Source of the DNA: an uncultured Actinomycetota bacterium
GTDB taxonomy: Bacteria; Actinomycetota; Actinomycetes; Streptosporangiales; Streptosporangiaceae
Length of the DNA stretch: 64,000 bases
Assembly (NCBI GenBank): GCA_963731085.1
Contig: CAVSUF010000019.1
Location: forward strand, 134,382-198,381
Direction: 5' to 3'
Position numbers and translations under genes: made by a program. The notes beneath the pieces are model-generated. The model saw nothing but the letters and a program-made list of their open reading frames with translations. It was not told where the DNA came from and did not search any database. Positions within the stretch are counted from its first letter, which is position 1; the number at the start of each line of letters is the position of its first letter. Below are positions 1-64,000 of the stretch, piece after piece.

Positions 1-630
1 GGCGACCCGCCCGCCTACGCGCTGGAAGGCTCGATCGCCGTTACCGGCGCCGCCGTCCAGTGGCTGCGCGACCAGCTGGGCATCATCACCGACGCGGCGC
101 AGAGCGAGACCCTGGCCGCGCAGGCGGCCGACAACGGCGGGGTCTACTTCGTGCCCGCCTTCTCCGGGCTGTTCGCCCCGTACTGGCGGCCCGACGCCCG
201 CGGCGCGATCGTCGGCCTGTCCCGCTACAACACCAGCGCCCACCTGGCCCGGGCCACGCTGGAGTCGATCGGCTACCAGACCCGGGACGTGGTCGAGGCC
301 ATGCGCCAGGACTCCGGCGTGGCCATCGACGTGCTCCGGGTGGACGGCGGCGTCACCGCCAACGCCCTGTGCATGCAGCTTCAGGCCGACATCCTGGGCG
401 TGCCGGTGTCCCGGCCGGTGGTGGCCGAGACCACCGCGCTGGGCGCCGCCTACGCGGCCGGCCTGGGCGTCGGGTTCTGGTCCTCCCCGCAAGAACTGCG
501 GCGCAACTGGCAGGAAGACCGCCGCTGGGAGCCGCACTGGGATGACGCCCAGCGGGCGGAAGGCTATGCCGCCTGGCGCAAGGCCGTGGACCGCACGCTC
601 AGCTGGGTTGACGTGGGCGAGCCAGGCTGA
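1..630 (+). CDS. glpK: glycerol kinase, C-terminal part (5' end lies outside the window)
   Basis: Frame 1 is open from base 1. The translation [29 protein letters not shown]...[31 protein letters not shown]...[27 protein letters not shown] matches the FGGY / glycerol kinase C-terminal domain. Stop at 628-630. Confidence 0.9.
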
Positions 631-1999
631 CCGCTGCGTCAGCCACCACGGTGCTGACCACCACGGGCCTGACCACCACGGTGCTGACCACCACGGGCCG
701 GGTGCGGCGGGGGCGCAGCAGCGGGGCGCAGGCCGCCCCCAGCACGACGGCCATGATGACCAGCAGCACCCGGTAGCCGAGCACGCTCAGCAGCGCGGCG
801 CCCAGCGCGATCGACGCCGCCTGCGGGATCAGCACGCCCAGGTTCAGCGCCGCCTCGGCCCGGCCCAGCAGCCCCGCCGGGGTGAGCCGCTGCAGCATCG
901 TGTACGCGCCCACGTTGACCCACACGATGTCGGCGCCCTCCACCGCCATCCCGGCCAGCACGGCGGGCAGGGAGTGGCTGAGCAGGAGCAGGCACGCCGC
1001 GGCCGAGCTCGCCAGCCCGGCCGCCACCAGGCCCCGCTCGCCGATCCGGCGCATGACCGGCGCGGCGGCGGCCGCCCCGGCCAGCGCGCCGGCGCCCATG
1101 CCGGTCTCCAGCACGCCCAGGAAGGTCGGCGCCCGGCCCAGGCCCTGGCCGACCACCGCGAACGGCACCGTCTCGAAGAAGCCGAAGGCCAGCAGCGCCA
1201 CCACCCCGGCCTGCAGCAGCCGGCGCAGGTCCGGGGTCCGGACCAGGTGCCGCATCCCGGCGGTCACCTCGGCCCGCAGCCTGGCCGCGGGCTCAGCCGG
1301 AGCCAGGTCCCCGTCGGCCACCGCCCGCCCGGCCAGCGACCGCCCGCCCGCCGACTGCCCGCCCGCCGACTGCCCGGCCACCGACTGCCCGGACACCGGC
1401 TGCCCGGACACCGCCCGCCCCGGCCGCGGCGGGGCCGGCTCGCGGGTGCGCAGCGCGGCCGTGGTCAGCGCGGCGATCGCGAACGTCGCCGCGTCCAGCG
1501 CGATCACCGGCGCCGGCCCGGCCAGCGCCAGCAGCCCGGCGCCGGCCAGCGGCGTGATGATCCGCAGGCCGGTGGATGCCGCCCCCAGCACCGCGTTGGC
1601 CTCGCCCAGCAGCTCGGCGGGCACGATGACGGGGATCAGCGCGGTCTGCGCGGCGCTGATCAGGCTGCCGACCGCCCCGTAGCCGAACATCACCGCGTAG
1701 ATCAGCCACACCCGGCCCGGCCCGGCCGCCAGCAGCGTGCCGACCAGCGCCGCCCCGGCCAGGTTGGCGATGAGCAGCAGCGGCCGCCGCCGGACGCGGT
1801 CGGCCAGCAGGCCGGCCGCCGGGGCCAGCATCGACCCGCAGACGTAGGCGAGGAACGTCAGCCCGGCCGCGCTGCTGCTGCCGGTGAGGATCTTCACGTA
1901 GATCCCCATGGCCAGCCACAGCGCGTTGTCCCCGGCGATGGACAGCGACTGCCCGGCCAGGTACAGCCGGGCATCCCGGTGCCGCAGCAGCTTCCGCAC
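599..1999 (-). CDS. MFS transporter (EntS/MFS_3-like exporter)
   Basis: Intact 466-aa ORF, hydrophobic throughout with about 12 predicted TM segments. The N-terminus ([25 protein letters not shown]) is typical of actinobacterial MFS_3 exporters. It is divergent from a TetR gene. Confidence 0.8.
642..701. repeat. 30-bp tandem duplication inside the 3' end of the MFS gene (encodes PVVVSTVV twice)
   Basis: ccaccacggtgctgaccaccacgggcc occurs twice with a 30-bp period (642-671, 672-701). Confidence 0.85.
1335..1415. repeat. 15-bp in-frame tandem repeat (about 5 units) in the central loop of the MFS gene
   Basis: Repeated cgccgactgcccgcc / caccgactgcccgga units translate on the minus strand to [22 protein letters not shown]. 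Confidence 0.8.
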
Positions 2000-2007
2000 G
2001 CCTGCCC

Positions 2008-2036
2008 CTATCTGATAGACACTAAGAATCTGATAG
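2008..2036. promoter_or_regulatory. candidate TetR operator in the divergent MFS/TetR intergenic region
   Basis: AT-rich island in a GC-rich genome. It holds a perfect inverted repeat CTATC-T-GATAG (2008-2018) and a second ATCTGATAG copy at 2028-2036, between divergently transcribed genes. Confidence 0.5.
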
Positions 2037-2154
2037 GTGATAAGATACTCGCATGAGGACCGGGGTCAAGGGGAGCGGCGGGGCCGGACCCGGCCCGGTA
2101 CCGCGCGGCGCGGCCCGCTTGGGCGGTGGCGGCCAGGGGATCTACGCTGCTGCC

Positions 2155-2814
2155 ATGCCCAGGTCCGGCAAGGGCGGCCGCTATCACCATGGCGACCTGC
2201 GGGCGGCGCTGATCGAGACCGCCATTGAGCTGATCGGCGAGCGCGGGCTGCGCGACTTCTCCCTGGCCGAGGCCAGCCGCCGGCTGGGGGTGGCGGTGAG
2301 CGCCCCCTACGCTCACTTCAGCGACCGGGACGCCCTGCTGGCCGCGGTAGCGGCCCGGGGCTACGAGCTGTTCGCGGCCGAGCTGGCCGGGGGCGACGAT
2401 CCGGGCTCGTCGCCGGACCGTCGGCTGGCCGAGCTCGTCCGTGCCTATGTCCGCTTCGCCGCGGCCCGGCGCCCCCTGTTCGAGATGATGTACACCCACG
2501 GCCTGGACAAGCGGCGCCATCCCGAACTCGAGGCGGCGGCCAAGCCGGTGAACGACGCGTTCGACTCCAGCGTGCGAGCGGTCATCGGGGGCGACGAGCA
2601 GGCCACCGACGCCTTGTTCGAGGCACTGGAGGCCAGTCTCCGGGGCTACGCGATGTTCCTGCTGGACGGGCACTTCGACGACGGACCGGAGGCGATCGAC
2701 CGGGCCGCGGCCAGCGCGTCCCGGGCCGCCCTGGCCCTGATCGAGAGCCGCGCGCTGCTCGCCCCGCCCCCAGGCGCCCCGGCCCCGGGCGCCCCAGGCC
2801 CCGGCCCCGGGTGA
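2155..2814 (+). CDS. TetR/AcrR family transcriptional regulator
   Basis: The ORF is open from 2053; ATG 2155 gives MPRSGKGGRYHHGDLRAALIETAIELIGERGLRDFSLAEASRRLGVAVSAPYAHF, the canonical TetR N-terminal HTH. It is divergent from the MFS gene. Confidence 0.85.
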   Translation: MPRSGKGGRYHHGDLRAALIETAIELIGERGLRDFSLAEASRRLGVAVSAPYAHFSDRDALLAAVAARGYELFAAELAGGDDPGSSPDRRLAELVRAYVRFAAARRPLFEMMYTHGLDKRRHPELEAAAKPVNDAFDSSVRAVIGGDEQATDALFEALEASLRGYAMFLLDGHFDDGPEAIDRAAASASRAALALIESRALLAPPPGAPAPGAPGPGPG

Positions 2815-2921
2815 CGCTGCCTCGCGTGACGCTGCCTCAGGTGACGCTGCCCAGTAGCGGGACGCCTGTCGCCTCCTGTTCACTGAGGTGTCAGCCGCGC
2901 ACGGTTAACTAGGCGCGGCGG

Positions 2922-4063
2922 ATGGGGAAGGAGCGGCCGGTGGAGCGAGTCGTCATCGTCGGGGGCGGCGTTCTCGGGCTGATGCACGCCGTGTCGGCCC
3001 GGCGCCGCGGCCTGGACGTGGTGCACCTGGAGCGCGAGCCGGGCCCGCGCGGCGCCAGCGTGCGCAACTTCGGCCTGGTCTGGGTCAGCGGCCGGGCGGC
3101 CGGCCCGGAGCTGGACCTGGCCGTGCGCGCCCGGCGAGCTGTGGGAGGAACTGGCCGCCGACGTCCCGGCGGCCGGGTTCCGCGCGCACGGGTCGCTGAC
3201 CGTGGCGGCCAGCGACGCCGAGCTGGCCCTGCTCAAGGAGGCCGCCGCGCTGCCCGACGCGGCCGAGCGGGGCTTCGAGCTGCTGGACGCGGCAGCCGCC
3301 CGGGAGGTCAACCCGGCGCTGCGGGGCCCGTTCGCCGGAGCGCTGCTGTGCCGCCGGGACGCCATCGTCGAGCCCCGCCAGGTGCCCGCCGCCATCCGCG
3401 GCTGGCTGCTGGCAGGCGGGTCGGGCGGCACCCCCGGCTACGCCTGGCTGCCCGGCCGGGAGGCCGTCGAGGTAGCGCCGTACGCCGTCCGCGACCACAC
3501 CGGCGACTGGCACCGGGGCGACCTGGTCGTGCTGTGCACCGGCGCCGCCCACACCGGCATCGCCGGCCCGCACCTGGCCAGCTACCAGCGCCCGCCGGTG
3601 CGCCGGGTCCGGCTGCAGATGCTGCAGACCGAGCCGTTCGACGGCCAGCTGACCACCTCGGTCGCCGACGGGGACTCGCTGCGCTACTACCCGGCCTACG
3701 ACCTGCCCGGCCGGGACCGGCTGCCGCCGCAGGAGCCCGCCGCGGCCGCCGCGGCGGCCCAGCTGCTGCTGGTGCAGCGGCTGGACGGCAGCCTGACCAT
3801 CGGGGACACCCACGAGTACGACGAGCCGTTCGCCTTCGACGTGGACGAGGCCGCCTACGATCACCTGCGCGGCCGGGCCGAGCAGCTGCTCGGGACCGCC
3901 GCTGCCGCCTACCCGGCGCCGGTGGGCCGGCGTCTACAGCCAGGTCACCACGACCGAGCTGTACCACCGCTCGCAGGTCGCGCCGGGCGTCATCCTGGTG
4001 ACCGGCCCCGGCGGGCGGGGCATGACCTGCTCGCCCGCCATCGCCGAGGAGACCTTCGCGTGA
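2922..4063 (+). pseudogene. FAD-dependent oxidoreductase (TIGR03364-like, aminophosphonate-associated), two frameshifts
   Basis: The N-terminus VVIVGGGVLGLMHAVSARRRGLDVVHLE is a dinucleotide-binding fold. The protein continues in frame 1 from about 3133 (ELWEELAADVPAAGFRAHGSLTVAASDAELALL...) and in frame 2 from about 3910 (WAGVYSQVTTTELYHRSQVAPGVILVTGPGGRGMTCSPAIAEETFA, stop 4061-4063). Confidence 0.75.
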
Positions 4064-4123
4064 CGCCGTGAGCAGCAGCAGAGCCAGCCGCAGCACAGCC
4101 AGCCGCCCGGGAGAGATGGGCCG

Positions 4124-4823
4124 ATGAGCCAGCAGATCACGACCGCCTGCCTGGACATGGCCGGCACGACCGTCGCCGACGACGGCAGCGTCATGACCGC
4201 GTTCGGCGCGGCCGTGGCCGAGGGCGGGCTGATCCCCGGCGCGCCGGGCTACGACCAGGCCATCGCCTACGTCCAGGCCACGATGGGCCAGTCCAAGATC
4301 GAGGTGTTCCGCGCGGTGCTCGGCGGCGAGGAGCGGGCCCAGCGGGCCAACCAGGTGTTCGAGGAGCGCTACGCCGAGGCCGTCCGGGCGGGCGACGTCG
4401 CGCCGCTGCCCGGCGCGGTGGAGACGATCACGGCGCTGCGGGCCGCCGGGATCAAGGTGTGCCTGGCCACCGGCTTCGCCCCGGCCACCCGGGACGCCCT
4501 GCTGGACGCGCTCGGCTGGCGGCCGATCATCGACCTGGCCCTGTCGCCCGCCGACGCGGGCCGCGGCCGCCCGTGGCCGGACCTGCCGCTGACCGCGCTG
4601 CTGCGCCTGGGCGGCGGCGCGGTCAGCGAGCTGGTCGGTCGTCGGCGACACCGCCAGCGACGTCGAGTCCGGCCTGCGCGCCGGCGCCGGCCTGGTGGCC
4701 GGCGTCCTCACCGGCGCGGCCAGCCGCGAGGACCTGGAGCAGGCCGCCGCCCCGCACATCCTGGACTCCGTCACCGGCCTCCTGCCCCTCCTCGGCATCG
4801 GCCCCGTCCCGGTCCGCGACTAA
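4124..4823 (+). pseudogene. phosphonatase-like HAD-superfamily hydrolase (PhnX-like), one frameshift
   Basis: MSQQITTACLDMAGTTVADDG carries the DxAGT motif typical of PhnX-like HAD enzymes. After about 4630 the protein continues in another frame: VVGDTASDVESGLRAGAGLVAGVLTGAASREDLEQAAAPHILDSV, stop 4821-4823. Confidence 0.75.
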
Positions 4824-4846
4824 CCCGCCCCAGCCGCCGCTTTTTC

Positions 4847-4899
4847 CATGATCGTGACCGATTGCCCGTCGCTGACCCGGGCAATCGGTCACGATCATG
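4847..4899. repeat. palindromic intergenic element, copy A (perfect 22-bp stem, 9-nt loop)
   Basis: CATGATCGTGACCGATTGCCCG-tcgctgacc-CGGGCAATCGGTCACGATCATG. The same termini recur at 13383, 45769 and 62431. Confidence 0.9.
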
Positions 4900-4913
4900 T
4901 GGGCGGACCCGGC

Positions 4914-5055
4914 GGCCGGCCGCGCAGGCGGGCGGGCGGTGGCCGGGCAGCGGCCGGCGCAGGCGGGCGGCGGGTGGCCGGGCGGCGGCCGCGCAGGCGG
5001 GCGGCGGTGCGCGCGGGCGGGCGGCCGGGCGGCCGGGCGGGCAGGCAGGCGGCGG
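4914..5055. repeat. GC-rich minisatellite (about 35-38 bp unit, about 3 copies)
   Basis: Repeated ggccg(g)cgcaggcgggcgg(g)cgg(g)tggccgggc(a/g)gc units lie directly downstream of palindromic copy A. Confidence 0.7.
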
Positions 5056-5059
5056 GAGG

Positions 5060-5510
5060 ATGCGGATGGCGATCAGCGACGAGGTGCTGGCGGTGCTGCG
5101 GGCGCAGCTAGCCGGGCAGGCGGACGAGCACGCGCGCCGCTGGGACCGGCTGGCCCCGGCCGCGCGGCTCGACTACCGGGCGCTGGTCCTGGCCGCGTTC
5201 TGCGGGGCGGCCGACCGGCGGTTCGCCCCGGCCGCGCCCGCCGCCGAGGTGGCCGCCTACGTCACCGACGTGCCGGGCCCGGTCGGCCCGGGGCGCCGAG
5301 ATGCTGGACCCGCGGACCGCCGAGCGGCTCATCCGCGCGGTCTACACCGACGAGGACACCGCCGACATCGACGCGGCCACCAGCTACCGCACCGAGATCC
5401 TGATGCTCGGTGCCCTGACCGCCGACGCCCGGCTGGACGACGCCCAGCTCGATGAGTTCCTGGCCGCCGCCCGCCGGACCGCCGACCAGTGGCTGGCCAC
5501 CCGGAACTGA
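5060..5510 (+). pseudogene. hypothetical protein, one frameshift
   Basis: RBS GGGAGGA precedes ATG 5060/5066. MAISDEVLAVLRAQLAGQADEHARRWDRLAPAARLDYRALVLAAF...AAYVTDV then continues in the frame of ORF 5301..5510 (...MLDPRTAERLIRAVYTDEDTADIDAATSYRTEILMLGAL...). No family recognised. Confidence 0.45.
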
Positions 5511-5516
5511 GGGCTG

Positions 5517-7206
5517 CTACCGGGGCCAGTCGACGGTGAGGAGGACGTTGCGGTCGGCCGGGGTGCCCGCGCCCGCGCCGCCCTCGGCGGTGATCAGGTC
5601 GCGGATCTGCCAGTCGTTGGCGGACAGCTCGCGGGACAGCGCCGCGAGCCGGGCCGGGCTGGCGTCGTCGCCCGGCCCGGAGCCGCCCGGCCCGGAGTCG
5701 CCCGGCCCGGATGCCGCCCGGCCCGGAGCCGCCCGGCCGGGCCGCCGCCGTAGCCGGCCGGGGCGGCGCTGTCGATGACCGTGCAGGCGATGGCCAGGCC
5801 GCGGCCGGACGGCGAGCAGCTCGATCAGCCGGGCCTGCTGCGGCCAGTCGATGTGCGAGGCGGTCGTCACCTGCCAGAAGCCGGCTGGCCCGGAGCCATT
5901 CGTTATGGCCGTGATCTTGTGTTCGTGGGTGTGGCCGTTGACCCAGGCGACCACGCACGGATGGGCGAGCAGGACCTCGCGAAGCTCGGCGGCCAGGATC
6001 CGGCGGCCGGCGCCGGGCGGGCGGTTGCCGTTGACCAGGGTCTCCAGCGGGTGGTGGCTGAACAGCACCACCGGGCGGCCCGCGGCGGCGGCCAGCTCGG
6101 CCTCCAGCCAGGCCAGCTGGGCCGCGTCGAGGGAGCCCTGCCAGCCGCCGTGCTCGTTGACGGTGTCCAGGGCGATGCACCGGACGGCGGCGTGCGGCGG
6201 GGCCCCGCCCGGGCCGGGCCGTCGAAGGCGTAGTACGCGGTGCCCTCGTCGGCGTTGCGCCGGGAGAAGCCGTGCCCGGCCGGGGTGCCCGGGGAGCGGA
6301 AGTGCTCGCGGACGTAGTCCGGCCCGGCGGACCGGGGCACGGGCCGGGATCCGGGGTGACCGCCAGCGTGGTGCCCGCCTGAAGCTCCAGCAGCGCGTCC
6401 GGCTCGGAACGCTCGAACCGGGCGGCCAGCTCGGCCAGGTCCAGGCCGCGGGGCGGGGTGACGACCTTGAGCCCGCCGACGCCGACGTCGCCCAGCCAGC
6501 CCTCCGGCGGCACCGTGCCCTGCAGCATGTTGTCGTGGTTGCCGTGCACGGCGTACCAGGGCAGCCCCAGCCCCGCCGCCCGGAACGGGCGCCGCACGGC
6601 GTCCAGCGCGCCCGGCACCTGCGGGAAGCCGAACGCGGTCTTGGGGAGGTCCGGCGACCGGGCCCGGGTGCCAGTACCGCTCGTCGGCCACCTCCGGGCC
6701 GGACACGCCCTCGTAGCGGTCGGTGTCGCCGGAGTCGGGCCTGACCTCGCCGCCGTCCAGCAGGTCGATGACCGCGCGCAGCTCGTTGCGCTGGCAGTTG
6801 TCGGTGGCGTCGCCGGTGATCACGGCGAAGTCCACCGGCGCCCCGGACACCGGGCCGGCCGGGTGCTGGCGCACCGCCCGGCGACATCGCCTCGGCGACC
6901 TGGAAGGTGAACAGCTCCTGCGCCCGGTAGGTGCCGATGATCCCGACCTCGGCCCGCAGCGGGGAGTCCGGGTCCGAGCAGCGGTCCAGCAGCTCGACCC
7001 GGGCCGGGGACTGGTGGTCCATGATGTGGGTGTCGGACAGCTGGGCGATGACCAGCAGCGGCCGGGCCGCGCGGCCCGCCGCCGGGCAGGCCGGGGCCGC
7101 CCAGCTCGTCCCGGGCGACGTGCTGCTCGCCGTCGGCCGGGACGAGCCTGCGGTAGCCGCCGGCGCCGGGCTCGCCCGGCACCAGCCGCCGCCGCGCGGT
7201 GCTCAA
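5517..7206 (-). pseudogene. metallophosphoesterase (TIGR03767-like), at least four frameshifts
   Basis: Fragments lie in four frames: STARRRLVPGEPGAGGYRRLVPADGEQHVARDEL; LSDTHIMDHQSPARVELLDRCSDPDSPL; VDFAVITGDATDNCQRNELRAVIDLLDGGEVRPDSGDTDRYEGV; LPWYAVHGNHDNMLQGTVPP; and LDTVNEHGGWQGSLDAAQLAWLEAELAAAAGRPVVLFSHHPLETL...WVNGHTHEHKI. These carry the calcineurin-like motifs D-x-H, GD, GNHD, GHTH. A TTG start at 7206 sits 5 nt after a GAGGA RBS, directly downstream of the ABC ATPase stop. Confidence 0.75.
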
Positions 7207-7213
7207 GCAGTCC

Positions 7214-8323
7214 TCACGCGCGGGCCGCCACCAGGACCGGCGCCTCGGGCAGCGTGACCTGCACCGAGGTTCCCGGCTGCATGTCCAGGGCCTCGGCGCT
7301 GCTGCTTGTCGATCTTGACCAGCAGGTCGCCGGACAGCCGCACGCTGACCCGGGTGAGCGAGCCGAGGAACGTCCGGTCGGAGACGATCCCGTTGCCGCC
7401 GGGCACCGCGCTGACCCGCAGCCCCTCGGGCCGGACCAGCACGTCCACGTCCCCGGCCAGGCCGTCCGCCGCCCGCCGGCCACCGGCACGGTCACGCCCA
7501 GCGCCTTGACCTGGCCCTGGGCCAGCAGCTCGCCGGGCAGCCGGTTCATCGTGCCGACGAACTCGGCGACGAACGCGGTGGCGGGAGAGTCGTACAGCTG
7601 CGACGGCGCGGCGATCTGCTCCAGCCGGCCGTTGCTCATCACCCCGACCCGGTCGGAAATCGACAGGGCCTCCTCCTGGTCATGGGTCACGAACAGGGTG
7701 GTGGTGCCCAGCCGCTGCTGGATGGCGCGGATCTGCTCGCGGAGCTGGAGCCGGACCTTGGCGTCCAGGGCCGACAGCGGCTCGTCCAGCAGCAGCACCC
7801 GCGGCTCGACGGCCAGCGCCCGGGCCAGCGCGACGCGCTGCTGCTGGCCGCCGGACAGCTGGTGCGGGTACTGCCCGGCCTGGGCGGCCAGGCCGACCAT
7901 CTCCAGCAGCTCGCCCGCCTTGCGGTTGCGGTCGGCCGCGCCCACCTTGCGCATCCGCAGCCCGAAGGCGACGTTGCCCAGCGCCGACATGTTCGGGAAC
8001 AGGCTGTAGCTCTGGAACACCATGCCCATGTCCCGGCGGGCGGCCGGCACGTGCGAGATGTCCCGGCCGTCGACGGTGACCGACCCGGAGTCGGCCGACT
8101 CGAAGCCGGCCAGGATCCGCAGCGCGGTCGTCTTCCCGCAGCCGGACGGCCCCAGCAGGGCGACCAGCTCGCCGGGGGCGATCTCCAGGCTGAGGCCGTC
8201 CAGGGCCCTGGTCGTCCCGAAGGCGCGGCTCAGGTCCCGCAGCGCCACGGGCGCGCCGCCGGCGGCGGCGCCCTCGGCCGCGGTGTGCCCGGCGGCCTGC
8301 CCGGCAGTCGTTCCGGTCGTCAT
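7214..8323 (-). pseudogene. ABC transporter ATP-binding protein (PotA/Fe3+/phosphonate-import type), two frameshifts in the C-terminal domain
   Basis: Walker A LLGPSGCGKTT, signature LSGGQQQRVALARAL and Walker B LLLDEPLSALD are present. The C-terminal TOBE-like part is split between frames (ORF 7203..7448 carries DVLVRPEGLRVSAVPGGNGIVSDRTFLGSLTRVSVRLSGDLLVKIDKQQ). Confidence 0.85.
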
Positions 8324-9084
8324 TCCGACCCCCCTACGTCCCGGCGGGAGACAGTGAACAGGGTGACCGTGCTGCCGCCGGCCTTGCCCCGCCTGCTCCC
8401 TAGTGTGGCGATCACCATCAGGAAGATCCAGGTCACGATCAGCGCGAGCAGGGACGCGGCCACCGACACCGGGCCGCTGCTCTGCTCGAAGTTCACGATC
8501 CAGACGGGGAAGGTCTGGTAAAGGTCCAGGCTGGCCATGGTGAACTCGCCCAGCACCAGCGCGACGGTGAGCACCACGGCGGACAGCATGGCGGTCCGCA
8601 GGTTGGGCAGGATCACCCGCCACAGCGTGGCCGGCATCCGGGCGCCCAGCGACCCCGCCGCCTCGACCAGGGTCTTCAGGTCCAGGGCGCGCAGGCCCGC
8701 GTCGAGCGAGCGGTAGGCGAACGGCATGGCCAGGACGACGTACTCCAGGGCCAGCAGGGTCGAGGACGCCTTCAGGAAGCCCGGGGAGATCTCCAGCACG
8801 CCCACGATCAGGACGATCGGCGGGATCACGATCGGCAGGATGGTCACGCTCTCCATCACCCGCCGCACGCCGGGCAGCCGCAGGTGGACGTAGACCGTGG
8901 TCGGCACCAGCAGCAGCAGCGTGATCACGGTGGTGATCACGCCCAGCCTGACCGACAGCAGGAACGCCGAGCCGAAGCCGTTCGGGCCGGCCTGCTGGAA
9001 GATCTGCGGGAACGCCTTCCCGCCGGCGAACTTGAACGCCGCGTACAGCGGGATGACGAAGTACAGGCCGACCAGGCCCAGCAC
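8320..9084 (-). CDS. ABC transporter permease (second of two)
   Basis: 254-aa hydrophobic ORF with a binding-protein-dependent transport motif region (EAAGSLGARMPATLWRVILPNLRTAML). The true N-terminus probably starts at ATG 9180, overlapping the upstream stop, and reaches this frame through a frameshift. Confidence 0.8.
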   Translation of the reverse strand: MLGLVGLYFVIPLYAAFKFAGGKAFPQIFQQAGPNGFGSAFLLSVRLGVITTVITLLLLVPTTVYVHLRLPGVRRVMESVTILPIVIPPIVLIVGVLEISPGFLKASSTLLALEYVVLAMPFAYRSLDAGLRALDLKTLVEAAGSLGARMPATLWRVILPNLRTAMLSAVVLTVALVLGEFTMASLDLYQTFPVWIVNFEQSSGPVSVAASLLALIVTWIFLMVIATLGSRRGKAGGSTVTLFTVSRRDVGGSE

Positions 9085-9168
9085 GGCCCAGCGCCAGACC
9101 GGCGGGCGCCCGCGGCGCCGGGCCGGCGCGCGACGCCGGCGCGCCCGTGCTGGCCGGGGCGGTGTCGA

Positions 9169-9999
9169 TTACCGCAGCCATCGTGCGGCCCTCCTCTGCA
9201 GGAGCGTGTAGGCGATCATGATGATCCCGATGATCAGCACCATGCCGAACGCCAGCGCGTTGCCGATGTTCTCCTGGCCGGCGATGACGTTGCCGTTCAG
9301 GAACGTGCCGATCTGGATCGGGGTCAGCGGGATGGTGCCGTTGGTCATCGCCTCGGCGGTGGCGTAGGCCGAGAACGAGCTCCCGAACAGCAGCAGCACG
9401 CAGCCCAGGAAGGCCGGGGTCAGCACCGGGATGCCGACGAACCGCCAGTACTGCCAGGACCGCGCGCCCATGTTCTCGGCCGCCTCGCGCCAGGCCGGCC
9501 GCAGCCCCTCCAGCGCGGGCAGGATGACCAGCACCATCAGCGGGATCTGGAAGTACATGTAGACCAGGAACACGCCCAGCGCGGTGAACAGCGTGAACCC
9601 GTGGTCGTAGGGGTTGAAGCCGAGGTCGGCCAGCCAGCCGGTGACGATGCCGGTGGAGCCCAGGGTGGCGATGAACAGGAACGCCAGCGGGACCCCGCCG
9701 AAGTTGGCGAACACGCCCGACAGGGTGATCGAGACCCGGCGCAGCCCGTTGCCGCGCGGCGCGGTGAAGATGGCGTAGGCGACCATGAAGCCGATCAGCC
9801 CCGGGATGATGGCCGAGGCCACCGACAGCAGGATGTCGGTCTTGAAGCCCTCGAAGTAGATCCCGCTGGCCGCCGCCTTGACGTTGCTCAGCGTGAAGGA
9901 CCCGGTCTGGGAGTTCTGGAACGCCTTGATCGCCACGGCGACCGTGGGGATGAGCAGGCCCAGGGTCACGTAGATGGTGAACGGGATGAGGCCCGCCAC
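9169..9999 (-). CDS. ABC transporter permease (first of two)
   Basis: 276-aa hydrophobic ORF with the EAA-like loop REAAENMGARSWQYWRFVGIPVLTP. ATG 10099, 3 nt after the binding-protein stop, is in another frame, which suggests a 5'-proximal frameshift. Confidence 0.8.
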   Translation of the reverse strand: MAGLIPFTIYVTLGLLIPTVAVAIKAFQNSQTGSFTLSNVKAAASGIYFEGFKTDILLSVASAIIPGLIGFMVAYAIFTAPRGNGLRRVSITLSGVFANFGGVPLAFLFIATLGSTGIVTGWLADLGFNPYDHGFTLFTALGVFLVYMYFQIPLMVLVILPALEGLRPAWREAAENMGARSWQYWRFVGIPVLTPAFLGCVLLLFGSSFSAYATAEAMTNGTIPLTPIQIGTFLNGNVIAGQENIGNALAFGMVLIIGIIMIAYTLLQRRAARWLR

Positions 10000-10102
10000 C
10001 CGGCGCAGACCGCGCCAGGATGGCGGGACGTCGGTGACCCGGCCGGGTCCCGGGCGCCTGCTCAGCGCCCGGGACCGCGGCCGTCGCGGTATCCGCCATC
10101 AG

Positions 10103-11244
10103 CTAGCCGATCACGCTCGGCCACTGCTGGGTGACGAGGTCCTCCGCGGTGGTGGACTGCGCTTGCGTCGGGTAGGTCGGCGTGCCCGACGGGGCCGCCG
10201 GCAGCGCCGCCAGCGCGGTCTTGTCGACCGTGCCGTTGGCGATCATGGTCTGCAGCTCGATCGGCCGGGCCTCGCCCTGCAGCCACAGGTTCTGGCCCGT
10301 GGTCGTGTACAGGAACTCCTCCCACAGCCGGGCCGCGGCCGGGTCCGGCGCGCTGGCGCTGATGGCCTGGTCGTAGTAGGCGGCGAAGCTGGCGTCAGAC
10401 GGGATGACGACCTTGAAGTTCTTCACCGAGGACTGGATCTCGGAGGCCAGCAGGTAGTCCCACCAGACGACGATCGGCGTGCTGCCGTTCTCCACCGTGG
10501 TCGGTCCGGCTGCGACCGGGACGAAGTTGCCCCGCCTTATCCAGCTGCTTGAAGAACGCGATGCCCGGCGCGATGTTGCCAAACGAGCCGCCGTTGGCCA
10601 GCGCGGCCGCCCAGACCGCGTCGAACGCGGCAGCCGCCTCGGTCGGGTTGTTGTTGATGGCGACCTGGTGCTTGTAGGCCGGGTTCAGCAGGCTCTTGAA
10701 CGAGGTCGGCGCGACCTTCACCTTGCTGGCGTCGTAGCCGATCGCCACGTAGCCGCCGTAGTCGGCGTACCAGCTGCTGTCCGCGGCCTTGGAGCTGGCC
10801 GGGATGTCGCTCCAGCTGGCCACCTCGTAGGGGGCCAGCAGCTTCTTCTGGTCGCCCTCGATGGCGAACGAGGTGCCCATGTCGAGCACGTCGGGGGCGC
10901 GGCTCTGCCCCTTCTCCTGCTGCATGGCGTTGATCTCATCCTGGCTGGAGCCCTCGGGGTTGGCATCGGTGATCTTGATGCCGTACTTGGCCGTGAACGT
11001 CCTTCATGATGTTGCCGTAGTTGGCCCAGTTGGTCGGCAGGGTGATGACGTTCAGGTGGCCCTCCGCCTTGGCTGCCTTGATCAGGGCGGCCATGCCGCC
11101 GCCCTGCTGCGCCGAGGTGACCTTGGACCAGTCGGTGCCGCCGCTGCTGCTGGAGCCGCCGGATCAGCTGCTGCCGCAGCCGACCGCGAGGACGACACTG
11201 CACACCGCCACGCCGAGCGCGGCGATTTTCCTGGTATTTCCCAC
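10103..11244 (-). pseudogene. ABC transporter substrate-binding lipoprotein, in-frame TGA plus several frameshifts
   Basis: GTG 11244 follows GGAGGGG. The signal peptide and lipobox read VGNTRKIAALGVAVCSVVLAVGCGSS, then an in-frame TGA at 11164-11166, then the same frame continues SGGSSSSGGTDWSKVTSAQQGGGMAALIKAAKAEGHLNVITLPTNWANYGNIMKD. Later fragments are ORFs 10395..10925 and 10103..10582. Confidence 0.8.
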
Positions 11245-11439
11245 TATTTCCCCTCCGAACACAGGCCCTAATGTGGTCAGGACGGGAGCATCGTCGCGGG
11301 GGAAGATGACTGGCAGATGTCTGGAGTATAACGATTGGCCTGCTAAGGCGGTAACGATAGGTGACTAACGCGCACATGACGCACGTTCGGGCCGAAATTG
11401 CCCGCTGCCTGACCGAAAAGGGGCTCGAAGGCCGAATCG

Positions 11440-12138
11440 TCAGCTGCGCCAGCGGCCGGACGCCAGCGCCGCCACGTCCGGGTCGCTGCCGGTCAGCCGG
11501 ACCCGGGCCGCGCCGGCCCGGCCGAACGCCCACATGGTCAGCTCGGCGGGCGCCCCGATCACCGTGACCAGCGGCGCCCGGGCCTTGGCCGTGATCCGCA
11601 GCGGGGCATTCCCGTCGCGACCCGGCGGCGGCGCCAGGCCATCGCCGCCCGCCGCGTCGTCGCGGTCGTCGCGGGCGAACTCCACGCCGACCGGCGCCCG
11701 GCGCAGCATCAGCCGGGCCAGCTTCAGCTGGCGCCACAGCAGGTCGGCCAGGCCGTCGTCGAGCAGCCGGGGCTTCCAGCCCGGCTGCGCCCGGCGGATG
11801 TCCTCGTGGTGCACGAAGAACTCGGTCAGGTTGGCCCGCGCGTCCGCGCCCGGCAGGCCGAACACCGACAGCCGGGGCGGCCCGGTCCGGATCAGCTCGA
11901 CCATCCGGGGGAACGGCACCTGATCGGTCAGCCGTCCCTGGACCCGGCGGGTGTGGCGGCCGAGCGGGCCGCCCAGCACGCCGAGCGCCGCGTCCGGCCG
12001 CCGCTCCCGCAGCACCAGGTGCGCGGCCAGGTCGGCCGTGCGCCAGCCCGCGCACAGCGTCGGCTCGTCCGGGCCCAGCTCGTCAAGCAGGTCGCAGAGG
12101 CCAAGGCGCTCATCTCGGGCATACGTCACGGCGCCCAT
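11440..12138 (-). CDS. TIGR03085-like / mycothiol-dependent maleylpyruvate isomerase N-terminal (DinB-like) domain protein
   Basis: Intact 232-aa ORF. MGAVTYARDERLGLCDLLDELGPDEPTLCAGWRTADLAAHLVLRE...FFVHHEDIRRA is the typical pattern of this actinobacterial family. Confidence 0.7.
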   Translation of the reverse strand: MGAVTYARDERLGLCDLLDELGPDEPTLCAGWRTADLAAHLVLRERRPDAALGVLGGPLGRHTRRVQGRLTDQVPFPRMVELIRTGPPRLSVFGLPGADARANLTEFFVHHEDIRRAQPGWKPRLLDDGLADLLWRQLKLARLMLRRAPVGVEFARDDRDDAAGGDGLAPPPGRDGNAPLRITAKARAPLVTVIGAPAELTMWAFGRAGAARVRLTGSDPDVAALASGRWRS

Positions 12139-12302
12139 GCTAGGTCACTTAGCGCCGGCGTAGCCTCAGGCGCACCACACTGGCCGGCAGTTGACCTGGG
12201 CGAGCTGCCCGGCGGGCCGGGCAGCCGGCCGGGCGCGCTAGCGTTTCCTGCGGAGCAGCAGGCCGGCCCCGCCCGCGGCGGGCGCGGGCCGGAAGGAGGC
12301 GC

Positions 12303-13238
12303 ATGACCAGCGAGAGCCCAGCGGGGACGGCCGGGCCGGCCCGGGCCGGGGGCCTGCCGGCGCGGCTGCGCGGGCTGTCGCCCCGGGCCGAGTTCACCCT
12401 CGTGCTGCTGCTCGGCGTGGCCGGGGCCGGGCTGGTGTACCTGGCCCTGCGGCAGGGCTGGGCGCAGGTCCGGACGCCGGTGCCCGCCCCGCTGCCGACC
12501 AGCGTGGTCACCGTCACCGGGCAGAGCCTGGTTCCGCTGGCCGGCGCGCTGGACCTCGCGGCGCTGGCCAGCCTGGCCGCCGTGCTGGCCACCCGCCGGG
12601 TCGCCCGGCGGGTCACCGGCGTGCTGGTGGCCCTGCTCGGCGCCGGCATCGCGGCGGCCGCCGCCAGCGGCGTATCGGCCCCGGCCGCCCTGGCTGCCGC
12701 CGCCCAGGGCCTCGGCCCGAGCACCGGGGCCGGCGCGGGCAGCGCGCCGGGATCGGTCACCAACGGCGCCGCGGCCGGCGGCACCGGCACGGGCAGCACG
12801 GGCATCGGCAGCACGGGCATCGGCAGCACGGGCGTGCCCGGCGTCGGCGGCTTCCACGCGCACGCCGTGCTCACCGCCGCGACCTGGCAGGCCGCGGCGG
12901 TCATCGGCGCGCTGGCGCTGATCGCCGCGGGCATCCTGGTCACCTGGCGGGCCACCCGCCTGCCGGTCATGTCCAGCCGCTACGACTCCCCGGCCGGCGC
13001 CACCGCGCCCCCCGGCCGGGCAGGCGCCGCTGCCGCCGCCACGGCTGCCGACACGGCCGCTGGCACGGCCGCTGGCACGGCCGCTGGCACGGCCGCTGGC
13101 CCAGCGAGCGCCGTCCCGGCCGGGCTAGCCGCCGGGACGGCGGAGCCGGGCGGCGACGACGACGAGCGGGCCGACTCGGCCAGCATGTGGGAGTCGCTGA
13201 GCCGGGGCGACGACCCGACCGCCGCCCGCCGCCCCTGA
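12303..13238 (+). CDS. Trp-biosynthesis-associated membrane protein (TIGR02234-like)
   Basis: GGAAGGAGG RBS. The protein has TM segments plus the pattern TVTGQSLVPLAGALDLAALASLAAVLATRRVARRVTGVLVALLG and sits immediately upstream of trpC, as in other actinobacteria. It contains 15-bp (12792-12836) and 12-bp (13044-13100) in-frame tandem repeats. Confidence 0.7.
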   Translation: MTSESPAGTAGPARAGGLPARLRGLSPRAEFTLVLLLGVAGAGLVYLALRQGWAQVRTPVPAPLPTSVVTVTGQSLVPLAGALDLAALASLAAVLATRRVARRVTGVLVALLGAGIAAAAASGVSAPAALAAAAQGLGPSTGAGAGSAPGSVTNGAAAGGTGTGSTGIGSTGIGSTGVPGVGGFHAHAVLTAATWQAAAVIGALALIAAGILVTWRATRLPVMSSRYDSPAGATAPPGRAGAAAAATAADTAAGTAAGTAAGTAAGPASAVPAGLAAGTAEPGGDDDERADSASMWESLSRGDDPTAARRP

Positions 13239-13382
13239 CCCGCACCGGCGCCCGGCGCCACCGCCCCGCGAGCCTCCCGCGCCCGGCGAGCACCCGGAGC
13301 CCCTCAGGCCTCCCGCGCCCCGCGCCCCGCGAGCACCCGGAGCCCCACGAGCCCCCCGCGCCTCACGAGCATCGGCGTCCAC

Positions 13383-13435
13383 CATGATCGTGACCGTTTT
13401 TCCGCCATATGCGCGGGTAATCGGTCACGATCATG
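13383..13435. repeat. palindromic intergenic element, copy B
   Basis: CATGATCGTGACCGTTTTTCCGCCATATGCGCGGGTAATCGGTCACGATCATG. An extra half-site CGGTCACGATCGGGGAAAACC lies at about 13458-13478. Confidence 0.9.
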
Positions 13436-14030
13436 GAAGCCGGGCCGGCCGGCCGCGTCGGTCACGATCGGGGAAAACCACCCGCCGGCCGAGCCTCCGC
13501 TGGGGGAGGCTAGCGGCTGGCCGCGGTTACGGAGCGGATACGGGCGCGGGCAGGCATAGCCCGACTGGTATCGGGAATACCCGGCATAACGCCGGAACCC
13601 GCAGGTTGGGCATGAGCGGCCCGAGACCGGCCCGAGCGGGGCCCGCCAGGGCAGTCCGGGCAGGGCGGTAAGGTCGGCCGGGCCGGATGGCCGGCGGGCC
13701 GCCGGCGGGCCGAGCCGGGTGAGCGAGCCGGGTGAGCAGGCGAGGGAGGTGCCAGGTGGCGGTGCTGCGGCAGGCCGGGCGGGCCGGGCGCTCCGCGCCG
13801 GGCGATGTCCCAGGCGGCGAGCTGCTGCGCGGCGAGCTGCTGCGCGGCGAGCTGGGCGAACTGCTGGTCAGCGAGCCGGGCCTGGCCGAGGCGCCGGGCC
13901 GGGCGATCAGCGGCGGGACCGGCTTAGCCGCCCTCCGGAGCGTCGCGGACAGGGGGCCAGCGAGCCGCCTGCGACGCTCTCGCTACGATTTGAACGCAAG
14001 CCACACCGTCTGAGGGGGCTGCAGAACCGC

Positions 14031-14864
14031 GTGAGCGTGCTCGACGACATCATCGAAGGGGTGCGCAGCGACCTGGCCGAGCGCCAGCAGCTGGCGCCAC
14101 TGGATCGCCTGAAGGAGGCGGCCAGCCGGGCGCCGTCGCCGCGTGACGTGCTCGGCGCCCTGGGCGGCGACGAGGTCTCGGTCATCGCCGAGGTCAAGCG
14201 GGCCAGCCCGTCCAAGGGCGCGCTGGCCGCGATCGCCGACCCGGCCGCGCTGGCCTCGGACTACGAGGAGGGCGGCGCGCGGGTCATCAGCGTGCTGACC
14301 GAGCGGCGCCGGTTCGGCGGCAGCCTGGAGGACCTGGCCGCGGTTCGCGAGATGGTCCAGGTGCCGGTGCTCCGCAAGGACTTCATCGTGACCTCCTACC
14401 AGCTATGGGAGGCCCGCGCCCACGGCGCCGACCTGGTCCTGCTGATCGTCGCCGCGCTGGACCAGAACGCGCTGGTGTCGCTGATCGAGCGGGCCGAGTC
14501 GATCGGCCTGGTGCCGCTGGTCGAGGTGCACACCGCCGAGGAACTGGACCGGGCGCTGGAGGCCGGCGCCCGGGTGGTCGGCGTGAACGCCCGGAACCTG
14601 GCCACGCTGGAGGTGGACCGCAGCGTGTTCGCCGCCCTGGCCCCGCAGATCCCCGAGGGCGTCATCAAGATCGCGGAATCCGGCGTGCGCGGCCCGCACG
14701 ACCTGCTGGCCTACGCGGCCTCCGGCGCCGACGCCGTGCTGGTCGGGGAGAGCCTGGTCACCGGCAAGGACCCGCGTACCGCCGTGGCCGACCTGGTCAC
14801 CGCCGGGCTGCACCCGGCCCTGCGTGGCGAGCGTGCCCGCCGGGAGCCGGGCGAGCCAGCCTAG
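14031..14864 (+). CDS. trpC: indole-3-glycerol phosphate synthase
   Basis: GTG 14031 follows [27 protein letters not shown]...[16 protein letters not shown]...[15 protein letters not shown]...LRKDFIV...[13 protein letters not shown]...ESGV is canonical TrpC. The ORF is open from 13719, but the upstream part is low-complexity. Confidence 0.92.
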
Positions 14865-15043
14865 CGGCCCGGCCGGCCAGCCTTTTTACCCGAGCGGGCG
14901 GTTTAGCCGGCCCGCGGCCGTGTAGGCCGGTGACCTGCCGGGCATCACCGCACGCAGGGGAGCCGGCGAGGCCGACCCGGGCGCTGGGCCCGGGGCCGCG
15001 ACCAGGCTGACCTGCCGAGGTGCCTGACCAGCGTAGGAAATGT

Positions 15044-15076
15044 CACGTTAACGTGGAGCCCGGCCCTGGCTATAAT
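15044..15076 (+). promoter_or_regulatory. candidate gltB promoter with a 12-bp palindrome over the -35 region
   Basis: -35 TTAACG (15048-15053), 17-nt spacer, perfect TATAAT (15071-15076). CACGTTAACGTG (15044-15055) is a perfect palindrome. This is a locally AT-richer island about 210 nt upstream of the gltB ATG. Confidence 0.45.
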
Positions 15077-15286
15077 CAGGGGACGTTCGGGTAACTAGTA
15101 CAGACCGGCTGATCCGGCGCATCTCGGGTGAGAAGCACGGGGCTACCAGTACGGCAGTGTTACCAGCACGGGAGTGTTATCTGCACAGCAGTGCGGCTGG
15201 GCACTGTACCCGCACGTGGCAGGGCCAATGTCGTCCCGCCTCCACCACCTGCTCGACGATGGCGGACGAAGACGACTGGAGTGTCA

Positions 15287-19874
<4,588 letters not shown>

Positions 19875-19885
19875 GGAGGGACGCC

Positions 19886-21427
19886 ATGGCTGACCCCAGG
19901 GGGTTCATGAAGACGCCGCGGCCAGGCCCGGCCCGGCGCCCGGTGGACATCCGGATACCAGGACTGGCGCGAGGTGTACGCCGAGTTCGGCAAGCGCGAG
20001 CTGGAGCGCAGGCCGGGCGGTGCATGGACTGCGGCATCCCGTTCTGCCACCAGGGCTGCCCGCTCGGGCAACCTGATCCCGGAGTGGAACGACCTGGTCC
20101 GCACCGGGGACTGGCGGGCGGCGGCCGAGCGGCTGCACGCCACCAACAACTTCCCCGAGTTCACCGGGCGGCTGTGCCCGGCGCCGTGCGAGAGCGCCTG
20201 CGTGCTCGGGCATCAACTCCGACCCGGTGACGATCAAGCAGGTCGAGGTCGAGATCATCGACCGGGCCTGGGACGAGGGCTGGGTGCCGCCCCGGCGGCC
20301 GTCGCCGGAGACCGCCGCGGCCGGCCGCCGGGTGGCGGTCATCGGCTCCGGGCCGGCCGGGCTGGCCGCCGCCCAGCAGCTCACCCGGGCCGGGCACGCG
20401 GTCACCGTCTACGAGCGGGCCGACGCGCCGGGCGGCCTGCTGCGCTACGGCATCCCCGAGTTCAAGATGGAGAAGCGGCACCTGGACCGGCGGCTGGTGC
20501 AGATGCTGGCCGAGGGCACCGAGTTCCGCTGCGGGGTGGCCGTCGGCGACCAGGTCACCGCCGCGCAGCTGCGCCGCGACTTCGACGCCATCGTGCTGGC
20601 CTGCGGCGCGACCGTGCCGCGCGGCCTGCCGGTGCCGGGCGCGGAGCTGGACGGCGTGCACCAGGCCATGGACTACCTGCCGCTGGCCAACCGGGCCGTG
20701 GCCGCGCACCGCGCCGCGACGCACCGCGCGCCGAGCCGCCGGGCCCGGTGCCCGCCCCGAGCCCGCCGACCTGGAGGTCAGCAGCCCGCCATCTCGGCCC
20801 GCGGCCGGCACGTCGTGATCATCGGCGGCGGCGACACCGGCGCCGACTGCCTGGGCACCGCGCTGCGCCAGGGCGCCGCGTCGGTGACCCAGCTGGAGAT
20901 CCTGCCCCGGCCGCCGCGGGCCGCGGCCGCCGGCCCAGCCGTGGCCGACCTACCCGATGATCTACCGGGTCAGCAGCGCCCACGAGGAGGGCGGCGACCG
21001 GGTCTACGCCGTGTCCACCCAGGAGTTCCTGGCCGACGAGGCGGGCCGGGTCCGCGCCCTGCGGCTGGTCGAGGTCGAGCTGACGGCGGGCCGCCGGCGC
21101 CGCGGCCCGGCACCGAGCGGGACCTGCCCTGCGACCTGGTCCTGCTGGCCATGGGCTTCACCGGCGCCGAGCGCGGCCGGCTGGTCACCGAGCTGGGCGT
21201 GGACGTTCGACGAGCGCGGCAACGTGGCCCGCGACGGCGGCTACGCCACCTCGGTGCCGGGCGTGTTCGTGGCCGGGGACATGGGCCGGGGCCAGTCGCT
21301 CATCGTCTGGGCCATCGCCGAGGGCCGGTCCGCGGCCGCCGCCGTCGACCAGTTCCTCGGCGGCGAGACGGTGCTGCCCGCCGCGATCGAGCCCGACCGC
21401 CGCGCTGCCGCTGCGGCTAGCCGGTGA
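19886..21427 (+). pseudogene. gltD: glutamate synthase small subunit (NADPH), at least five frameshifts
   Basis: ATG follows [21 protein letters not shown]; [63 protein letters not shown]; [48 protein letters not shown]; [22 protein letters not shown]; VFVAGDMGRGQSLIVWAIAEGRSAA. Stop at 21425-21427. Confidence 0.92.
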
Positions 21428-21518
21428 CCGCGGTACCGGCGCGGCGCCGGGCCGCCTGGCGCGCCGGCCGGGGCAAACTGGCGCGACCTGGCCGGCCGGC
21501 GCGGGTAACGTCTGGCCT

Positions 21519-22387
21519 ATGCCGGTGGCGTACCTGCCCAGCCCCGCCCGCGGGCTGTGGTACCTCGGGCCCGTGCCGGTCCGCGCCTACGCGCTGTGCA
21601 TCGTCCTCGGCGTGGTCGCCGCGCTGTGGGTGACCGACCGCCGGTACCGCGCGGATGGGCGGCCCGCCCGGCATGATCCTGGACGTGGCCACCGTGGCGG
21701 TGCCCGTCGGCCTGGTCGGGGCGCGGCTGTACACGGTGCTCAGCGACTGGCGGGCGTACTTCGGCCCCGGCGGCGACTGGGTCTCGGTGTTCCGCGTCTG
21801 GGACGGCGGGCTGGGCATGGCCGGCCTGGCCGGCGCGGCGGGCGCCGGGGCCTGGCTGTACTGCCGGCGGCACGGCTACGCCTGGCCCCGATGGCGCTGG
21901 CCGCCGTTCCCGCCCTGGCCGTGGCCCAGGCCGTCGGGCACCATGGGGCAACTGGTTCAACCAGCGGATGTACGGCGTCCCCGTCGGGGCTGCCGTGGGC
22001 CGTGGCCATCGACCCGGTCCGCCGGGCCAGCGGGTACGAGAGCTTCTCGACGTTCCAGCCGGTGTTCCTGTACGAGTCGCTGTGGGACATCGCGGTGGCG
22101 GTGGCGCTGGTCATCGCCATCCGCCGCTGGGTCGCTGACCGGGGACCGGGCGTTCGCCCTGTACGCGGCGCTGTACGCGGCGGGCCGGTTCGTGGCCGAG
22201 GTGACGCGGATCGACTCCGCGCCGCGGCTGCTGGGCATCCGGGTCACCGAGCTCGGCGATGCTGGTCATCGCCCTCGGCGCGGCGGGCTACCTGTGCCTC
22301 ACCCGGTCCCGGCACGGCCAGGCCGAGCCCGCCGGGCCGACCGCGCCACGGCCGGGTCACCGGCCGAGGCCGTCCCGGCGGCCGTGA
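21519..22387 (+). pseudogene. lgt: prolipoprotein diacylglyceryl transferase, at least five frameshifts
   Basis: MPVAYLPSPARGLWYLGPVPVRAYALCIVLGVVAALWVTDRRY; MILDVATVAVPVGLVGARLYTVLSDWRAYFG...VFRVWDGGLG; WGNWFNQ; LPWAVAIDPVRRASGYESFSTFQPVFLYESLWDIAVAVAL; DRAFALYAALYAAGRFVAEVTRIDSA. These Lgt signature segments are spread over three frames. Confidence 0.88.
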
Positions 22388-22428
22388 GCCCGGCGGCGGC
22401 CGGGTCGCGGGCGGCTCAGCCCCGTCGG

Positions 22429-22511
22429 TGCCGGGAGCGGGATTCGAACCCGCACGCCCTTTCGGGCAGATGCTTTTGAGGCATCGGCGTCTGCCGTTCC
22501 GCCATCCCGGC
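22429..22511 (-). tRNA. tRNA-Leu (anticodon CAA)
   Basis: The reverse complement GCCGGGATGGCGGAACGGCAGACGCCGATGCCTCAAAAGCATCTGCCCGAAAGGGCGTGCGGGTTCGAATCCCGCTCCCGGCA folds as a cloverleaf. It has a 7-bp acceptor stem, anticodon stem GATGC/GCATC with loop CTCAAAA, a long variable arm GCCC-GAAA-GGGC, and T arm GCGGG-TTCGAAT-CCCGC. CCA is not encoded. Confidence 0.93.
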
Positions 22512-22680
22512 ATAAATCGCGACAATGATGATCTTAACGCAGTACGGAGCAGGCCCGGCTTCAATCTACCGGTCCCCGGCCGTTTCCGGCGGCCCTGATT
22601 CGCGCAGGTCCGGGCCTGTCGCGGGGACTGCGGGGAGTGCGGCTGAGCGGCCCCTGACGGGTCTTCGGTAATCTCACCCC

Positions 22681-23316
22681 GTGAGCAAGTCCCTGAGCGT
22701 GGTTATCGCCGAAGACGAGGCCCTCATCCGGCTTGACCTGAAGGAAATGCTGGAGGAGGAGGGCTACGTTGTCGCGGGCGAGGTCGGCGACGGCGCGTCG
22801 GCCGTCGACCTCGCCCAGCGGCTCCGCCCTGACCTGGTCATCATGGACGTCAAGATGCCCGGCCTGGACGGCATCTCGGCCGCCGAGCAGATCTCGGCCG
22901 AGCGTCTCGCGCCGGTCGTCATCCTGACCGCGTTCTCCCAGCGTGACCTGGTCCGGCGGGCCAGCGACGCGGGCGCCATGGCCTACCTGATCAAGCCCTT
23001 CACCCGGGCCGACCTGGTACCCGCCATCGAGATCGCGGTCAGCCGGTACCAGGAGATCACCGCCCTGGACACCGAGGTGGCCGGGCTGCGCGAGCGCCTG
23101 GAGGTCCGCAAGATCCTGGACCGGGCCAAGGGCCTGCTCCAGTCCGATCGGGGCATCACCGAGGCCGAGGCGTTCCGCTGGATCCAGAAGAGCTCGATGG
23201 ACCGCCGGATGACCATGCGCGCGGTGGCCGAGGAGGTCCTGGCCGCGGCGGCCAGCGCCGCCACGGCGGACGGGGGCGCGGCGGACGGCGCCCGCGAGCC
23301 CGGTCAGCCGGGCTAG
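22681..23316 (+). CDS. pdtaR: ANTAR-domain response regulator (PdtaR-like)
   Basis: Intact 211-aa ORF. The receiver domain reads VVIAEDEALIRLDLKEMLEEEGYVVAGEVGDG...DLVIMDVKMPGLDG, followed by the ANTAR helix region RKILDRAKGLLQSDRGITEAEAFRWIQKSSMDRRMTMRAVAEEV. The position upstream of polA matches mycobacterial Rv1626. Confidence 0.9.
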   Translation: MSKSLSVVIAEDEALIRLDLKEMLEEEGYVVAGEVGDGASAVDLAQRLRPDLVIMDVKMPGLDGISAAEQISAERLAPVVILTAFSQRDLVRRASDAGAMAYLIKPFTRADLVPAIEIAVSRYQEITALDTEVAGLRERLEVRKILDRAKGLLQSDRGITEAEAFRWIQKSSMDRRMTMRAVAEEVLAAAASAATADGGAADGAREPGQPG

Positions 23317-23726
23317 CCCGCTCGCTCTCGTCTCTGCCGCCGGGCACCGCCGGTGCTGCTCTGGCGGGCGGTCTGGGCCGGGCGCTCTGCGGCGCTCTGG
23401 TGGCTGCGCGCCGCGGCCTGCGCGGGTGCTCCCGCACAGGCCGCTCGCCCCTATCCCGCCGCTCGCTCGCCCGGGGTCAGGGCGCAGGCGGGCGGGGCCA
23501 GGGCATGCCCCCCGGTACCGCCCCGGCACCCGCCGCCTGCTGCCGCCCGCCGCGCCGCGCTGCCGCGGCCTGCGACCGACGGTCAAGAGCACGGCCAGCC
23601 TTTGGTGCCATGTCAGCCTTCCCCGGGCTGGCACGTTCTCTACTCGGCCCGCCGTGCTCTGGCATGCCACCGTAGCGAGGCCCGCCGCGCCGCGCAAAGA
23701 CACCGGGATTCGCCGGCCTGTATGGG

Positions 23727-24182
23727 CTAAACGTCCGGCGTGGCCGGGCGCGGCACGCCCGGCGCGTCCCGCGCGCTGGTGCCCAGGCCAGGGACGATGT
23801 CGCGGAGCAGGCAGCTCAGCCGGGCGGTGCATACCCGGCGACCCCGGTCATCGGTGATCACGATCTCGTAGGTGGTCATCGTGGCGCCGCCGTGGATCAG
23901 GGTGGCGACCGCGGTGACGGTGCCCTCAGCCACCGCCCGATGGTGGCTGGCGCTGATCTCGATCCCGACCGTCACCTTGTCCGGCCCGGCGTGCAGGGCC
24001 GACCCCACCGACCCGATCGTCTCGGCCAGCACGCACGACGCGCCACCGTGCAGCAGGCCGTAAGGCTGCGTGTTGCCCGCCACCGGCATCGTGGCCACGA
24101 CCTCCCGCGCGGTGGCCGAGACGATCGTGATGCCCATCCGGGCGGGCAGGGTCTCCCGCCCGGCCGCGGCGAACGCCGCCAT
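23727..24182 (-). CDS. hotdog-fold (PaaI-type) thioesterase
   Basis: MAAFAAAGRETLPARMGITIVSATAREVVATMPVAGNTQPYGLLHGGASCVLAETIGSVGSALHAG...VGIEISASHHRAVAEGTVTAVATLIHGGATMTTYEIVITDDRGRRVCTARLSC. The start may lie a little further upstream, since the ORF is open to 24449. Confidence 0.8.
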   Translation of the reverse strand: MAAFAAAGRETLPARMGITIVSATAREVVATMPVAGNTQPYGLLHGGASCVLAETIGSVGSALHAGPDKVTVGIEISASHHRAVAEGTVTAVATLIHGGATMTTYEIVITDDRGRRVCTARLSCLLRDIVPGLGTSARDAPGVPRPATPDV

Positions 24183-24341
24183 GATCCGGGCCGCGTGCGC
24201 CGCGCCCTGTCCATCCTGATCCGCCGGGCTGCGCTGCTCTTCCCGCACCTGCCCCACCTCCGGCGAGAAGCCTAGACCGGGTGGCAGGCGGGCTGGCGCG
24301 GGCTCCCGCCGCTGTCGGGGCAGGCGGCTAGACTTCCGGCC

Positions 24342-27129
24342 GTGGCAGAGACGCCGGCACCCGACCAGCCCGTTCCCGACCAGCCCGTTCCCGACCAGCC
24401 CGCTCCCGAGCCGGGCGGCGGCGGGCGGCTGCTGCTGCTCGACGGGCACTCGCTGGCCTACCGGGCGTTCTTCGCCCTGCCCGCCGAGAACTTCTCCACC
24501 ACCACCGGCCAGCCCACCAACGCCGTCTACGGCTTCACCTCCATGCTCATCAACGTCTGCGGGACGAGAAGCCCACCCACGTGGCGGTGGCCTTCGACCG
24601 CAGCGAGCCCACGTTCCGGCACGAGCAGTACGTCGAGTACAAGGCCACCCGCAAGGAGACCCCGGCCGACTTCCGGGGCCAGCTCAGCCTGATCTTCGAG
24701 GTACTGGACGCGCTGGGCGTCGCCCGGCTGTCGGTGGCCGGCGTACGAGGCCGACGACCTGATCGCCACCCTGGCCACCCAGGCCGCGCCCGGCCATGGA
24801 CGTGCTGATCGTGACGGGGGACCGGGACGCGCTGCAGCTGGTCAACGACGAGGTGACCGTGCTGATGACCCGGCGTCGGGATCAGCGACATGACCCGGTT
24901 CACCCCCGAGGCGGTGGTCGAGAAGTACGGCCTGACCCCGGCCCAGTACCCGGACTTCGCGGCGCTGCGCGGCGACCCGAGCGACAACCTGCCCAGCATC
25001 CCCGGCGTCGGCGAGAAGACCGCGGCCAAGTGGATCCGCGAGTTCGGCTCGCTGGCCGAGCTGGTCGACCGGGTCGGCGAGGTGCCCGGCAAGGCGGGCG
25101 ACAAGCTGCGCGAGCACCTGGCCGCCGTGCTGCTCAACCGTCAGCTCACCGAGCTGGCCAGGGACGTGCCGGTGGGCGCTGGGCCGGACGAGCTGCGGCC
25201 GGTGCCGTGGGAGCGGGAGAAGATCCACCAGCTGTTCGACACCCTGCAGTTCCGGGTGCTGCGCGACCGGCTGTACGCCACGCTGCCCAACGGCATCGTC
25301 GACACCGCCCAGCCCGCCGCCGGCCGCTGACGCCGAGGCGTTCGACGATGGTGGCCGACGTGCCGGCGCCCGGCGAGCTAGCCGGGTGGCTGGCCGCGCA
25401 CGCCAGCGGCCCGGGCCGGTCCGGGCTGGCCGTCACCGGCACCTGGGGCCGGGGCACCGGTGACCTGACCGGGCTGGCCATCGCGGCCCCGGACGGCGCG
25501 TGCGCGTACCTCGACCCGGCCGCGCTGATCGCCGGCCGACGACCAGGCGCTGGCCGCCTGGCTGGCCGACGCCGGCCGCCCCAAGGCGCTGCACGACGCC
25601 AAGGGGCCGATGCACGCGCTGCACGCTCGCGGCCTCACCCTGGCCGGGCTGACCAGCGACACCGCCCTGGCCGCTTACCTGGCCCTGCCCGGCCAGCGCT
25701 CGTTCGACCTGGCCGACCTGGCGCTGCGGTACCTGAGCCGGGAGCTGCGGGACGCCCCCGCCGCGTCCGGGCAGCTCACCCTGGACATGCCCGACCCCTC
25801 CCAGGCCGGCAACGCGCTGGCCCAGCGGGCGCAGGCGACCGCCGAGCTGGCCGACGCCCTGGACGCCGACCTGGCCCGGCGCGGCGCCACCGACCTGCTG
25901 GCCGAGGTCGAGCTGCCGCTGGTCAGCGTGCTGGCCGAGATGGAGCAGGCCGGCATCGCCGCCGACACCGATCACCTCATCGGCATGTCGGCCGAGCTCG
26001 GCGGCGAGGTCAAGGCGGCCGAGCAGGCGGCCTTCGCGGTGGTCGGCCACGAGTTCAACCTGGGCTCGCCCAAGCAGCTGCAGGAGGTGCTGTTCACCGA
26101 GCTGGGGCTGCCCAAGACCAAGCGGATCAAGACCGGGTACACCACCGACTCCGAGGCGCTGACCGGCCTGCTGGCCCAGACCACCAGCCCGGAGTCCCAG
26201 CAGGTGCTGGCGCAGCCTGCTGCGGCACCGGGACGTGGCCAAGCTGAAGAGCATCGTGGACATCGCTGATCCCGATGGCCGACCACGACGGCCGGATCCA
26301 CACCACCTACAACCAGATGATCGCCGCGACCGGCCGTTTGTCGTCCACCGACCCGAACCTGCAGAACATCCCGATCCGGACCGAGGAGGGCCGCCGCATC
26401 CGGCAGGGCTTCGTCGTCGGCGCCGGGTACGAGTGCCTGCTGACCGCCGACTACAGCCAGATCGAGCTGCGGATCATGGCCCACCTGTCGCAGGACGCCG
26501 CGCTGGCCGCCGCGTTCGGGTCCGGGCACGACTTCCACGCGGCCACCGCGGGCAGCGTGTTCGGCGTCGCGCCCGAGCAGGTCACCCAGGAGCTGCGCAG
26601 CCGGATCAAGGCGATGAACTACGGCCTGGCCTACGGCCTGTCGGTGTACGGGCTGTCCCAGCAGCTGCACGTGACGCCGGACGAGGCCCGCGCGCTACAT
26701 GGACGAGTACTTCGAGCAGTTCGGCGGGGTCCGCGACTACCTGCGCGAGGTGGTGGCCCGGGCGCCGCACCAACGGCTACACCCAGACGATCCTGGGCCG
26801 CCGCCGCTACCTGCCCGACCTGACCTCGGACAACCGGCAGCGCCGGGAGATGGCCGAGCGGATGGCGCTCAACGCCCCGATCCAGGGCTCGGCCGCCGAC
26901 ATCATCAAGGTCGCCATGCTGGCCGTGCAGCCGGGACCTGCGCGAGGCCGGCCTGCGCTCGCGGATGCTGCTCCAGGTCCACGACGAACTGGTGTTCGAG
27001 GTGGCGCCGGGCGAGCTGGAGGCGCTGAGGGAGATCGCCGGGCAGGCCATGGCGGGCGCCTACAGCCTGTCGATTCCGCTGGAGGTCTCCATGGGGACCG
27101 GCCGCAGCTGGGCCGAGGCAGCCCACTAG
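24342..27129 (+). pseudogene. polA: DNA polymerase I, at least ten frameshifts in this sequence
   Basis: LLLLDGHSLAYRAFFALPAENFSTTTGQPTNAVYGFTSMLINV (5'-nuclease); THVAVAFDRSEPTFRHEQYVEYKATR; VLIVTGDRDALQLV; FAALRGDPSDNLPSIPGVGEKTAAKWI; LLAEVELPLVSVLAEMEQAGIA; [37 protein letters not shown]...[15 protein letters not shown]; [22 protein letters not shown]; [12 protein letters not shown]. Stop at 27127-27129. The N-terminus carries a 15-bp x3 repeat (24360-24404, PDQPV). Confidence 0.93.
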
Positions 27130-27401
27130 GCACACCCAGGCTGACCGGCCCGTCAGCGCCACCCGGGCCTACCCCGAAGATTGACCCGCAGGCCCTGGCT
27201 CTCATATGCTGGCTGACGCGTTGTGTTCTCTTGCCGTCCGCCATGGTCGGGCAGCCTGAGGCGTGGTCGCTAGCGGGGGCCACTGCCGTTGGTGCTGGCC
27301 AGGCGAGTCAAGCCTCAAAATCCTTGGGCTTTCGTGTCGGACGCTTTGTGCACCTCGCGCGTCCGATCACAATCCTGTCCGCACCCGGAGTCCACCAACA
27401 C

Positions 27402-28876
27402 ATGACGAGCAGCACCGAGGCCACCTCGACCCCCAAAGTAGCGGTCAACGACATCGGTTCCGAGGAGGCCTTCCTCGCCGCTATCGACCTGACCATCAAG
27501 TACTTCAACGACGGCGACATCGTGGAGGGCACCGTCGTCAAGGTCGACCGAGACGAGGTTCTGCTCGACATCGGGTACAAGACCGAGGGCGTCATCCCGT
27601 CCCGCGAACTGTCGATCAAGCACGACGTCGACCCGAACGACGTCGTCAAGACCGGCGAGCACATCGAGGCCCTGGTCCTGCAGAAGGAGGACAAGGAAGG
27701 CCGCCTGATCCTGTCCAAGAAGCGCGCTCAGTACGAGCGGGCGTGGGGCACGATCGAGAAGATCAAGGACGAGGACGGCGTCGTCACCGGCACCGTCATC
27801 GAGGTGGTCAAGGGCGGCCTGATCCTGGACATCGGCCTGCGCGGCTTCCTGCCCGCGTCCCTGGTCGAGATGCGCCGGGTCCGCGACCTGCAGCCGTACG
27901 TCGGCAAGGAGATCGAAGCCAAGATCATCGAGCTGGACAAGAACCGCAACAACGTGGTCCTGTCCCGCCGGGCGTGGCTCGAGCAGACCCAGTCCGAGGT
28001 CCGCCAGAACTTCCTCAACACCCTGCAGAAGGGCCAGATCCGCAAGGGCGTCGTGTCCTCGATCGTCAACTTCGGCGCGTTCGTCGACCTCGGCGGCGTG
28101 GACGGCCTGGTGCACGTGTCCGAGCTGTCCTGGAAGCACATCGACCACCCCGGCGAGGTCGTCGAGGTCGGCCAGGAGGTCACGGTCGAGGTGCTGGACG
28201 TGGACATGGACCGCGAGCGGGTCTCGCTGTCGCTGAAGTCGACCCAGGAGGACCCGTGGCAGCAGTTCGCCCGGACCCACCAGATCGGCCAGGTCGTGCC
28301 CGGCCGGGTCACCAAGCTGGTGCCGTTCGGCGCGTTCGTCCGGGTCGAGGAGGGCATCGAGGGCCTGGTTCACATCTCCGAGCTGGCCGACCGCCACGTG
28401 GAGATCCCCGAGCAGGTCGTGCAGGTCGGCGACGAGATCTTCGTCAAGATCATCGACATCGACCTGGACCGGCGGCGGATCAGCCTGTCGCTCAAGCAGG
28501 CCAACGAGGGCGCGATCGGCGAGGCGCTGGGCGAGGAGTTCGACCCCACGCTGTACGGCATGCCCGCGACCTACGACGAGCAGGGCAACTACGTCTACCC
28601 GGACGGCTTCGACCCCGAGTCGGGGGAGTGGCTGGAGGGCTACGACACCCAGCGCGAGGAGTGGGAGCGCCAGTACACCGAGGCGCGCAACCGCTTCGAG
28701 GCGCACCAGGCCCAGGTGGCCGAGGCCCAGAGCAAGGCCAGCGAGGCCGCAGCCGAGCGGGACGACCGCGGCGGCAGTTCCTCCAGCCGCAGCGACGCGC
28801 CCGGCGACCGGGCACGCTCGCCTCGGACGAGGCCCTGGCCGCCCTGCGCGACAAGCTGTCGGGCGGGCAGAGCTGA
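27402..28876 (+). pseudogene. rpsA: 30S ribosomal protein S1, single frameshift about 70 nt before the stop
   Basis: [71 protein letters not shown] plus four S1 repeats in one frame. The conserved tail [21 protein letters not shown] (stop 28874-28876) is in the frame of ORF 27263..28876. Confidence 0.93.
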
Positions 28877-28997
28877 TCACCCCGGCACTGTCGTCCCGGA
28901 TCGTGGCGTTCGAGATCGTGGCGGGATCCTCGCGGGCAACCGCGGGTCTCCCGCCACGGCCGTCTCACCGGCCCGACGCGTCAGAGCTGAGGCACCG

Positions 28998-29609
28998 GTG
29001 CTGCGCGTAGGCCTGACCGGCGGCATCGGCGCGGGCAAGAGCGAGGTATCCCGCCGCCTGGCCGCGCACGGCGCGGTGATCATCGACGCCGACGCCATCG
29101 CCCGGGAGGTGGTCGAGCCGGGCACCAGCGGGCTGGCCGAGGTGGTCGAGGCGTTCGGCCCGGAGGTGCTGCTGCCCGACGGCCGCCTGGACCGCCCCAG
29201 GCTGGGCGACATCGTGTTCGCCGACACCGGCCGGCGGGCACGGCTGAACGCCATCGTGCACCCCCGGGTCGGCGCCCGGATGCGCGAACTGGAGGCCGCC
29301 GCCGCCCCCGGCGCGATCATCGTGAACGACGTCCCGCTGATCGCCGAAGGCCGCAGCGCCAGCCTGTACGACCTGGTCGTGGTCGTCGACGTGCCGCCGC
29401 GCATCCAGGTCGACCGGCTCGTCCGCAACCGCGGCATGACCCGCGACCAGGCCAAGGCCCGGATGGCGGCCCAGGCCAGCCGGGCCGACCGCCTGGCCAT
29501 CGCCGGCATCGTCATCGACAACTCCGGCTCCCTGGCCGAACTCGACCGCCAGGTCGGCGACCTGTGGACCGAACTGCGCCGCCTCGCCCAGCAAACCACC
29601 GGCGCCTGA
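28998..29609 (+). CDS. coaE: dephospho-CoA kinase
   Basis: GTG 28998. [54 protein letters not shown]...[10 protein letters not shown]...VNDVPLIAE. It shares a frame with rpsA in the 1124-aa track ORF but is a separate gene. Confidence 0.9.
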
Positions 29610-29627
29610 CCCAGCCCCGCCCGTCTC

Positions 29628-29658
29628 GGAGCGGGCCGGCCGTTTCCCGGCCCGCTCC
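29628..29658 (+). terminator. stem-loop downstream of coaE (possible intrinsic terminator, no U-tract)
   Basis: GGAGCGGGCCGG-ccgtttc-CCGGCCCGCTCC, a perfect 12-bp stem 19 nt after the coaE stop. Confidence 0.4.
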
Positions 29659-29890
29659 GCCTCCGCTCGGCTCGCCGGTCCCGGCCCCCTGGGCTACCCC
29701 GCTACCGTCGGCTCACCTCGTGTCGGCCGACCCCCGCCCGGTAGCGGCGAGGTCCTGAACGGAAGCGCCGGGCCGTTGTCGCCGGCCCGCATTCGCCTGG
29801 ATCGGTGCGGCATCGCGGCCGTCGCCGTGCCGGGCGTCATTCCGGACTGCTAGACGTTGCGACGCTGTACTGCAGGTTGCCGGTGATGAG

Positions 29891-32658
29891 CTAGCCGGCA
29901 TGGTGGGGGTCGGGCCGGGTGCTATAGGTGCGTCCGGCCGGGGTGGTCCACTGGAAGATGCCGGGTTCGGGCTGGGTGAGGGTCCAGCCGGGGAGTTGCT
30001 TGAGCTGGTGGTCGGTCCTGCAGGCGCCGCCGAGGTTGCATCCGCAGGTCAGGCCGCCCAGGTGATACGGGCGGGTGTGGTCGAGGTCGGCTTTCCAGGC
30101 GGGCTGGCCGCAGCGGGGGTTGCGGCAGGTCTGGTCGCGGGCGATCACAAGTTCGCGGATGCGGGGCGGGGGCCGGTAGGCGGGGCTGGCGGTGGCGTGG
30201 GCGCAGCCGCCGGGGGCGTCGCGGTCGGCTTCGGCTTCCCGGCGGGCAGCGTCCGCGGCGCGGCGGGCGGCGGCGGTGATCCGCGCGCAGACGCCGGCCA
30301 GCTCGCTCTGGCTCGGCTGGTCGCGGCCCTGCCGGTCACGTGAGCGCTGGTCACGTGAGGCCTGGTCACGTGAGGCCTGGTCACGTACAGGCTGGCCAGG
30401 GCCGGGTGGGTCGTGGCCCAGGCTAGCGGCGGGCATGACCACGGTTACCCGGCCGACAGTGGGCAGGAGCCCAGCGAAGGCAGTGCCAGCTTGCGGTGGC
30501 CTGGCCGGCGGTGATCCGGGGGATCCTGCTCGGGTTCGTCGCCGGGGGCGGCGGATCCGGGCGACGGCGATGGCGGTGCCGTCGGGGGCGGTGAGGATGA
30601 CGCGCCACTGGGTGGCGTGGTTGCGGGTGCCGAAGCGGGCGAGCTGGCGGGCCTGGGCGGCGGTGATCGGGCCGATGCGCCCGAGCGTTCCGGGCGCGTC
30701 AGTCTGGCCGGTGAGCGTGGTCCAGGGCAAGGCGAGGTCCAGCAGGCCCCCCGGCGGCCGCCCGCCCCCTCCGGCCGGGTCGGGTCTGGCCTGGTCCTGG
30801 CCGCCCGGATCGGGACCTGCCAGCCCGGGGTCGGCCGGTCCGGGGCCTGCCGGTCGGACAGCACCCGGGTCCGGGTCGGCCGGACCAGGGCAGGCAGGGT
30901 CGCGGCTGGCGGGGCCGAACCTGCCCGGGCTGATGGTGCATGCGGGTCCGACGGCGGAGGGAGCGGGTGGCCAGGCGGGGATGATGCCGGGGTCGGCGAA
31001 GTGTTCGTGCTCGAGGGGGTCGCCGTGGTCGGGGTTCCAGTCGGCGTAGCCGGGCGGGAGGGGCAGGCGGGTGTCGTGCCACCCGTCGTCGGTGGGCAAG
31101 TCGGTGTCGGTAAGCGGCGGGGCGTCGGTCCATGGCCCCGCCTGCGGCAGGTCACTGCGCGGCGGGGGAGTGCCATCGAAACATGGCTTCGGAGTGCCGT
31201 CAGCGTCCCCGCCCGGCGGTTGTTCCCGGAGGTCATTGGTCGGAGCGGAGTCTCGGTCTCTGGCGCGCGGCCGGTCCTGGCGGCTGGTTCGCGGAGCCCC
31301 GCAGCCACCGTCACCGGGCGGCTGGCCATGGCGATCCTCGCGCGGACCGTCGCCGCCGTGGCGGCCCGGCTGCGGGCCGCCACGGTCGGCTTGCGGATCG
31401 CGGCTGCCGCCGGGGTCCTGGTCGCGGTCGCGCCGGTGGGTGTCCGGCGGAGTGTCGGGGTCCTGGTCGCGGTCGGGCGGGTGGGTGTCCGGCGGAGTGT
31501 CGGGGTCCTGGTCGCGGTCGGGCGGGTGGGTGTCCGGCGGAGTGTCGGGGTCCTGGTCGCGGTCGGGCGGGCTGCCGTCGTCCTCGTCGGCGTCGGGCGG
31601 GCCTGCGTCGGGCGGGCCGTCTGCCGGGGGCGGGATGAGCGGAAGCGTCCCGAGTAACAGGCCGATGTAGGCATGGGCGCGCAGGAGGTCGATGCCGCCG
31701 CCGGCGCCGGCGGCCTTCATCGCCCGGGCCAGCGCGGACAGCCGGGCCATCGCGGCGGCGGCGTGGGCGGCGGGCAGCCGGGTCCCGGTCAGAGTGGCGG
31801 TGCAGTCCTGATCGGGGTACAAGGACACCTTGGCGCGGCGCTCGGCGGCCTGGCGGCGCTGCTCGGCGCCATCCGGGTCCGCCGCGATGACCGCGCGGCG
31901 GACCGCGGCGTGCAGCTGCGCGTACGTCTGGTCCCCCGCCCGGGGCAGCACCGCCGCCTCCACCGCGGTGGCGGCCTCGTCGGGCAGCGGGGCGACGGCC
32001 TCGGCCAGGATCCGGGCGCGGACCAGGTCGATCTCCCCGGCGGCGAGGGCGGCGGCGGTGGCGGGCAGCCGCCAGGCCAGGCTGATGGCCAGCTCGGTCC
32101 AGGCCTCTGCGCCCACCCTCGACAGGACAAGCTCCAGGGAGACCTGGGCGGCGGCGTCGCGGGTGACATGGGCCGGGCGGCCATCGGCTGCTAACCCGGC
32201 GTTCGGATCGCGGGCGGCGGAGTGGGCCGCGACCTGGGCGACCATGGCGAGCTCGCCCGCCTGCGCCCAGCACGCCACGCGCCGGAACGCAGCCGCCATC
32301 GCTACCGCGTCATGATCGGACACCGCCGCCGGGTCATGGCCCGACAGCCAGGCGGCCAGGCCCGGCCGGCCGGCAGGGCATCCGCGACCCGCCCCGCGAC
32401 ATTGACCGGGGGCGGGTCGCCGCCGCGATCGCGGGCGGCCAGCTCATCAGCCAGGTCCTCGTCCTGGTTGATGTCCTCCCAGCGCGCTGCCGACTGGCCC
32501 AGCGCCCGGTACACCGCGTCGGCGTCCAGCCCGAAGGACCAGGCCAAGCCATCGCCGGCGGCCGGGGAAGGGGCCGGGCCGGGGCCGGGACCTGCCCCGG
32601 AATCCGCCTGGGAGCCAGAGCCGCCGGGCGGCTGGGGCGGGTCACATCCATCGGCCAA
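29891..32658 (-). pseudogene. DUF222 / HNH endonuclease (REP13E12-like), one frameshift near the 5' end
   Basis: The C-terminus reads IARDQTCRNPRCGQPAWKADLDHTRPYHLGGLTCGCNLGGACRTDHQLKQLPGWTL (HNH). The N-terminal DUF222 pattern is AMAAAFRRVACWAQAGELAMVAQV...GEIDLVRARILAEA. ORF 32302..32658 (GLDADAVYRALGQSAARWEDINQDEDLADELAA...VAGRVADALPAG) is the upstream continuation in another frame. A huge Pro/Asp-rich repetitive central region is present. Confidence 0.8.
31411..31570. repeat. 45-bp tandem repeat, about 3.5 copies, inside the HNH gene (encodes PPDRDQDPDTPPDTH x3)
   Basis: gtgggtgtccggcggagtgtcggggtcctggtcgcggtcgggcgg occurs at 31436, 31481 and 31526. A second 15-bp repeat (ggtcacgtgaggcct) lies at 30334-30390. 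Confidence 0.9.
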
Positions 32659-32936
32659 CTCCGGGACCTCCTCCCTGGCACTTCCAGGCCTAGCCGCCCT
32701 GACTCTGAGCGGCAGCTGATCGATAATATTACCGATATACCCTGATACTACTCCCAGTGAGTCGAAGTCTCATTCGATTATGCCGACGGCAGACGAGCAG
32801 GCCGGCCGACTAGGTTCCCTGCCTCGCGATGTCCAGCCCGGCCCCGGCGGGCGAAAATCACTTTCGACGCTGGCGGATGTCCCGGCAGGCTAGGTCTGTC
32901 AGCGGCCAGGCCGCGTCACCACGGGGAGCCATCATC

Positions 32937-34047
32937 ATGATCATCGAGCCCGGCGCTGTCGCCCGCCTGCCCATCGACCGGCTCAGCGTGGCCGACGCCG
33001 ACGAGTGCGTGGCCCTGGCGGCGGACCGGGGCTGGCCGCCCGAGCCGGTCAAGTGGCGGCTGCTGTTCGACTTCGGCACGATCCTCGGCGCCCGCGACCC
33101 GACCGGCGGCCTGGCCGGCTGCGTGGTCCTGACCAGCTACGGCCCCAGCCTGGCCGCCATCGGGATGATGCTGGTGGCGGCCCGGCACGAGGGCCAGGGC
33201 CTGGGCCGGGCGCTGCTCGGCCGCGCCCTGTCCCTGGCCGGCAGCGCGGTCACGATGCTGTTCGCGACCGAGAGCGGCCTGCCGCTGTACGAGCGGATGG
33301 GATTCCAGCCCGCCGACGTCTCGATACGGCACATCGGCGAGTTCACGACAACGCCAGCGGCGGGGCCACGCGCGCCCGCCGGGCCGGCCGTGTCTACCAG
33401 GTCTGTCGCGTCGCCGGGTCTGGCTCGTCTGCCGGGCCTGTCGCGTCTGCCGGGGCTGCCGCGCCGCCGGGCCTGTCGCGTCTGCCCGGGCTGGCTCGTC
33501 TGCCGGGCCTGTCGCGCCTGCCGGGGCTGCCGGGTCCGTGGCGTCGGCCGGGGCTGCCGGGTCTGTTCCACTTGCCCGCCTCGCCGATCCGGGCGGTCAC
33601 CTGACGGTGGCCCCGGCCTCGGCGGCGGACCTGCCGGAGATCGCTGCCCTGGACCGCCGGGTGCTGGGCGCTGACCGGGGCGCCCTGCTGGCCCGGCTGC
33701 CGGGAATCGCGGAGCGGTTCCTGGTGCTGAGCGACCCGGCCGGCCGGAGCGACCCGGCCGGCCGGGTCCGCGGCTACGGCGCGGCGCGGCGGCACGACAG
33801 CGGCCTGCTGCTGATCGGGCCGGTGATCGCCCCGGACGCGGCGGGCGCCGCCGCCCTGATCACTGCCCTGGCGCAGGGCGCCGGGACGGTGCGCATCGAG
33901 GTGCCGGGCTGTCACGCCGGCCTGACCGCCTGGGCCGCCGCGCACGGCCTGGCGGCGGGCTCCCGGACCACGATCATGACCCACGGCGGCGGCCTGCCCG
34001 GCCAGCCCGGGCAGGTTTTCGCCCCGCTCGATGTTGCCCTGGGGTAG
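32937..34047 (+). pseudogene. GNAT-family N-acetyltransferase with YitH-like C-terminal domain, interrupted inside a minisatellite
   Basis: MIIEPGAVARLPIDRLSVADADECVALAADRGWPPE...MMLVAARHEGQGLGRALLGRAL...LYERMGFQP is the GNAT core (Q/RxxGxG/A). The C-terminal half (ORF 33538..34047: LTVAPASAADLPEIAALDRRVLGADRGALLARL...) is in a different frame. Confidence 0.7.
33403..33575. repeat. imperfect 17-18-bp minisatellite (about 9 units, LSRLPG-like) in the GNAT linker
   Basis: Units ctgtcgcgtctgccgggg / ctggctcgtctgccgggc alternate. 17-bp variants break the reading frame. Confidence 0.85.
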
Positions 34048-34146
34048 GGCAACCGGAAGGCGGGGCCGTACTGTCAGCCCCCCGGCCTACCCTGGAAGCG
34101 TGGAGAAGACCCTGATCATCCTGCTCGCCCCTCCGGCGGAGTCGCC

Positions 34147-36294
34147 ATGCGCCCGGTAACCGACCTGCAGCGCCGGGTCGCCCCGTTCGAGGTGGTCACG
34201 GAGATGGTCCCGGCCGGCGACCAGCCCTCGGCCATCGCCTCGATGGAGCAGCGGATCGGGTCCGGCGCCAAGGACACCGTCCTGCTCGGCGCGACCGGCA
34301 CCGGCAAGACCGCCACCGTGGCCTGGCTGACCGAGCGGCTGCAGCGGCCGGTCCTGGTCATGCTGCCCAACAAGACCCTGGCCGCCCAGTTCGCCAACGA
34401 GCTGCGGGAGATGCTGCCGCACAACGCGGTCGAGTACTTCGTCTCCTATTACGACTACTACCAGCCCGAGGCGTACGTCCCGCAGACCGACACCTACATC
34501 GAGAAGGACTCCTCGATCAACGACGAGGTGGAGCGGCTGCGGCACTCGGCCACCAACTCGCTGCTGACCCGGCGGGACACGATCGTGGTCGCCTCGGTGT
34601 CGTGCATCTACGGCCTGGGCACCCCGCAGGAGTACGTGGACCGCATGCTCAAGCTGCGGACCGGCGAGTCCATCGACCGGGACGCCCTGCTGCGCCGCCT
34701 GGTCGGCATGCTGTACACGCGCAACGACCTGTCGTTCACCCGGGGCACGTTCCGCGTCCGCGGCGACACCATCGAGGTGATCCCGCAGTACGAGGAGCTG
34801 GCCATCCGGATCGAGATGTTCGGCGACGAGATCGAGCGGCTCATGACCCTGCACCCGCTCACCGGCGAGGTGGTCAGCGAGGACACCGAGCTGTACATCT
34901 TCCCCGCCTCCCACTACGTGGCCGGGCCGGAGCGGATGGAGCGGGCCATCGGCGGCATCGAGGCCGAGCTAGCCGGGCGGCTGGCCGAGATGGAGCAGCA
35001 GGGCAAGCTGCTGGAGGCGCAGCGGCTCCGCATGCGCACCACCTACGACGTGGAGATGATGCGCCAGGTCGGCAGCTGCTCGGGCATCGAGAACTACTCC
35101 CGGCACATCGACGGCCGGGAGCCGGGCAGCCCGCCGAACACCCTGCTGGACTACTTCCCCGAGGACTTCCTGCTGGTCGTTGATGAGTCGCACAGCACCG
35201 TGCCGCAGATCGGGGCCATGTACGAGGGCGACGTCTCGCGCAAGCGGGTCCTGGTCGAGCACGGCTTCCGGCTGCCCAGCGCGATCGACAACCGGCCGCT
35301 GACGTGGGATGAGTTCGGCGAGCGGATCGGCCAGACGGTCTACCTGTCGGCCACCCCCGGCCCGTACGAGCTGCAGCGGACCGGCGGCGAGGTCACCGAG
35401 CAGGTCATCCGGCCGACCGGGCTGATCGACCCCGCGGTGCACATCAAGCCGACCAAGGGCCAGATCGACGACCTCGTGCACGAGATCCGGGACCGGGCCG
35501 AGAAGTCCGAGCGGGTGCTGGTCACCACCCTGACCAAGAAGATGTCCGAGGACCTGACCGACTACCTGCTGGAGCTGGGCATCCGGGCCCGGTACCTGCA
35601 CAGCGAGGTCGACACGCTGCGCCGGGTGGAACTCCTGCGCGAGCTGCGGGTCGGCGAGTACGACGTCCTGGTCGGGATCAACCTGCTGCGGGAGGGCCTG
35701 GACCTGCCCGAGGTGTCGCTGGTCTCGATCCTGGACGCCGACAAGGAAGGCTTCCTGCGGTCGGGCACGTCGCTGATCCAGACCATCGGCCGGGCGGCCC
35801 GGAACGTCTCCGGCCAGGTGCACATGTACGCCGACAAGGTCACCCCGTCCATGCAGCGGGCCATTGACGAGACCAACCGGCGCCGGGACAAGCAGATCGC
35901 CTACAACACCGCCCACGGCGTCGACCCGCAGCCGCTGCGCAAGCGGATCGCCGACATCCTGGACCAGCTGATGCGGGAGGACGCCGACACCGAGCGGCTG
36001 CTGGGCGGGGCGGGCCGCCAGCAGAGCCGGGGCAAGGCGCCGGTGCCCGGCGTGTCCTCACGCGCCCGCGCGGCGGCCGCCGCGGCCGCGGGGGGCCGGG
36101 CCGAGCGGGCCGAGCAGGCCGAGGGCGGCACCGGCGGCCCGGCTCGCGGTGACCTGATCGCGCTGATCAGCGAGCTGACCGACCAGATGCACGCCGCCGC
36201 GGCAGAGCTTCAGTTCGAGGTGGCGGCGCGCATCCGGGACGAGATCCGGGAGCTCAAGCACGAACTGCGAGGCATGCAGGCCGCCGGGATCTGA
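34147..36294 (+). CDS. uvrB: excinuclease ABC subunit B
   Basis: Intact 715-aa [79 protein letters not shown] and the C-terminal UVR domain [18 protein letters not shown] are all present. Confidence 0.97.
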
Positions 36295-36335
36295 ACCGCC
36301 CGGGTCTGAACCGCCCGGGTCTGAACCGCCCGGCC
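36291..36335. repeat. 15-bp tandem repeat x3 that begins at the uvrB stop codon
   Basis: ctgaaccgcccgggt at 36291, 36306 and 36321. Each unit contains a TGA. Confidence 0.9.
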
Positions 36336-36500
36336 CCGGCCCCGGCCGCCGGGCGGCGTGCATACCCTCGCCGCAGCGGGGAACCGAATTGTCCCGCCCG
36401 CCGTCTAAGGGCACGGTGGGTCAACATGCCCGCCGGATAGCCGAAACGGCCGCTGCGATGGTCACCCAGGCGCCAGCCAGCGGCCGGGAAGTGAGTCCCG

Positions 36501-37181
36501 ATGACCTCATCAGCACGACGGTCGCCCGCCCCGGCCGCGCTGGCCATCCTGGCCGCACTGGCCGGGCTGGCCTTAACGGCCTGCGGCACGGTCCCGGCCA
36601 GCACCGCCGGGCACGCCACCCCGGCCGGCGGCACGGTCCCAGCCGGCGGCGCACCCGGCCACCCGGCCAGCGCCGCCGGCGCGGGCCAGGCCGACGGGTC
36701 TGCCCAGCCCGGGGCCGCCGCGCAGTTGTGCGCCGCGCCCGGCTCGGTCACGCAGGTTGCCATCACCCGGGTCACCCCCGCCGCGCAGCAGCTTCCGTCG
36801 GGACCGGGCGCTGACGCCGCGCCGTCGCCCACCGCGCTGGTCAAGGGCGCGCCACAGGCTCAGCAGCTAGCCAAGGCGCTATGTGCCCTGCCGGCGATGC
36901 CGGCCGCCCGGCCGCTGCACTGCCCGGACCTGTCGACCGGCAGCTACCGGCTGGTGTTCACCGCCGACGGGAAGGCGCTCCCGGCCGTCACCGCCCAGCC
37001 GACTGGCTGCGAGACCATCGTCGGCGCCGGCGTGACCCGCACCGCGGCCAGTGAGCCGACGTTCTCGCGGCTGCTGGCCACCATGGGCGGCGTCCTGCCG
37101 CTGCCCGGCGTCGGCCACCTGCCCGGCGTGCCGGTCTCCACCGGCGGCCAGTTCCAGCCCGGTACCGCCGCCAAGGGCTGA
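36501..37181 (+). CDS. hypothetical lipoprotein
   Basis: 226-aa ORF with the signal peptide and lipobox AALAILAALAGLALTACG. It is Ala/Pro/Gly-rich with four Cys. No family recognised. Confidence 0.6.
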   Translation: MTSSARRSPAPAALAILAALAGLALTACGTVPASTAGHATPAGGTVPAGGAPGHPASAAGAGQADGSAQPGAAAQLCAAPGSVTQVAITRVTPAAQQLPSGPGADAAPSPTALVKGAPQAQQLAKALCALPAMPAARPLHCPDLSTGSYRLVFTADGKALPAVTAQPTGCETIVGAGVTRTAASEPTFSRLLATMGGVLPLPGVGHLPGVPVSTGGQFQPGTAAKG

Positions 37182-37260
37182 GCCAGGCCTGCTGCCTCGC
37201 CCCCGGGCGGCCAGTTCCAGCCCGGTACCGCCGCCCGGGCCTGAGCCAGCCCGCTGCCTC
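37143..37260. repeat. 63-bp tandem duplication of the lipoprotein 3' end including its stop codon
   Basis: ggcggccagttccagcccggtaccgccgcc...ctgagcca...gctgcctc at 37143-37198 is repeated at 37206-37260. Confidence 0.85.
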
Positions 37261-37412
37261 CTCCCGGATCGCCGGATCCGGCCGCTTTCCAGGGCCCGCA
37301 GAGCCATGCCGATATAGCGGCATAATCCGGCCGTCCGGGGTGCTGTGTCCCTTATGGGCACGGGCACCCAGGGGGATCGGTCGGGCCGGCCCTGGCGGCG
37401 TAGGGTCGAATC

Positions 37413-38327
37413 ATGCTAGAGAGCCTGGTCGCCGCCCTGGTGTCAGCTTTCTGCTATGGGCTGGCGGCCGTCATGCAGGCGATGGCCGTCCGGGCCGCCA
37501 GCCGCCGGCAGATGCCGGCGGCGCACGAGGCAGGCCCGGGCGTTGACCCGGGCCTTCTGGTGCGGATGCTGAGCCAGTGGATGTTCGTGATCAGCATCGG
37601 CATCGACCTGCTCGGCTTCATAGCCCAGCTAGTCGCGCTGGCCCGGCTTCCGCTGTTCGCCGTCCAGGCCATCATCTCGGCCAACCTGGCCGTCACCGCG
37701 GTCTGCGCGGCCTGGCTCATGCACGCCCGGCTCAGCCTCCGGGAGTGGCTGGCCATCACCGGCGTGGTGGTGGGCGTCGGGCTGCTGGGCGCCTCGGCCG
37801 GGGTGGAGGGCGCGGCCCGGGTCGGCTTTGACTTCAAGCTGGGCCTGATCGTGTCGGTGGCCGGGGTGGCGCTGCTGGGCCTGGCTGCCGCCCGGCTGCC
37901 CAGCCCGTACCGGACCCCGGCCCTGGGCGGCGCCGCCGGGCTGGGCTACGCCGTGCTGGCCGTCTCGGCGCGCATCCTGCCCGGCTTCTCGCCCGCCCAG
38001 CTGGTCCGCGACCCGGCCAGCTACACCCTGGCCGCGGCCGGGATCGTCTCGTTCATGCTGTACGCGACGGCGCTGGAGGGCGGCAGCGTGACCGTGGCCA
38101 CGGCCGCGGTGGTGCTGGCCGAGACCATGCCGCCGGCCGTCGTCGGGGTGCTGCTGCTGGGTGACAGCACCCGGCACGGCATGGCTGGCCTGGCCGTGGC
38201 GGGCTTCGCGCTGGCCGTGTTCTGCGCCGTGGCGCTGGCCCGGTTCGGGGAGGCCGGCGAGCCCGGCCCGGCCCGGCCGGGCTCCGACGACCAGGCCGGA
38301 GTCGAGGTCAGCCGCCCGGCCGCGTGA
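37413..38327 (+). CDS. integral membrane protein (DMT/EamA-like topology, about 9-10 TM)
   Basis: Intact 304-aa hydrophobic ORF (LESLVAALVSAFCYGLAAVMQAMAV...). The assignment to the DMT superfamily is tentative. Confidence 0.6.
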   Translation: MLESLVAALVSAFCYGLAAVMQAMAVRAASRRQMPAAHEAGPGVDPGLLVRMLSQWMFVISIGIDLLGFIAQLVALARLPLFAVQAIISANLAVTAVCAAWLMHARLSLREWLAITGVVVGVGLLGASAGVEGAARVGFDFKLGLIVSVAGVALLGLAAARLPSPYRTPALGGAAGLGYAVLAVSARILPGFSPAQLVRDPASYTLAAAGIVSFMLYATALEGGSVTVATAAVVLAETMPPAVVGVLLLGDSTRHGMAGLAVAGFALAVFCAVALARFGEAGEPGPARPGSDDQAGVEVSRPAA

Positions 38328-40916
<2,589 letters not shown>

Positions 40917-40992
40917 CCGGCTGGCGGCGTACGGCGGGAGACCGCCCGGCAACGGCGCCGGGCGGCCCCGAGAACGAGGGAGGGGCTGGGTC

Positions 40993-42108
40993 ATGAAGGT
41001 CGGCGTTCCCAGGGAAGTCAAGAATCACGAGTACCGGGTGGCCATCACCCCGGCGGGCGCCCATGAGCTGGCCCGGGGCGGCCACGAGGTGGTCGTGCAG
41101 CAGGGCGCGGGGGCCGGGTCGCTGATACCGGACGCCGACTTCGCGGCGGCCGGGGCGGCCATCCTGCCGACCGCCGACGACGTCTGGCAGGAGGGCGACC
41201 TGATCCTGAAGGTCAAGGAGCCGGTCGCCGAGGAGTACCACCGGATGCGCAAGGGGCAGGTGCTGTTCACCTACCTGCACCTGGCCGCCAGCCGGGACTG
41301 CACCCAGGCCCTGCTCGACGCCGGGGTCACCGCCATCGCGTACGAGACCGTCCAGCTGCCGGATGGCTCGCTGCCGCTGCTGGCCCCCATGTCCGAGGTG
41401 GCCGGCCGGATGGCGCCCCAGGTCGGCGCCCACCACCTGCAGCGCGACGGCGGCGGCCGGGGCGTGCTGATGGGCGGGGTATCCGGGGTGTACGCGGCCA
41501 AGGTCGTCGTGCTGGGCGCCGGCGTGTCCGGCATGAACGCCGCCGCCATCGCCCTGGGCATGCAGGCCGAGGTGCTGCTGGTGGACCGCAACATCGCCCG
41601 GCTGCGCCAGGCCGACGCCATCTACCAGGGGCACCTGCAGACCGTGGCGTCCAACAGCTACGAGATCGAGCGGGCCGTGATCGACGCCGACCTGGTCATC
41701 GGGGCCGTGCTGGTGCCGGGGGCCAAGGCGCCCAAGCTGGTCAGCAACGACCTGGTGGCCCGGATGAAGCCCGGCTCGGTGCTGGTCGACATCGCCATCG
41801 ACCAGGGCGGCTGCTTCGAGGACTCGCGGCCTACCACGCACGCCGAGCCCACCTACCCGGTGCACGAGTCGCTGTTCTACTGCGTGGCCAACATGCCCGG
41901 TGCCGTGCCGCACACCTCGACCTACGCCCTGACCAACGTCACCCTGCCCTACGCGGCGGAGATCGCCCGGCACGGCTGGCGCGACGCGCTGCGGGCCGAC
42001 CAGCCGCTGTCGCTCGGCCTGAACACCTTCGACGGCGAGATCACCTGCCTGCCGGTGGCGGAGGCCCACGGCCTGCCGTCGCGGACGCTCGCGGAGGTGC
42101 TCAGCTGA
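40993..42108 (+). CDS. ald: alanine dehydrogenase
   Basis: [40 protein letters not shown]...[18 protein letters not shown]...[15 protein letters not shown]...[12 protein letters not shown]. Intact, with RBS GAGGGAGGGG. Confidence 0.95.
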
Positions 42109-42152
42109 CCGCGGTCGCCGCGGCGGTCCGCCGGTACCTCGATCACCTGACG

Positions 42153-43139
42153 GTGGAGCGCGGCCTGGCCGCGCACACCCTCGAGGCCTACCGGCGCGAC
42201 CTGAACCGGTACGCGGCGACGCTGGCCGCCCGGGGCCGGACCGAGATCGAGGCGGTGGTCACCCAGGACGTGGCCGACTTCCTGGCCGGCCTGCGCGAGG
42301 GGGACCCCGACCATCCGCCGCTGGCCGCCAGCTCGGCCGGCCGGGCGGTGGTCGCCGTCCGCGGCCTGCACGCCTTCGCGCTGGCCGAGGGGCTGGCGGC
42401 GGGTGACCCGGCCCGGCTGGTCCGGCCCCCGGCGCCGCCCCGGCGGCTGCCCAGGGCCATCTCCATCCCCGAGGTCGAGCGGCTGCTGGCGGCGGCGGGC
42501 GCGAAGGCGGCCGGCGGCGAGGGCATCAGCGACGCCGCCGGGCTGCGCGACCGCGCCCTGCTGGAACTGCTGTACTCCACCGGCGCCCGGATCTCCGAGG
42601 CGGTCGGCCTGGACGTCGACGACCTGGACCTGTCGGCCGGGTCCCGCAGCAGCATGGTGGCCGGGGCGGTGCGGCTGTCCGGCAAGGGCGACAAGCAGCG
42701 GATCGTCCCGGTCGGCAGCTACGCCAGGGAGGCCGTCGAGGCGTACCTGATCCGGGCCCGGCCGGTGCTGGCCCGGGCTGCCCGGCGCGGCCCGGCGGCG
42801 GCCGCCGTGTTCCTGAACGCGCGGGGTGGCCGGCTGACCCGCCAGGGCGCCTGGGGCGCGCTGCGGGCGGCCGCCGGGCGAGCCGGCCTGCCCGAGGTCA
42901 CTCCGCACACGCTGCGTCACTCATTCGCCACGCACCTGCTCGACGGCGGCGCCGATGTCCGGGTCGTGCAGGAGCTTCTGGGGCACGCCTCGGTCACCAC
43001 CACGCAGGTGTATACGCTGGTCACCGTCGACAAGCTGCGCGAGGTCTACGCCGCCGCGCATCCCCGGGCGCTGCGCGGAACGGCCGCGACCGATGCTGGT
43101 GATATAGCGGCGAATCCTGCGTTTCGTCAGGTAAATTGA
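42153..43139 (+). CDS. xerD: site-specific tyrosine recombinase XerD
   Basis: [20 protein letters not shown]...[23 protein letters not shown]...[12 protein letters not shown]...[37 protein letters not shown] carries the R-H-R-Y catalytic pattern. The conserved [11 protein letters not shown] is in frame upstream, so the real start may be near 42105 at a non-ATG/GTG codon. Confidence 0.9.
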
Positions 43140-43264
43140 ATCCGAGTGTTTTCTTCGTTACCGGTGAGTCGGCTTGCCCGTCACCGCGTTCTGCGCCTAG
43201 AGTCCCGGTGCCAGCGGCGTATTCCGCGCGATCGCCGGGGAGGTGCAATTCGGAGTGCGATACC

Positions 43265-44149
43265 GTGGAGGACAGGCAGGACTTGATCGGTCCCACTGGT
43301 CGTCCGGTGCCGGTATTTCCTGAGCCAGAGCCATTGCTGACGCACGGGCCGGCCCGAATCGCGGCCGTCTGCAACCAGAAGGGCGGGGTGGGCAAGACCA
43401 CCACGACTATTAACCTGGGCGCGGCGCTGGCCGAGCAGGGGCGCCGGGTGCTGCTGGTGGACTTCGACCCGCAGGGCGCGCTCTCGGTGGGCCTGGGGAT
43501 CCAGCCGCACGAGCTAGACGCGACGATCTACAACCTGCTCATGGAGCGCAGCCTGAGCGCCAGCGACGTGCTGATCAAGACGTCGGTGGACGGGATGGAC
43601 CTGCTGCCCAGCAACATCGACCTGTCCGGCGCCGAGGTCCAGCTGGTGCACGAGGTGGGCCGGGAGTTCGTGCTCGGCCGGGTGCTGCAGCCGGTGATCC
43701 CCGACTACGACGTCATCCTGATCGACTGCCAGCCGTCCCTGGGCCTGCTCACGGTGAACGCCCTGGCCTGCGCGGACGGCGTGCTCGTCCCGCTGGAGTG
43801 CGAGTACTTCGCGATGCGCGGCGTGGCCCTGCTGATGGAGACCATCGAGAAGGTCGCCAGCCGGCTCAGCCCCAAGCTGGCCATCGACGGGCTGCTGGCC
43901 ACCATGTACGACTCGCGGACGTTGCACACCCGTGAAGTCCTGGCCAACGTCGTGGCGGGGTTCGGTGACACCGTCTTTCACACGGTCATCAGCCGGACAG
44001 TGCGGTTCCCGGACGCTACCGTGGCAGGAGAGCCGATTACGCGGTTCGACCCCACGTCAAACGGGGCGGCCTCGTACCGTGAGCTGGCCAAGGAGGTACT
44101 GGACCGGTGGCGGCAGGGGGTGCCCGGAGGTCCCGCCCACGGCGGGTGA
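43265..44149 (+). CDS. ParA/Soj-family ATPase
   Basis: Deviant Walker A CNQKGGVGKTTTTINLGAAL, then LLVDFDPQGALS and ILIDCQPSLGLLTVNAL. GTG 43265 is chosen because 43140-43264 is AT-richer and non-coding in character; the ORF is open from TTG 43136. Confidence 0.88.
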   Translation: MEDRQDLIGPTGRPVPVFPEPEPLLTHGPARIAAVCNQKGGVGKTTTTINLGAALAEQGRRVLLVDFDPQGALSVGLGIQPHELDATIYNLLMERSLSASDVLIKTSVDGMDLLPSNIDLSGAEVQLVHEVGREFVLGRVLQPVIPDYDVILIDCQPSLGLLTVNALACADGVLVPLECEYFAMRGVALLMETIEKVASRLSPKLAIDGLLATMYDSRTLHTREVLANVVAGFGDTVFHTVISRTVRFPDATVAGEPITRFDPTSNGAASYRELAKEVLDRWRQGVPGGPAHGG

Positions 44150-44451
44150 GCCTGCCGGGGGTCTCGGAACTGCTGCGCCCCGTCACGCGCGCTCCCGACG
44201 ACTCGCCCCAGCGCCCGGCCAGCGGCCGGGAAAGCCACTCCCAGAAGATCACCGTCTACCTGTCCGCCGCCGAACTGCTCGACCTGGAGCGCGCCCGGCT
44301 GACCCTGCGGGGCTACGGCATCTCGGTCGACCGCGGCCGGATCGTCCGCGAGGCACTGGCCGTGCTGCTGGGCGACCTGGACGCCGACGGCGACCGCAGC
44401 GTGGTCGCCCGGCGACTGCGGACCGGGACGGAACCAGACCAGATACCCTGA
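44146..44451 (+). CDS. small conserved hypothetical protein, possible ribbon-helix-helix partner of ParA
   Basis: GTG overlaps the parA stop (GTGA). KITVYLSAAELLDLERARLTLRGYGISVDRGRIVREALAVLL resembles a CopG/RHH beta-alpha-alpha fold. The assignment is by pattern only. Confidence 0.45.
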   Translation: MSLPGVSELLRPVTRAPDDSPQRPASGRESHSQKITVYLSAAELLDLERARLTLRGYGISVDRGRIVREALAVLLGDLDADGDRSVVARRLRTGTEPDQIP

Positions 44452-44556
44452 GCGGTCACGGCCGGCAGGCCGCGACACAGCGACGACAGCGGATCGGCGA
44501 ATGACCACGATGGCGACCAGCGCACCGGGCGACGCGCCCCAGTCGCCAGGGCGCCA

Positions 44557-45405
44557 GTGCAGTCGCCGGAGGCCCAGCCGGCCGCCTTCGAGGTCCACCT
44601 GGACAACTTCGAGGGGCCGTTCGACCTGCTGCTCGCGCTGATCTCCAAGCACAAGCTGGACATCACCGAGATCGCCCTGTCCAGCGTCACCGACGAGTTC
44701 ATCGCCCACATCCGTGCCCTGGCCGACGCCTGGGACCTGGACCAGGCCAGCTATTTCCTGGTCGTGGCGGCCACCCTGCTCGACCTCAAGGCGGCCCGGC
44801 TGCTGCCCGCCGGGGAGGTGGACGACGAGGAGGACCTGGCCCTGCTGGAGGCCCGCGACCTGCTGTTCGCCCGGCTGCTCCAGTACCGGGCGTACAAGGA
44901 GGTGGCGGCGGTGCTGGCCGCCAGCATGGCCGTCCAGGGCCGCCGGTTCGCGCGCCGGGTCGCCGATGGAGCCGCAGTTCGCCCAGCTCCTGCCCGAGGT
45001 CCTGCTGGGCCTCGGCCCGAGCAGTTCGCCGCCATCGCGGCCCGGGCGCTGGCCCCCCGCCGCCCGCCGGTGGTCTCCACCGCCCACCTGCACGTGCCCC
45101 GGACCACCGTCCGCGAGCAGGCCGAGATCCTGGCCGCCCGGCTGCGCGACCTGCGCCGCGCGACGTTCCGCCAGCTCACGTCGGACTGCGCCGGCACCTA
45201 CGAGGTGGTGGCCCGGTTCCTGGCCGTGCTGGAGCTATACCGGGAGAGCCGGATCACCTTTGACCAGGTGGTGCCGCTGGGGGACCTGTTCGTCTCGTGG
45301 TCTGATCCCGGCCCGGACGACGCCGACCCGGACCCCGATGACGCGGACGCCGACGGCCCCGGCGCGGCAGTGCCGCCCGTCGGCGAGAAAGAAGATTATG
45401 AGTAA
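44557..45405 (+). CDS. scpA: segregation and condensation protein A
   Basis: FEVHLDNFEGPFDLLLALISKHKLDITEIALSSVTDEFIAHIR...FLVVAATLLDLKAARLLP...LLEARDLLFARLLQYRAYK. A segment of about 55 nt (about 44960-45015) reads better in another frame (PMEPQFAQLLPEVLLGLGPEQ), which indicates a compensated pair of indels. Confidence 0.88.
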   Translation: MQSPEAQPAAFEVHLDNFEGPFDLLLALISKHKLDITEIALSSVTDEFIAHIRALADAWDLDQASYFLVVAATLLDLKAARLLPAGEVDDEEDLALLEARDLLFARLLQYRAYKEVAAVLAASMAVQGRRFARRVADGAAVRPAPARGPAGPRPEQFAAIAARALAPRRPPVVSTAHLHVPRTTVREQAEILAARLRDLRRATFRQLTSDCAGTYEVVARFLAVLELYRESRITFDQVVPLGDLFVSWSDPGPDDADPDPDDADADGPGAAVPPVGEKEDYE

Positions 45406-45768
45406 CGATCCGATCTCCCTCCCCTGGCTCATCACCGACGAGCCCACGGGGCCGGCCCCCAGCCCGCCCCGGGCGGACGCCGCCGGACCAGCCGAGCCAG
45501 GCCCCGCAGGAGAGCGACGGCGCGATCCGGCTAAGCCCGTCGAAGAGGCGGACCCGGCCGGAGGGGCCGAGGGGGCCGAGGGGCCTGAGCTGCCCGAGGG
45601 GCCTGGCAGGCCAGGGGCCTGGGCCGAGGGGCCTGAGGCAGGCCGAGGGGCCTGAGCTGCCCGAGGGGCCTGAGCTGCCCGAGGGGCCTGGGCCTGGCCG
45701 AGGGGGCCGAGTCGCCCGCCGGGGGCCTGGCCGAAGCCGAGGGCGCCGAGCTGCCCGAGCCGCGCGCT

Positions 45769-45822
45769 CATGATCGTGACCGTTTTTCCGCGACTTTTGC
45801 CGGACAATCGGTCACGATCATG
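45769..45822. repeat. palindromic intergenic element, copy C (54 bp)
   Basis: CATGATCGTGACCGTTTTTCCGCGACTTTTGCCGGACAATCGGTCACGATCATG, between scpA and the scpB core, preceded by GGGCCTGAGCTGCCCGAGG-type tandem repeats. Confidence 0.9.
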
Positions 45823-45859
45823 GAATCCGCCCCCGGGGAGGCCGCCGGGACCCAGGCTC

Positions 45860-46699
45860 GTGTGGCGAGCGGGGCCACAGGGACACGCGAGACTGAGGCC
45901 GAGGCGGCTGAGGCCGCCGACGCCGAGCCGGCTGAGGGCGAGGACGGCCGGGGCCGATGCGGTTGCGGCGGCTGAGGCGGCTGGGGCGCACGAGGTTCAG
46001 TCGGCCGGGGTTGAGGCGGCAGACGCCAAGCGGACCGAGAGCGAGGCAGCCGAGGCCCGGGCCGAGGCGGTCGAGGCAAAGTCGGCTGAGGCGGCTGCGG
46101 CGGCTGGGGCTGAGGCGCCTGCTGGCGTGGAGGCTGAGGCCGGGCCGGGGCTGCGGGCCAGCCTGGAGGCGATCTTGCTGGTCGCCGACGAGCCCGTGCC
46201 CGAGAACGTCATCGCCCAGGTGGTCGAGCGGCCCACCGAGGAGGTGGTCGCGGCGCTGCGCGCTCTGGCGGGCGCCTACACTGCTGAGGAGCGCGGCTTC
46301 GACTTGCGGGAGATCGCCGGCGGCTGGCGGTTCTACACGCGCGCGGAATGCGCGGGCGTCGTCGAGCGGTTTGTCCGGGACGGCCAGGAGGTCCGGCTGA
46401 CCCAGGCGGCCCTGGAGACGCTGGCCGTCGTGGCCTACCGGCAGCCGGTCAGCCGGACCCGGGTGTCGGCGGTGCGCGGCGTCAACTGCGACGGCGTGAT
46501 GCGGACGCTCGTGCTGCGCGGGCTGGTCGAGGAGTCGGGCGCGGACCCGGACACCGGGGCCATCCAGTTCCAGACGACCGGGTACTTCCTGGAGCGGCTG
46601 GGGCTGGCCGGCCTGGCCGATCTCCCCGAGCTGGCACCGTTCCTCCCCGATCATCTAGACGACGAACAGGACGCAGGCCATGAGAATGCCGGGTCGTGA
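45860..46699 (+). pseudogene. scpB: segregation and condensation protein B (start uncertain, probable frameshift in the acidic N-terminal extension)
   Basis: The core reads LRASLEAILLVADEPVPENVIAQVV...GFDLREIAGGWRFYTRAECAGVVERFV...RLTQAALETLAVVAYRQPVSRTRVSAVRGVNCDGVMRTLVLRGLVEE...FQTTGYFLERLGL. The Ala/Glu-rich leader switches frame near 45950. Confidence 0.85.
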
Positions 46700-47808
46700 C
46701 CGGCCGGGCCGGAGCGCCGCGGGCGACGCGCCCGGGGACCTGGCCGAGGCGGCGCCGCACCGCGCGGCGGGGCCAGGGGCCGGGGCGCCAGCAGCCGGAG
46801 CAGCAGCAGCCGGGGCACCGGCAGCCGGAGCGCAGGCAGCCGGGGCTCCGCCGGCCGGGGCGGCAGCAGCCTGAGCGGCGGCGGTGCCCGGAGCGGCGGG
46901 CGGCCCCGGAACGAGCGGGGCGTGACCGCCGGCTCGCGGCCCGGCTGGATCCGGGGCTGGGGCGTCGACGCCGAGCTGGCCCCGGCCCGCGAGGTCCGGG
47001 ACGGCCCGGACGATTCCCGCGACGACGACTTCGGGCCGGACGACTTCGGCCCGGAGGGACAGCGGGACTCGCTGATCGACGTGCCCGGCGGGGTCCGGCT
47101 GCAGAAGGTGCTGGCCGCCGCGGGCATCGGCAGCCGCCGCCATTGCGAGGAGCTGATCGGGGCGGGCCGGATCGAGGTGGACGGCGAGGTCGTCCGCCGG
47201 TTCGGCGCCCGGGTCGATCCCGAGCATCAGATCATCCGGGTCGACGGCAGGCGGATCGCGGCCAGCGAGAAGCTGGTCTACGTGGCCCTGAACAAGCCCG
47301 CCGGGGTGCTGACCACCATGTCGGACAGCCGCGGCCGGCAGACGATCGCCGACCTGCTCGGCGACCGCGCCGAGCGGCTGTTCCACGTCGGCCGGCTGGA
47401 CTTCGACACCGAGGGCCTGATGCTGCTGATGAACGACGGCGAACTGGCCCACCGGCTGGCCCACCCGCGCTACGGGGTGCTGAAGACCTACCTGGCCGAC
47501 GTCCCGGCCCCGCTGGCGCGGGACCTGGGCCGCCGCCTGATGAGCGGGGTCGAGCTGGAGGACGGCGTGGCCAGCGCCGACCGGTTCCGGGTGATCGAGC
47601 GGGCCGGGTCGCGCGCCCTGGTCGAGATCACCCTGCACGAGGGGCGCAAGCACATCGTCCGGCGGATGCTGGCCGAGGTCGGCCATCCGGTCAGCCGGCT
47701 GGTCCGGACCCAGGTCGGCCCGTCGCGCTCGGGTCGCTGCGGTCCGGGGCGACCCGGCGGCTGACCGTCCGCGAGGTCGGCGACCTGTACGCTGCCGTGG
47801 GGCTGTAA
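46680..47808 (+). pseudogene. rluB: pseudouridine synthase (RluB/RsuA family), about two frameshifts
   Basis: The S4 domain is VRLQKVLAAAGIGSRRHCEELIGAGRIEVDGEVV. The catalytic region is VYVALNKPAGVLTTMSD...LFHVGRLDFDTEGLMLLMNDGELAHRLAHPRYGV. The tail ALGSLRSGATRRLTVREVGDLYAAVGL is in another frame (stop 47806-47808). The start at ATG 46680 overlaps the scpB end but is tentative; GTG 46922 is the alternative. Confidence 0.85.
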
Positions 47809-47872
47809 GGAGGCGGCCTGCCAGGCAGGCGGGCCGTAAGGCAGGCACGGATGACACGAGAGGGGATAGCTG

Positions 47873-48236
47873 GTGGCGGTCAGGGCAGTCCGCGGCGCGG
47901 TGCAGGTCGAAGCCAACGACCGGGCAGCCATCCTGGAGGGCACCACCGAGCTGGTGACCGAGGTGATGGGCCGGAACCAGCTCAGCACCGATCAGGTGAT
48001 CAGCGTCATCTTCAGCGCCACCGACGACCTGGACGCCGAGTTCCCGGCGCTGGCCGCCCGCAAGCTCGGCTTCCAGGAGGTGCCGCTGCTGTGCTGCCGG
48101 GAGATCCCGGTGCCGGGCGCGATGCCGCGGGTGGTGCGGCTGATGATGCACGTCGAGACCGAGCTGACCCGGCCCGCAGGTGCAGCACGTCTACCTGCGC
48201 GGCGCGGCCGCGCTGCGGCTGGACATCGCCCAGTGA
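47873..48236 (+). pseudogene. aroH: chorismate mutase, AroH class, one frameshift near the 3' end
   Basis: MAVRAVRGAVQVEANDRAAILEGTTELVTEVMGRNQLSTDQVISVIFSATDDLDAEFPALAARKLGFQEVPLLCCREIPVPGAMPRVVRLMMHVET. The conserved end VQHVYLRGAAALRLDIAQ (stop 48234-48236) is shifted by one base. Confidence 0.85.
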
Positions 48237-48291
48237 CCCCGCCCCCGGTCCCGCCGGCGCCCGCGCCCCCGGCCGTGCCGCCTCGGCCGTC

Positions 48292-49405
48292 GTGCTCGGC
48301 ACTGCCGTCGTGATCGGCGCCGGGCTGATCGGCACGTCGGTCGCGCTGGCCCTGGCGGGCCCGCGGGCACCCGGGTCTGGCTGGCGGACGCCGACCCGGC
48401 GGCCGCCCGGCTGGCCTGCGACATCGGCGCGGGCGAGCTGCTGCCGCCGGACGGCCCGGCGGGCGGTCCCGGCGGCGGCCCGGCCGACATCGCGGTGCTG
48501 GCGGTGCCCCCCGCGGCGGTGGCGGCCGAGCTGGCCGCTGCGCAGGCCCGCGGCCTGGCCCGCTGCTACACCGACGTGGCCAGCGTGAAGGAACTCCCGC
48601 TGCGGCCGCGGCCGTGCAGCTGGGCTGCGACCTGTGCTGCTATCGTGGCCGGCCACCCGCTGGCCGGGCCGCGAGCGGTCCGGCCCGGCGGCGGCCCGGG
48701 CCGACCTGTTCCTGGGCCGGCCCTGGGTGCTGTGCCCGGGCCCGGCAGGCCACGGCGGCGGCCCTGGCCGCCGCGACCGGCCTGGTCGCGCGCCTGCGGC
48801 GCCCAGCCGGTCACGCTGACGGCGGCCGAGCACGACCGGTATGTCGCGCTGGTCTCGCACGTCCCGCAGCTGGTGGCGGCGGCCATGGCGGCCCGGCTGG
48901 ACGGGGCGCCGCACGACGCGCTGGCCCTGGCCGGGCAGGGCCTGCGGGACGTCACCCGGATCGCGGCCGGCGACCCGGCCCTGTGGCGCAGATCTTCGCC
49001 GCCAACGCCGGCCCGGTGGCCGAGATCGCCGCCCAGGTCGCCGAGGACCTGGCCGCCGCCGCGGCCGCGCTGGCCCGGGTCGCGGCGCGGCGAGGAGCGA
49101 GGACGCGGCCAAGGAGCTGACCGGGCTGCTGGAGCGCGGCGGGGCCGGCGTGGCGTCGATCCCGGGCAAGCGCGGCGGCCCGGCTCCCGACTACGCCGTC
49201 GTCCAGGTGGTCATCCCGGACCGGCCCGGCGAGCTGGCCCGGCTGTTCGACGCGGCCGGCGCGGCCGGGCATCAACATCGAGGACGTCGGCATCGAGCAC
49301 TCGCCCGGCCTGCCGTCGGGCGTGGCCGAGCTGTCGGTCCGGCCCGCGGCCGTCGAGCGGCTCACCAGTGCCTTGGCGGCCTGCGGCTGGCCGGTCCGCC
49401 GGTAG
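48292..49405 (+). pseudogene. tyrA: prephenate dehydrogenase, at least six frameshifts
   Basis: VVIGAGLIGTSVALALA (Rossmann); CYTDVASVKE; VAGHPLAG; LFLGRPWVLCP; VTLTAAEHDRYVALVSHVPQLVAAAMAA...LALAGQGLRDVTRIAAGDPALW; and the ACT-like end DYAVVQVVIPDRPGELARLFDAAG...IEDVGIEHSPG...AELSV. Stop at 49403-49405. Confidence 0.85.
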
Positions 49406-49496
49406 CATCGCCTGGTGAGCAAATCGGCCCCGAGCACGGCCAGCAGGAGACCGCCGGTGACGCCCGCGGCCGCGTGATGGCTGGACCGCTGGCCTC

Positions 49497-50171
49497 GTGA
49501 TCGCCGTCGACGGCCCGGCCGGCTCGGGCAAGTCCTCGGCCGCCCGCGGCGCGGCCCGCGCGCTGCGCCTGCGCTACCTCGACACCGGGGCCATGTACCG
49601 GGCGCTGACCTGGTGGCTGCTGGCCAGGGCACGGACACCGGCCGACCAGGCCGCGGTGCTGCGCGACTTCGGCGGCGCGGTGATCGAGATCGGCACCGAT
49701 CCGGCGGCCCCGCGGATCAGCGTGGCCGGCCAGGACGTGGCCGGCCCGATCCGGACCCGGCAGGTGTCCAACACGGTCAGCGCCGTGGCCGGCCTGCCGC
49801 CGGTCCGCGAGTACCTGATCCGCGCAGCAGCGGGACATCATCGCCGCCGCCGCCGCGGCGGCGCCGGGCATCGTGGCCGAGGGCCGCGACATCGGCACCG
49901 TGGTCGCTCCGGAGGCGCCAGGTCAAGGTGTTCCTGACCGCCAGCGAGACGATCCGGGCGCAGCGCCGGCGCCGCCGACCTGGCCGCCGACCCGGCCGCC
50001 ACCGCCGAGCTGACCCGCCAGGAGCAGGCCCGCCGGGACCGCCGCGACGCGCCGCAGATGGCCCGGGCCGCCGACGCGGTCGAGATCGACACGACCGCGC
50101 TGGGCCTGGAGCAGGTCATCGCCGAGATCGTCGGGCTGGCCCGGAGCAGGCGCCCGGTGCAGCATGGCTAG
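49497..50171 (+). pseudogene. cmk: cytidylate kinase, about three frameshifts
   Basis: GTG 49497. [40 protein letters not shown]...[18 protein letters not shown], then [30 protein letters not shown] and [20 protein letters not shown] in other frames. The stop overlaps the der start. Confidence 0.88.
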
Positions 50172-51584
50172 CGGCCAGCCGGAGGTCAGCGGCCCGGAGG
50201 CGAGCGACAGCCCGGCCGCCGCGGCCGTCCCCGTGCTGGCCGTCGTGGGCCGTCCCAACGTCGGCAAGTCGACTCTGGTGAACCGGATCCTGGGCAGCCG
50301 CCAGGCCGTCGTCGAGGACACCCCCGGCGTGACCCGGGACCGGGTCACCTACGACGCCACCTGGCGCGGCCGGGCGTTCACGCTGGTGGACACCGGCGGC
50401 TGGGACCCCGAGGCGGAGGGCAGCGTCAGCCTGGCCGCCCGGGTCGCGGCCCAGGCCCGGGTGGCGGTCGACGCCGCCGACGCGGTGCTGTTCGTGGTCG
50501 ACGCGGTGGTCGGCATCACCGACGCCGACGCGGCGGTGGCGGCCGTCCTGCGCCGGTCCCGCAAGCCGGTCGTGGTGGCGGCCAACAAGGTCGACGACGC
50601 GCCGGGCGAGTCCGACGTCGGCTCGCTGTGGGCGCTCGGCCTGGGCGAGCCGCTTTCGGTCAGCGCCCTGCACGGCCGCGGCAGCGGCGACCTGCTGGAC
50701 GCGGTGCTGGACGCGCTGCCGCAGGCGCCGGGGGAGCGCTACGACGTGTCCGGCGGGCCGCGCCGCGTGGCCCTCATCGGCCGGCCCAACGTCGGCAAGT
50801 CCAGCCTGCTCAACCGGCTGGCCGGGCAGGAGCGGGTGCTGGTCGACCCGGTGGCCGGCACCACCCGCGACCCGGTCGACGAGCTGATCGAGCTAGGCGG
50901 CAGGACCTGGCGCTTTGTCGACACGGCGGGGATCCGGCGGCGGATGCGCGAGACCCAGGGCGCGGACTACTTCGCCGCGCTGCGCACCGAGCGCGCGCTG
51001 GAGCGGGCCGAGGTGGCGGTCGTGCTGGTCGACGCCAGCGAGCCGCTGGCCGAGCAGGACCTGCGCATCATCTCCATGGTCATCGACGCGGGCCGGGCGC
51101 TGGTCATCGCCTACAACAAGTGGGACCTGGTGGACGAGGACCGACGCCACTTCCTGGACAAGGAGATCGACCGCCAGCTCCACACGGCGCGCTGGGCCCC
51201 GCCGGGTCAACGTCTCGGCCGCTACCGGCTGGCACGTGGACCGGCTGGTCCCGGCGCTGGAGACAGCGCTGGAGGGCTGGGAGACCCGGGTGCCGACCGG
51301 GAGGCTCAACGCCTGGCTGACCGCGCTGCTGGCGGCGACGCCGCCGCCGGTGCGGGGCGGGAAGCAGCCCAAGGTCATGTTCGCCACCCAGGCCGGGGTC
51401 CGGCCCCCGCACTTCGTGCTGTTCACCACGGGATTCCTGCAGGCCGGCTGACCGGCGGTTCGTGGAGCGCCGGCTGCGTGAGGAGTTCGGCTTCGCGGGC
51501 ACCCCGGTGCACGTCACCATGCGGATGCGGGAGAAGAAGCCGGGCGGTGGCAGCCGCCCGGCTCGGGGCGCGCGGCGTAGCTAG
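50164..51584 (+). pseudogene. der: ribosome biogenesis GTPase Der (EngA), two frameshifts in the KH-like C-terminal domain
   Basis: Two G domains are present: [16 protein letters not shown]...DTPGVTRDR...DTGG...NKVD and [16 protein letters not shown]...VAGTTRDP...DTAGIRRR...NKWDL. The C-terminal segments [38 protein letters not shown]...[24 protein letters not shown] and [29 protein letters not shown] are in shifted frames. Stop at 51582-51584. Confidence 0.92.
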
Positions 51585-51595
51585 TCCCGTGCCCG

Positions 51596-52102
51596 CTAGC
51601 CCGTCCCCAGGCTGAACCAGACCATCGTGCCGTTCGCGCCGCACTCGTAGCCCCACCGGTCGGCCAGCGCCTCGACCAGGAACAGCCCGTGGCCGTCGCA
51701 GGTGTACACGTCGTCCTTGACCACGGGCGTATCGCCCGCCGAGCCGCCGTCGGTGACCTCGACCCGGAGGCCGCCCGCCACCGCCAGCACCACCACGCTG
51801 ACCGCCCCGCCCGGCCGCCCGGAGCGGCTGTGCCGGACGGCGTTGGTCACCAGCTCGGACGTCAGCAGCACCGCGTTTTCCAGCATGCCCGTATCTGGCT
51901 GGCCCGTATCTGGCTGGCCCGCGTCCGATACCAGGTGGCCGCCGGCATCCGGCGGCCCGCCGGTGCGTAAGTCGCGCAGTACGTGCGCGACGAATGCACG
52001 TGCTACCCGCACGTGCTCGCCGCGGCCGGGAATGGCGATCCGGCCGAGGACAGCAGCCCCGGCCTCTCCGTTCCCGTTAAGGTCTTGAGATTTCTGACCC
52101 AT
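51596..52102 (-). CDS. ATP-binding protein, SpoIIAB/RsbW-like anti-sigma factor kinase (HATPase_c_2)
   Basis: ATG 52102. [17 protein letters not shown]...[45 protein letters not shown]...[16 protein letters not shown]. It is divergent from an XRE/DUF5753 gene, as in whiJ/abaA-type clusters. Confidence 0.8.
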
Positions 52103-52287
52103 TTGCGTGACCAATAACACCTTTTCGGTCACTCCTTTCCCGGCTGACGCTGGAAAATGGCAGTCTGCACCATATGACCCATAAGCGCCCGGATCCGTGC
52201 ACAGAAGGCATACACGGCGTGACGCCACGTACTCATAATGGTCTGAGCATGCATGGACGCGCAAGTGCGTGGCAGGAATATTGCAGA

Positions 52288-52311
52288 CGAAATCTCAGAT
52301 GAGATCTCATC
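52288..52311. promoter_or_regulatory. candidate operator in the divergent promoter region of WhiJ-type module 1
   Basis: CGAAATCTCA (52288-52297) is followed by the perfect 14-bp palindrome GATGAGATCTCATC (52298-52311) in an AT-richer intergenic region. The 10-mer recurs, reverse-complemented, upstream of the second XRE gene at 54951-54960. Confidence 0.4.
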
Positions 52312-52422
52312 AAGCCCCGGTTTTTCAGGTATGGTGAGTCCGAAGCCCAGCAAGCGTGACAACTGTCCTATTTTGGGTCGTACGAGGATCAGCTCAGCGC
52401 TTTCCTTCACGTAAGGGGGCGA

Positions 52423-53306
52423 ATGCCCATGACGATCGGCCCGACGGTCCGCCGCCGGCGGCTCGGCAGCGAGTTAAGGCGGCTGCGCGAGGCGCAGTCC
52501 ATCAAGCTGGAAGAGGTAGCCGAGCAGCTTGGGCTGGCGCCGTCGACGCTGTCCCGGATCGAGACCGGGAAGGCGCCCACCCGGAGCGCCTACCTGACCA
52601 CGATGCTGGACATCTACGGCGTCGACGATCCGGTCCAGAAGCGGATGCTCGTCGACATGGCCCGCGAGGGCCACCGCAAGGGCTGGTGGGCGGTCTGGGA
52701 GGACGCGCTTCCCACCGGGTTCGGGATCTACGTCGGGCTGGAGGCCGAGGCGGCCTCGCTGCGGGTCTACGAGGCGCAGGTCGTGCACGGCCTGCTGCAG
52801 ACCGAGGAGTACGCCCGGACGGTCATGACGACGGTGCGCCGCCGGCAGACCCCGGCCGAGATCGACCACCTGGTCAGGCTCCGGATGCGGCGCCAGGAAG
52901 CGCTGTACGAAGCCGGACCCGCTGGAGCTGTGGATCATCCTGGACGAGGCCGTGATCCGCCGGGCCATGGGTCCGCCCGACCTGATGCAGCGCCAGCTGA
53001 CCCAGCTCGTGCGAGGCGAGCCAGATGCCGAACATCACGCTGCAGGTGCTGGAGTTCAGCAGCGGGTTGCACCCGGCCCTGAACGGGCCGTTCGCGATCA
53101 TCGAGTTCCCCGAGCGGTTCGACCCGGACGTCGTCTACTCCGAGGGCGTCGTCGGGCAGGCCTACGTCGAGGAGCGCGAGAAGGAGGTCAAGGCCCAGGT
53201 CGAGGCCTTTGACCTGCTCCGCGCCACCGCCCTGCCCCCGGCCGATTCCGTCGACCTCATTCGCACCATCAGTATCGCAGATGCACCTGATTCAAGGAAA
53301 GGATAA
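52423..53306 (+). pseudogene. XRE-family HTH regulator with DUF5753 domain (WhiJ-like), about three frameshifts
   Basis: The HTH is LGSELRRLREAQSIKLEEVAEQLGLAPSTLSRIETGK. Then come GWWAVWEDALPTGFGIYVGLEAEAASLRVYEAQVVHGLLQTEEYAR, LWIILDEAVIRRAMGPPDLMQRQL and ITLQVLEFSSGLHPALNGPFAIIEFPE...VVYSEGVVGQAYVEE spread over three frames. Confidence 0.8.
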
Positions 53307-53312
53307 TCCGGC

Positions 53313-53526
53313 ATGAACCCCGATATGTCCGGCGTTACCTGGCTCACCAGCCGCGCCTGCAACAACTCGGCCTGCGTTCAGGTGGCACATCTGCCCGGCG
53401 GCCATGTGGCGCTTGCGCGATTCCAAGGACACCAGCAAGCCCGCGCACGTCTTTGACCGGGACGAGTGGGAGCGCCTTCCTGTCCGGCGTCAAGAACGGC
53501 GAGTTCGACCAGCCGGCCGGATAGGC
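53313..53526 (+). pseudogene. DUF397 domain protein, two frameshifts
   Basis: MNPDMSGVTWLTSRACNNSACVQVAHLPGGHVAL, then RDSKDTSKPAHVFDRDEWE, then AFLSGVKNGEFDQPAG. The typical DUF397 pattern (W.KSS.S....CVEVA....V.vRDSK........f....W..F) is reconstituted only by removing one base near 53412 and one near 53478. Confidence 0.75.
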
Positions 53527-53603
53527 AGCCAGATAGCAGCAGGCCGGCGGCCGGGGAATGCCCCGGCCGCCGGCCTGTGTCAGCCGCAGGCCCGTTATAG
53601 CCG

Positions 53604-53840
53604 TCAGGCGGACGTGCCGAACTCGCCGTCGCGGGCACCGCCGAGGAAGGCGTCCCACTCGCCGCGGGTGAAGATCAGGGCCGGGCCATCGGGCTGGCGG
53701 GAGTTGCGCATGGCCACCTCGCCGTCCGGCAGGAACGCCACCTCCACGCAGTTCCCGCCGGTCGGGCCGCTGCGGGTGCTCTTCATCCAGCGCGCCCCGG
53801 TGATCGCCGAGGCGGGCATGCCGTTGCGGGTGTTCGTCAC
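53604..53840 (-). CDS. DUF397 domain protein
   Basis: GTG 53840 is preceded by GGAGGAAA. VTNTRNGMPASAITGARWMKSTRSGPTGGNCVEVAFLPDGEVAMRNSRQPDGPALIFTRGEWDAFLGGARDGEFG. In this sequence it shares a frame with the upstream XRE gene, with no intervening stop. Confidence 0.8.
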   Translation of the reverse strand: MTNTRNGMPASAITGARWMKSTRSGPTGGNCVEVAFLPDGEVAMRNSRQPDGPALIFTRGEWDAFLGGARDGEFGTSA

Positions 53841-54711
53841 GTGGTTTCCTCCGAGTTCGCTGAGCTCGTCGAGCAGGTCGCGGATGAACGCCTTGGTCTG
53901 CTCGGGCGTCGGGCTGGTCGCGCCGATCTTGTCCAGCGCGGCGGTGTACTGCTCGACGTCGGTGCGCTTGTCCAGGTACATGGCGCTGGTGACCTGCTCG
54001 ATGTAGACCACGTCGGGCAGGTCGGCGGTGGCGAACTTGAGGATGCTGAAGCTGCCGGGCACGAGATAGGAGGCGCCGTCGGGGAAGGGCGTCACCTGGA
54101 GCGTGAGGCCGGGCCGGTCGCTGACCTCGAGCAGGTACTCAAGCTGCGCCGCGCATCAGCGCGCGGTTGCCCACCGGGCGGCGCAGCGCCATCTCGTCGA
54201 TCAGCGCCCACAGCCGCAGTCCGCCCGACGTGAACCGCCGCTGCCGCTCCTTGCGCAGGAATACCAGCCGGTCGGTCTCCTCCAGGGAGAACTCGCCCAG
54301 CTCGATCACCGCGCTGGCGTACTCCTCGGTCTGCAGCAGGCCGGGCACGAACTGGGAGTCGTAGCTGCGGATGGACTCGGCCGACTCCTCCAGCCCGATG
54401 TAGGACTGGAACCAGCCCGGCAGCACGTCCTGGTACCGGTGCCACCAGCCCGGCTGGTTGGCCTGGCTGGCCAGCGACAGCATCTGCTCGCGCTCGTCGT
54501 GGTCGGTGATGCCGTACAGGGTGAGCAGGTCGGCGATGTCGACCTCGCGGAAGGCGTTGCGCCCTAACTCGATCCGGCTGATCTTCGACTCGGAGGCGCG
54601 GATGGCCTGGGCGGCCTCGTGCGCGGTGACGCCCCGTGACTCCCGGAGCCGGCGTAGCTGGGTGCCGAGGAGGATCCGCAGGACAGTCGGGCCAGCGACC
54701 TCATCCGTCAT
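53837..54711 (-). pseudogene. XRE-family HTH regulator with DUF5753 domain (WhiJ-like), at least one frameshift; 3' end ambiguous
   Basis: LGTQLRRLRESRGVTAHEAAQAIRASESKISRIELGRN (HTH); GWWHRYQDVLPGWFQSYIGLEESAESIRSYDSQFVPGLLQTEEYA; then, after a shift near 54140, LEYLLEVSDRPGLTLQVTPFPDGASYLVPGSFSILKFATADLPDVVYIEQVTSAMYLDK. A GTGA start/stop overlap with the DUF397 gene would be restored by one more 1-nt shift. Confidence 0.78.
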
Positions 54712-54873
54712 GACTCGTACTCCGTCTCGCCGGTGACCCGGCCCGGGCGCGAGCCCGGGGTGACGGTCCGGCGATCATCTTGTGGGTTCAGCATCTTATG
54801 GGTGGACGTTACCCGGGTGGTGCACCAGGTGCTTTGGCGCCGGTTCTGCAACCACAGCGCCGGGTAAATGCCG

Positions 54874-54889
54874 TTACGCAATTGCGTAA
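54874..54889. promoter_or_regulatory. perfect 16-bp palindrome upstream of the second WhiJ-like gene
   Basis: TTACGCAATTGCGTAA lies in the AT-richer region between XRE gene 2 (start 54711, minus) and the aldo-keto reductase gene (start 55177, plus). Confidence 0.4.
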
Positions 54890-55176
54890 TAGTTCCAGCC
54901 GCTACGTGAAGAACATTCGCCAATCGCCAGCCAGTTCATGATATCGCAGATGAGATTTCGCGCCAGCCCTAGTCCCCGCTGACTATCGGTGGCCGATTGG
55001 CCCCGGCTGGCTGCGCTACGTAACCATAGCGCATGTGAGCGTGACCACGTGGCCGGTGCCGGCGAATCGGGCCCGGCCGCTACGATCGGGGGCGGGGCCG
55101 GCCGGGCGGCTGCGGCATGCACCGCCCGCGGACGAGAGCTTTCAGCAACGGGCTGCGTGAGTAGAGAGCAGGAGAC

Positions 55177-56123
55177 ATGCGCTACAGGCCGCTGGGCAAC
55201 TCCGGGCTGGTCGTGTCCGTCGTCGGGCTCGGCTGCAACAACTTCGGCCGCCGCCTGGACGTCGCGGCCACCCGCGCGGTCGTGGACGCGGGGCTCGAGG
55301 CCGGGATCACGCTGCTCGACACCGCGGAGACCTACGGCGGCTCGGGGCGCTCCGAGGAGATCCTGGGCGAGGTGCTGGCGGGCCGCCGGGACCAGGTCGT
55401 GCTGGCCACCAAGTTCGGGCACTACGCGGCGGACATGGGCTACGGCCCGGCCGCCGGGGCCAGGGGCGGCCGCGGCCTACATCCGGCGCGCGGTGGAGAA
55501 CTCGCTGCGCCGGCTGCGCACCGACTACATCGACCTGTACCAGATCCACACCCCCGACCCGCCGGACGCCCGTCGAGGAGACCCTGGCCGCCCTGGCGAG
55601 CTGGTAGCCGAGGGCAAGGTCCGCTACATCGGCAACTCCAACTACCCCGGCTGGCAGATCGCCGAGGCCGCCGCCGCGGCCCGCGCGCTGGGCGTCCCGC
55701 CGTTCATCTCGGCCCAGAACCACTGGTCCCTGCTGGAGCGCGCCGCCGAGGCCGAGGTGGTACCCGCCGCGATCCACTTCGGCCTGGGCGTCCTGCCGTA
55801 CTTCCCGCTGGCCAACGGCCTGCTCACCGGGCAAGATCCGGCGCGGCCAGGAGGCCCGCGAGGGCACCCGGCTGTACCAGCGCGAGGGCTACGTCACGGA
55901 GGAGAAGCTGGACCAGGTCGAGGCGCTGGCCCTGTGGGGGCAGCAGCGCGACAAGTCGGTGCTGGAGGTGGCCATCGCCGCGCTGGCCGCGCGGCCGGGC
56001 TGCGGCTCCGTCATCGCCGGCGCGACCTCGGCCGAGCAGGTCCAGGCCAACGCCGCGGCCGCCGACTGGGCGCCCGAGGCCGACGACCTGGCCGAGATCG
56101 ACAAGATCATGCCCCGCTCCTGA
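55177..56123 (+). pseudogene. aldo/keto reductase, at least four frameshifts
   Basis: MRYRPLGNSGLVVSVVGLGCNNFG...LLDTAETYGGSGRSEEILGEVLAGRRDQVVLATKFG; YIRRAVENSLRRLRTDYIDLYQIHTPDP; LVAEGKVRYIGNSNYPGWQIAEA...ISAQNHWSLLER...GVLPYFPLANGLLTG; and the tail VIAGATSAEQVQANAAAADW. Stop at 56121-56123. Confidence 0.85.
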
Positions 56124-56183
56124 CCGGCGCCGGACCAGCAACCCGAGAATAAGGAGAAACGACGGCGCAACCGCGGGCCCGGT

Positions 56184-56998
56184 TCACGAGCCGGACTGCG
56201 CCGCCGGAACAGGGCCGCGATGGCGCTGCCGAACCGGGCCGAGTACGACACGCTCGGGGTGTCGCCGCCGTGCTCGTAGCCGCCGATCACGCCGATAACC
56301 TGGCCCGCCCCGGTGGCCCCGCTGACGTGCGCCAGGAACGGGCCGCCGCTCGTGCCGTTGGTGTAGTCGGTGCAGAAGAACACCATCTGCCGCAGGTGGA
56401 ACCGGTCGAACGGCGCGGGCCGGCGCGTCACAGAACACCGGCAGCTCGGCGCCGTCGGGATAGCCCACGACGCGGACCTGCTCCGGCAGGCGGCTGCGGG
56501 TGGCCAGCGTCTCGCCGCCGGTGTACCGCTGGATGCGGCGGCCGCGCTCGCCCGCCGACCAGGAACGCCACGTCATCGTCGGGGTCCTGGTGCGCCTGCC
56601 AGGCCCGGTCGGTATAGGCGGCGCGGATGACCCAGCGGCCGTAGGGATAGGTCCCGTCGTGGTAGCCGGGCGCGAACATCAGCCCGGACAGGCTCTTGCC
56701 CAGCAGGCAGTGGGCCGCGGTGACGACCAGGTTCTGGTGCCTTGCTGCGGAGCACGCTGGCCGTGCAGAAGTGCGTCAGCCGGCCGTTCTCGCGGTAGAA
56801 CAGCGCGCCGACCGCGGGCGTCCCGCTGAACACGTTGGCGTCCGCCACGTTCAGCTGCGCGGCCAGGGCCACCGGGTCGCCGGCGGCGGGCTCCATCACG
56901 AGCAGTCCGGCCGCCACGATCAGGGCGAAGGACGCGGCGGCCGCCGCGTGCCAGGCCCATCCGCTCTGCGGCCCGCTCCCGGCTGATCTCCGCATCAC
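56184..56998 (-). pseudogene. secreted trypsin-like (S1 family) serine protease, at least four frameshifts; 3' end uncertain
   Basis: The N-terminal anchor is WAWHAAAAASFALIVAAGLLV. The His motif is NLVVTAAHCLLG, the Asp region is DPDDDVAFLV, and the Ser motif is DYTNGTSGGPFL...VIGVIGGYEHGG. The fragments lie in ORFs 56573..57583, 56428..56679, 56184..56576 and 55889..56431. Confidence 0.7.
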
Positions 56999-57372
56999 GC
57001 GATCACCCGCACGGCATGCGGCCACATCCCCGGTCTGGCCCCTTCCTCCGGCGCGGGCGCGCGCCAGGCATATGGCTGGCCGCGGCGCGGCGGCTTTGCC
57101 ATCAGCAAACCCGATTCGGACCTGCCCTTTATGACCGTGTGCCTGAGGATAACAAGCAGTTTTCGGGCAGCGCCAGATCGTTACCCCAGACCGGCCAACG
57201 GTAATCCGCGCAGCCTCCCGGCGGGCGGATCCTCGCCCATCTCCGGACCATCCGCCGGCCGTACGCCGCCGCTGGTCACATTCCGGGGGGCTGCGCATTG
57301 CACGGCAGTAATCCGCGAGTAAATTACGGGTAGGGGCCAGAACGTCACGGCGAGCGATCACGGGAGCGGCGG

Positions 57373-58663
57373 GTGAATGCAGCGGCTGAGGGTGCCGCGC
57401 CGGCGCCTCCAGTCCCCGTGACGTCGGCCCCCGTGACGTTCCGCAGCGTCTTCGCCGTCGGCGAGTTCCGCGACCATCTGGCTGGCCCAGCTGCTGTCCG
57501 TCGCGGGCGACCAGTTGGCCCGGGTCGCGATGACCGTACTGGTCTACGACCAGACCCGGTCGGCGCTTCTGGTCGGCGGTCACCTACGCGGTCACCCTGG
57601 TGCCGTGGGTCTTCGGCGGCCTGGCCCTGTCCGGCCTGGCCGACCGCCTAGCCCCGGCGCCAGCTCATGGTCGGCTGCGACCTGGCCCGGATGGTCCTGA
57701 CCGGCGTGATGGCGCTGCTCAGCTTCCAGGTCGGGGGCCTGGGCCCGGCTGCGTGTCCTGGTCGTCCTGCTGTTCGCGGTCACCTTGCTGGACTCGCCGT
57801 TCAAGGCGGCCCGCTCGGCCCTGCTGCCCGACATGCTGACCGGCGAGCTGTACGCGCTCGGCGTGGCGGCGTCAGCCAGACCGCCCTGCAGACCGGCATG
57901 GTGGCGGGCTTCGCGCTCGGCGGGGTCATCGTGGCGGCCTGCACGCGGGCGGGCGCGCTCAGCCTGGACTCCGCGACGTTCGCGGCGTCGGCACTGCTGC
58001 TCCAGCTCGGCGTGCGGCGGCGCCCGGCCGCGGCGCGGCCGGGGCTCGGGCGGCTCCGCGCTGGCCGAGATGGCGGCCGGGGTGCGGCTGGTGTTCGGCC
58101 GCGCCCGGCTGCGCACGCTGGTCCTGTTCGGCTGGCTGGTGGCGTTCTACATCGTGCCCATGGGCCTGGCGGCACCGCTACGCGGCCGGCCTGCACGCCC
58201 GGCTGCCGCTGGCCGTGACCACCGGCCTGGTCTTCGCGGCCGGCCCGCTCGGCACCATGGTCGGCGCGATCGCGTTCAGCCGGCTGGTCCCGGCGCCCCG
58301 GCGGACAGGCCTGGCTCGGCCCGCTGGCCGTACTGTCGTGCGGCAGCCTGGTCCTGCTGGCGCTCCGGCTCGACCTGGCGCTGACCCTGGCCGTGCTGGC
58401 CCTGTCTCGGCGCGGGCGCGGCCTACCAGCTCGCCGCCAACGCCGCGTTCGTGGCCGAGGTCCCGCCGGAGCGCCGCGGGCAGGCCTTCGGGCTCGCCAA
58501 CGGCGGCATGCAGGTATTCCAGGGCCTGTGGATCGTGCGGCCGGCGCCATCGCCGCCCACGCCCTGTCGCCCGGCATCGTCATCGCGGCTCAGCGGCGGC
58601 ATCGGGGCAGCGCTCGCTGCCGCTCTGGCGCTGGTCCGCCACCGGGAAGTGCTGCGGGCATAA
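57373..58663 (+). pseudogene. MFS transporter (MFS_3/EntS-like), at least seven frameshifts
   Basis: FRSVFAVGEFR; WLAQLLSVAGDQLARVAMTVLVYDQTRSALL; VTLVPWVFGGLALSGLADRL; LMVGCDLARMVLTGVMALL; LLDSPFKAARSALLPDMLTGELYALG; QTALQTGMVAGFALGGVIVA; LVAFYIVPMGLAAP; VTTGLVFAAGPLGTMVGAIAFSRL; YQLAANAAFVAEVPPERRGQAFGLANGGMQVFQGLWI. Stop at 58661-58663. Confidence 0.8.
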
Positions 58664-58696
58664 CCGCCTGCCAGCCAGGACCGGGTCATGGCTATG

Positions 58697-58717
58697 TCAG
58701 GCCCACTCGTTGCGCAT
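58697..58717 (-). CDS. mini-ORF 1, MRNEWA (hypothetical hexapeptide)
   Basis: AAGGAGGAAcgccATGCGCAACGAGTGGGCCTGA. The SD sits 6 nt from the ATG. Confidence 0.35.
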   Translation of the reverse strand: MRNEWA

Positions 58718-58773
58718 GGCGTTCCTCCTTCGGGGTGGCGGCGGGGTGGGGTGGGTGGCCGGCGCGGTGCGGT

Positions 58774-58794
58774 TCAGGCCCACTCGTTGCGCAT
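58774..58794 (-). CDS. mini-ORF 2, MRNEWA
   Basis: GGAAGGAGcagcgccATGCGCAACGAGTGGGCCTGA. Confidence 0.35.
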   Translation of the reverse strand: MRNEWA

Positions 58795-58841
58795 GGCGCT
58801 GCTCCTTCCGGGTGCTGGCGTGGTGGCGGGTGCGGTGCGGT

Positions 58842-58862
58842 TCAGGTCCACTCGTTGCGCAT
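58842..58862 (-). CDS. mini-ORF 3, MRNEWT
   Basis: AAAGGAGGAAcgccATGCGCAACGAGTGGACCTGA. Confidence 0.35.
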   Translation of the reverse strand: MRNEWT

Positions 58863-58914
58863 GGCGTTCCTCCTTTCCGGGTGCTGGGCGGGGTGGTGGC
58901 CGGTGGCGTGCGGT

Positions 58915-58935
58915 TCAGGCCCACTCGTTGCGCAT
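58915..58935 (-). CDS. mini-ORF 4, MRNEWA
   Basis: GAAGGAGGAAccgcgATGCGCAACGAGTGGGCCTGA. Confidence 0.35.
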   Translation of the reverse strand: MRNEWA

Positions 58936-59445
58936 CGCGGTTCCTCCTTCGGGGCGTGACCGGCCGGTGCCGGAGTATGGACGAGTCGGTCGAGCAGACT
59001 AAAGTGCATTCAGCTGCGCATGGCTCCGCGGAGGCTGGCGGCAGTGACGCCGCGGGTCTAGGGTGCCGGGTGCGCCGGGTCGCGTTCATTCGCTACGCAT
59101 GAGGCTGTCCTGTCGGTGTGGTGATAGGTGTGACAGTTGGGGCGAGGTCAAGGCCACTTTGCCGGGCCGCCGGGCGGGCTCGGAGACGGCGCGCCGGGCC
59201 GTTACGTGATCGCCTCGGCCCCATGAGCGGCGAGCGATATGTCATACTCTGCCGGTAGCTATCTGTCATGCCCCGCTCCCAGAGAACGGTCCCTGGCCCA
59301 GAATGGATCTGCACCCCTCGTACCAGGGGGTCCTGTGTCAGCCTGCTGCCAGGCTTGACAAGGCGACGCGATTATTGCCACGATGCGCCTTTAGGTCCAT
59401 CCCTTCCGAATCCTGCTCGGCCTGCGTTAGCGCCGTTCTCGCGGA

Positions 59446-60761
59446 GTGCCTATGGCCATCCTCCGACAGGCTGAGCTCGCGCGCCGCCGGTTGCGGACGA
59501 AAACGGCCCAGGTTGCCGGATGGCCCGTCTGGTCGCTGCCCAACCCGCTGCGTGCCTACCTGACCGGGACGATCACCGTCGCGCTCACCCTGACGGCCGT
59601 CGCGATCGCCTGCATGACCTGGCGGCGGGGCCAGCTGCTGAGCTTCGTGGGGCTGCTGGCCTGCGGGATCGTCGCCATCGAGGCGACCCGCGGGGTCCGC
59701 GAGGTGCACGGCACGGTGAATCGGGACCTGCAGTCGGTGTGGTACCTGGCAGCGGCCATCACGCTGCCGCCGGGGTACGCGATGCTGGCGCCGATCCCCA
59801 TGACCGCCTACCGGCTCTGGCGGGTGCGCAGCGGCGTCGCTGTACCGGCGGGTGTTCAGTAACGCCACCCTGTGCCTGGCCTACGGCGCCGCGTCGGTGA
59901 CGTTCCGGCTGATCCCCGCGCACGTGGTCGGGTCCGCGCCGGGCACCGACCTGCACGTGCTGATCTGGACGGCGGCGGTGACCGGGTGCGCGCTGATCGG
60001 CTGGGTGGTCAACAACGGCCTGCTGTTCATCGCGATCCGGATGTCGGACCGGACCACCCGGGTCCGCGGACATGTTCGGCACCCGGGAGGCCATCACCGC
60101 CGACCTGCTGGAGATCAGCCTGGCCGTCTCGCTGACGCTGGTGGTGGCGGTCAACCCGGTGCTCATGGCCCTGGCCCTGCCCTCGGTCGTGCTGTGCCGC
60201 CGTTACCTGATGCGCGCCCAGCAGGTCGCGCAGGTGCGGATCGACGCGGGCACCGGCCTGCTCAACCCGCGGTCCTGGCAGCGGGAGGCGGAGTTCGAGT
60301 TCTTCCGGGCGCTGCGCACCAGCGCCCCGCTGGCCGTCGCGATGGTGGACATCGACGACTTCCGGTCGGTGGAGGAGACGGCCGGCGCGGAGGTGGCGTT
60401 CCAGCTTCGCCGCGACGTCGCCACCATGCTGGCCGAGCAGCTGCGCGAGCAGGACCTGATCGGGATCTTCGGCGGCCAGGAGTTCGCCATCCTGTTCCCT
60501 GGCACCAGCGTGGCCGACGCCCGGCGGATCAGCGAGCGGCTGCGGGACCGGATCGCCGGCGAGTCCATCGCCATCGAGTCGGCGACCCAGGCCGGCTTCG
60601 TGTTCCGGCTGACCGTGTCCATCGGGGTGGCCGTGATGAACGAGACCAGGCGCGCGCTGACCGAGCTGATCGGCGCGGCCGACACGGCCCTCGGGCAGGC
60701 CAAGGGGACCGGCTGGAACAAGGTCTGCATCGCCGCCGAGCCCATCAGCGACGGCACCTGA
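59446..60761 (+). pseudogene. membrane-anchored GGDEF-domain protein with GGQEF variant motif, two frameshifts in the TM region
   Basis: The N-terminal TM segments lie in three frames (ORFs 59446, 59852, 60072). The GGDEF domain reads DAGTGLLNPRSWQREAEFEFFRALRTSAPLAVAMVDIDDFRSVEE...REQDLIGIFGGQEFAILFPGTS...RLTVSIGVAV...LIGAADTALGQAKGTGWNKV. Confidence 0.85.
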
Positions 60762-60815
60762 GACCACGGGGCTGAGACCACGGGGCCTGAGACCACGGGG
60801 CCTGAGACCGGGCGG
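60758..60815. repeat. 14-15-bp tandem repeat (3.5 units) starting at the GGDEF stop codon
   Basis: ctgagaccacgggg(c) at 60758, 60772 and 60787, plus a partial unit at 60802. The core GACCACGGGGC recurs inverted at 61815-61898. Confidence 0.9.
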
Positions 60816-60829
60816 CTAGGTTAGACGCC

Positions 60830-61796
60830 GTGAGAGCAGCGCTGCATGAGAGCCACGGCCCGGCCGCCGATGTCCTGCGGGTCACCGAGGTAGACCGGCC
60901 CGAGCCCGGCCCGGGCCAGGTCCGGGTCCGCATCGAGGCATCCGGGGTCAACCCCACCGACTGGAAGTCCCGGAGCGGGGCCACGGCCCGGCCGATCAGC
61001 GGCTTCCAGATCCCGCACCATGACGGCGCGGGCGTGATCGACGCGGTCGGTCCCGGCGTCGACCCGGCCCGGGCGGGCCAGCGGGTCTGGACCTGGCTGG
61101 CCGCGGCGGGCCAGCCGTGGGGCACCGCGGCGGAGTGGTGCGTGGTCCCGGACGAGCAGGCCGTGACGCTGCCCGACGGGGTGTCGATCGAGCTGGCCGC
61201 CAGCCTCGGGCGTGCCGGCCATGACCGCGCACCGGTGCCTGTTCGCCGACGGCCCGCTGGACGGCGGCCAGCGTGCTGGTCGCCGGCGGCGCCGGCGCGG
61301 TCGGCCACTTCGCCATCGAGCTGGCCAAGCACGCCGGCGCCCGGGTGGCCGCCACGGTCAGCGGCCCGGCCAAGGCCGAGCTGGCCGCCGCGGCCGGCGC
61401 CGACCTGGTGGTGAACTACCGCGATGCCGACGCCGCCGCCCAGCTCGCCTCGTTCGCGCCGGTGGACCGGGTCGTCGAGGTCGCGCTGGGCGCGAACCTG
61501 GAGCTGGACCTGGCCCTGTCCGGCCCGCAGACCCGTATCGTGACCTACGCCGCCGAGGCGCCGACCCGGTGCTGCCGGTCCGGGCCTGCATGACCGCCAA
61601 CATCAGCCTGCGGTTCGTGCTGCTGTACGGGGTGCCCCGGCCGGCCCTGCGCCAGGCCGCCGCCGACATCACCCGGGCGCTGGCCGACGGCGCGCTGACC
61701 GAGCTGCCGGTGACCCGGTTCCCGCTGGCCGAGATCGCCGCCGCGCACGACGCCGTCCAGGCCGGCGCGGTCGGCAAGGTGCTGGTCATCCCGTAG
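60830..61796 (+). pseudogene. NADPH:quinone oxidoreductase / zinc-type alcohol dehydrogenase superfamily, about three frameshifts
   Basis: MRAALHESHGPAADVLRVTEVDRPEPGPGQVRVRIEASGVNPTDWKSRSG; VPAMTAHRCLF; VLVAGGAGAVGHFAIELAKHAGARVAATVSGPAKAELAAAAGADLVVNY; NISLRFVLLY...FPLAEIAAAHDAVQAGAVGKVLV. Confidence 0.85.
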
Positions 61797-62183
61797 CCGG
61801 GGCCTAGCTCTGGCCAGCCCCGTGGTTGCCGGACCGTGGTTCCAGCCCGTGGTCCTGGTCAGCCCCGTGGTCCTGTCAGCCCCGTGGTCCTGGTCTGCGC
61901 CGTGCTCGTCTACGTGATGGCGGCGCAGGTAGTCGGTGTAGAACCCGCGCAGCGACTCGGCCACGTCGGCGTCGCCGGAGTCGATGGCGTCGCCGATCAG
62001 CCGGGACAGGTGCAGCGCGTCGGCCGTGGCCAGGTCGGCGTGCCCGGCGGCGGCCTCGCCGGCCGGCAGCTCGCGCAGCAGGTCCCACAGGAACCTGGCG
62101 TCCAGGTGCCGCAGCGCCCGGTGCACGGCGAGGTCGTGCAGTTCGCGCCCTGACAGCTGGTCAAGATTGTCCGCATCAGTCAT
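61545..62183 (-). CDS. hypothetical protein (3' end uncertain; the ORF runs through the repeat array into the qor 3' end)
   Basis: ATG 62183. MTDADNLDQLSGRELHDLAVHRALRHLDARFLWDLLRELPAGEAAAGHADLATADALHLSRLIGDAIDSGDADVAESLRGFYTDYLRRH looks protein-like; the remainder is repeat-derived or antisense. No family recognised. Confidence 0.35.
   Translation of the reverse strand: MTDADNLDQLSGRELHDLAVHRALRHLDARFLWDLLRELPAGEAAAGHADLATADALHLSRLIGDAIDSGDADVAESLRGFYTDYLRRHHVDEHGADQDHGADRTTGLTRTTGWNHGPATTGLARARPRLRDDQHLADRAGLDGVVRGGDLGQREPGHRQLGQRAVGQRPGDVGGGLAQGRPGHPVQQHEPQADVGGHAGPDRQHRVGASAA
61815..61898. repeat. imperfect 16-18-bp tandem repeat, the inverted counterpart of the 60758 array
   Basis: Units cagccccgtggt(c/t)... 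reverse-complement to caGGACCACGGGGCTGa. They also encode the HGADQDHGADRTTG tail of the minus-strand ORF. Confidence 0.8.
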
Positions 62184-62272
62184 GCGCCGAACCCTACCGG
62201 CCCGGCGGGCTGCCCATCCCGGCAGTAGCCTGCCCATCGCGGCGGCAGCCCGCCCGTCCCGCCCGCGCCCGT

Positions 62273-62425
62273 CAGGGCGACAGCCGGTGCAGGTCGCGCG
62301 GGAACAGCGTCACCTCCCGGACGTTGGCCGCGCCGGTCAGCCGGGCCGTCCAGCGGGCCAGCCCGATCGCGAAGCCGCCGTGCGGCGGCACGCCGCAGGC
62401 GAACACCTGCCCCGAACCGCCCCGG
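62273..62425 (-). pseudogene. 3'-terminal remnant (about 50 codons) of a class II aminoacyl-tRNA synthetase-like gene (AspRS/AsnRS type)
   Basis: The minus-strand translation GQVFACGVPPHGGFAIGLARWTARLTGAANVREVTLFPRDLHRLSP-stop matches class II motif 3 and the C-terminus (PPHGGFG.G..R......G..N.R.V..FPRD..RL.P). There is no upstream coding continuation. The remnant abuts palindromic copy D. Confidence 0.6.
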
Positions 62426-62430
62426 TTTTC

Positions 62431-62483
62431 CATGATCACGACTGATTTCTATGGATTTTCGCCAGAAAACGGTCGCGATCATG
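62431..62483. repeat. palindromic intergenic element, copy D (diverged, opposite orientation)
   Basis: CATGATCACGACTGATTTCTATGGATTTTCGCCAGAAAACGGTCGCGATCATG. Its reverse complement aligns with copies B and C (CATGATCGCGACCGTTTTCTGGCG...). Confidence 0.85.
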
Positions 62484-62719
62484 GGGTTTCGCCACTCGGG
62501 CTGGCCCGGCGGCGCGGCGAAAATCAGCTGGATGGGCCGGGGTGACCTGGCAGGCTGGCTGCTCGCGGCGCCACCGCACTTTCGCGGTTGCCCGGCCCGC
62601 CGGGACCAGCCAGGCCGGAGCGGCGGCCGCCTCATCACGGCCCGGTGACGGGGCCGGCCGCCGGCGGCGCGCGTGGCCGCGGGCCTGTCGCCGGTGATCA
62701 GGGGAATTACCCTGGAGTC

Positions 62720-63352
62720 GTGTACCTGCCACCGCATTTCACCGTTACCGACCTGGCCCACGCGGGGGACTTCGTCGATGCCGCCGGGTCCGCCGACCTG
62801 ATCACCTTCGACGGCACCCGTCCGGTCGCCACCCTGCTCCCGGTCATCTGGGACCGCCCGGCCGAGCCCGGACCGGGCGACCTGGGCCGCCTGCTGGGGC
62901 ACGTCGCGCTGCAGAACGACCAGTGGCGCACGGCCCAGCCGGGCGCCGAGGCACTGGCCATCGTGCACGGCCCGCAGGCGTATATCTCGCCGTCGTGGTA
63001 CGAGAGCACGGCCCGGCACGGCCGGGCCGTGCCCACCTGGAACTACGAGATCGTGCACCTGACCGGCACCATCGCCTTCCACCGGGACCCGGAGTGGCTG
63101 CGCGCCTTCGTGACCCGGCTGACCCGGCGGCACGAGGACTGGCGCGAGCACCCGTGGGCGGTGACCGACGCCCCGCCCGACTACATCAACGGCCAGCTTC
63201 GCGCCATCGTCGGGGTGGAGCTGACCCTCACCTCGGTCGAGGCCAAGGCCAAGCTCAGCCAGAACCGGGGCCGGGCCGACCAGGAGGGCGCGATCGCCGG
63301 CCTGCGGGCCGAGCCGGGTCCCGGCCCCGGTCCCCGGCGGTCGCCGACCTGA
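62720..63352 (+). CDS. FMN-binding negative transcriptional regulator (PaiB family)
   Basis: GTG 62720. VYLPPHFTVTDLAHAGDFVDAAGSADLITFDG...LLGHVALQNDQWR...ALAIVHGPQAYISPSWYES...VPTWNYEIVHLTG...ELTLTSVEAKAKLSQNR. Confidence 0.85.
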   Translation: MYLPPHFTVTDLAHAGDFVDAAGSADLITFDGTRPVATLLPVIWDRPAEPGPGDLGRLLGHVALQNDQWRTAQPGAEALAIVHGPQAYISPSWYESTARHGRAVPTWNYEIVHLTGTIAFHRDPEWLRAFVTRLTRRHEDWREHPWAVTDAPPDYINGQLRAIVGVELTLTSVEAKAKLSQNRGRADQEGAIAGLRAEPGPGPGPRRSPT

Positions 63353-63393
63353 TGGCCGCCGAGCCTGGCGGCACCCGACCCGGCAGCGGAGGG

Positions 63394-63966
63394 CTAGGCC
63401 AGCGGGCAGTGCGGGCCGTCGGGGCCAGCGGGCTCCAGCGCCTCGGCGGCCGCGGCCGCCTCGCGGCAGGCGGCGGCGGCCGGCAGCGAGCTGACCTCCT
63501 CCACGGCCGCGACGATGGTCGCGGCGATCTCCCCCAGCTGCTCGGCCTGCTCGGCGGTCAGCCGGTCAAAGACCAGCCGCCGGACCTGCTCGACGTGCTC
63601 GTGGGCGGCCGCGTCCAGGGCCGCGAAGCCCGCGTCGGTCAGCCGGGCGACCTGGCCCCGCCGGTCGGTGACGCAGGCCAGCCGCTCGATCCAGCCGCGC
63701 TCCTCCAGCCGGGCCACCGCGTGCGACAGGCGGCTCTTGCTGGACGTCGAGGCGTCGGCCAGCTGGGTCATGCGGAGCTCCCGGCCCGGCGCCTCGGACA
63801 GCCGGACCAGGATCTCGTAGTAGCCGAACGGGATGCCCGCCACGTGCTGCAGGTGGGCGTCCAGCTCGGGGAACAGCAGGCGGCAGGCGCTGATGAACGC
63901 GCGCCAGGTGCGCTGCTCGGAGTCCGACAGCCAGCGCGTCGGCGCCGCCTGCCCGGTTTGCTTCAT
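63394..63966 (-). CDS. MarR family transcriptional regulator
   Basis: Intact 190-aa ORF with a winged HTH: FGYYEILVRLSEAPGRELRMTQLADASTSSKSRLSHAVARLEERGWIERLACVTDRRGQVARLTDAG. Confidence 0.88.
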   Translation of the reverse strand: MKQTGQAAPTRWLSDSEQRTWRAFISACRLLFPELDAHLQHVAGIPFGYYEILVRLSEAPGRELRMTQLADASTSSKSRLSHAVARLEERGWIERLACVTDRRGQVARLTDAGFAALDAAAHEHVEQVRRLVFDRLTAEQAEQLGEIAATIVAAVEEVSSLPAAAACREAAAAAEALEPAGPDGPHCPLA

Positions 63967-64000
63967 GTCTCTAGGGTAGCGATGGTTGAGCGCTTGACAA

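Follow-up and report, generated by a model that had tools for sequence, protein, structure and literature searches.

Four palindromes in the window, the whole stretch of 64,000 nucleotides of actinobacterial DNA that was analysed, are genuine copies of a dispersed repeat family in uncultured soil actinobacteria. The palindromes are dispersed, the same palindromes form both ends of a gene-bearing module, and the module is present in different genomic contexts. On balance, we favor the reading that the copies in the window are solo, non-autonomous palindromes, that their complete form is the two ends of a selfish nuclease-gene module of about 1.15 kb, and that the protein encoded by the module would be the agent of spread. 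The REP-like palindrome family is previously undescribed in the sources that we searched; the literature found on MITEs, REP/RAYT, DUF559 and AbiEi does not describe it, and an exact-sequence search gave unrelated matches only. The association with an AbiEi-like/DUF559 nuclease gene is the part that merits follow-up.

Results

The window contains four full copies of one palindrome

All four full copies are present at the coordinates claimed in the original prediction, and there is a half copy in addition (Table 1). A repeat finder reproduced the perfect stem and the gap that had been claimed for copy A, and gave a stem of 24 nt with 88% complementarity for copy B and one of 22 nt with 91% for copy C. 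The 14-bp inverted termini that had been described as common to all copies are exact in A, B and C (CATGATCGTGACCG and CGGTCACGATCATG) and inexact in D, which has 3 and 1 mismatches. Overall, the element measures 53-54 bp, of which each inverted terminus takes up 12-14 bp. The inner left arm GTTTTTCCGC is indeed common to B and C, and the description of D as inverted relative to these two is reasonable, as the right arm of D resembles the left arm of B and C.

Table 1. Full and partial copies of the palindrome in the window, with scores from covariance model R1.
Feature	Position	Strand	Structure	R1 score (bits)
Copy A	4847-4899	.	perfect palindrome, 53 bp; 22-bp stem, 9-nt loop	62.6
Copy B	13383-13435	.	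imperfect palindrome, 53 bp	68.9
Half copy	13459-13480	+	CGGTCACGATCGGGGAAAACC, right arm alone; 23 nt downstream of B
Copy C	45769-45822	.	54 bp, equal to 18 codons without a stop	70
Copy D	62431-62483	.	diverged, 53 bp, CATGATCACGAC...GGTCGCGATCATG	52.8

The copies stand out from the rest of the window. We built a covariance model (R1) from 35 copies in the window and other genomes. Run on the window with filters off, R1 found exactly four copies (48.6-70 bits), and the next match had 12.8 bits (E = 0.18). The 14-mer terminus, with up to 3 mismatches, occurred 48 times in the window compared to 7.5 times expected. Folded as single-stranded DNA, the copies had energies of -14.6 to -28.8 kcal/mol (z = -5.1 to -9.0). 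Their G+C content was 45-60%, compared to 73-75% for the window.

The copies are missing from matching sites in relatives

We compared the sites of the four copies to the matching sites in related genomes. The nearest genomes come from uncultured MAGs that bear the label Streptosporangiaceae. The HAD protein shares 97% identity with its counterpart in SMAG_U4896, the identity of the DNA is 84-91%, and ScpA is 78-84% identical to that of several MAGs. Five sets of loci were used: 80 scpA loci, L143-L150 collected via TrpC, L151-L159 via the XRE regulator, L160-L239 via a neighbour gene of L004, and L240-L247 via the HAD hydrolase. Genes next to the copies were identified by Pfam scans. Copies A, B and D were absent from the matching sites of relatives with DNA 78-92% identical, and C was absent in all close relatives but one over the same range; the positions are not conserved. 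Absence at the matching site was shown each time, and none of the five sets gave a clean filled/empty pair; the boundaries of the element are not defined by these comparisons because the spacers are too diverged or the difference is larger than the element. When R1 was run on 1.09 Mb of relatives' DNA that had not been selected for the element, it found 1 weak copy, compared to the four in the 64-kb window.

Copies A and B each form part of a larger insert that is specific to the lineage (about 680 and 300 bp, respectively), and neither is a clean insertion. Copy A is 23 nt past the stop codon of the HAD-hydrolase gene, at the left edge of a 680-bp insert (4840-5519) that consists of copy A, G-rich tandem repeats (about 4900-5060) and an ORF of 147 aa (about 5066-5510). 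In L240 and L150, about 15 bp take the place of the insert, and the HAD and Metallophos genes have a 4-nt overlap there. The 147-aa ORF has no match in Pfam and was rejected as a transposase. Copy B is 144 nt past the stop of Trp_oprn_chp (the Trp-operon membrane protein) and upstream of trpC, within about 300 extra bp of GC-rich spacer that is missing in L144, L150 and L240.

Copy C is probably within scpB. All copies had been described as intergenic, and this holds for the others but probably not for C, which appears to be in frame within the N-terminal extension of ScpB if a frameshift correction is made. C lies between the ScpA and ScpB domains, in an AE-rich, low-complexity N-terminal region of ScpB. 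The scpB ATG at 45399 overlaps the scpA stop, and the AE-rich frame reaches the ScpB domain only if two or three frame changes are allowed. C is the sole 54-nt copy in the window and is open throughout, and the gene call in L152 spans the position homologous to it. Copy C is missing in L159 and in the 80 scpA-scpB loci. In L152, a 90.5%-identical relative, the contig stops at ACGATCAT, the exact right tip of C, and the sequence that follows is homologous; the L152 lineage therefore probably has copy C.

Copy D has a gene remnant on one side and an FMN_bind_2 gene on the other. As originally predicted, it abuts a truncated gene, which we identified as a class II aaRS (AspRS/AsnRS-like; 62275-62409, minus strand) with the last 45 of 465 codons left and its break point 21 nt from D. 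In L159, the 465-codon gene is intact and copy D is missing. A second small hairpin (GGGTTTCGCC...GGCGAAAATC) is immediately to the right of D (region 62275-62526), and the leader CGCGGCGCCACCGCACTTTCGC of the lost aaRS gene is kept at about 62566.

Judging by these surroundings, the copies in the window seem to be passengers: A and B would expand spacers, C would add 18 codons to a disordered part of ScpB, and D would mark a deletion junction.

The palindrome family is dispersed among genomes of Actinomycetota

A scan with the exact termini found 16 loci and a relaxed scan found at least 57, with at least 10-12 loci per genome in relatives. Among the matches listed, true copies were found only in MAGs of Actinomycetota. 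According to the record titles, several of these are Streptosporangiaceae or unclassified bins, two are Kineosporiaceae and one is Solirubrobacteraceae. Relaxed-pattern matches outside the actinobacteria were His/Asp-rich coding repeats and were rejected as elements, and the viral contigs that we searched had no copies.

The tips of the palindrome are conserved and the interior varies while keeping its self-complementarity. The conserved tips are CATGATC(RYG)AC...GT(CRY)GATCATG, with Y outside the left tip and R outside the right. Double changes were found in 11 of the 20 modelled pairs. The loop words are genome-specific (CCGC-AAAxxTCT-GCGG in one clade, CGTGTATCACG in Kineosporiaceae), and other subfamilies have the CATGATC tips alone in common. 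Near-identical copies are present at different loci of one genome (L009 and L141), and clusters of two or three copies are found within 450 bp in L001 and L013. Of 76 half-flanks, 70 have a purine just outside the tip on the 3' side, and the next position is enriched for A (Y...R(A)). In a rough tally, the genes around the copies were convergent in about 12 cases, tandem in about 15 and divergent in about 5.

Some contigs end at the palindromes. L249 and L250 (3423-3524) end in a 102-bp fold-back around a 54-bp element, and short-read contig ends of L152 and L161 fall at palindromes, indicating that the element breaks or distorts assemblies.

The same palindromes bracket a gene of about 1 kb

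Palindromes of the family stand on both sides of a gene of about 1 kb, an arrangement that we found in two genomes and in about 20 metagenomic units. In L101 (Kineosporiaceae MAG-70), near-identical palindromes at 4066-4118 and 5170-5227 bracket a gene at 4117-5169 on the minus strand. A translated search with this gene over all fetched sequences found a homologue in L014 (MFD02671), at about 2753-3721, bracketed by palindromes of that genome's own subtype (2612-2663 and 3724-3776). The modules in L101 and L014 are 1162 and 1165 bp, respectively, and the two proteins are 41% identical when aligned.

The association with palindromes was also found in loci that had been selected by protein only. 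We searched JGI metagenomes with an alignment of the two proteins and obtained 80 loci with homologues that are 46-95% identical. With R1 (E < 0.01), 26 of 27 distinct matches in these loci were no more than 260 bp from the ends of the gene, a zone that makes up about 13% of the bases. A generic hairpin finder detected strong palindromes no more than 300 bp upstream of the gene in 28 of 61 distinct loci, compared to 1.7% of random windows, and no more than 160 bp downstream in 18 of 64 loci, compared to 3.7% of random windows. About half of the gene homologues had no strong flanking palindrome, which counts against the module reading.

In units with both palindromes, the pair is 76-92% alike. 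The sequence of the palindrome differs between protein subfamilies (CATGATCGTGACCG..., CATGATCGGGGTAC..., AATTATCGTGTGCA..., GTGTGTCATCCCGGG... and TTGCGCGATGTTTGCC...), indicating that protein and palindrome change together. In at least 8 units, the stop of the gene is the TGA inside the tip TCATGATC.

The module is found in unrelated surroundings. L283 and L290 have 1153 bp in common (86.6% identity), with more than 2.3 kb of unrelated sequence on each side, and the homology extends from the outer edge of the upstream palindrome to the outer tip of the downstream palindrome. Matches limited to the module were also found between L312 and L320 and among L310, L318, L324 and L327; overall, the modules are 81-87% identical and the flanks are unrelated. 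A break between L304 and L301 proved to be only a difference in tandem-repeat length. ABC ATPases, MFS transporters and an aminotransferase recur near the element and were rejected as its partners, as they were paralogues or at orthologous sites.

Two other features of the modules were observed. The loops of the flanking palindromes are direct in some of L275, L283, L287, L290, L312, L318 and L324 and inverted in others, a mixture reminiscent of flip/flop states at hairpin termini. In both L014 (2664-2752) and L101 (5128-5169, minus strand), the segment from the upstream palindrome to the start codon contains words similar to TTGTCCACA, which look like the DnaA box of actinobacteria (TTTTCCACAG, TATCCACAG, GTTGTCCACAG).

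There was no homologue of the module gene within the 64-kb window, so any cognate protein in the organism of the window is hypothetical, and we counted this against the module reading. Plasmids had no homologue of the module protein, and phage records gave two distant matches, both in unannotated contigs. The statement in the original prediction that no transposase is associated with the palindromes is correct for the surroundings of the window copies, but elsewhere the family brackets an AbiEi-like/DUF559 gene. This gene is neither a RAYT nor an IS200/IS605 gene, the two kinds of associate that had been proposed.

The module protein has an AbiEi-like N-terminus and a predicted nuclease domain

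The module protein combines an AbiEi-like winged-helix N-terminus with a DUF559 restriction-endonuclease-like C-terminus. PADLOC AbiEi models matched the first 120-220 residues of all 29 sampled members (E down to 2e-27), and apart from AbiEi-type matches PADLOC gave 2 weak matches to DpdF. Of the 29, 20 matched Pfam AbiEi_4, 13 matched DUF559 and 3 matched the REase_MTES_1575 model. For DUF559 the matches were weak (best E = 9e-6), and we counted this against the module reading. Weak sequence matches in the PDB were to AbiEi (6Y8Q) and to a DUF559-like protein (3HRL), and NCBIfam had no model for the family.

The C-terminus contains the block Y.DNLY...VELDG..H...D..RDN...LRY, in which D235, E246 and D248 (L014 numbering) are invariant. 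These residues fit a site of the PD-(D/E)XK type, and the protein is predicted to be a nuclease. Each module has a single gene; an AbiEii toxin gene is not part of it. In the literature that we searched, nothing ties DUF559 or AbiEi proteins to palindromic repeats.

Discussion

How the module protein could spread the palindromes

We propose that the module protein would recognize the palindrome, with the winged helix binding the arms, and that the nuclease domain would cleave the CATG/GATC tips, or DNA close to them, in a duplex, a cruciform or a hairpin. This activity would spread, in trans, both the module and single palindromes, as proposed for RAYT transposases with REP/REPIN sequences and for IS200/IS605 with its hairpin ends, though here the protein has another fold. 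More speculatively, both tips might be cut in a staggered way at CATG, as by a restriction enzyme, and then re-joined into YCATGR sites. The missing target-site duplication and the Y...R flanks would both follow from such cutting and ligation at YCATGR. Against this proposal, a PD-(D/E)XK nuclease alone cannot do strand transfer, and mobility would have to rely on host repair or on ligation.

We regard it as possible, but doubtful, that the module is an unrecognised class of mobile element, in which the enzyme would be a nuclease of the REase fold guided by a winged helix (not a DDE, HUH, serine, tyrosine or DEDD enzyme) and the 53-bp palindromes its non-autonomous, REP-like offspring. The suggestion in the original prediction that the palindrome binds a protein is probably correct in part, because the module protein is a likely binder. 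By analogy with AbiEi systems, the upstream palindrome of the module could simply be an operator.

Other explanations for the palindromes

The solo palindromes might be remnants comparable to solo LTRs, left when a module lost its gene by recombination between its flanking palindromes, in which case the solos would not move themselves. The likeness of the flanking palindromes (76-92%) and their direct orientation in several units agree with such an origin, as does the finding that solo copies are far more numerous than gene-linked ones in the sampled loci. We consider it unlikely nonetheless. Copy C is a 54-nt insert that appears to be in frame in scpB, and a 1.15-kb intermediate would disrupt the gene. 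Other units have inverted flanking palindromes, which are unable to delete the gene, and in L001 and L013 the solo copies themselves are clustered.

It is less likely again that the family is an ordinary MITE, that is, a deletion derivative of an IS with a DDE transposase and CATGATCGTGACCG terminal inverted repeats. Such an element would have the conserved terminal inverted repeats, the small size and the dispersed copies with no gene inside that we found. However, target-site duplications were not above chance: 33 of 38 copies had none, compared to 33.7 in the shuffled control (a duplication of CATG inside the tips would escape this count). No transposase recurred near 37 element loci, and the sole gene that is repeatedly bracketed by the palindromes does not encode a DDE enzyme. 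In addition, the entire element is palindromic with compensated changes, not the ends alone.

The copies could instead be fixed operators, the immobile binding sites of the regulon of an AbiEi-like regulator, a reading that we hold to be improbable. AbiEi antitoxins repress their own promoters through inverted repeats, and the upstream palindrome is 40-180 bp before the start of the module gene. Against this, the copies in the window are after stops, in a coding region and at a deletion junction and not in promoters, and many copies across the loci are between convergent genes. Furthermore, positions are not conserved among relatives and the interiors differ among copies of one genome. As operators of an AbiE system in particular, the palindromes were rejected, as the modules have a single gene without AbiEii and none of the copies in the window precedes a gene of that kind.

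A hairpin that functions as RNA and is selected at that level (as a terminator, RNase III site or mRNA stabiliser), which the original prediction had allowed, is very improbable. The hairpins are very stable, many copies are just after genes, and REP sequences are known to have such side effects at the RNA level. However, there is no T-tract; a terminator scan does not call A or B, and no T-run follows any copy. Comparing G-U to A-C mismatches, the transcribed strand was unbiased (12 versus 13). The base of the stem is conserved and the loop is variable, the reverse of most RNA motifs. In Rfam 15, only a tRNA in the window reached the gathering score, and a loose search with copy A gave sub-threshold matches that were noise from miRNA hairpins. 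Based on the lack of an Rfam match, of a T-run and of strand bias, we conclude that the constraint acts on DNA.

It is equally hard to credit that the palindromes are classical REP sequences that a Y1 (HUH) RAYT or an IS200/IS605 transposase encoded elsewhere in the genome has spread. They are like REPs in size and palindromic form, in being clustered, in causing no duplication and in following genes, but the tips have no GTAG or CGTC tag and the gene flanked in about 20 units is AbiEi/DUF559-like, not Y1_Tnp.

Comparison to known systems

The original view of a dispersed, REP/MITE-like palindromic family without target-site duplication is supported, yet the family fails the defining tests of REP/RAYT, DDE-type MITEs, IS200/IS605, attC and Rfam. 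It works most like REP/RAYT. REP sequences are palindromes of 20-65 nt that form hairpins and are dispersed outside genes in many copies; the family here agrees, with four copies in 64 kb, at least 10-12 loci per genome in relatives, and clusters in L001 and L013. REP/REPIN with RAYT have in common with this family dispersed, multi-copy hairpin palindromes that are frequently found in clusters and directly behind genes; in both, target-site duplications are missing, the same palindrome brackets a rare gene, and the palindrome varies along with the associated protein. The protein here differs from RAYT in being an AbiEi-like winged helix with a DUF559 PD-(D/E)XK-type domain and not a Y1 HUH enzyme; Y1_Tnp had no match among the flanking genes examined. 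In REP sequences, one end of the stem carries a conserved tetranucleotide, GTAG or CGTC (PMC3733652). This tag was absent, as all copies begin with (Y)CATGATC, and the hosts are Actinomycetota.

The resemblance to IS200/IS605 and PATE lies in compact modules of about 1.2 kb whose ends are hairpins and not simple inverted repeats, no duplication and small gene-less derivatives. In contrast to IS200/IS605, the module has no TnpA (Y1) or TnpB (none in the 29 module proteins by Pfam and PADLOC scans), both ends are the same full palindrome, and no conserved target tetranucleotide was identified.

Bacterial MITEs (Correia, ERIC, RUP) are also small, non-autonomous, bounded by inverted repeats, able to form hairpins and mostly between genes. 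MITEs measure 50-800 bp, with terminal inverted repeats no shorter than 10-15 bp (PMC11602168), and the family agrees on both counts (53-54 bp; 12-14 bp), with 53 bp at the lower size limit. In MITEs, a duplication of 2-10 bp of the target flanks each copy; here, neither such a duplication nor a DDE parent was found. A module that carries a gene between these ends exists, and its protein is of no known transposase type.

Rickettsia palindromic elements (RPE) are about 100-150 bp. Copy C is like an RPE in that it is apparently in frame in a region of a gene that tolerates extra residues; however, the palindromes here are much shorter and unrelated in sequence, and only one of the four copies is genic, by a reading that needs frameshift correction. 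The AbiEi antitoxin of the type IV AbiE system is matched by the N-terminal 120-220 residues of the module protein and also has an upstream inverted repeat, but the module differs from AbiE in lacking the AbiEii toxin gene and in having a nuclease-like C-terminus, a second palindrome after the stop, and scattered solo palindromes. Free-standing PD-(D/E)XK or Vsr-like homing endonuclease genes are similar as small, selfish-looking genes with a site-specific nuclease fold in varying contexts. In contrast to these, the module is bounded by long palindromes, is not in an intron, intein or phage context, and has gene-less ends that are dispersed.

Integron attC sites have core sites R''/R' (RYYYAAC / GTTRRRY), extrahelical bases and arrays beside an integrase. 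The palindromes were rejected as attC, given their tips (CATGATC / GATCATG) and the perfect palindromes among the copies.

Significance

REP-like repeats are common, yet to our knowledge the agent that spreads them is not known in most phyla, and the link to RAYT made in 2010 is the only well-supported case that we know of. The family described here is the second case, independent of the first, in which a dispersed palindrome is paired with a gene that it brackets; the case is from Actinomycetota, and the fold of the protein differs. Should the nuclease be the mobilising enzyme, DNA would have a further, new enzymatic route to mobility. Widespread proteins described as "AbiEi antitoxin domain / DUF559", which are now annotated as toxin-antitoxin parts or as unknown, would also gain a function. 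The practical effects of the palindromes include broken short-read assemblies, false ORF starts (MIVT...), possible in-frame insertion into genes, and a position at a deletion junction.

Other features of the window

A GTGACC-N14-GGTCAC motif (52107-52132), which had been put forward as a looser relative of the palindromes, is not a member of the family. It is upstream of a HATPase_c_2 gene, is conserved at the same position in the relatives L151-L157, and looks like a local operator.

In the window, trpB and trpA are missing between trpC and the glutamate synthase gene (14845-15024), and L144, L150 and L240 have about 2.15 kb with trpB and trpA at that spot. The trpBA deletion junction has no palindrome. 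In the spacer upstream of trpC, motifs at 13555-13595 (...ATCGGGAATACCCGGCATAACGCCGG...) and 13951-14030 (...GGGGGCCAGCGAGC..CTCTCGCTACGATTTGAACGCAAG...) are conserved in relatives amid divergence and may be leader or regulatory sequences.

There are apparent frameshifts at ~4590 (HAD hydrolase), ~5250 (small ORF), 45399-46160 (N-terminal region of ScpB) and 54139-55000 (XRE/DUF5753 regulator, which is 290 aa in relatives). Their pattern suggests long-read assembly errors or pseudogenes. The sole Rfam/ARAGORN match in the window is a tRNA-Leu (CAA) at 22427-22511 on the minus strand.

Follow-up and report, generated by a model that had tools for sequence, protein, structure and literature searches.

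Four tandem six-codon mini-ORFs, each with its own Shine-Dalgarno (SD) sequence, lie on the minus strand of the window, that is, the whole stretch of 64,000 nucleotides analysed here, beside a divergent gene for a membrane protein with a GGDEF domain. These units are conserved as coding units and are strictly linked to one family of GGDEF proteins. We propose, with a probability of roughly 0.6, that they are leaderless hexapeptide genes, the product of which would be the cognate ligand, or a direct modulator, of a polytopic-membrane GGDEF receptor. Translation and function of the hexapeptides are deduced here from sequence evolution alone.

The array spans positions 58697-58949 and is composed of four units of the form SD plus ATGCGCAACGAGTGG(GCC/ACC)TGA (Table 1). 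Reading of the sequence confirmed the four minus-strand units reported in the sequence-only reading, with stops at 58915, 58842, 58774 and 58697 and periods of 73, 68 and 77 bp between the stops. The 15-mer ATGCGCAACGAGTGG, said there to be common to the four units, has exactly four occurrences in the 64-kb window, all within the array and all on the minus strand, and the motif is accordingly not a dispersed one. The SD sequence given there does not apply to unit 3, which has AAGGAGC(AG) in place of AAGGAGGAA. Tandem Repeats Finder describes the region as an array with a 73-bp period (58697-58954, 3.5 copies, score 341), and on the plus strand CCTCC is present in every unit. A distance of 33 nt separates the stop of unit 4 from that of the convergent MFS gene. 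Two decayed copies are located upstream of the array, between the four units and the GGDEF gene; the one proximal to this gene aligns as the orthologue of the first intact unit of two relatives, L092 and L108. The neighbours are those described before: the divergent GGDEF gene with its GGQEF signature, the convergent MFS gene and, beyond it, a trypsin-like protease gene on the minus strand. In the window, the GGDEF, MFS, protease, AKR and ADH genes are all broken by 1-nt indels, and the GGDEF gene is split over three frames by 1-nt insertions near 59838 and 60067. Either errors or pseudogenization may lie behind these indels. The nearest relative of this locus among the fetched loci is L092, with a nucleotide identity of 81%.

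Table 1 Features of the mini-ORF locus in the 64-kb window.
Feature	Position	Strand	Description	Basis
Unit 1	58915..58949	minus	SD AAGGAGG 58949-58943; 5-nt spacer; ORF 58935-58915, ATGCGCAACGAGTGGGCCTGA, encoding MRNEWA	sequence read, exact 15-mer match, family membership
Unit 2	58842..58876	minus	SD AAGGAGG 58875-58869; ORF 58862-58842, encoding MRNEWT	
Unit 3	58774..58807	minus	SD AAGGAGC 58807-58801 (weaker); ORF 58794-58774, encoding MRNEWA	
Unit 4	58697..58730	minus	SD AAGGAGG 58730-58724; ORF 58717-58697, encoding MRNEWA	
Second decayed unit	59010..59021	minus	ATGCGCAGCTGA, reading MRS-stop; indels relative to the intact unit	sequence read
Decayed proximal unit	59086..59100	minus	ATGCGTAGCGAATGA, reading MRSE-stop; TGG changed to TGA; SD mutated to AGGAC	sequence, alignment, near-unit scan
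Candidate GGDEF promoter	59355..59384	plus	-35 TTGACA 59355-59360; 18-nt spacer ending in TGC; -10 CACGAT 59379-59384	
Partner GGDEF gene	59452..60761	plus	ATG at 59452; about 437 aa; polytopic membrane domain (about residues 1-260) and GGDEF domain	
MFS efflux gene (EntS/Mef/DHA-type)	57270..58663	plus, convergent	start approximate; frameshifted	
Trypsin-like serine protease gene	56180..57120	minus	limits approximate; frameshifted; syntenic context	

Comparison across genomes and metagenomes indicates that the hexapeptide units are a conserved gene family and not a local oddity. When 185,579 species genomes were scanned for the exact pattern, all five actinobacterial matches proved to adjoin an orthologue of the same GGDEF gene, and the non-actinobacterial matches are single chance matches. 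A search of related actinobacterial genomes, which had been suggested earlier, found units beside the GGDEF orthologues. All GGDEF orthologues that were looked up by protein carry units, and so do 64 of the 73 metagenome loci that were found through the membrane domain alone. Four further loci of the 73 have variants, namely MHRNEWQ (two loci), MRDEYP and a unit cut by the contig end. About 68 of the 73 metagenomic loci encoding the same membrane GGDEF protein of about 437 aa have one to seven units each, and in every unit-bearing locus the units are divergent from the GGDEF gene. The family comprises more than 140 units from about 70 loci, with 17 peptide variants and the consensus M-R-[N/S/G/A/V]-E-W-x-stop, in which residue 6 is T, H, Q, G, L, S, A, W, V, P or I. 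The ORF has six codons, rarely seven or eight, and stops are found in all other extensions; in MHRNEWQ, the distance from Trp to the stop is kept despite the N-terminal insertion. In remote members of the protein family, a divergent mini-ORF of the same frame is retained (MRDIIWT, MRTTGWGG and MRNSSWL), and the member with MRTTGWGG has an MFS_3 gene as well. A cultured carrier was not found, all named records being MAGs labelled Streptosporangiaceae or Actinomycetota. Loci L003, L006, L018, L021 and L026 stem from peat, forest-soil or Microflora Danica samples.

The units vary in the manner of genes. Among 139 unique unit contexts, only the SD, the 21-nt ORF and the 3 nt that precede its start carry information, which collapses directly past the stop codon and on the far side of the SD. 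The starts are ATG (122), GTG (17) and TTG (4), and the stops are TGA (97), TAA (30) and TAG (16). Arg is encoded by CGC (126), CGT (12) and CGG (1), and Glu by GAG (89) and GAA (50), with Glu4 used as a filter in the set of contexts for these codon counts. When the metagenome loci were scanned for units with a start, Trp5 and a stop as the only requirements, Arg2 was present in every match except MTGEWG and Glu4 in every match. Within the ORF, the variation comprises alternative starts, the three stops and synonymous third positions, while codons 3 and 6 change freely, with N, S, G, A or V at position 3 in 143 of 143 units. This pattern is what translation predicts, and it strongly supports the view, formed earlier from the four copies, that the units are conserved as coding units and not as a plain DNA repeat. 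A structured RNA was rejected as an explanation: the array folds worse than all of 100 shuffles (z = +2.6), both of its strands fold worse than shuffles, hairpins in the 3' flanks of the units are inconsistent, and an Rfam 15 covariance-model scan of 57500-60500 (E <= 10) returned two sub-threshold chance matches, both outside the array.

The partner protein can be described as a membrane domain followed by a GGDEF domain. Its profile matches are to GGDEF only (PF00990/TIGR00254, E = 4e-32), and the full-length model retrieved GGDEF structures only, with a fold that matches solved DGCs. The signature is GGEEF or GGDEF in about 40% of the proteins; GSEEF, GAEEF, GADEF and GCDEF are found in others, and GGQEF in the clade of the window. 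Since the signature is often non-canonical, some lineages may have an output other than cyclase activity. The N-terminal membrane domain has no sequence relative in Pfam, NCBIfam or the PDB and matches no recognised sensor family. Its model (pLDDT 64, modest confidence) gave weak, non-significant matches to the ECF S-components ThiT and RibU, with E-values of 0.2-0.4.

Residues of the hexapeptide covary with residues of this membrane domain. Asn3 of the peptide pairs with Asn188 of the putative receptor at 76 of 76 loci, and the other pairings are Ser3 with His, Gly3 with Asp, Ala3 with Asp, His or Cys, and Val3 with Cys or Ala. The window has Asn3 and, at the equivalent of residue 188, Asn (WVVNN), whereas its nearest relative L092 has Ala3 and His188, so that both residues differ. 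One exception, L037, whose upstream flank measures only 268 nt, has MRDEYP with Asn188. Few of the switches behind the covariation are effectively independent (4-8); at least four independent switches between Asn and non-Asn occurred in each trait, all of which coincide, and none of 200,000 random placements matched this. Six of the seven changes at residue 188 fall on the eight branches with a change at residue 3 (p = 1.35e-8, 3.4e-6 after Bonferroni correction), the next column having p = 1.6e-4. Residue 6 is associated with loop position 88 (p = 6e-7, Bonferroni 1.6e-4), followed in rank by positions 90, 89 and 86, and this loop adjoins the invariant Arg91-Asp92. Other invariant residues of the membrane domain include E77, W97, Y98, R124 and W184. 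The best p-values of the controls are 1e-3 for the catalytic domain, 6e-3 for the MFS protein and 1e-2 for the ADH. By this branch-wise comparison, the peptide and the membrane domain show co-evolution, a signal that the catalytic domain, the MFS protein and the ADH lack. Such covariation speaks for functional coupling and not for binding as such, and a third partner could mediate it. Among the possibilities raised earlier, multi-copy genes for a leaderless hexapeptide signal are favoured by the covariation of residues 3 and 6 with membrane-domain residues, which a pure ribosome-loading RNA would leave unexplained.

Between the units and the GGDEF gene there is a candidate promoter of the latter (Table 1), the TTGACA of which is the same in each of 55 unique orthologous intergenic regions. 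The complement of the conserved -10 block is a -10-like hexamer (yATnGT) facing the mini-ORFs, and the block may be a bidirectional one that the GGDEF gene and the mini-ORFs share. Consensus promoter scans of the mini-ORF strand gave weak matches, TTGCCA-16-AATGAT in L016 and 59399-59371 in the window, and none in L025. The first unit of L025 and of L065 begins no more than 113-116 nt from the GGDEF start, directly past the GGDEF -35, which requires the promoter of the unit to overlap that of the GGDEF gene or its 5' UTR region. This 5' UTR contains a conserved block, TTAGCTCCTTACC...CGTTAC; a riboswitch-like 5' UTR was rejected, as RNAalifold found zero consensus pairs in 22 sequences.

In about 90 contexts, the recurrent neighbours are the AKR, trypsin-like protease, MFS, SCO1/CtaG and ADH genes and a gene for a 91-aa protein only. 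The gene that follows the units is a convergent MFS or CtaG gene in most loci; where both are absent, the protease gene follows at 440-625 nt, and its place is kept in loci where an insertion of MFS or SCO1-CtaG genes separates it from the mini-ORFs. Where an MFS gene is present, it invariably adjoins the units in convergent orientation, and it is of an efflux family, with matches to Mef of 37.7 bits against a cut-off of 675. Because it is missing from about one third of the loci, the constant partner of the units is the GGDEF protein and not the MFS exporter. Multi-copy arrays are found at 27 of 32 MFS-positive and 5 of 15 MFS-negative loci (Fisher p = 0.0016). This relation is statistical: several MFS-positive loci have a single unit copy, and a strict rule of arrays only with MFS was rejected, as L085 has six and L069 three copies without it. 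Covariation between the peptide and the MFS protein gave no signal (24 tips, low power).

Based on these comparisons, a model of a peptide-receptor module can be made. In it, every unit would be a separate gene of six codons, translated efficiently and made up of a strong SD at a spacing of 5-7 nt, the codons ATG-CGC-AAC-GAG-TGG-NNN, a stop and an unstructured, C-rich spacer; its predicted product is the hexapeptide (f)Met-Arg-x-Glu-Trp-x, made without a leader or precursor. Peptide dosage would be set by tandem amplification of the whole SD and ORF unit (1-7 copies), and co-transcription from a shared divergent promoter region may occur. The peptide would bind or modulate the membrane domain of the divergently encoded GGDEF protein and thereby could affect its cyclase activity. 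Arg2, Glu4 and Trp5 would form the invariant recognition core, residue 3 would be read by receptor residue 188 (motif W-x-I-N-N, in a transmembrane helix), and the C-terminal residue would be read by the loop just ahead of Arg91-Asp92. If the peptide is the ligand of the adjacent GGDEF receptor, the locus is a self-contained peptide-receptor module with a c-di-GMP-type output. The EntS/Mef-type MFS protein, where present, probably exports the peptide, which in that case would be an autocrine or quorum-type signal. A wider proposal, which we hold to be possible rather than probable, is an undescribed cell-cell or autocrine system of soil Actinomycetota, in which arrayed six-codon genes would give rise to an unprocessed (formyl-)hexapeptide pheromone that is exported by the MFS protein and acts through a new class of membrane-GGDEF receptors on c-di-GMP signalling, with pherotypes defined by residues 3 and 6.

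Of the other explanations, the one that survives best, although rather unlikely, is that the units are cis-acting translated minigenes. The peptide would then have no function of its own, and ribosome occupancy or stalling would control the divergent transcript, and hence GGDEF expression, in response to Trp-, Arg- or Asn-tRNA, release-factor activity or a ribosome drug, by way of overlapping or bidirectional promoters or antisense 5' ends. Regulatory ORFs of hexapeptide scale, such as MsrDL (MYLIFM), the cat86 leader (MVKTD) and the lambda bar minigenes, are precedents for such a mechanism; the promoter overlap required in L025 and L065 and the -10-like hexamers on both strands of the -10 block agree with it, and the constant distance from Trp to the stop, kept even in MHRNEWQ, fits a motif anchored at the peptidyl-transferase centre as well as it fits a free peptide. 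However, most loci have no co-directional downstream gene, the MFS or CtaG gene being convergent, attenuators are not amplified as whole SD and ORF units to 2-7 copies, and the GGDEF 5' UTR has no conserved RNA structure. Moreover, covariation of residues 3 and 6 with the membrane domain would be unexpected if the peptide mattered only inside the ribosome.

It is improbable, too, that the hexapeptide is a minimal natural-product precursor, modified by enzymes encoded elsewhere and exported by the MFS protein as an antibiotic- or siderophore-like compound, with the GGDEF protein as its regulator or sensor. The ultra-short bytA genes (MRYYH, MKYWH, MRYWY, MRYVH) likewise start with Met-Arg or Met-Lys and have their own SD and clusters with an exporter; the same applies to mccA (MRTGNAN), with MccC as the MFS protein. 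Multi-copy precursor genes are common in RiPP clusters, and the association of the MFS gene with arrays would suit an exported product. Against this, the contexts, about 90 in number, contain no P450, ThiF/MccB-type, radical SAM or other tailoring gene, position 3 is never aromatic and a biaryl link would lack its partner, and none of the 17 peptide variants has a C-terminal Asn. The strict one-to-one linkage and the covariation with the receptor domain suggest recognition of the peptide sequence itself, although the ligand may be modified.

Antibiotic resistance-peptide minigenes, in which translation of a short ORF in cis clears macrolide-type drugs from the ribosome, are a very improbable explanation. 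The lab-selected E- and K-peptide minigenes of Tenson and Mankin (MRMLT, MRFFV) reportedly have 4-6 codons, start with Met-Arg and need high expression; the strong SDs, unstructured spacers and arrays of the hexapeptide loci and the distantly Mef-like MFS neighbour would agree with this. However, the conserved Arg, Glu and Trp differ from the hydrophobic resistance-peptide consensus, the MFS protein falls far under the Mef cut-offs, and this reading leaves unexplained why the units are obligatorily paired, and covary, with the GGDEF membrane domain. A non-coding repeat, or a plus-strand element with anti-SD-like CCUCC in the GGDEF 5' region or in the MFS 3' UTR, the latter offered as an alternative by the sequence-only reading, would suit the plus-strand CCTCC of each unit and, in the window, an array flanked by two plus-strand genes. 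It has almost no probability, because the units persist, in the same orientation to the GGDEF gene, at loci without the MFS gene, and the conserved candidate promoter intervenes between them and the GGDEF gene. Moreover, the substitutions keep to the frame read on the minus strand (alternative starts and stops, synonymous changes), folding of either strand is no better than that of shuffles, there is no Rfam match, and the motif is not dispersed, its non-actinobacterial matches being single and due to chance.

Genes of 21 nt are invisible to gene callers, and hardly any with a function are known besides bytA and mccA. The comparisons point to hexapeptide genes that are among the shortest known and to an undescribed peptide-receptor pair. 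If the ligand-receptor reading is true, this would be a peptide signal without precursor, leader or processing, the dosage of which is given by tandem SD and ORF copies; the novel membrane domain would couple the peptide directly to the GGDEF output and represent a new receptor class; and in Actinomycetota, whose development is governed by c-di-GMP, signalling through this nucleotide would have its first genetically encoded peptide input. The covarying pairs (3 with 188, and 6 with loop 86-90) offer a specificity-swap test. As a general approach, promoter-proximal flanks of orphan sensor genes can be scanned for conserved SD and mini-ORF units.

A literature search for the peptide strings (MRNEW, RNEWH/RNEWQ/RSEWL) or for a small ORF together with an actinobacterial diguanylate cyclase gave no relevant paper, and comparison with known systems upholds the earlier statement that the architecture matches no described element. 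Leader-peptide and minigene regulators (MsrDL, cat86, ErmCL/ErmDL, lambda bar) likewise consist of an SD and a ribosome-engaged ORF of 2-8 codons and are conserved at the level of the peptide. However, their targets are a co-directional downstream gene, regulated in cis, or tRNA pools, whereas the hexapeptide units are amplified and have no downstream gene, and their peptide covaries with the product of a gene on the opposite strand. Membership among attenuators was rejected, as the next gene is convergent in most loci and the array is less structured than its shuffles. Microcin C resembles the hexapeptide loci in its 7-codon mccA gene, which starts with Met-Arg and is very highly translated, and in the MFS pump of its cluster. 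It needs the ThiF/E1-like adenylyltransferase MccB and a C-terminal Asn, and the hexapeptide loci have neither; membership was rejected with a ThiF-family gene in no annotated context and an Asn end in 0 of 17 variants. The biarylitide gene bytA is, likewise, an ultra-short leaderless actinobacterial gene (5 codons) with a Met-Arg or Met-Lys start and its own ribosome-binding site, and it is missed by gene callers. Biarylitides are defined by an adjacent cross-linking P450 (BytO) and aromatic residues 3 and 5 (MxYxH, MxYxW, MxWxY), and bytA is single-copy and without a GGDEF partner, in contrast to the tandem arrays of the hexapeptide units. Here, membership was rejected because a P450 is found in 0 of about 90 loci, the peptide has six residues and position 3 is N, S, G, A or V in all 143 units.

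A parallel in organization is seen in the Gram-positive pheromone cassettes (AgrD-AgrC, ComC-ComD, Rgg-SHP, ComR-XIP, PlcR-PapR, AimP-AimR). In these, too, a short peptide gene lies beside, and is often divergent from, the gene of its receptor, the active signals have 5-8 residues and an exporter is often present in the locus. However, the cassettes encode precursors of 20-60 aa with a leader or signal that are processed, whereas in the hexapeptide family the gene corresponds to the peptide itself, in tandem and with its own SD. Their receptors are histidine kinases or cytosolic RRNPP/TPR proteins, while the candidate receptor here has a polytopic membrane domain and a GGDEF domain, and their exporter is an ABC transporter or AgrB in place of an MFS pump. 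Membership in the RRNPP, Rgg-SHP or Agr systems was rejected, as there is no longer precursor and the partner is neither a TPR/HTH protein nor an HPK10 histidine kinase (AgrC/ComD). The pherotypes of the cassettes, in which lineage-specific peptide variants are matched by receptor variants, resemble the covariation of residue 3 with residue 188 and of residue 6 with the loop, and this co-evolution of peptide and receptor specificity is common to both, as a functional resemblance and not as family membership.

The array consists of four minus-strand units, each of which comprises a Shine-Dalgarno (SD) sequence, a spacer of 5-6 nt and the reading frame ATG CGC AAC GAG TGG, GCC or ACC, TGA (segment 58400-59300 was read). 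The four tandem SD plus hexacodon units claimed in the sequence-only reading were thus confirmed at 58935-58697, and the genes neighbouring the array are also those it had named. The SD is AAGGAGG in three units and AAGGAGC in the third one. The whole window has exactly four copies of the 15-mer ATGCGCAACGAGTGG, all within the array, to which Tandem Repeats Finder assigned a period of 73 nt and a score of 341. Two decayed units stand between array and GGDEF gene, and the one at 59100-59086 is the orthologue of the first intact unit in the closest relatives. Decay by TGG-to-TGA change (Trp to stop) was found twice independently, in the window and in the related loci L021/L022 (ATGCGCAACGAATGAGGCTGA, L021 about 5700-5730, minus strand), while in locus L034 the stop of one copy is mutated to CGA. 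Such copies are rare and fit birth-and-death turnover among the tandem units.

With one genome taken per bacterial or archaeal species, an exact-pattern scan gave 17 matches. The 12 matches outside Actinomycetota are all single and 10 of them have no SD-like sequence upstream; the five actinobacterial matches are all units preceded by an SD. A gene directly divergent from the units is common to the window and all five loci, as seen by tblastx. Its product has about 437 amino acids: about 260 residues of transmembrane helices and, after them, a GGDEF domain. Orthologues found by protein sequence alone are each adjoined by units (V/MRSEWL in four copies, MRNEWG, MRNEWT, and MRNEWQ in two copies). 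The membrane domain alone, a query blind to the mini-ORF, retrieved 80 metagenome loci. In 73 of them the upstream sequence is at least 100 nt long, and 64 of these 73 have one to six opposite-strand units, of which the first is mostly 150-300 nt from the GGDEF start; four apparent exceptions have variants, namely MHRNEWQ (two loci), MRDEYP and a single unit truncated at the contig end. The MFS gene, found in about two thirds of the loci, is always the immediate convergent neighbour of the units, and SCO1-CtaG genes or a protease occupy its place elsewhere. Since some loci lack the MFS gene and keep the GGDEF gene, the GGDEF protein is the constant partner of the units. The carriers, all uncultured, are Actinomycetota of soil or peat, and those with named records are MAGs of Streptosporangiaceae. 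Several loci also have, at 2.5-5 kb from the GGDEF gene, a gene for a class IIb aminoacyl-tRNA synthetase (tRNA-synt_2, Asp/Asn/Lys type). It was noted because the target of microcin C is AspRS; the recurrence is most likely plain synteny. An IS605 OrfB/TnpB (Cas12f-like) gene at the edge of locus L025 (12749-13317) has no bearing on the finding.

Coordinates and composition of features in the window and in related loci (L-numbers).
Feature	Location	Strand or orientation	Remarks
TTGACA-N17/18-TGn-nACnAT element	59355-59384	faces GGDEF gene	from conservation
Unit ORFs	58935-58915, 58862-58842, 58794-58774, 58717-58697	minus	from sequence reading
Decayed unit	59100-59086	minus	MRSE-stop, SD mutated
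Decayed unit	59021-59010	minus	MRS-stop
AKR	within 55177-61793		3 frames
Trypsin-like protease	within 55177-61793		3 frames
MFS	within 55177-61793		at least 2 frames
GGDEF gene	insertions near 59838 and 60067		3 frames
Zn-ADH	indels near 61207, 61268 and 61561		3 frames
Units	L006		7 copies MRNEWH
Units	L003		6 copies MRNEWH
Units	L010		3 copies MRNEWQ
Unit	L001		single MRNEWT
Unit	L016		single MRNEWI
Class IIb aminoacyl-tRNA synthetase gene	L018 12048-13335; L021 8460-9761; L025 11436-11681
Distant homologues (about 290-380 bits)	L109, L110, L111		7-8-codon mini-ORFs MRDIIWT, MRTTGWGG and MRNSSWL

Every gene in segment 55177-61793 is broken across reading frames by single-base indels. The split genes stay 50-85% identical to intact orthologues at the protein level, and long unbroken ORFs are present elsewhere in the window (e.g. 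50014-51615). These indels are probably a local long-read assembly error rather than pseudogenisation.

The pattern of substitutions indicates that the units are translated. A scan of the loci that prescribed no more than a start codon, Trp as codon 5 and a stop gave about 150 matches in about 110 kb, compared with about 4 expected by chance. Codon 2 is Arg in every match except MTGEWG, and codon 4 is Glu in all. Conserved codons vary synonymously (Arg: CGC 126, CGT 12, CGG 1; Glu: GAG 89, GAA 50; also AAC/AAT and AGC/AGT), starts are ATG (122), GTG (17) or TTG (4), and all three stops are used (TGA 97, TAA 30, TAG 16). Codon 3 (N/S/G/A/V) and codon 6 (eleven residues) are free to vary. In 139 unique contexts, the information content is restricted to the SD (-12 to -7), a GCC before the start and the ORF, and it is at background one base past the stop. 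The inter-unit spacers, C-rich and 60-127 nt long, drift in length and sequence. The earlier proposal of a translated hexapeptide gene is supported and sharpened.

Peptide types follow the clades of a neighbour-joining tree built from the membrane domain, yet switch repeatedly. When each alignment column (numbering of protein P0001) was scored for its match with peptide residue 3, a single column stood out: residue 188, the second Asn of the otherwise near-invariant helix motif A-W-x-I-N-N. It is Asn in 52/52 loci with peptide Asn3 and in 0/24 loci without; the other pairings are Ser3-His, Gly3-Asp, Ala3-Asp/His/Cys and Val3-Cys/Ala. The rule is kept in lineages located in the "wrong" clade, namely L098 and L021/L022/L041 (Asn/Asn among His/Asp/Cys/Ala clades) and L068 (Ala/Cys among Asn clades). 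Both traits separate the window (Asn3, WVVNN) from its nearest relative, L092 (MRAEWT, IVNH). The one exception is L037, a locus with a short flank that combines MRDEYP with Asn188. Parsimony requires at least four independent N/non-N switches per character, all coinciding, and four changes placed at random never reproduced the match in 200,000 trials. Column 188 alone predicts the residue 3 trait perfectly, the next best reaching 94.7%. In co-change tests, whose p values are inflated by branch-rate heterogeneity and rest on few independent events, six of seven residue-188 changes fell on the 8 of 150 branches with a residue-3 change (p = 1.35e-8, Bonferroni 3.4e-6; next column 1.6e-4), peptide residue 6 co-changed with position 88 (p = 6e-7, Bonferroni 1.6e-4), and the best control values were 1e-3 (catalytic domain), 6e-3 (MFS) and 1e-2 (ADH). 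Positions 90, 89 and 86 rank after 88, and all four are in the loop directly before the invariant Arg91-Asp92. Without mutual recognition between the translated peptide and the membrane domain, this covariation is difficult to account for.

When 1.8 billion cluster representatives were searched with a profile, the full-length membrane-GGDEF architecture was found in well over 100 clusters at 50% identity. Three of four distant members examined have a divergent SD and mini-ORF in the same frame, and L110 again has a convergent MFS_3 gene. Their mini-ORFs give a wider rule, M-R-x(2-4)-W-x(1-2)-stop, and the peptide family is therefore broader than MRxEWx hexapeptides. The GGDEF fold is canonical. 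The GGEEF/GGDEF signature is found in only about 40% of members, the second Gly often being substituted (GSEEF, GAEEF, GADEF, GCDEF, GNEEF, GREEF); the window's clade (window 60429-60470; L092) has GGQEF. Only about one third of members have the RxxD inhibitory site. Cyclase activity may have been lost in some lineages, and the signalling output is uncertain.

The TTGACA-N17/18-TGn-nACnAT element is invariant in 55/55 unique loci. After the TTGACA there is an extended -10-like TGTGAC(N)AT (window 59355-59451 and equivalents in related loci), and the -10 block reads yATnGT on the opposite strand. In L025 and L065 the first unit starts right after the -35. A conserved transcribed block, TTAGCTCCTTACC-N4-CGTTAC, which contains an anti-SD-like CUCCUUA, lies upstream of the GGDEF gene (59355-59451). 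RNAalifold gave no conserved structure in this block, so it may be a protein operator or an opposite-strand promoter. The units and the GGDEF gene probably share a compact divergent control region, for which consensus promoter scans are weak. About 250 nt peculiar to the window's clade, between the promoter block and the first unit, contain an imperfect direct repeat, GACAGATAGCT ... GACATATCGCT (59267-59232, minus strand, spacing about 24 nt), kept in L092 and L108 as ACATATCGCTA / GCATATCGCTC. This repeat may serve as an operator or as promoter of the mini-ORFs.

These observations are best explained, with a probability of about 0.6, by a hexapeptide ligand, made without a leader, whose partner is a novel membrane-GGDEF receptor. 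The units would be stand-alone genes for (f)M-R-x-E-W-x, in which Arg2, Glu4 and Trp5 would form a constant recognition core, residues 3 and 6 would tune specificity, and tandem amplification would raise the dose. Invariant charged or aromatic residues of the membrane domain are E77, R91, D92, W97, Y98, R124, R132, N137, W184, N187, D217 and E220. The neighbouring pump is a member of the EntS/Mef/DHA efflux family, and multi-copy arrays are found in 27/32 loci with the MFS gene vs 5/15 without (Fisher p = 0.0016, kinship ignored), which suggests peptide export and sensing from outside. Loop 80-93 is tentatively placed outside the membrane by the positive-inside rule, applied by eye to modelled helices. 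Intracellular action of the peptide would be equally possible.

In the library that was searchable, no paper was found to mention these peptides. That the units are a cis-acting minigene sensor is unlikely, given the covariation with the membrane domain. Slightly less likely again is a natural-product precursor with an unlinked enzyme: bytA and mccA are also ultra-short genes starting Met-Arg, but the module has neither the enzymes (P450, MccB) nor the residue patterns by which they are defined. Resistance-peptide minigenes are very improbable, and a leader-peptide attenuator was rejected for want of a downstream gene. A non-coding or plus-strand element is the least credible, as Rfam has no match for the array region and the window's array, on either strand, folds less well than any of 100 dinucleotide shuffles (z = +2.6, +2.5), as expected for an open, well-translated mRNA.

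For a hexapeptide ligand with a membrane-GGDEF receptor, the closest known systems are Gram-positive peptide pheromone/receptor cassettes. The module falls outside the pheromone families because it is without precursor or processing and without an RRNPP or HPK10 receptor. It has in common with them an adjacent or divergent peptide gene, a putative signal of 5-8 residues, co-evolving specificity and a probable dedicated exporter.
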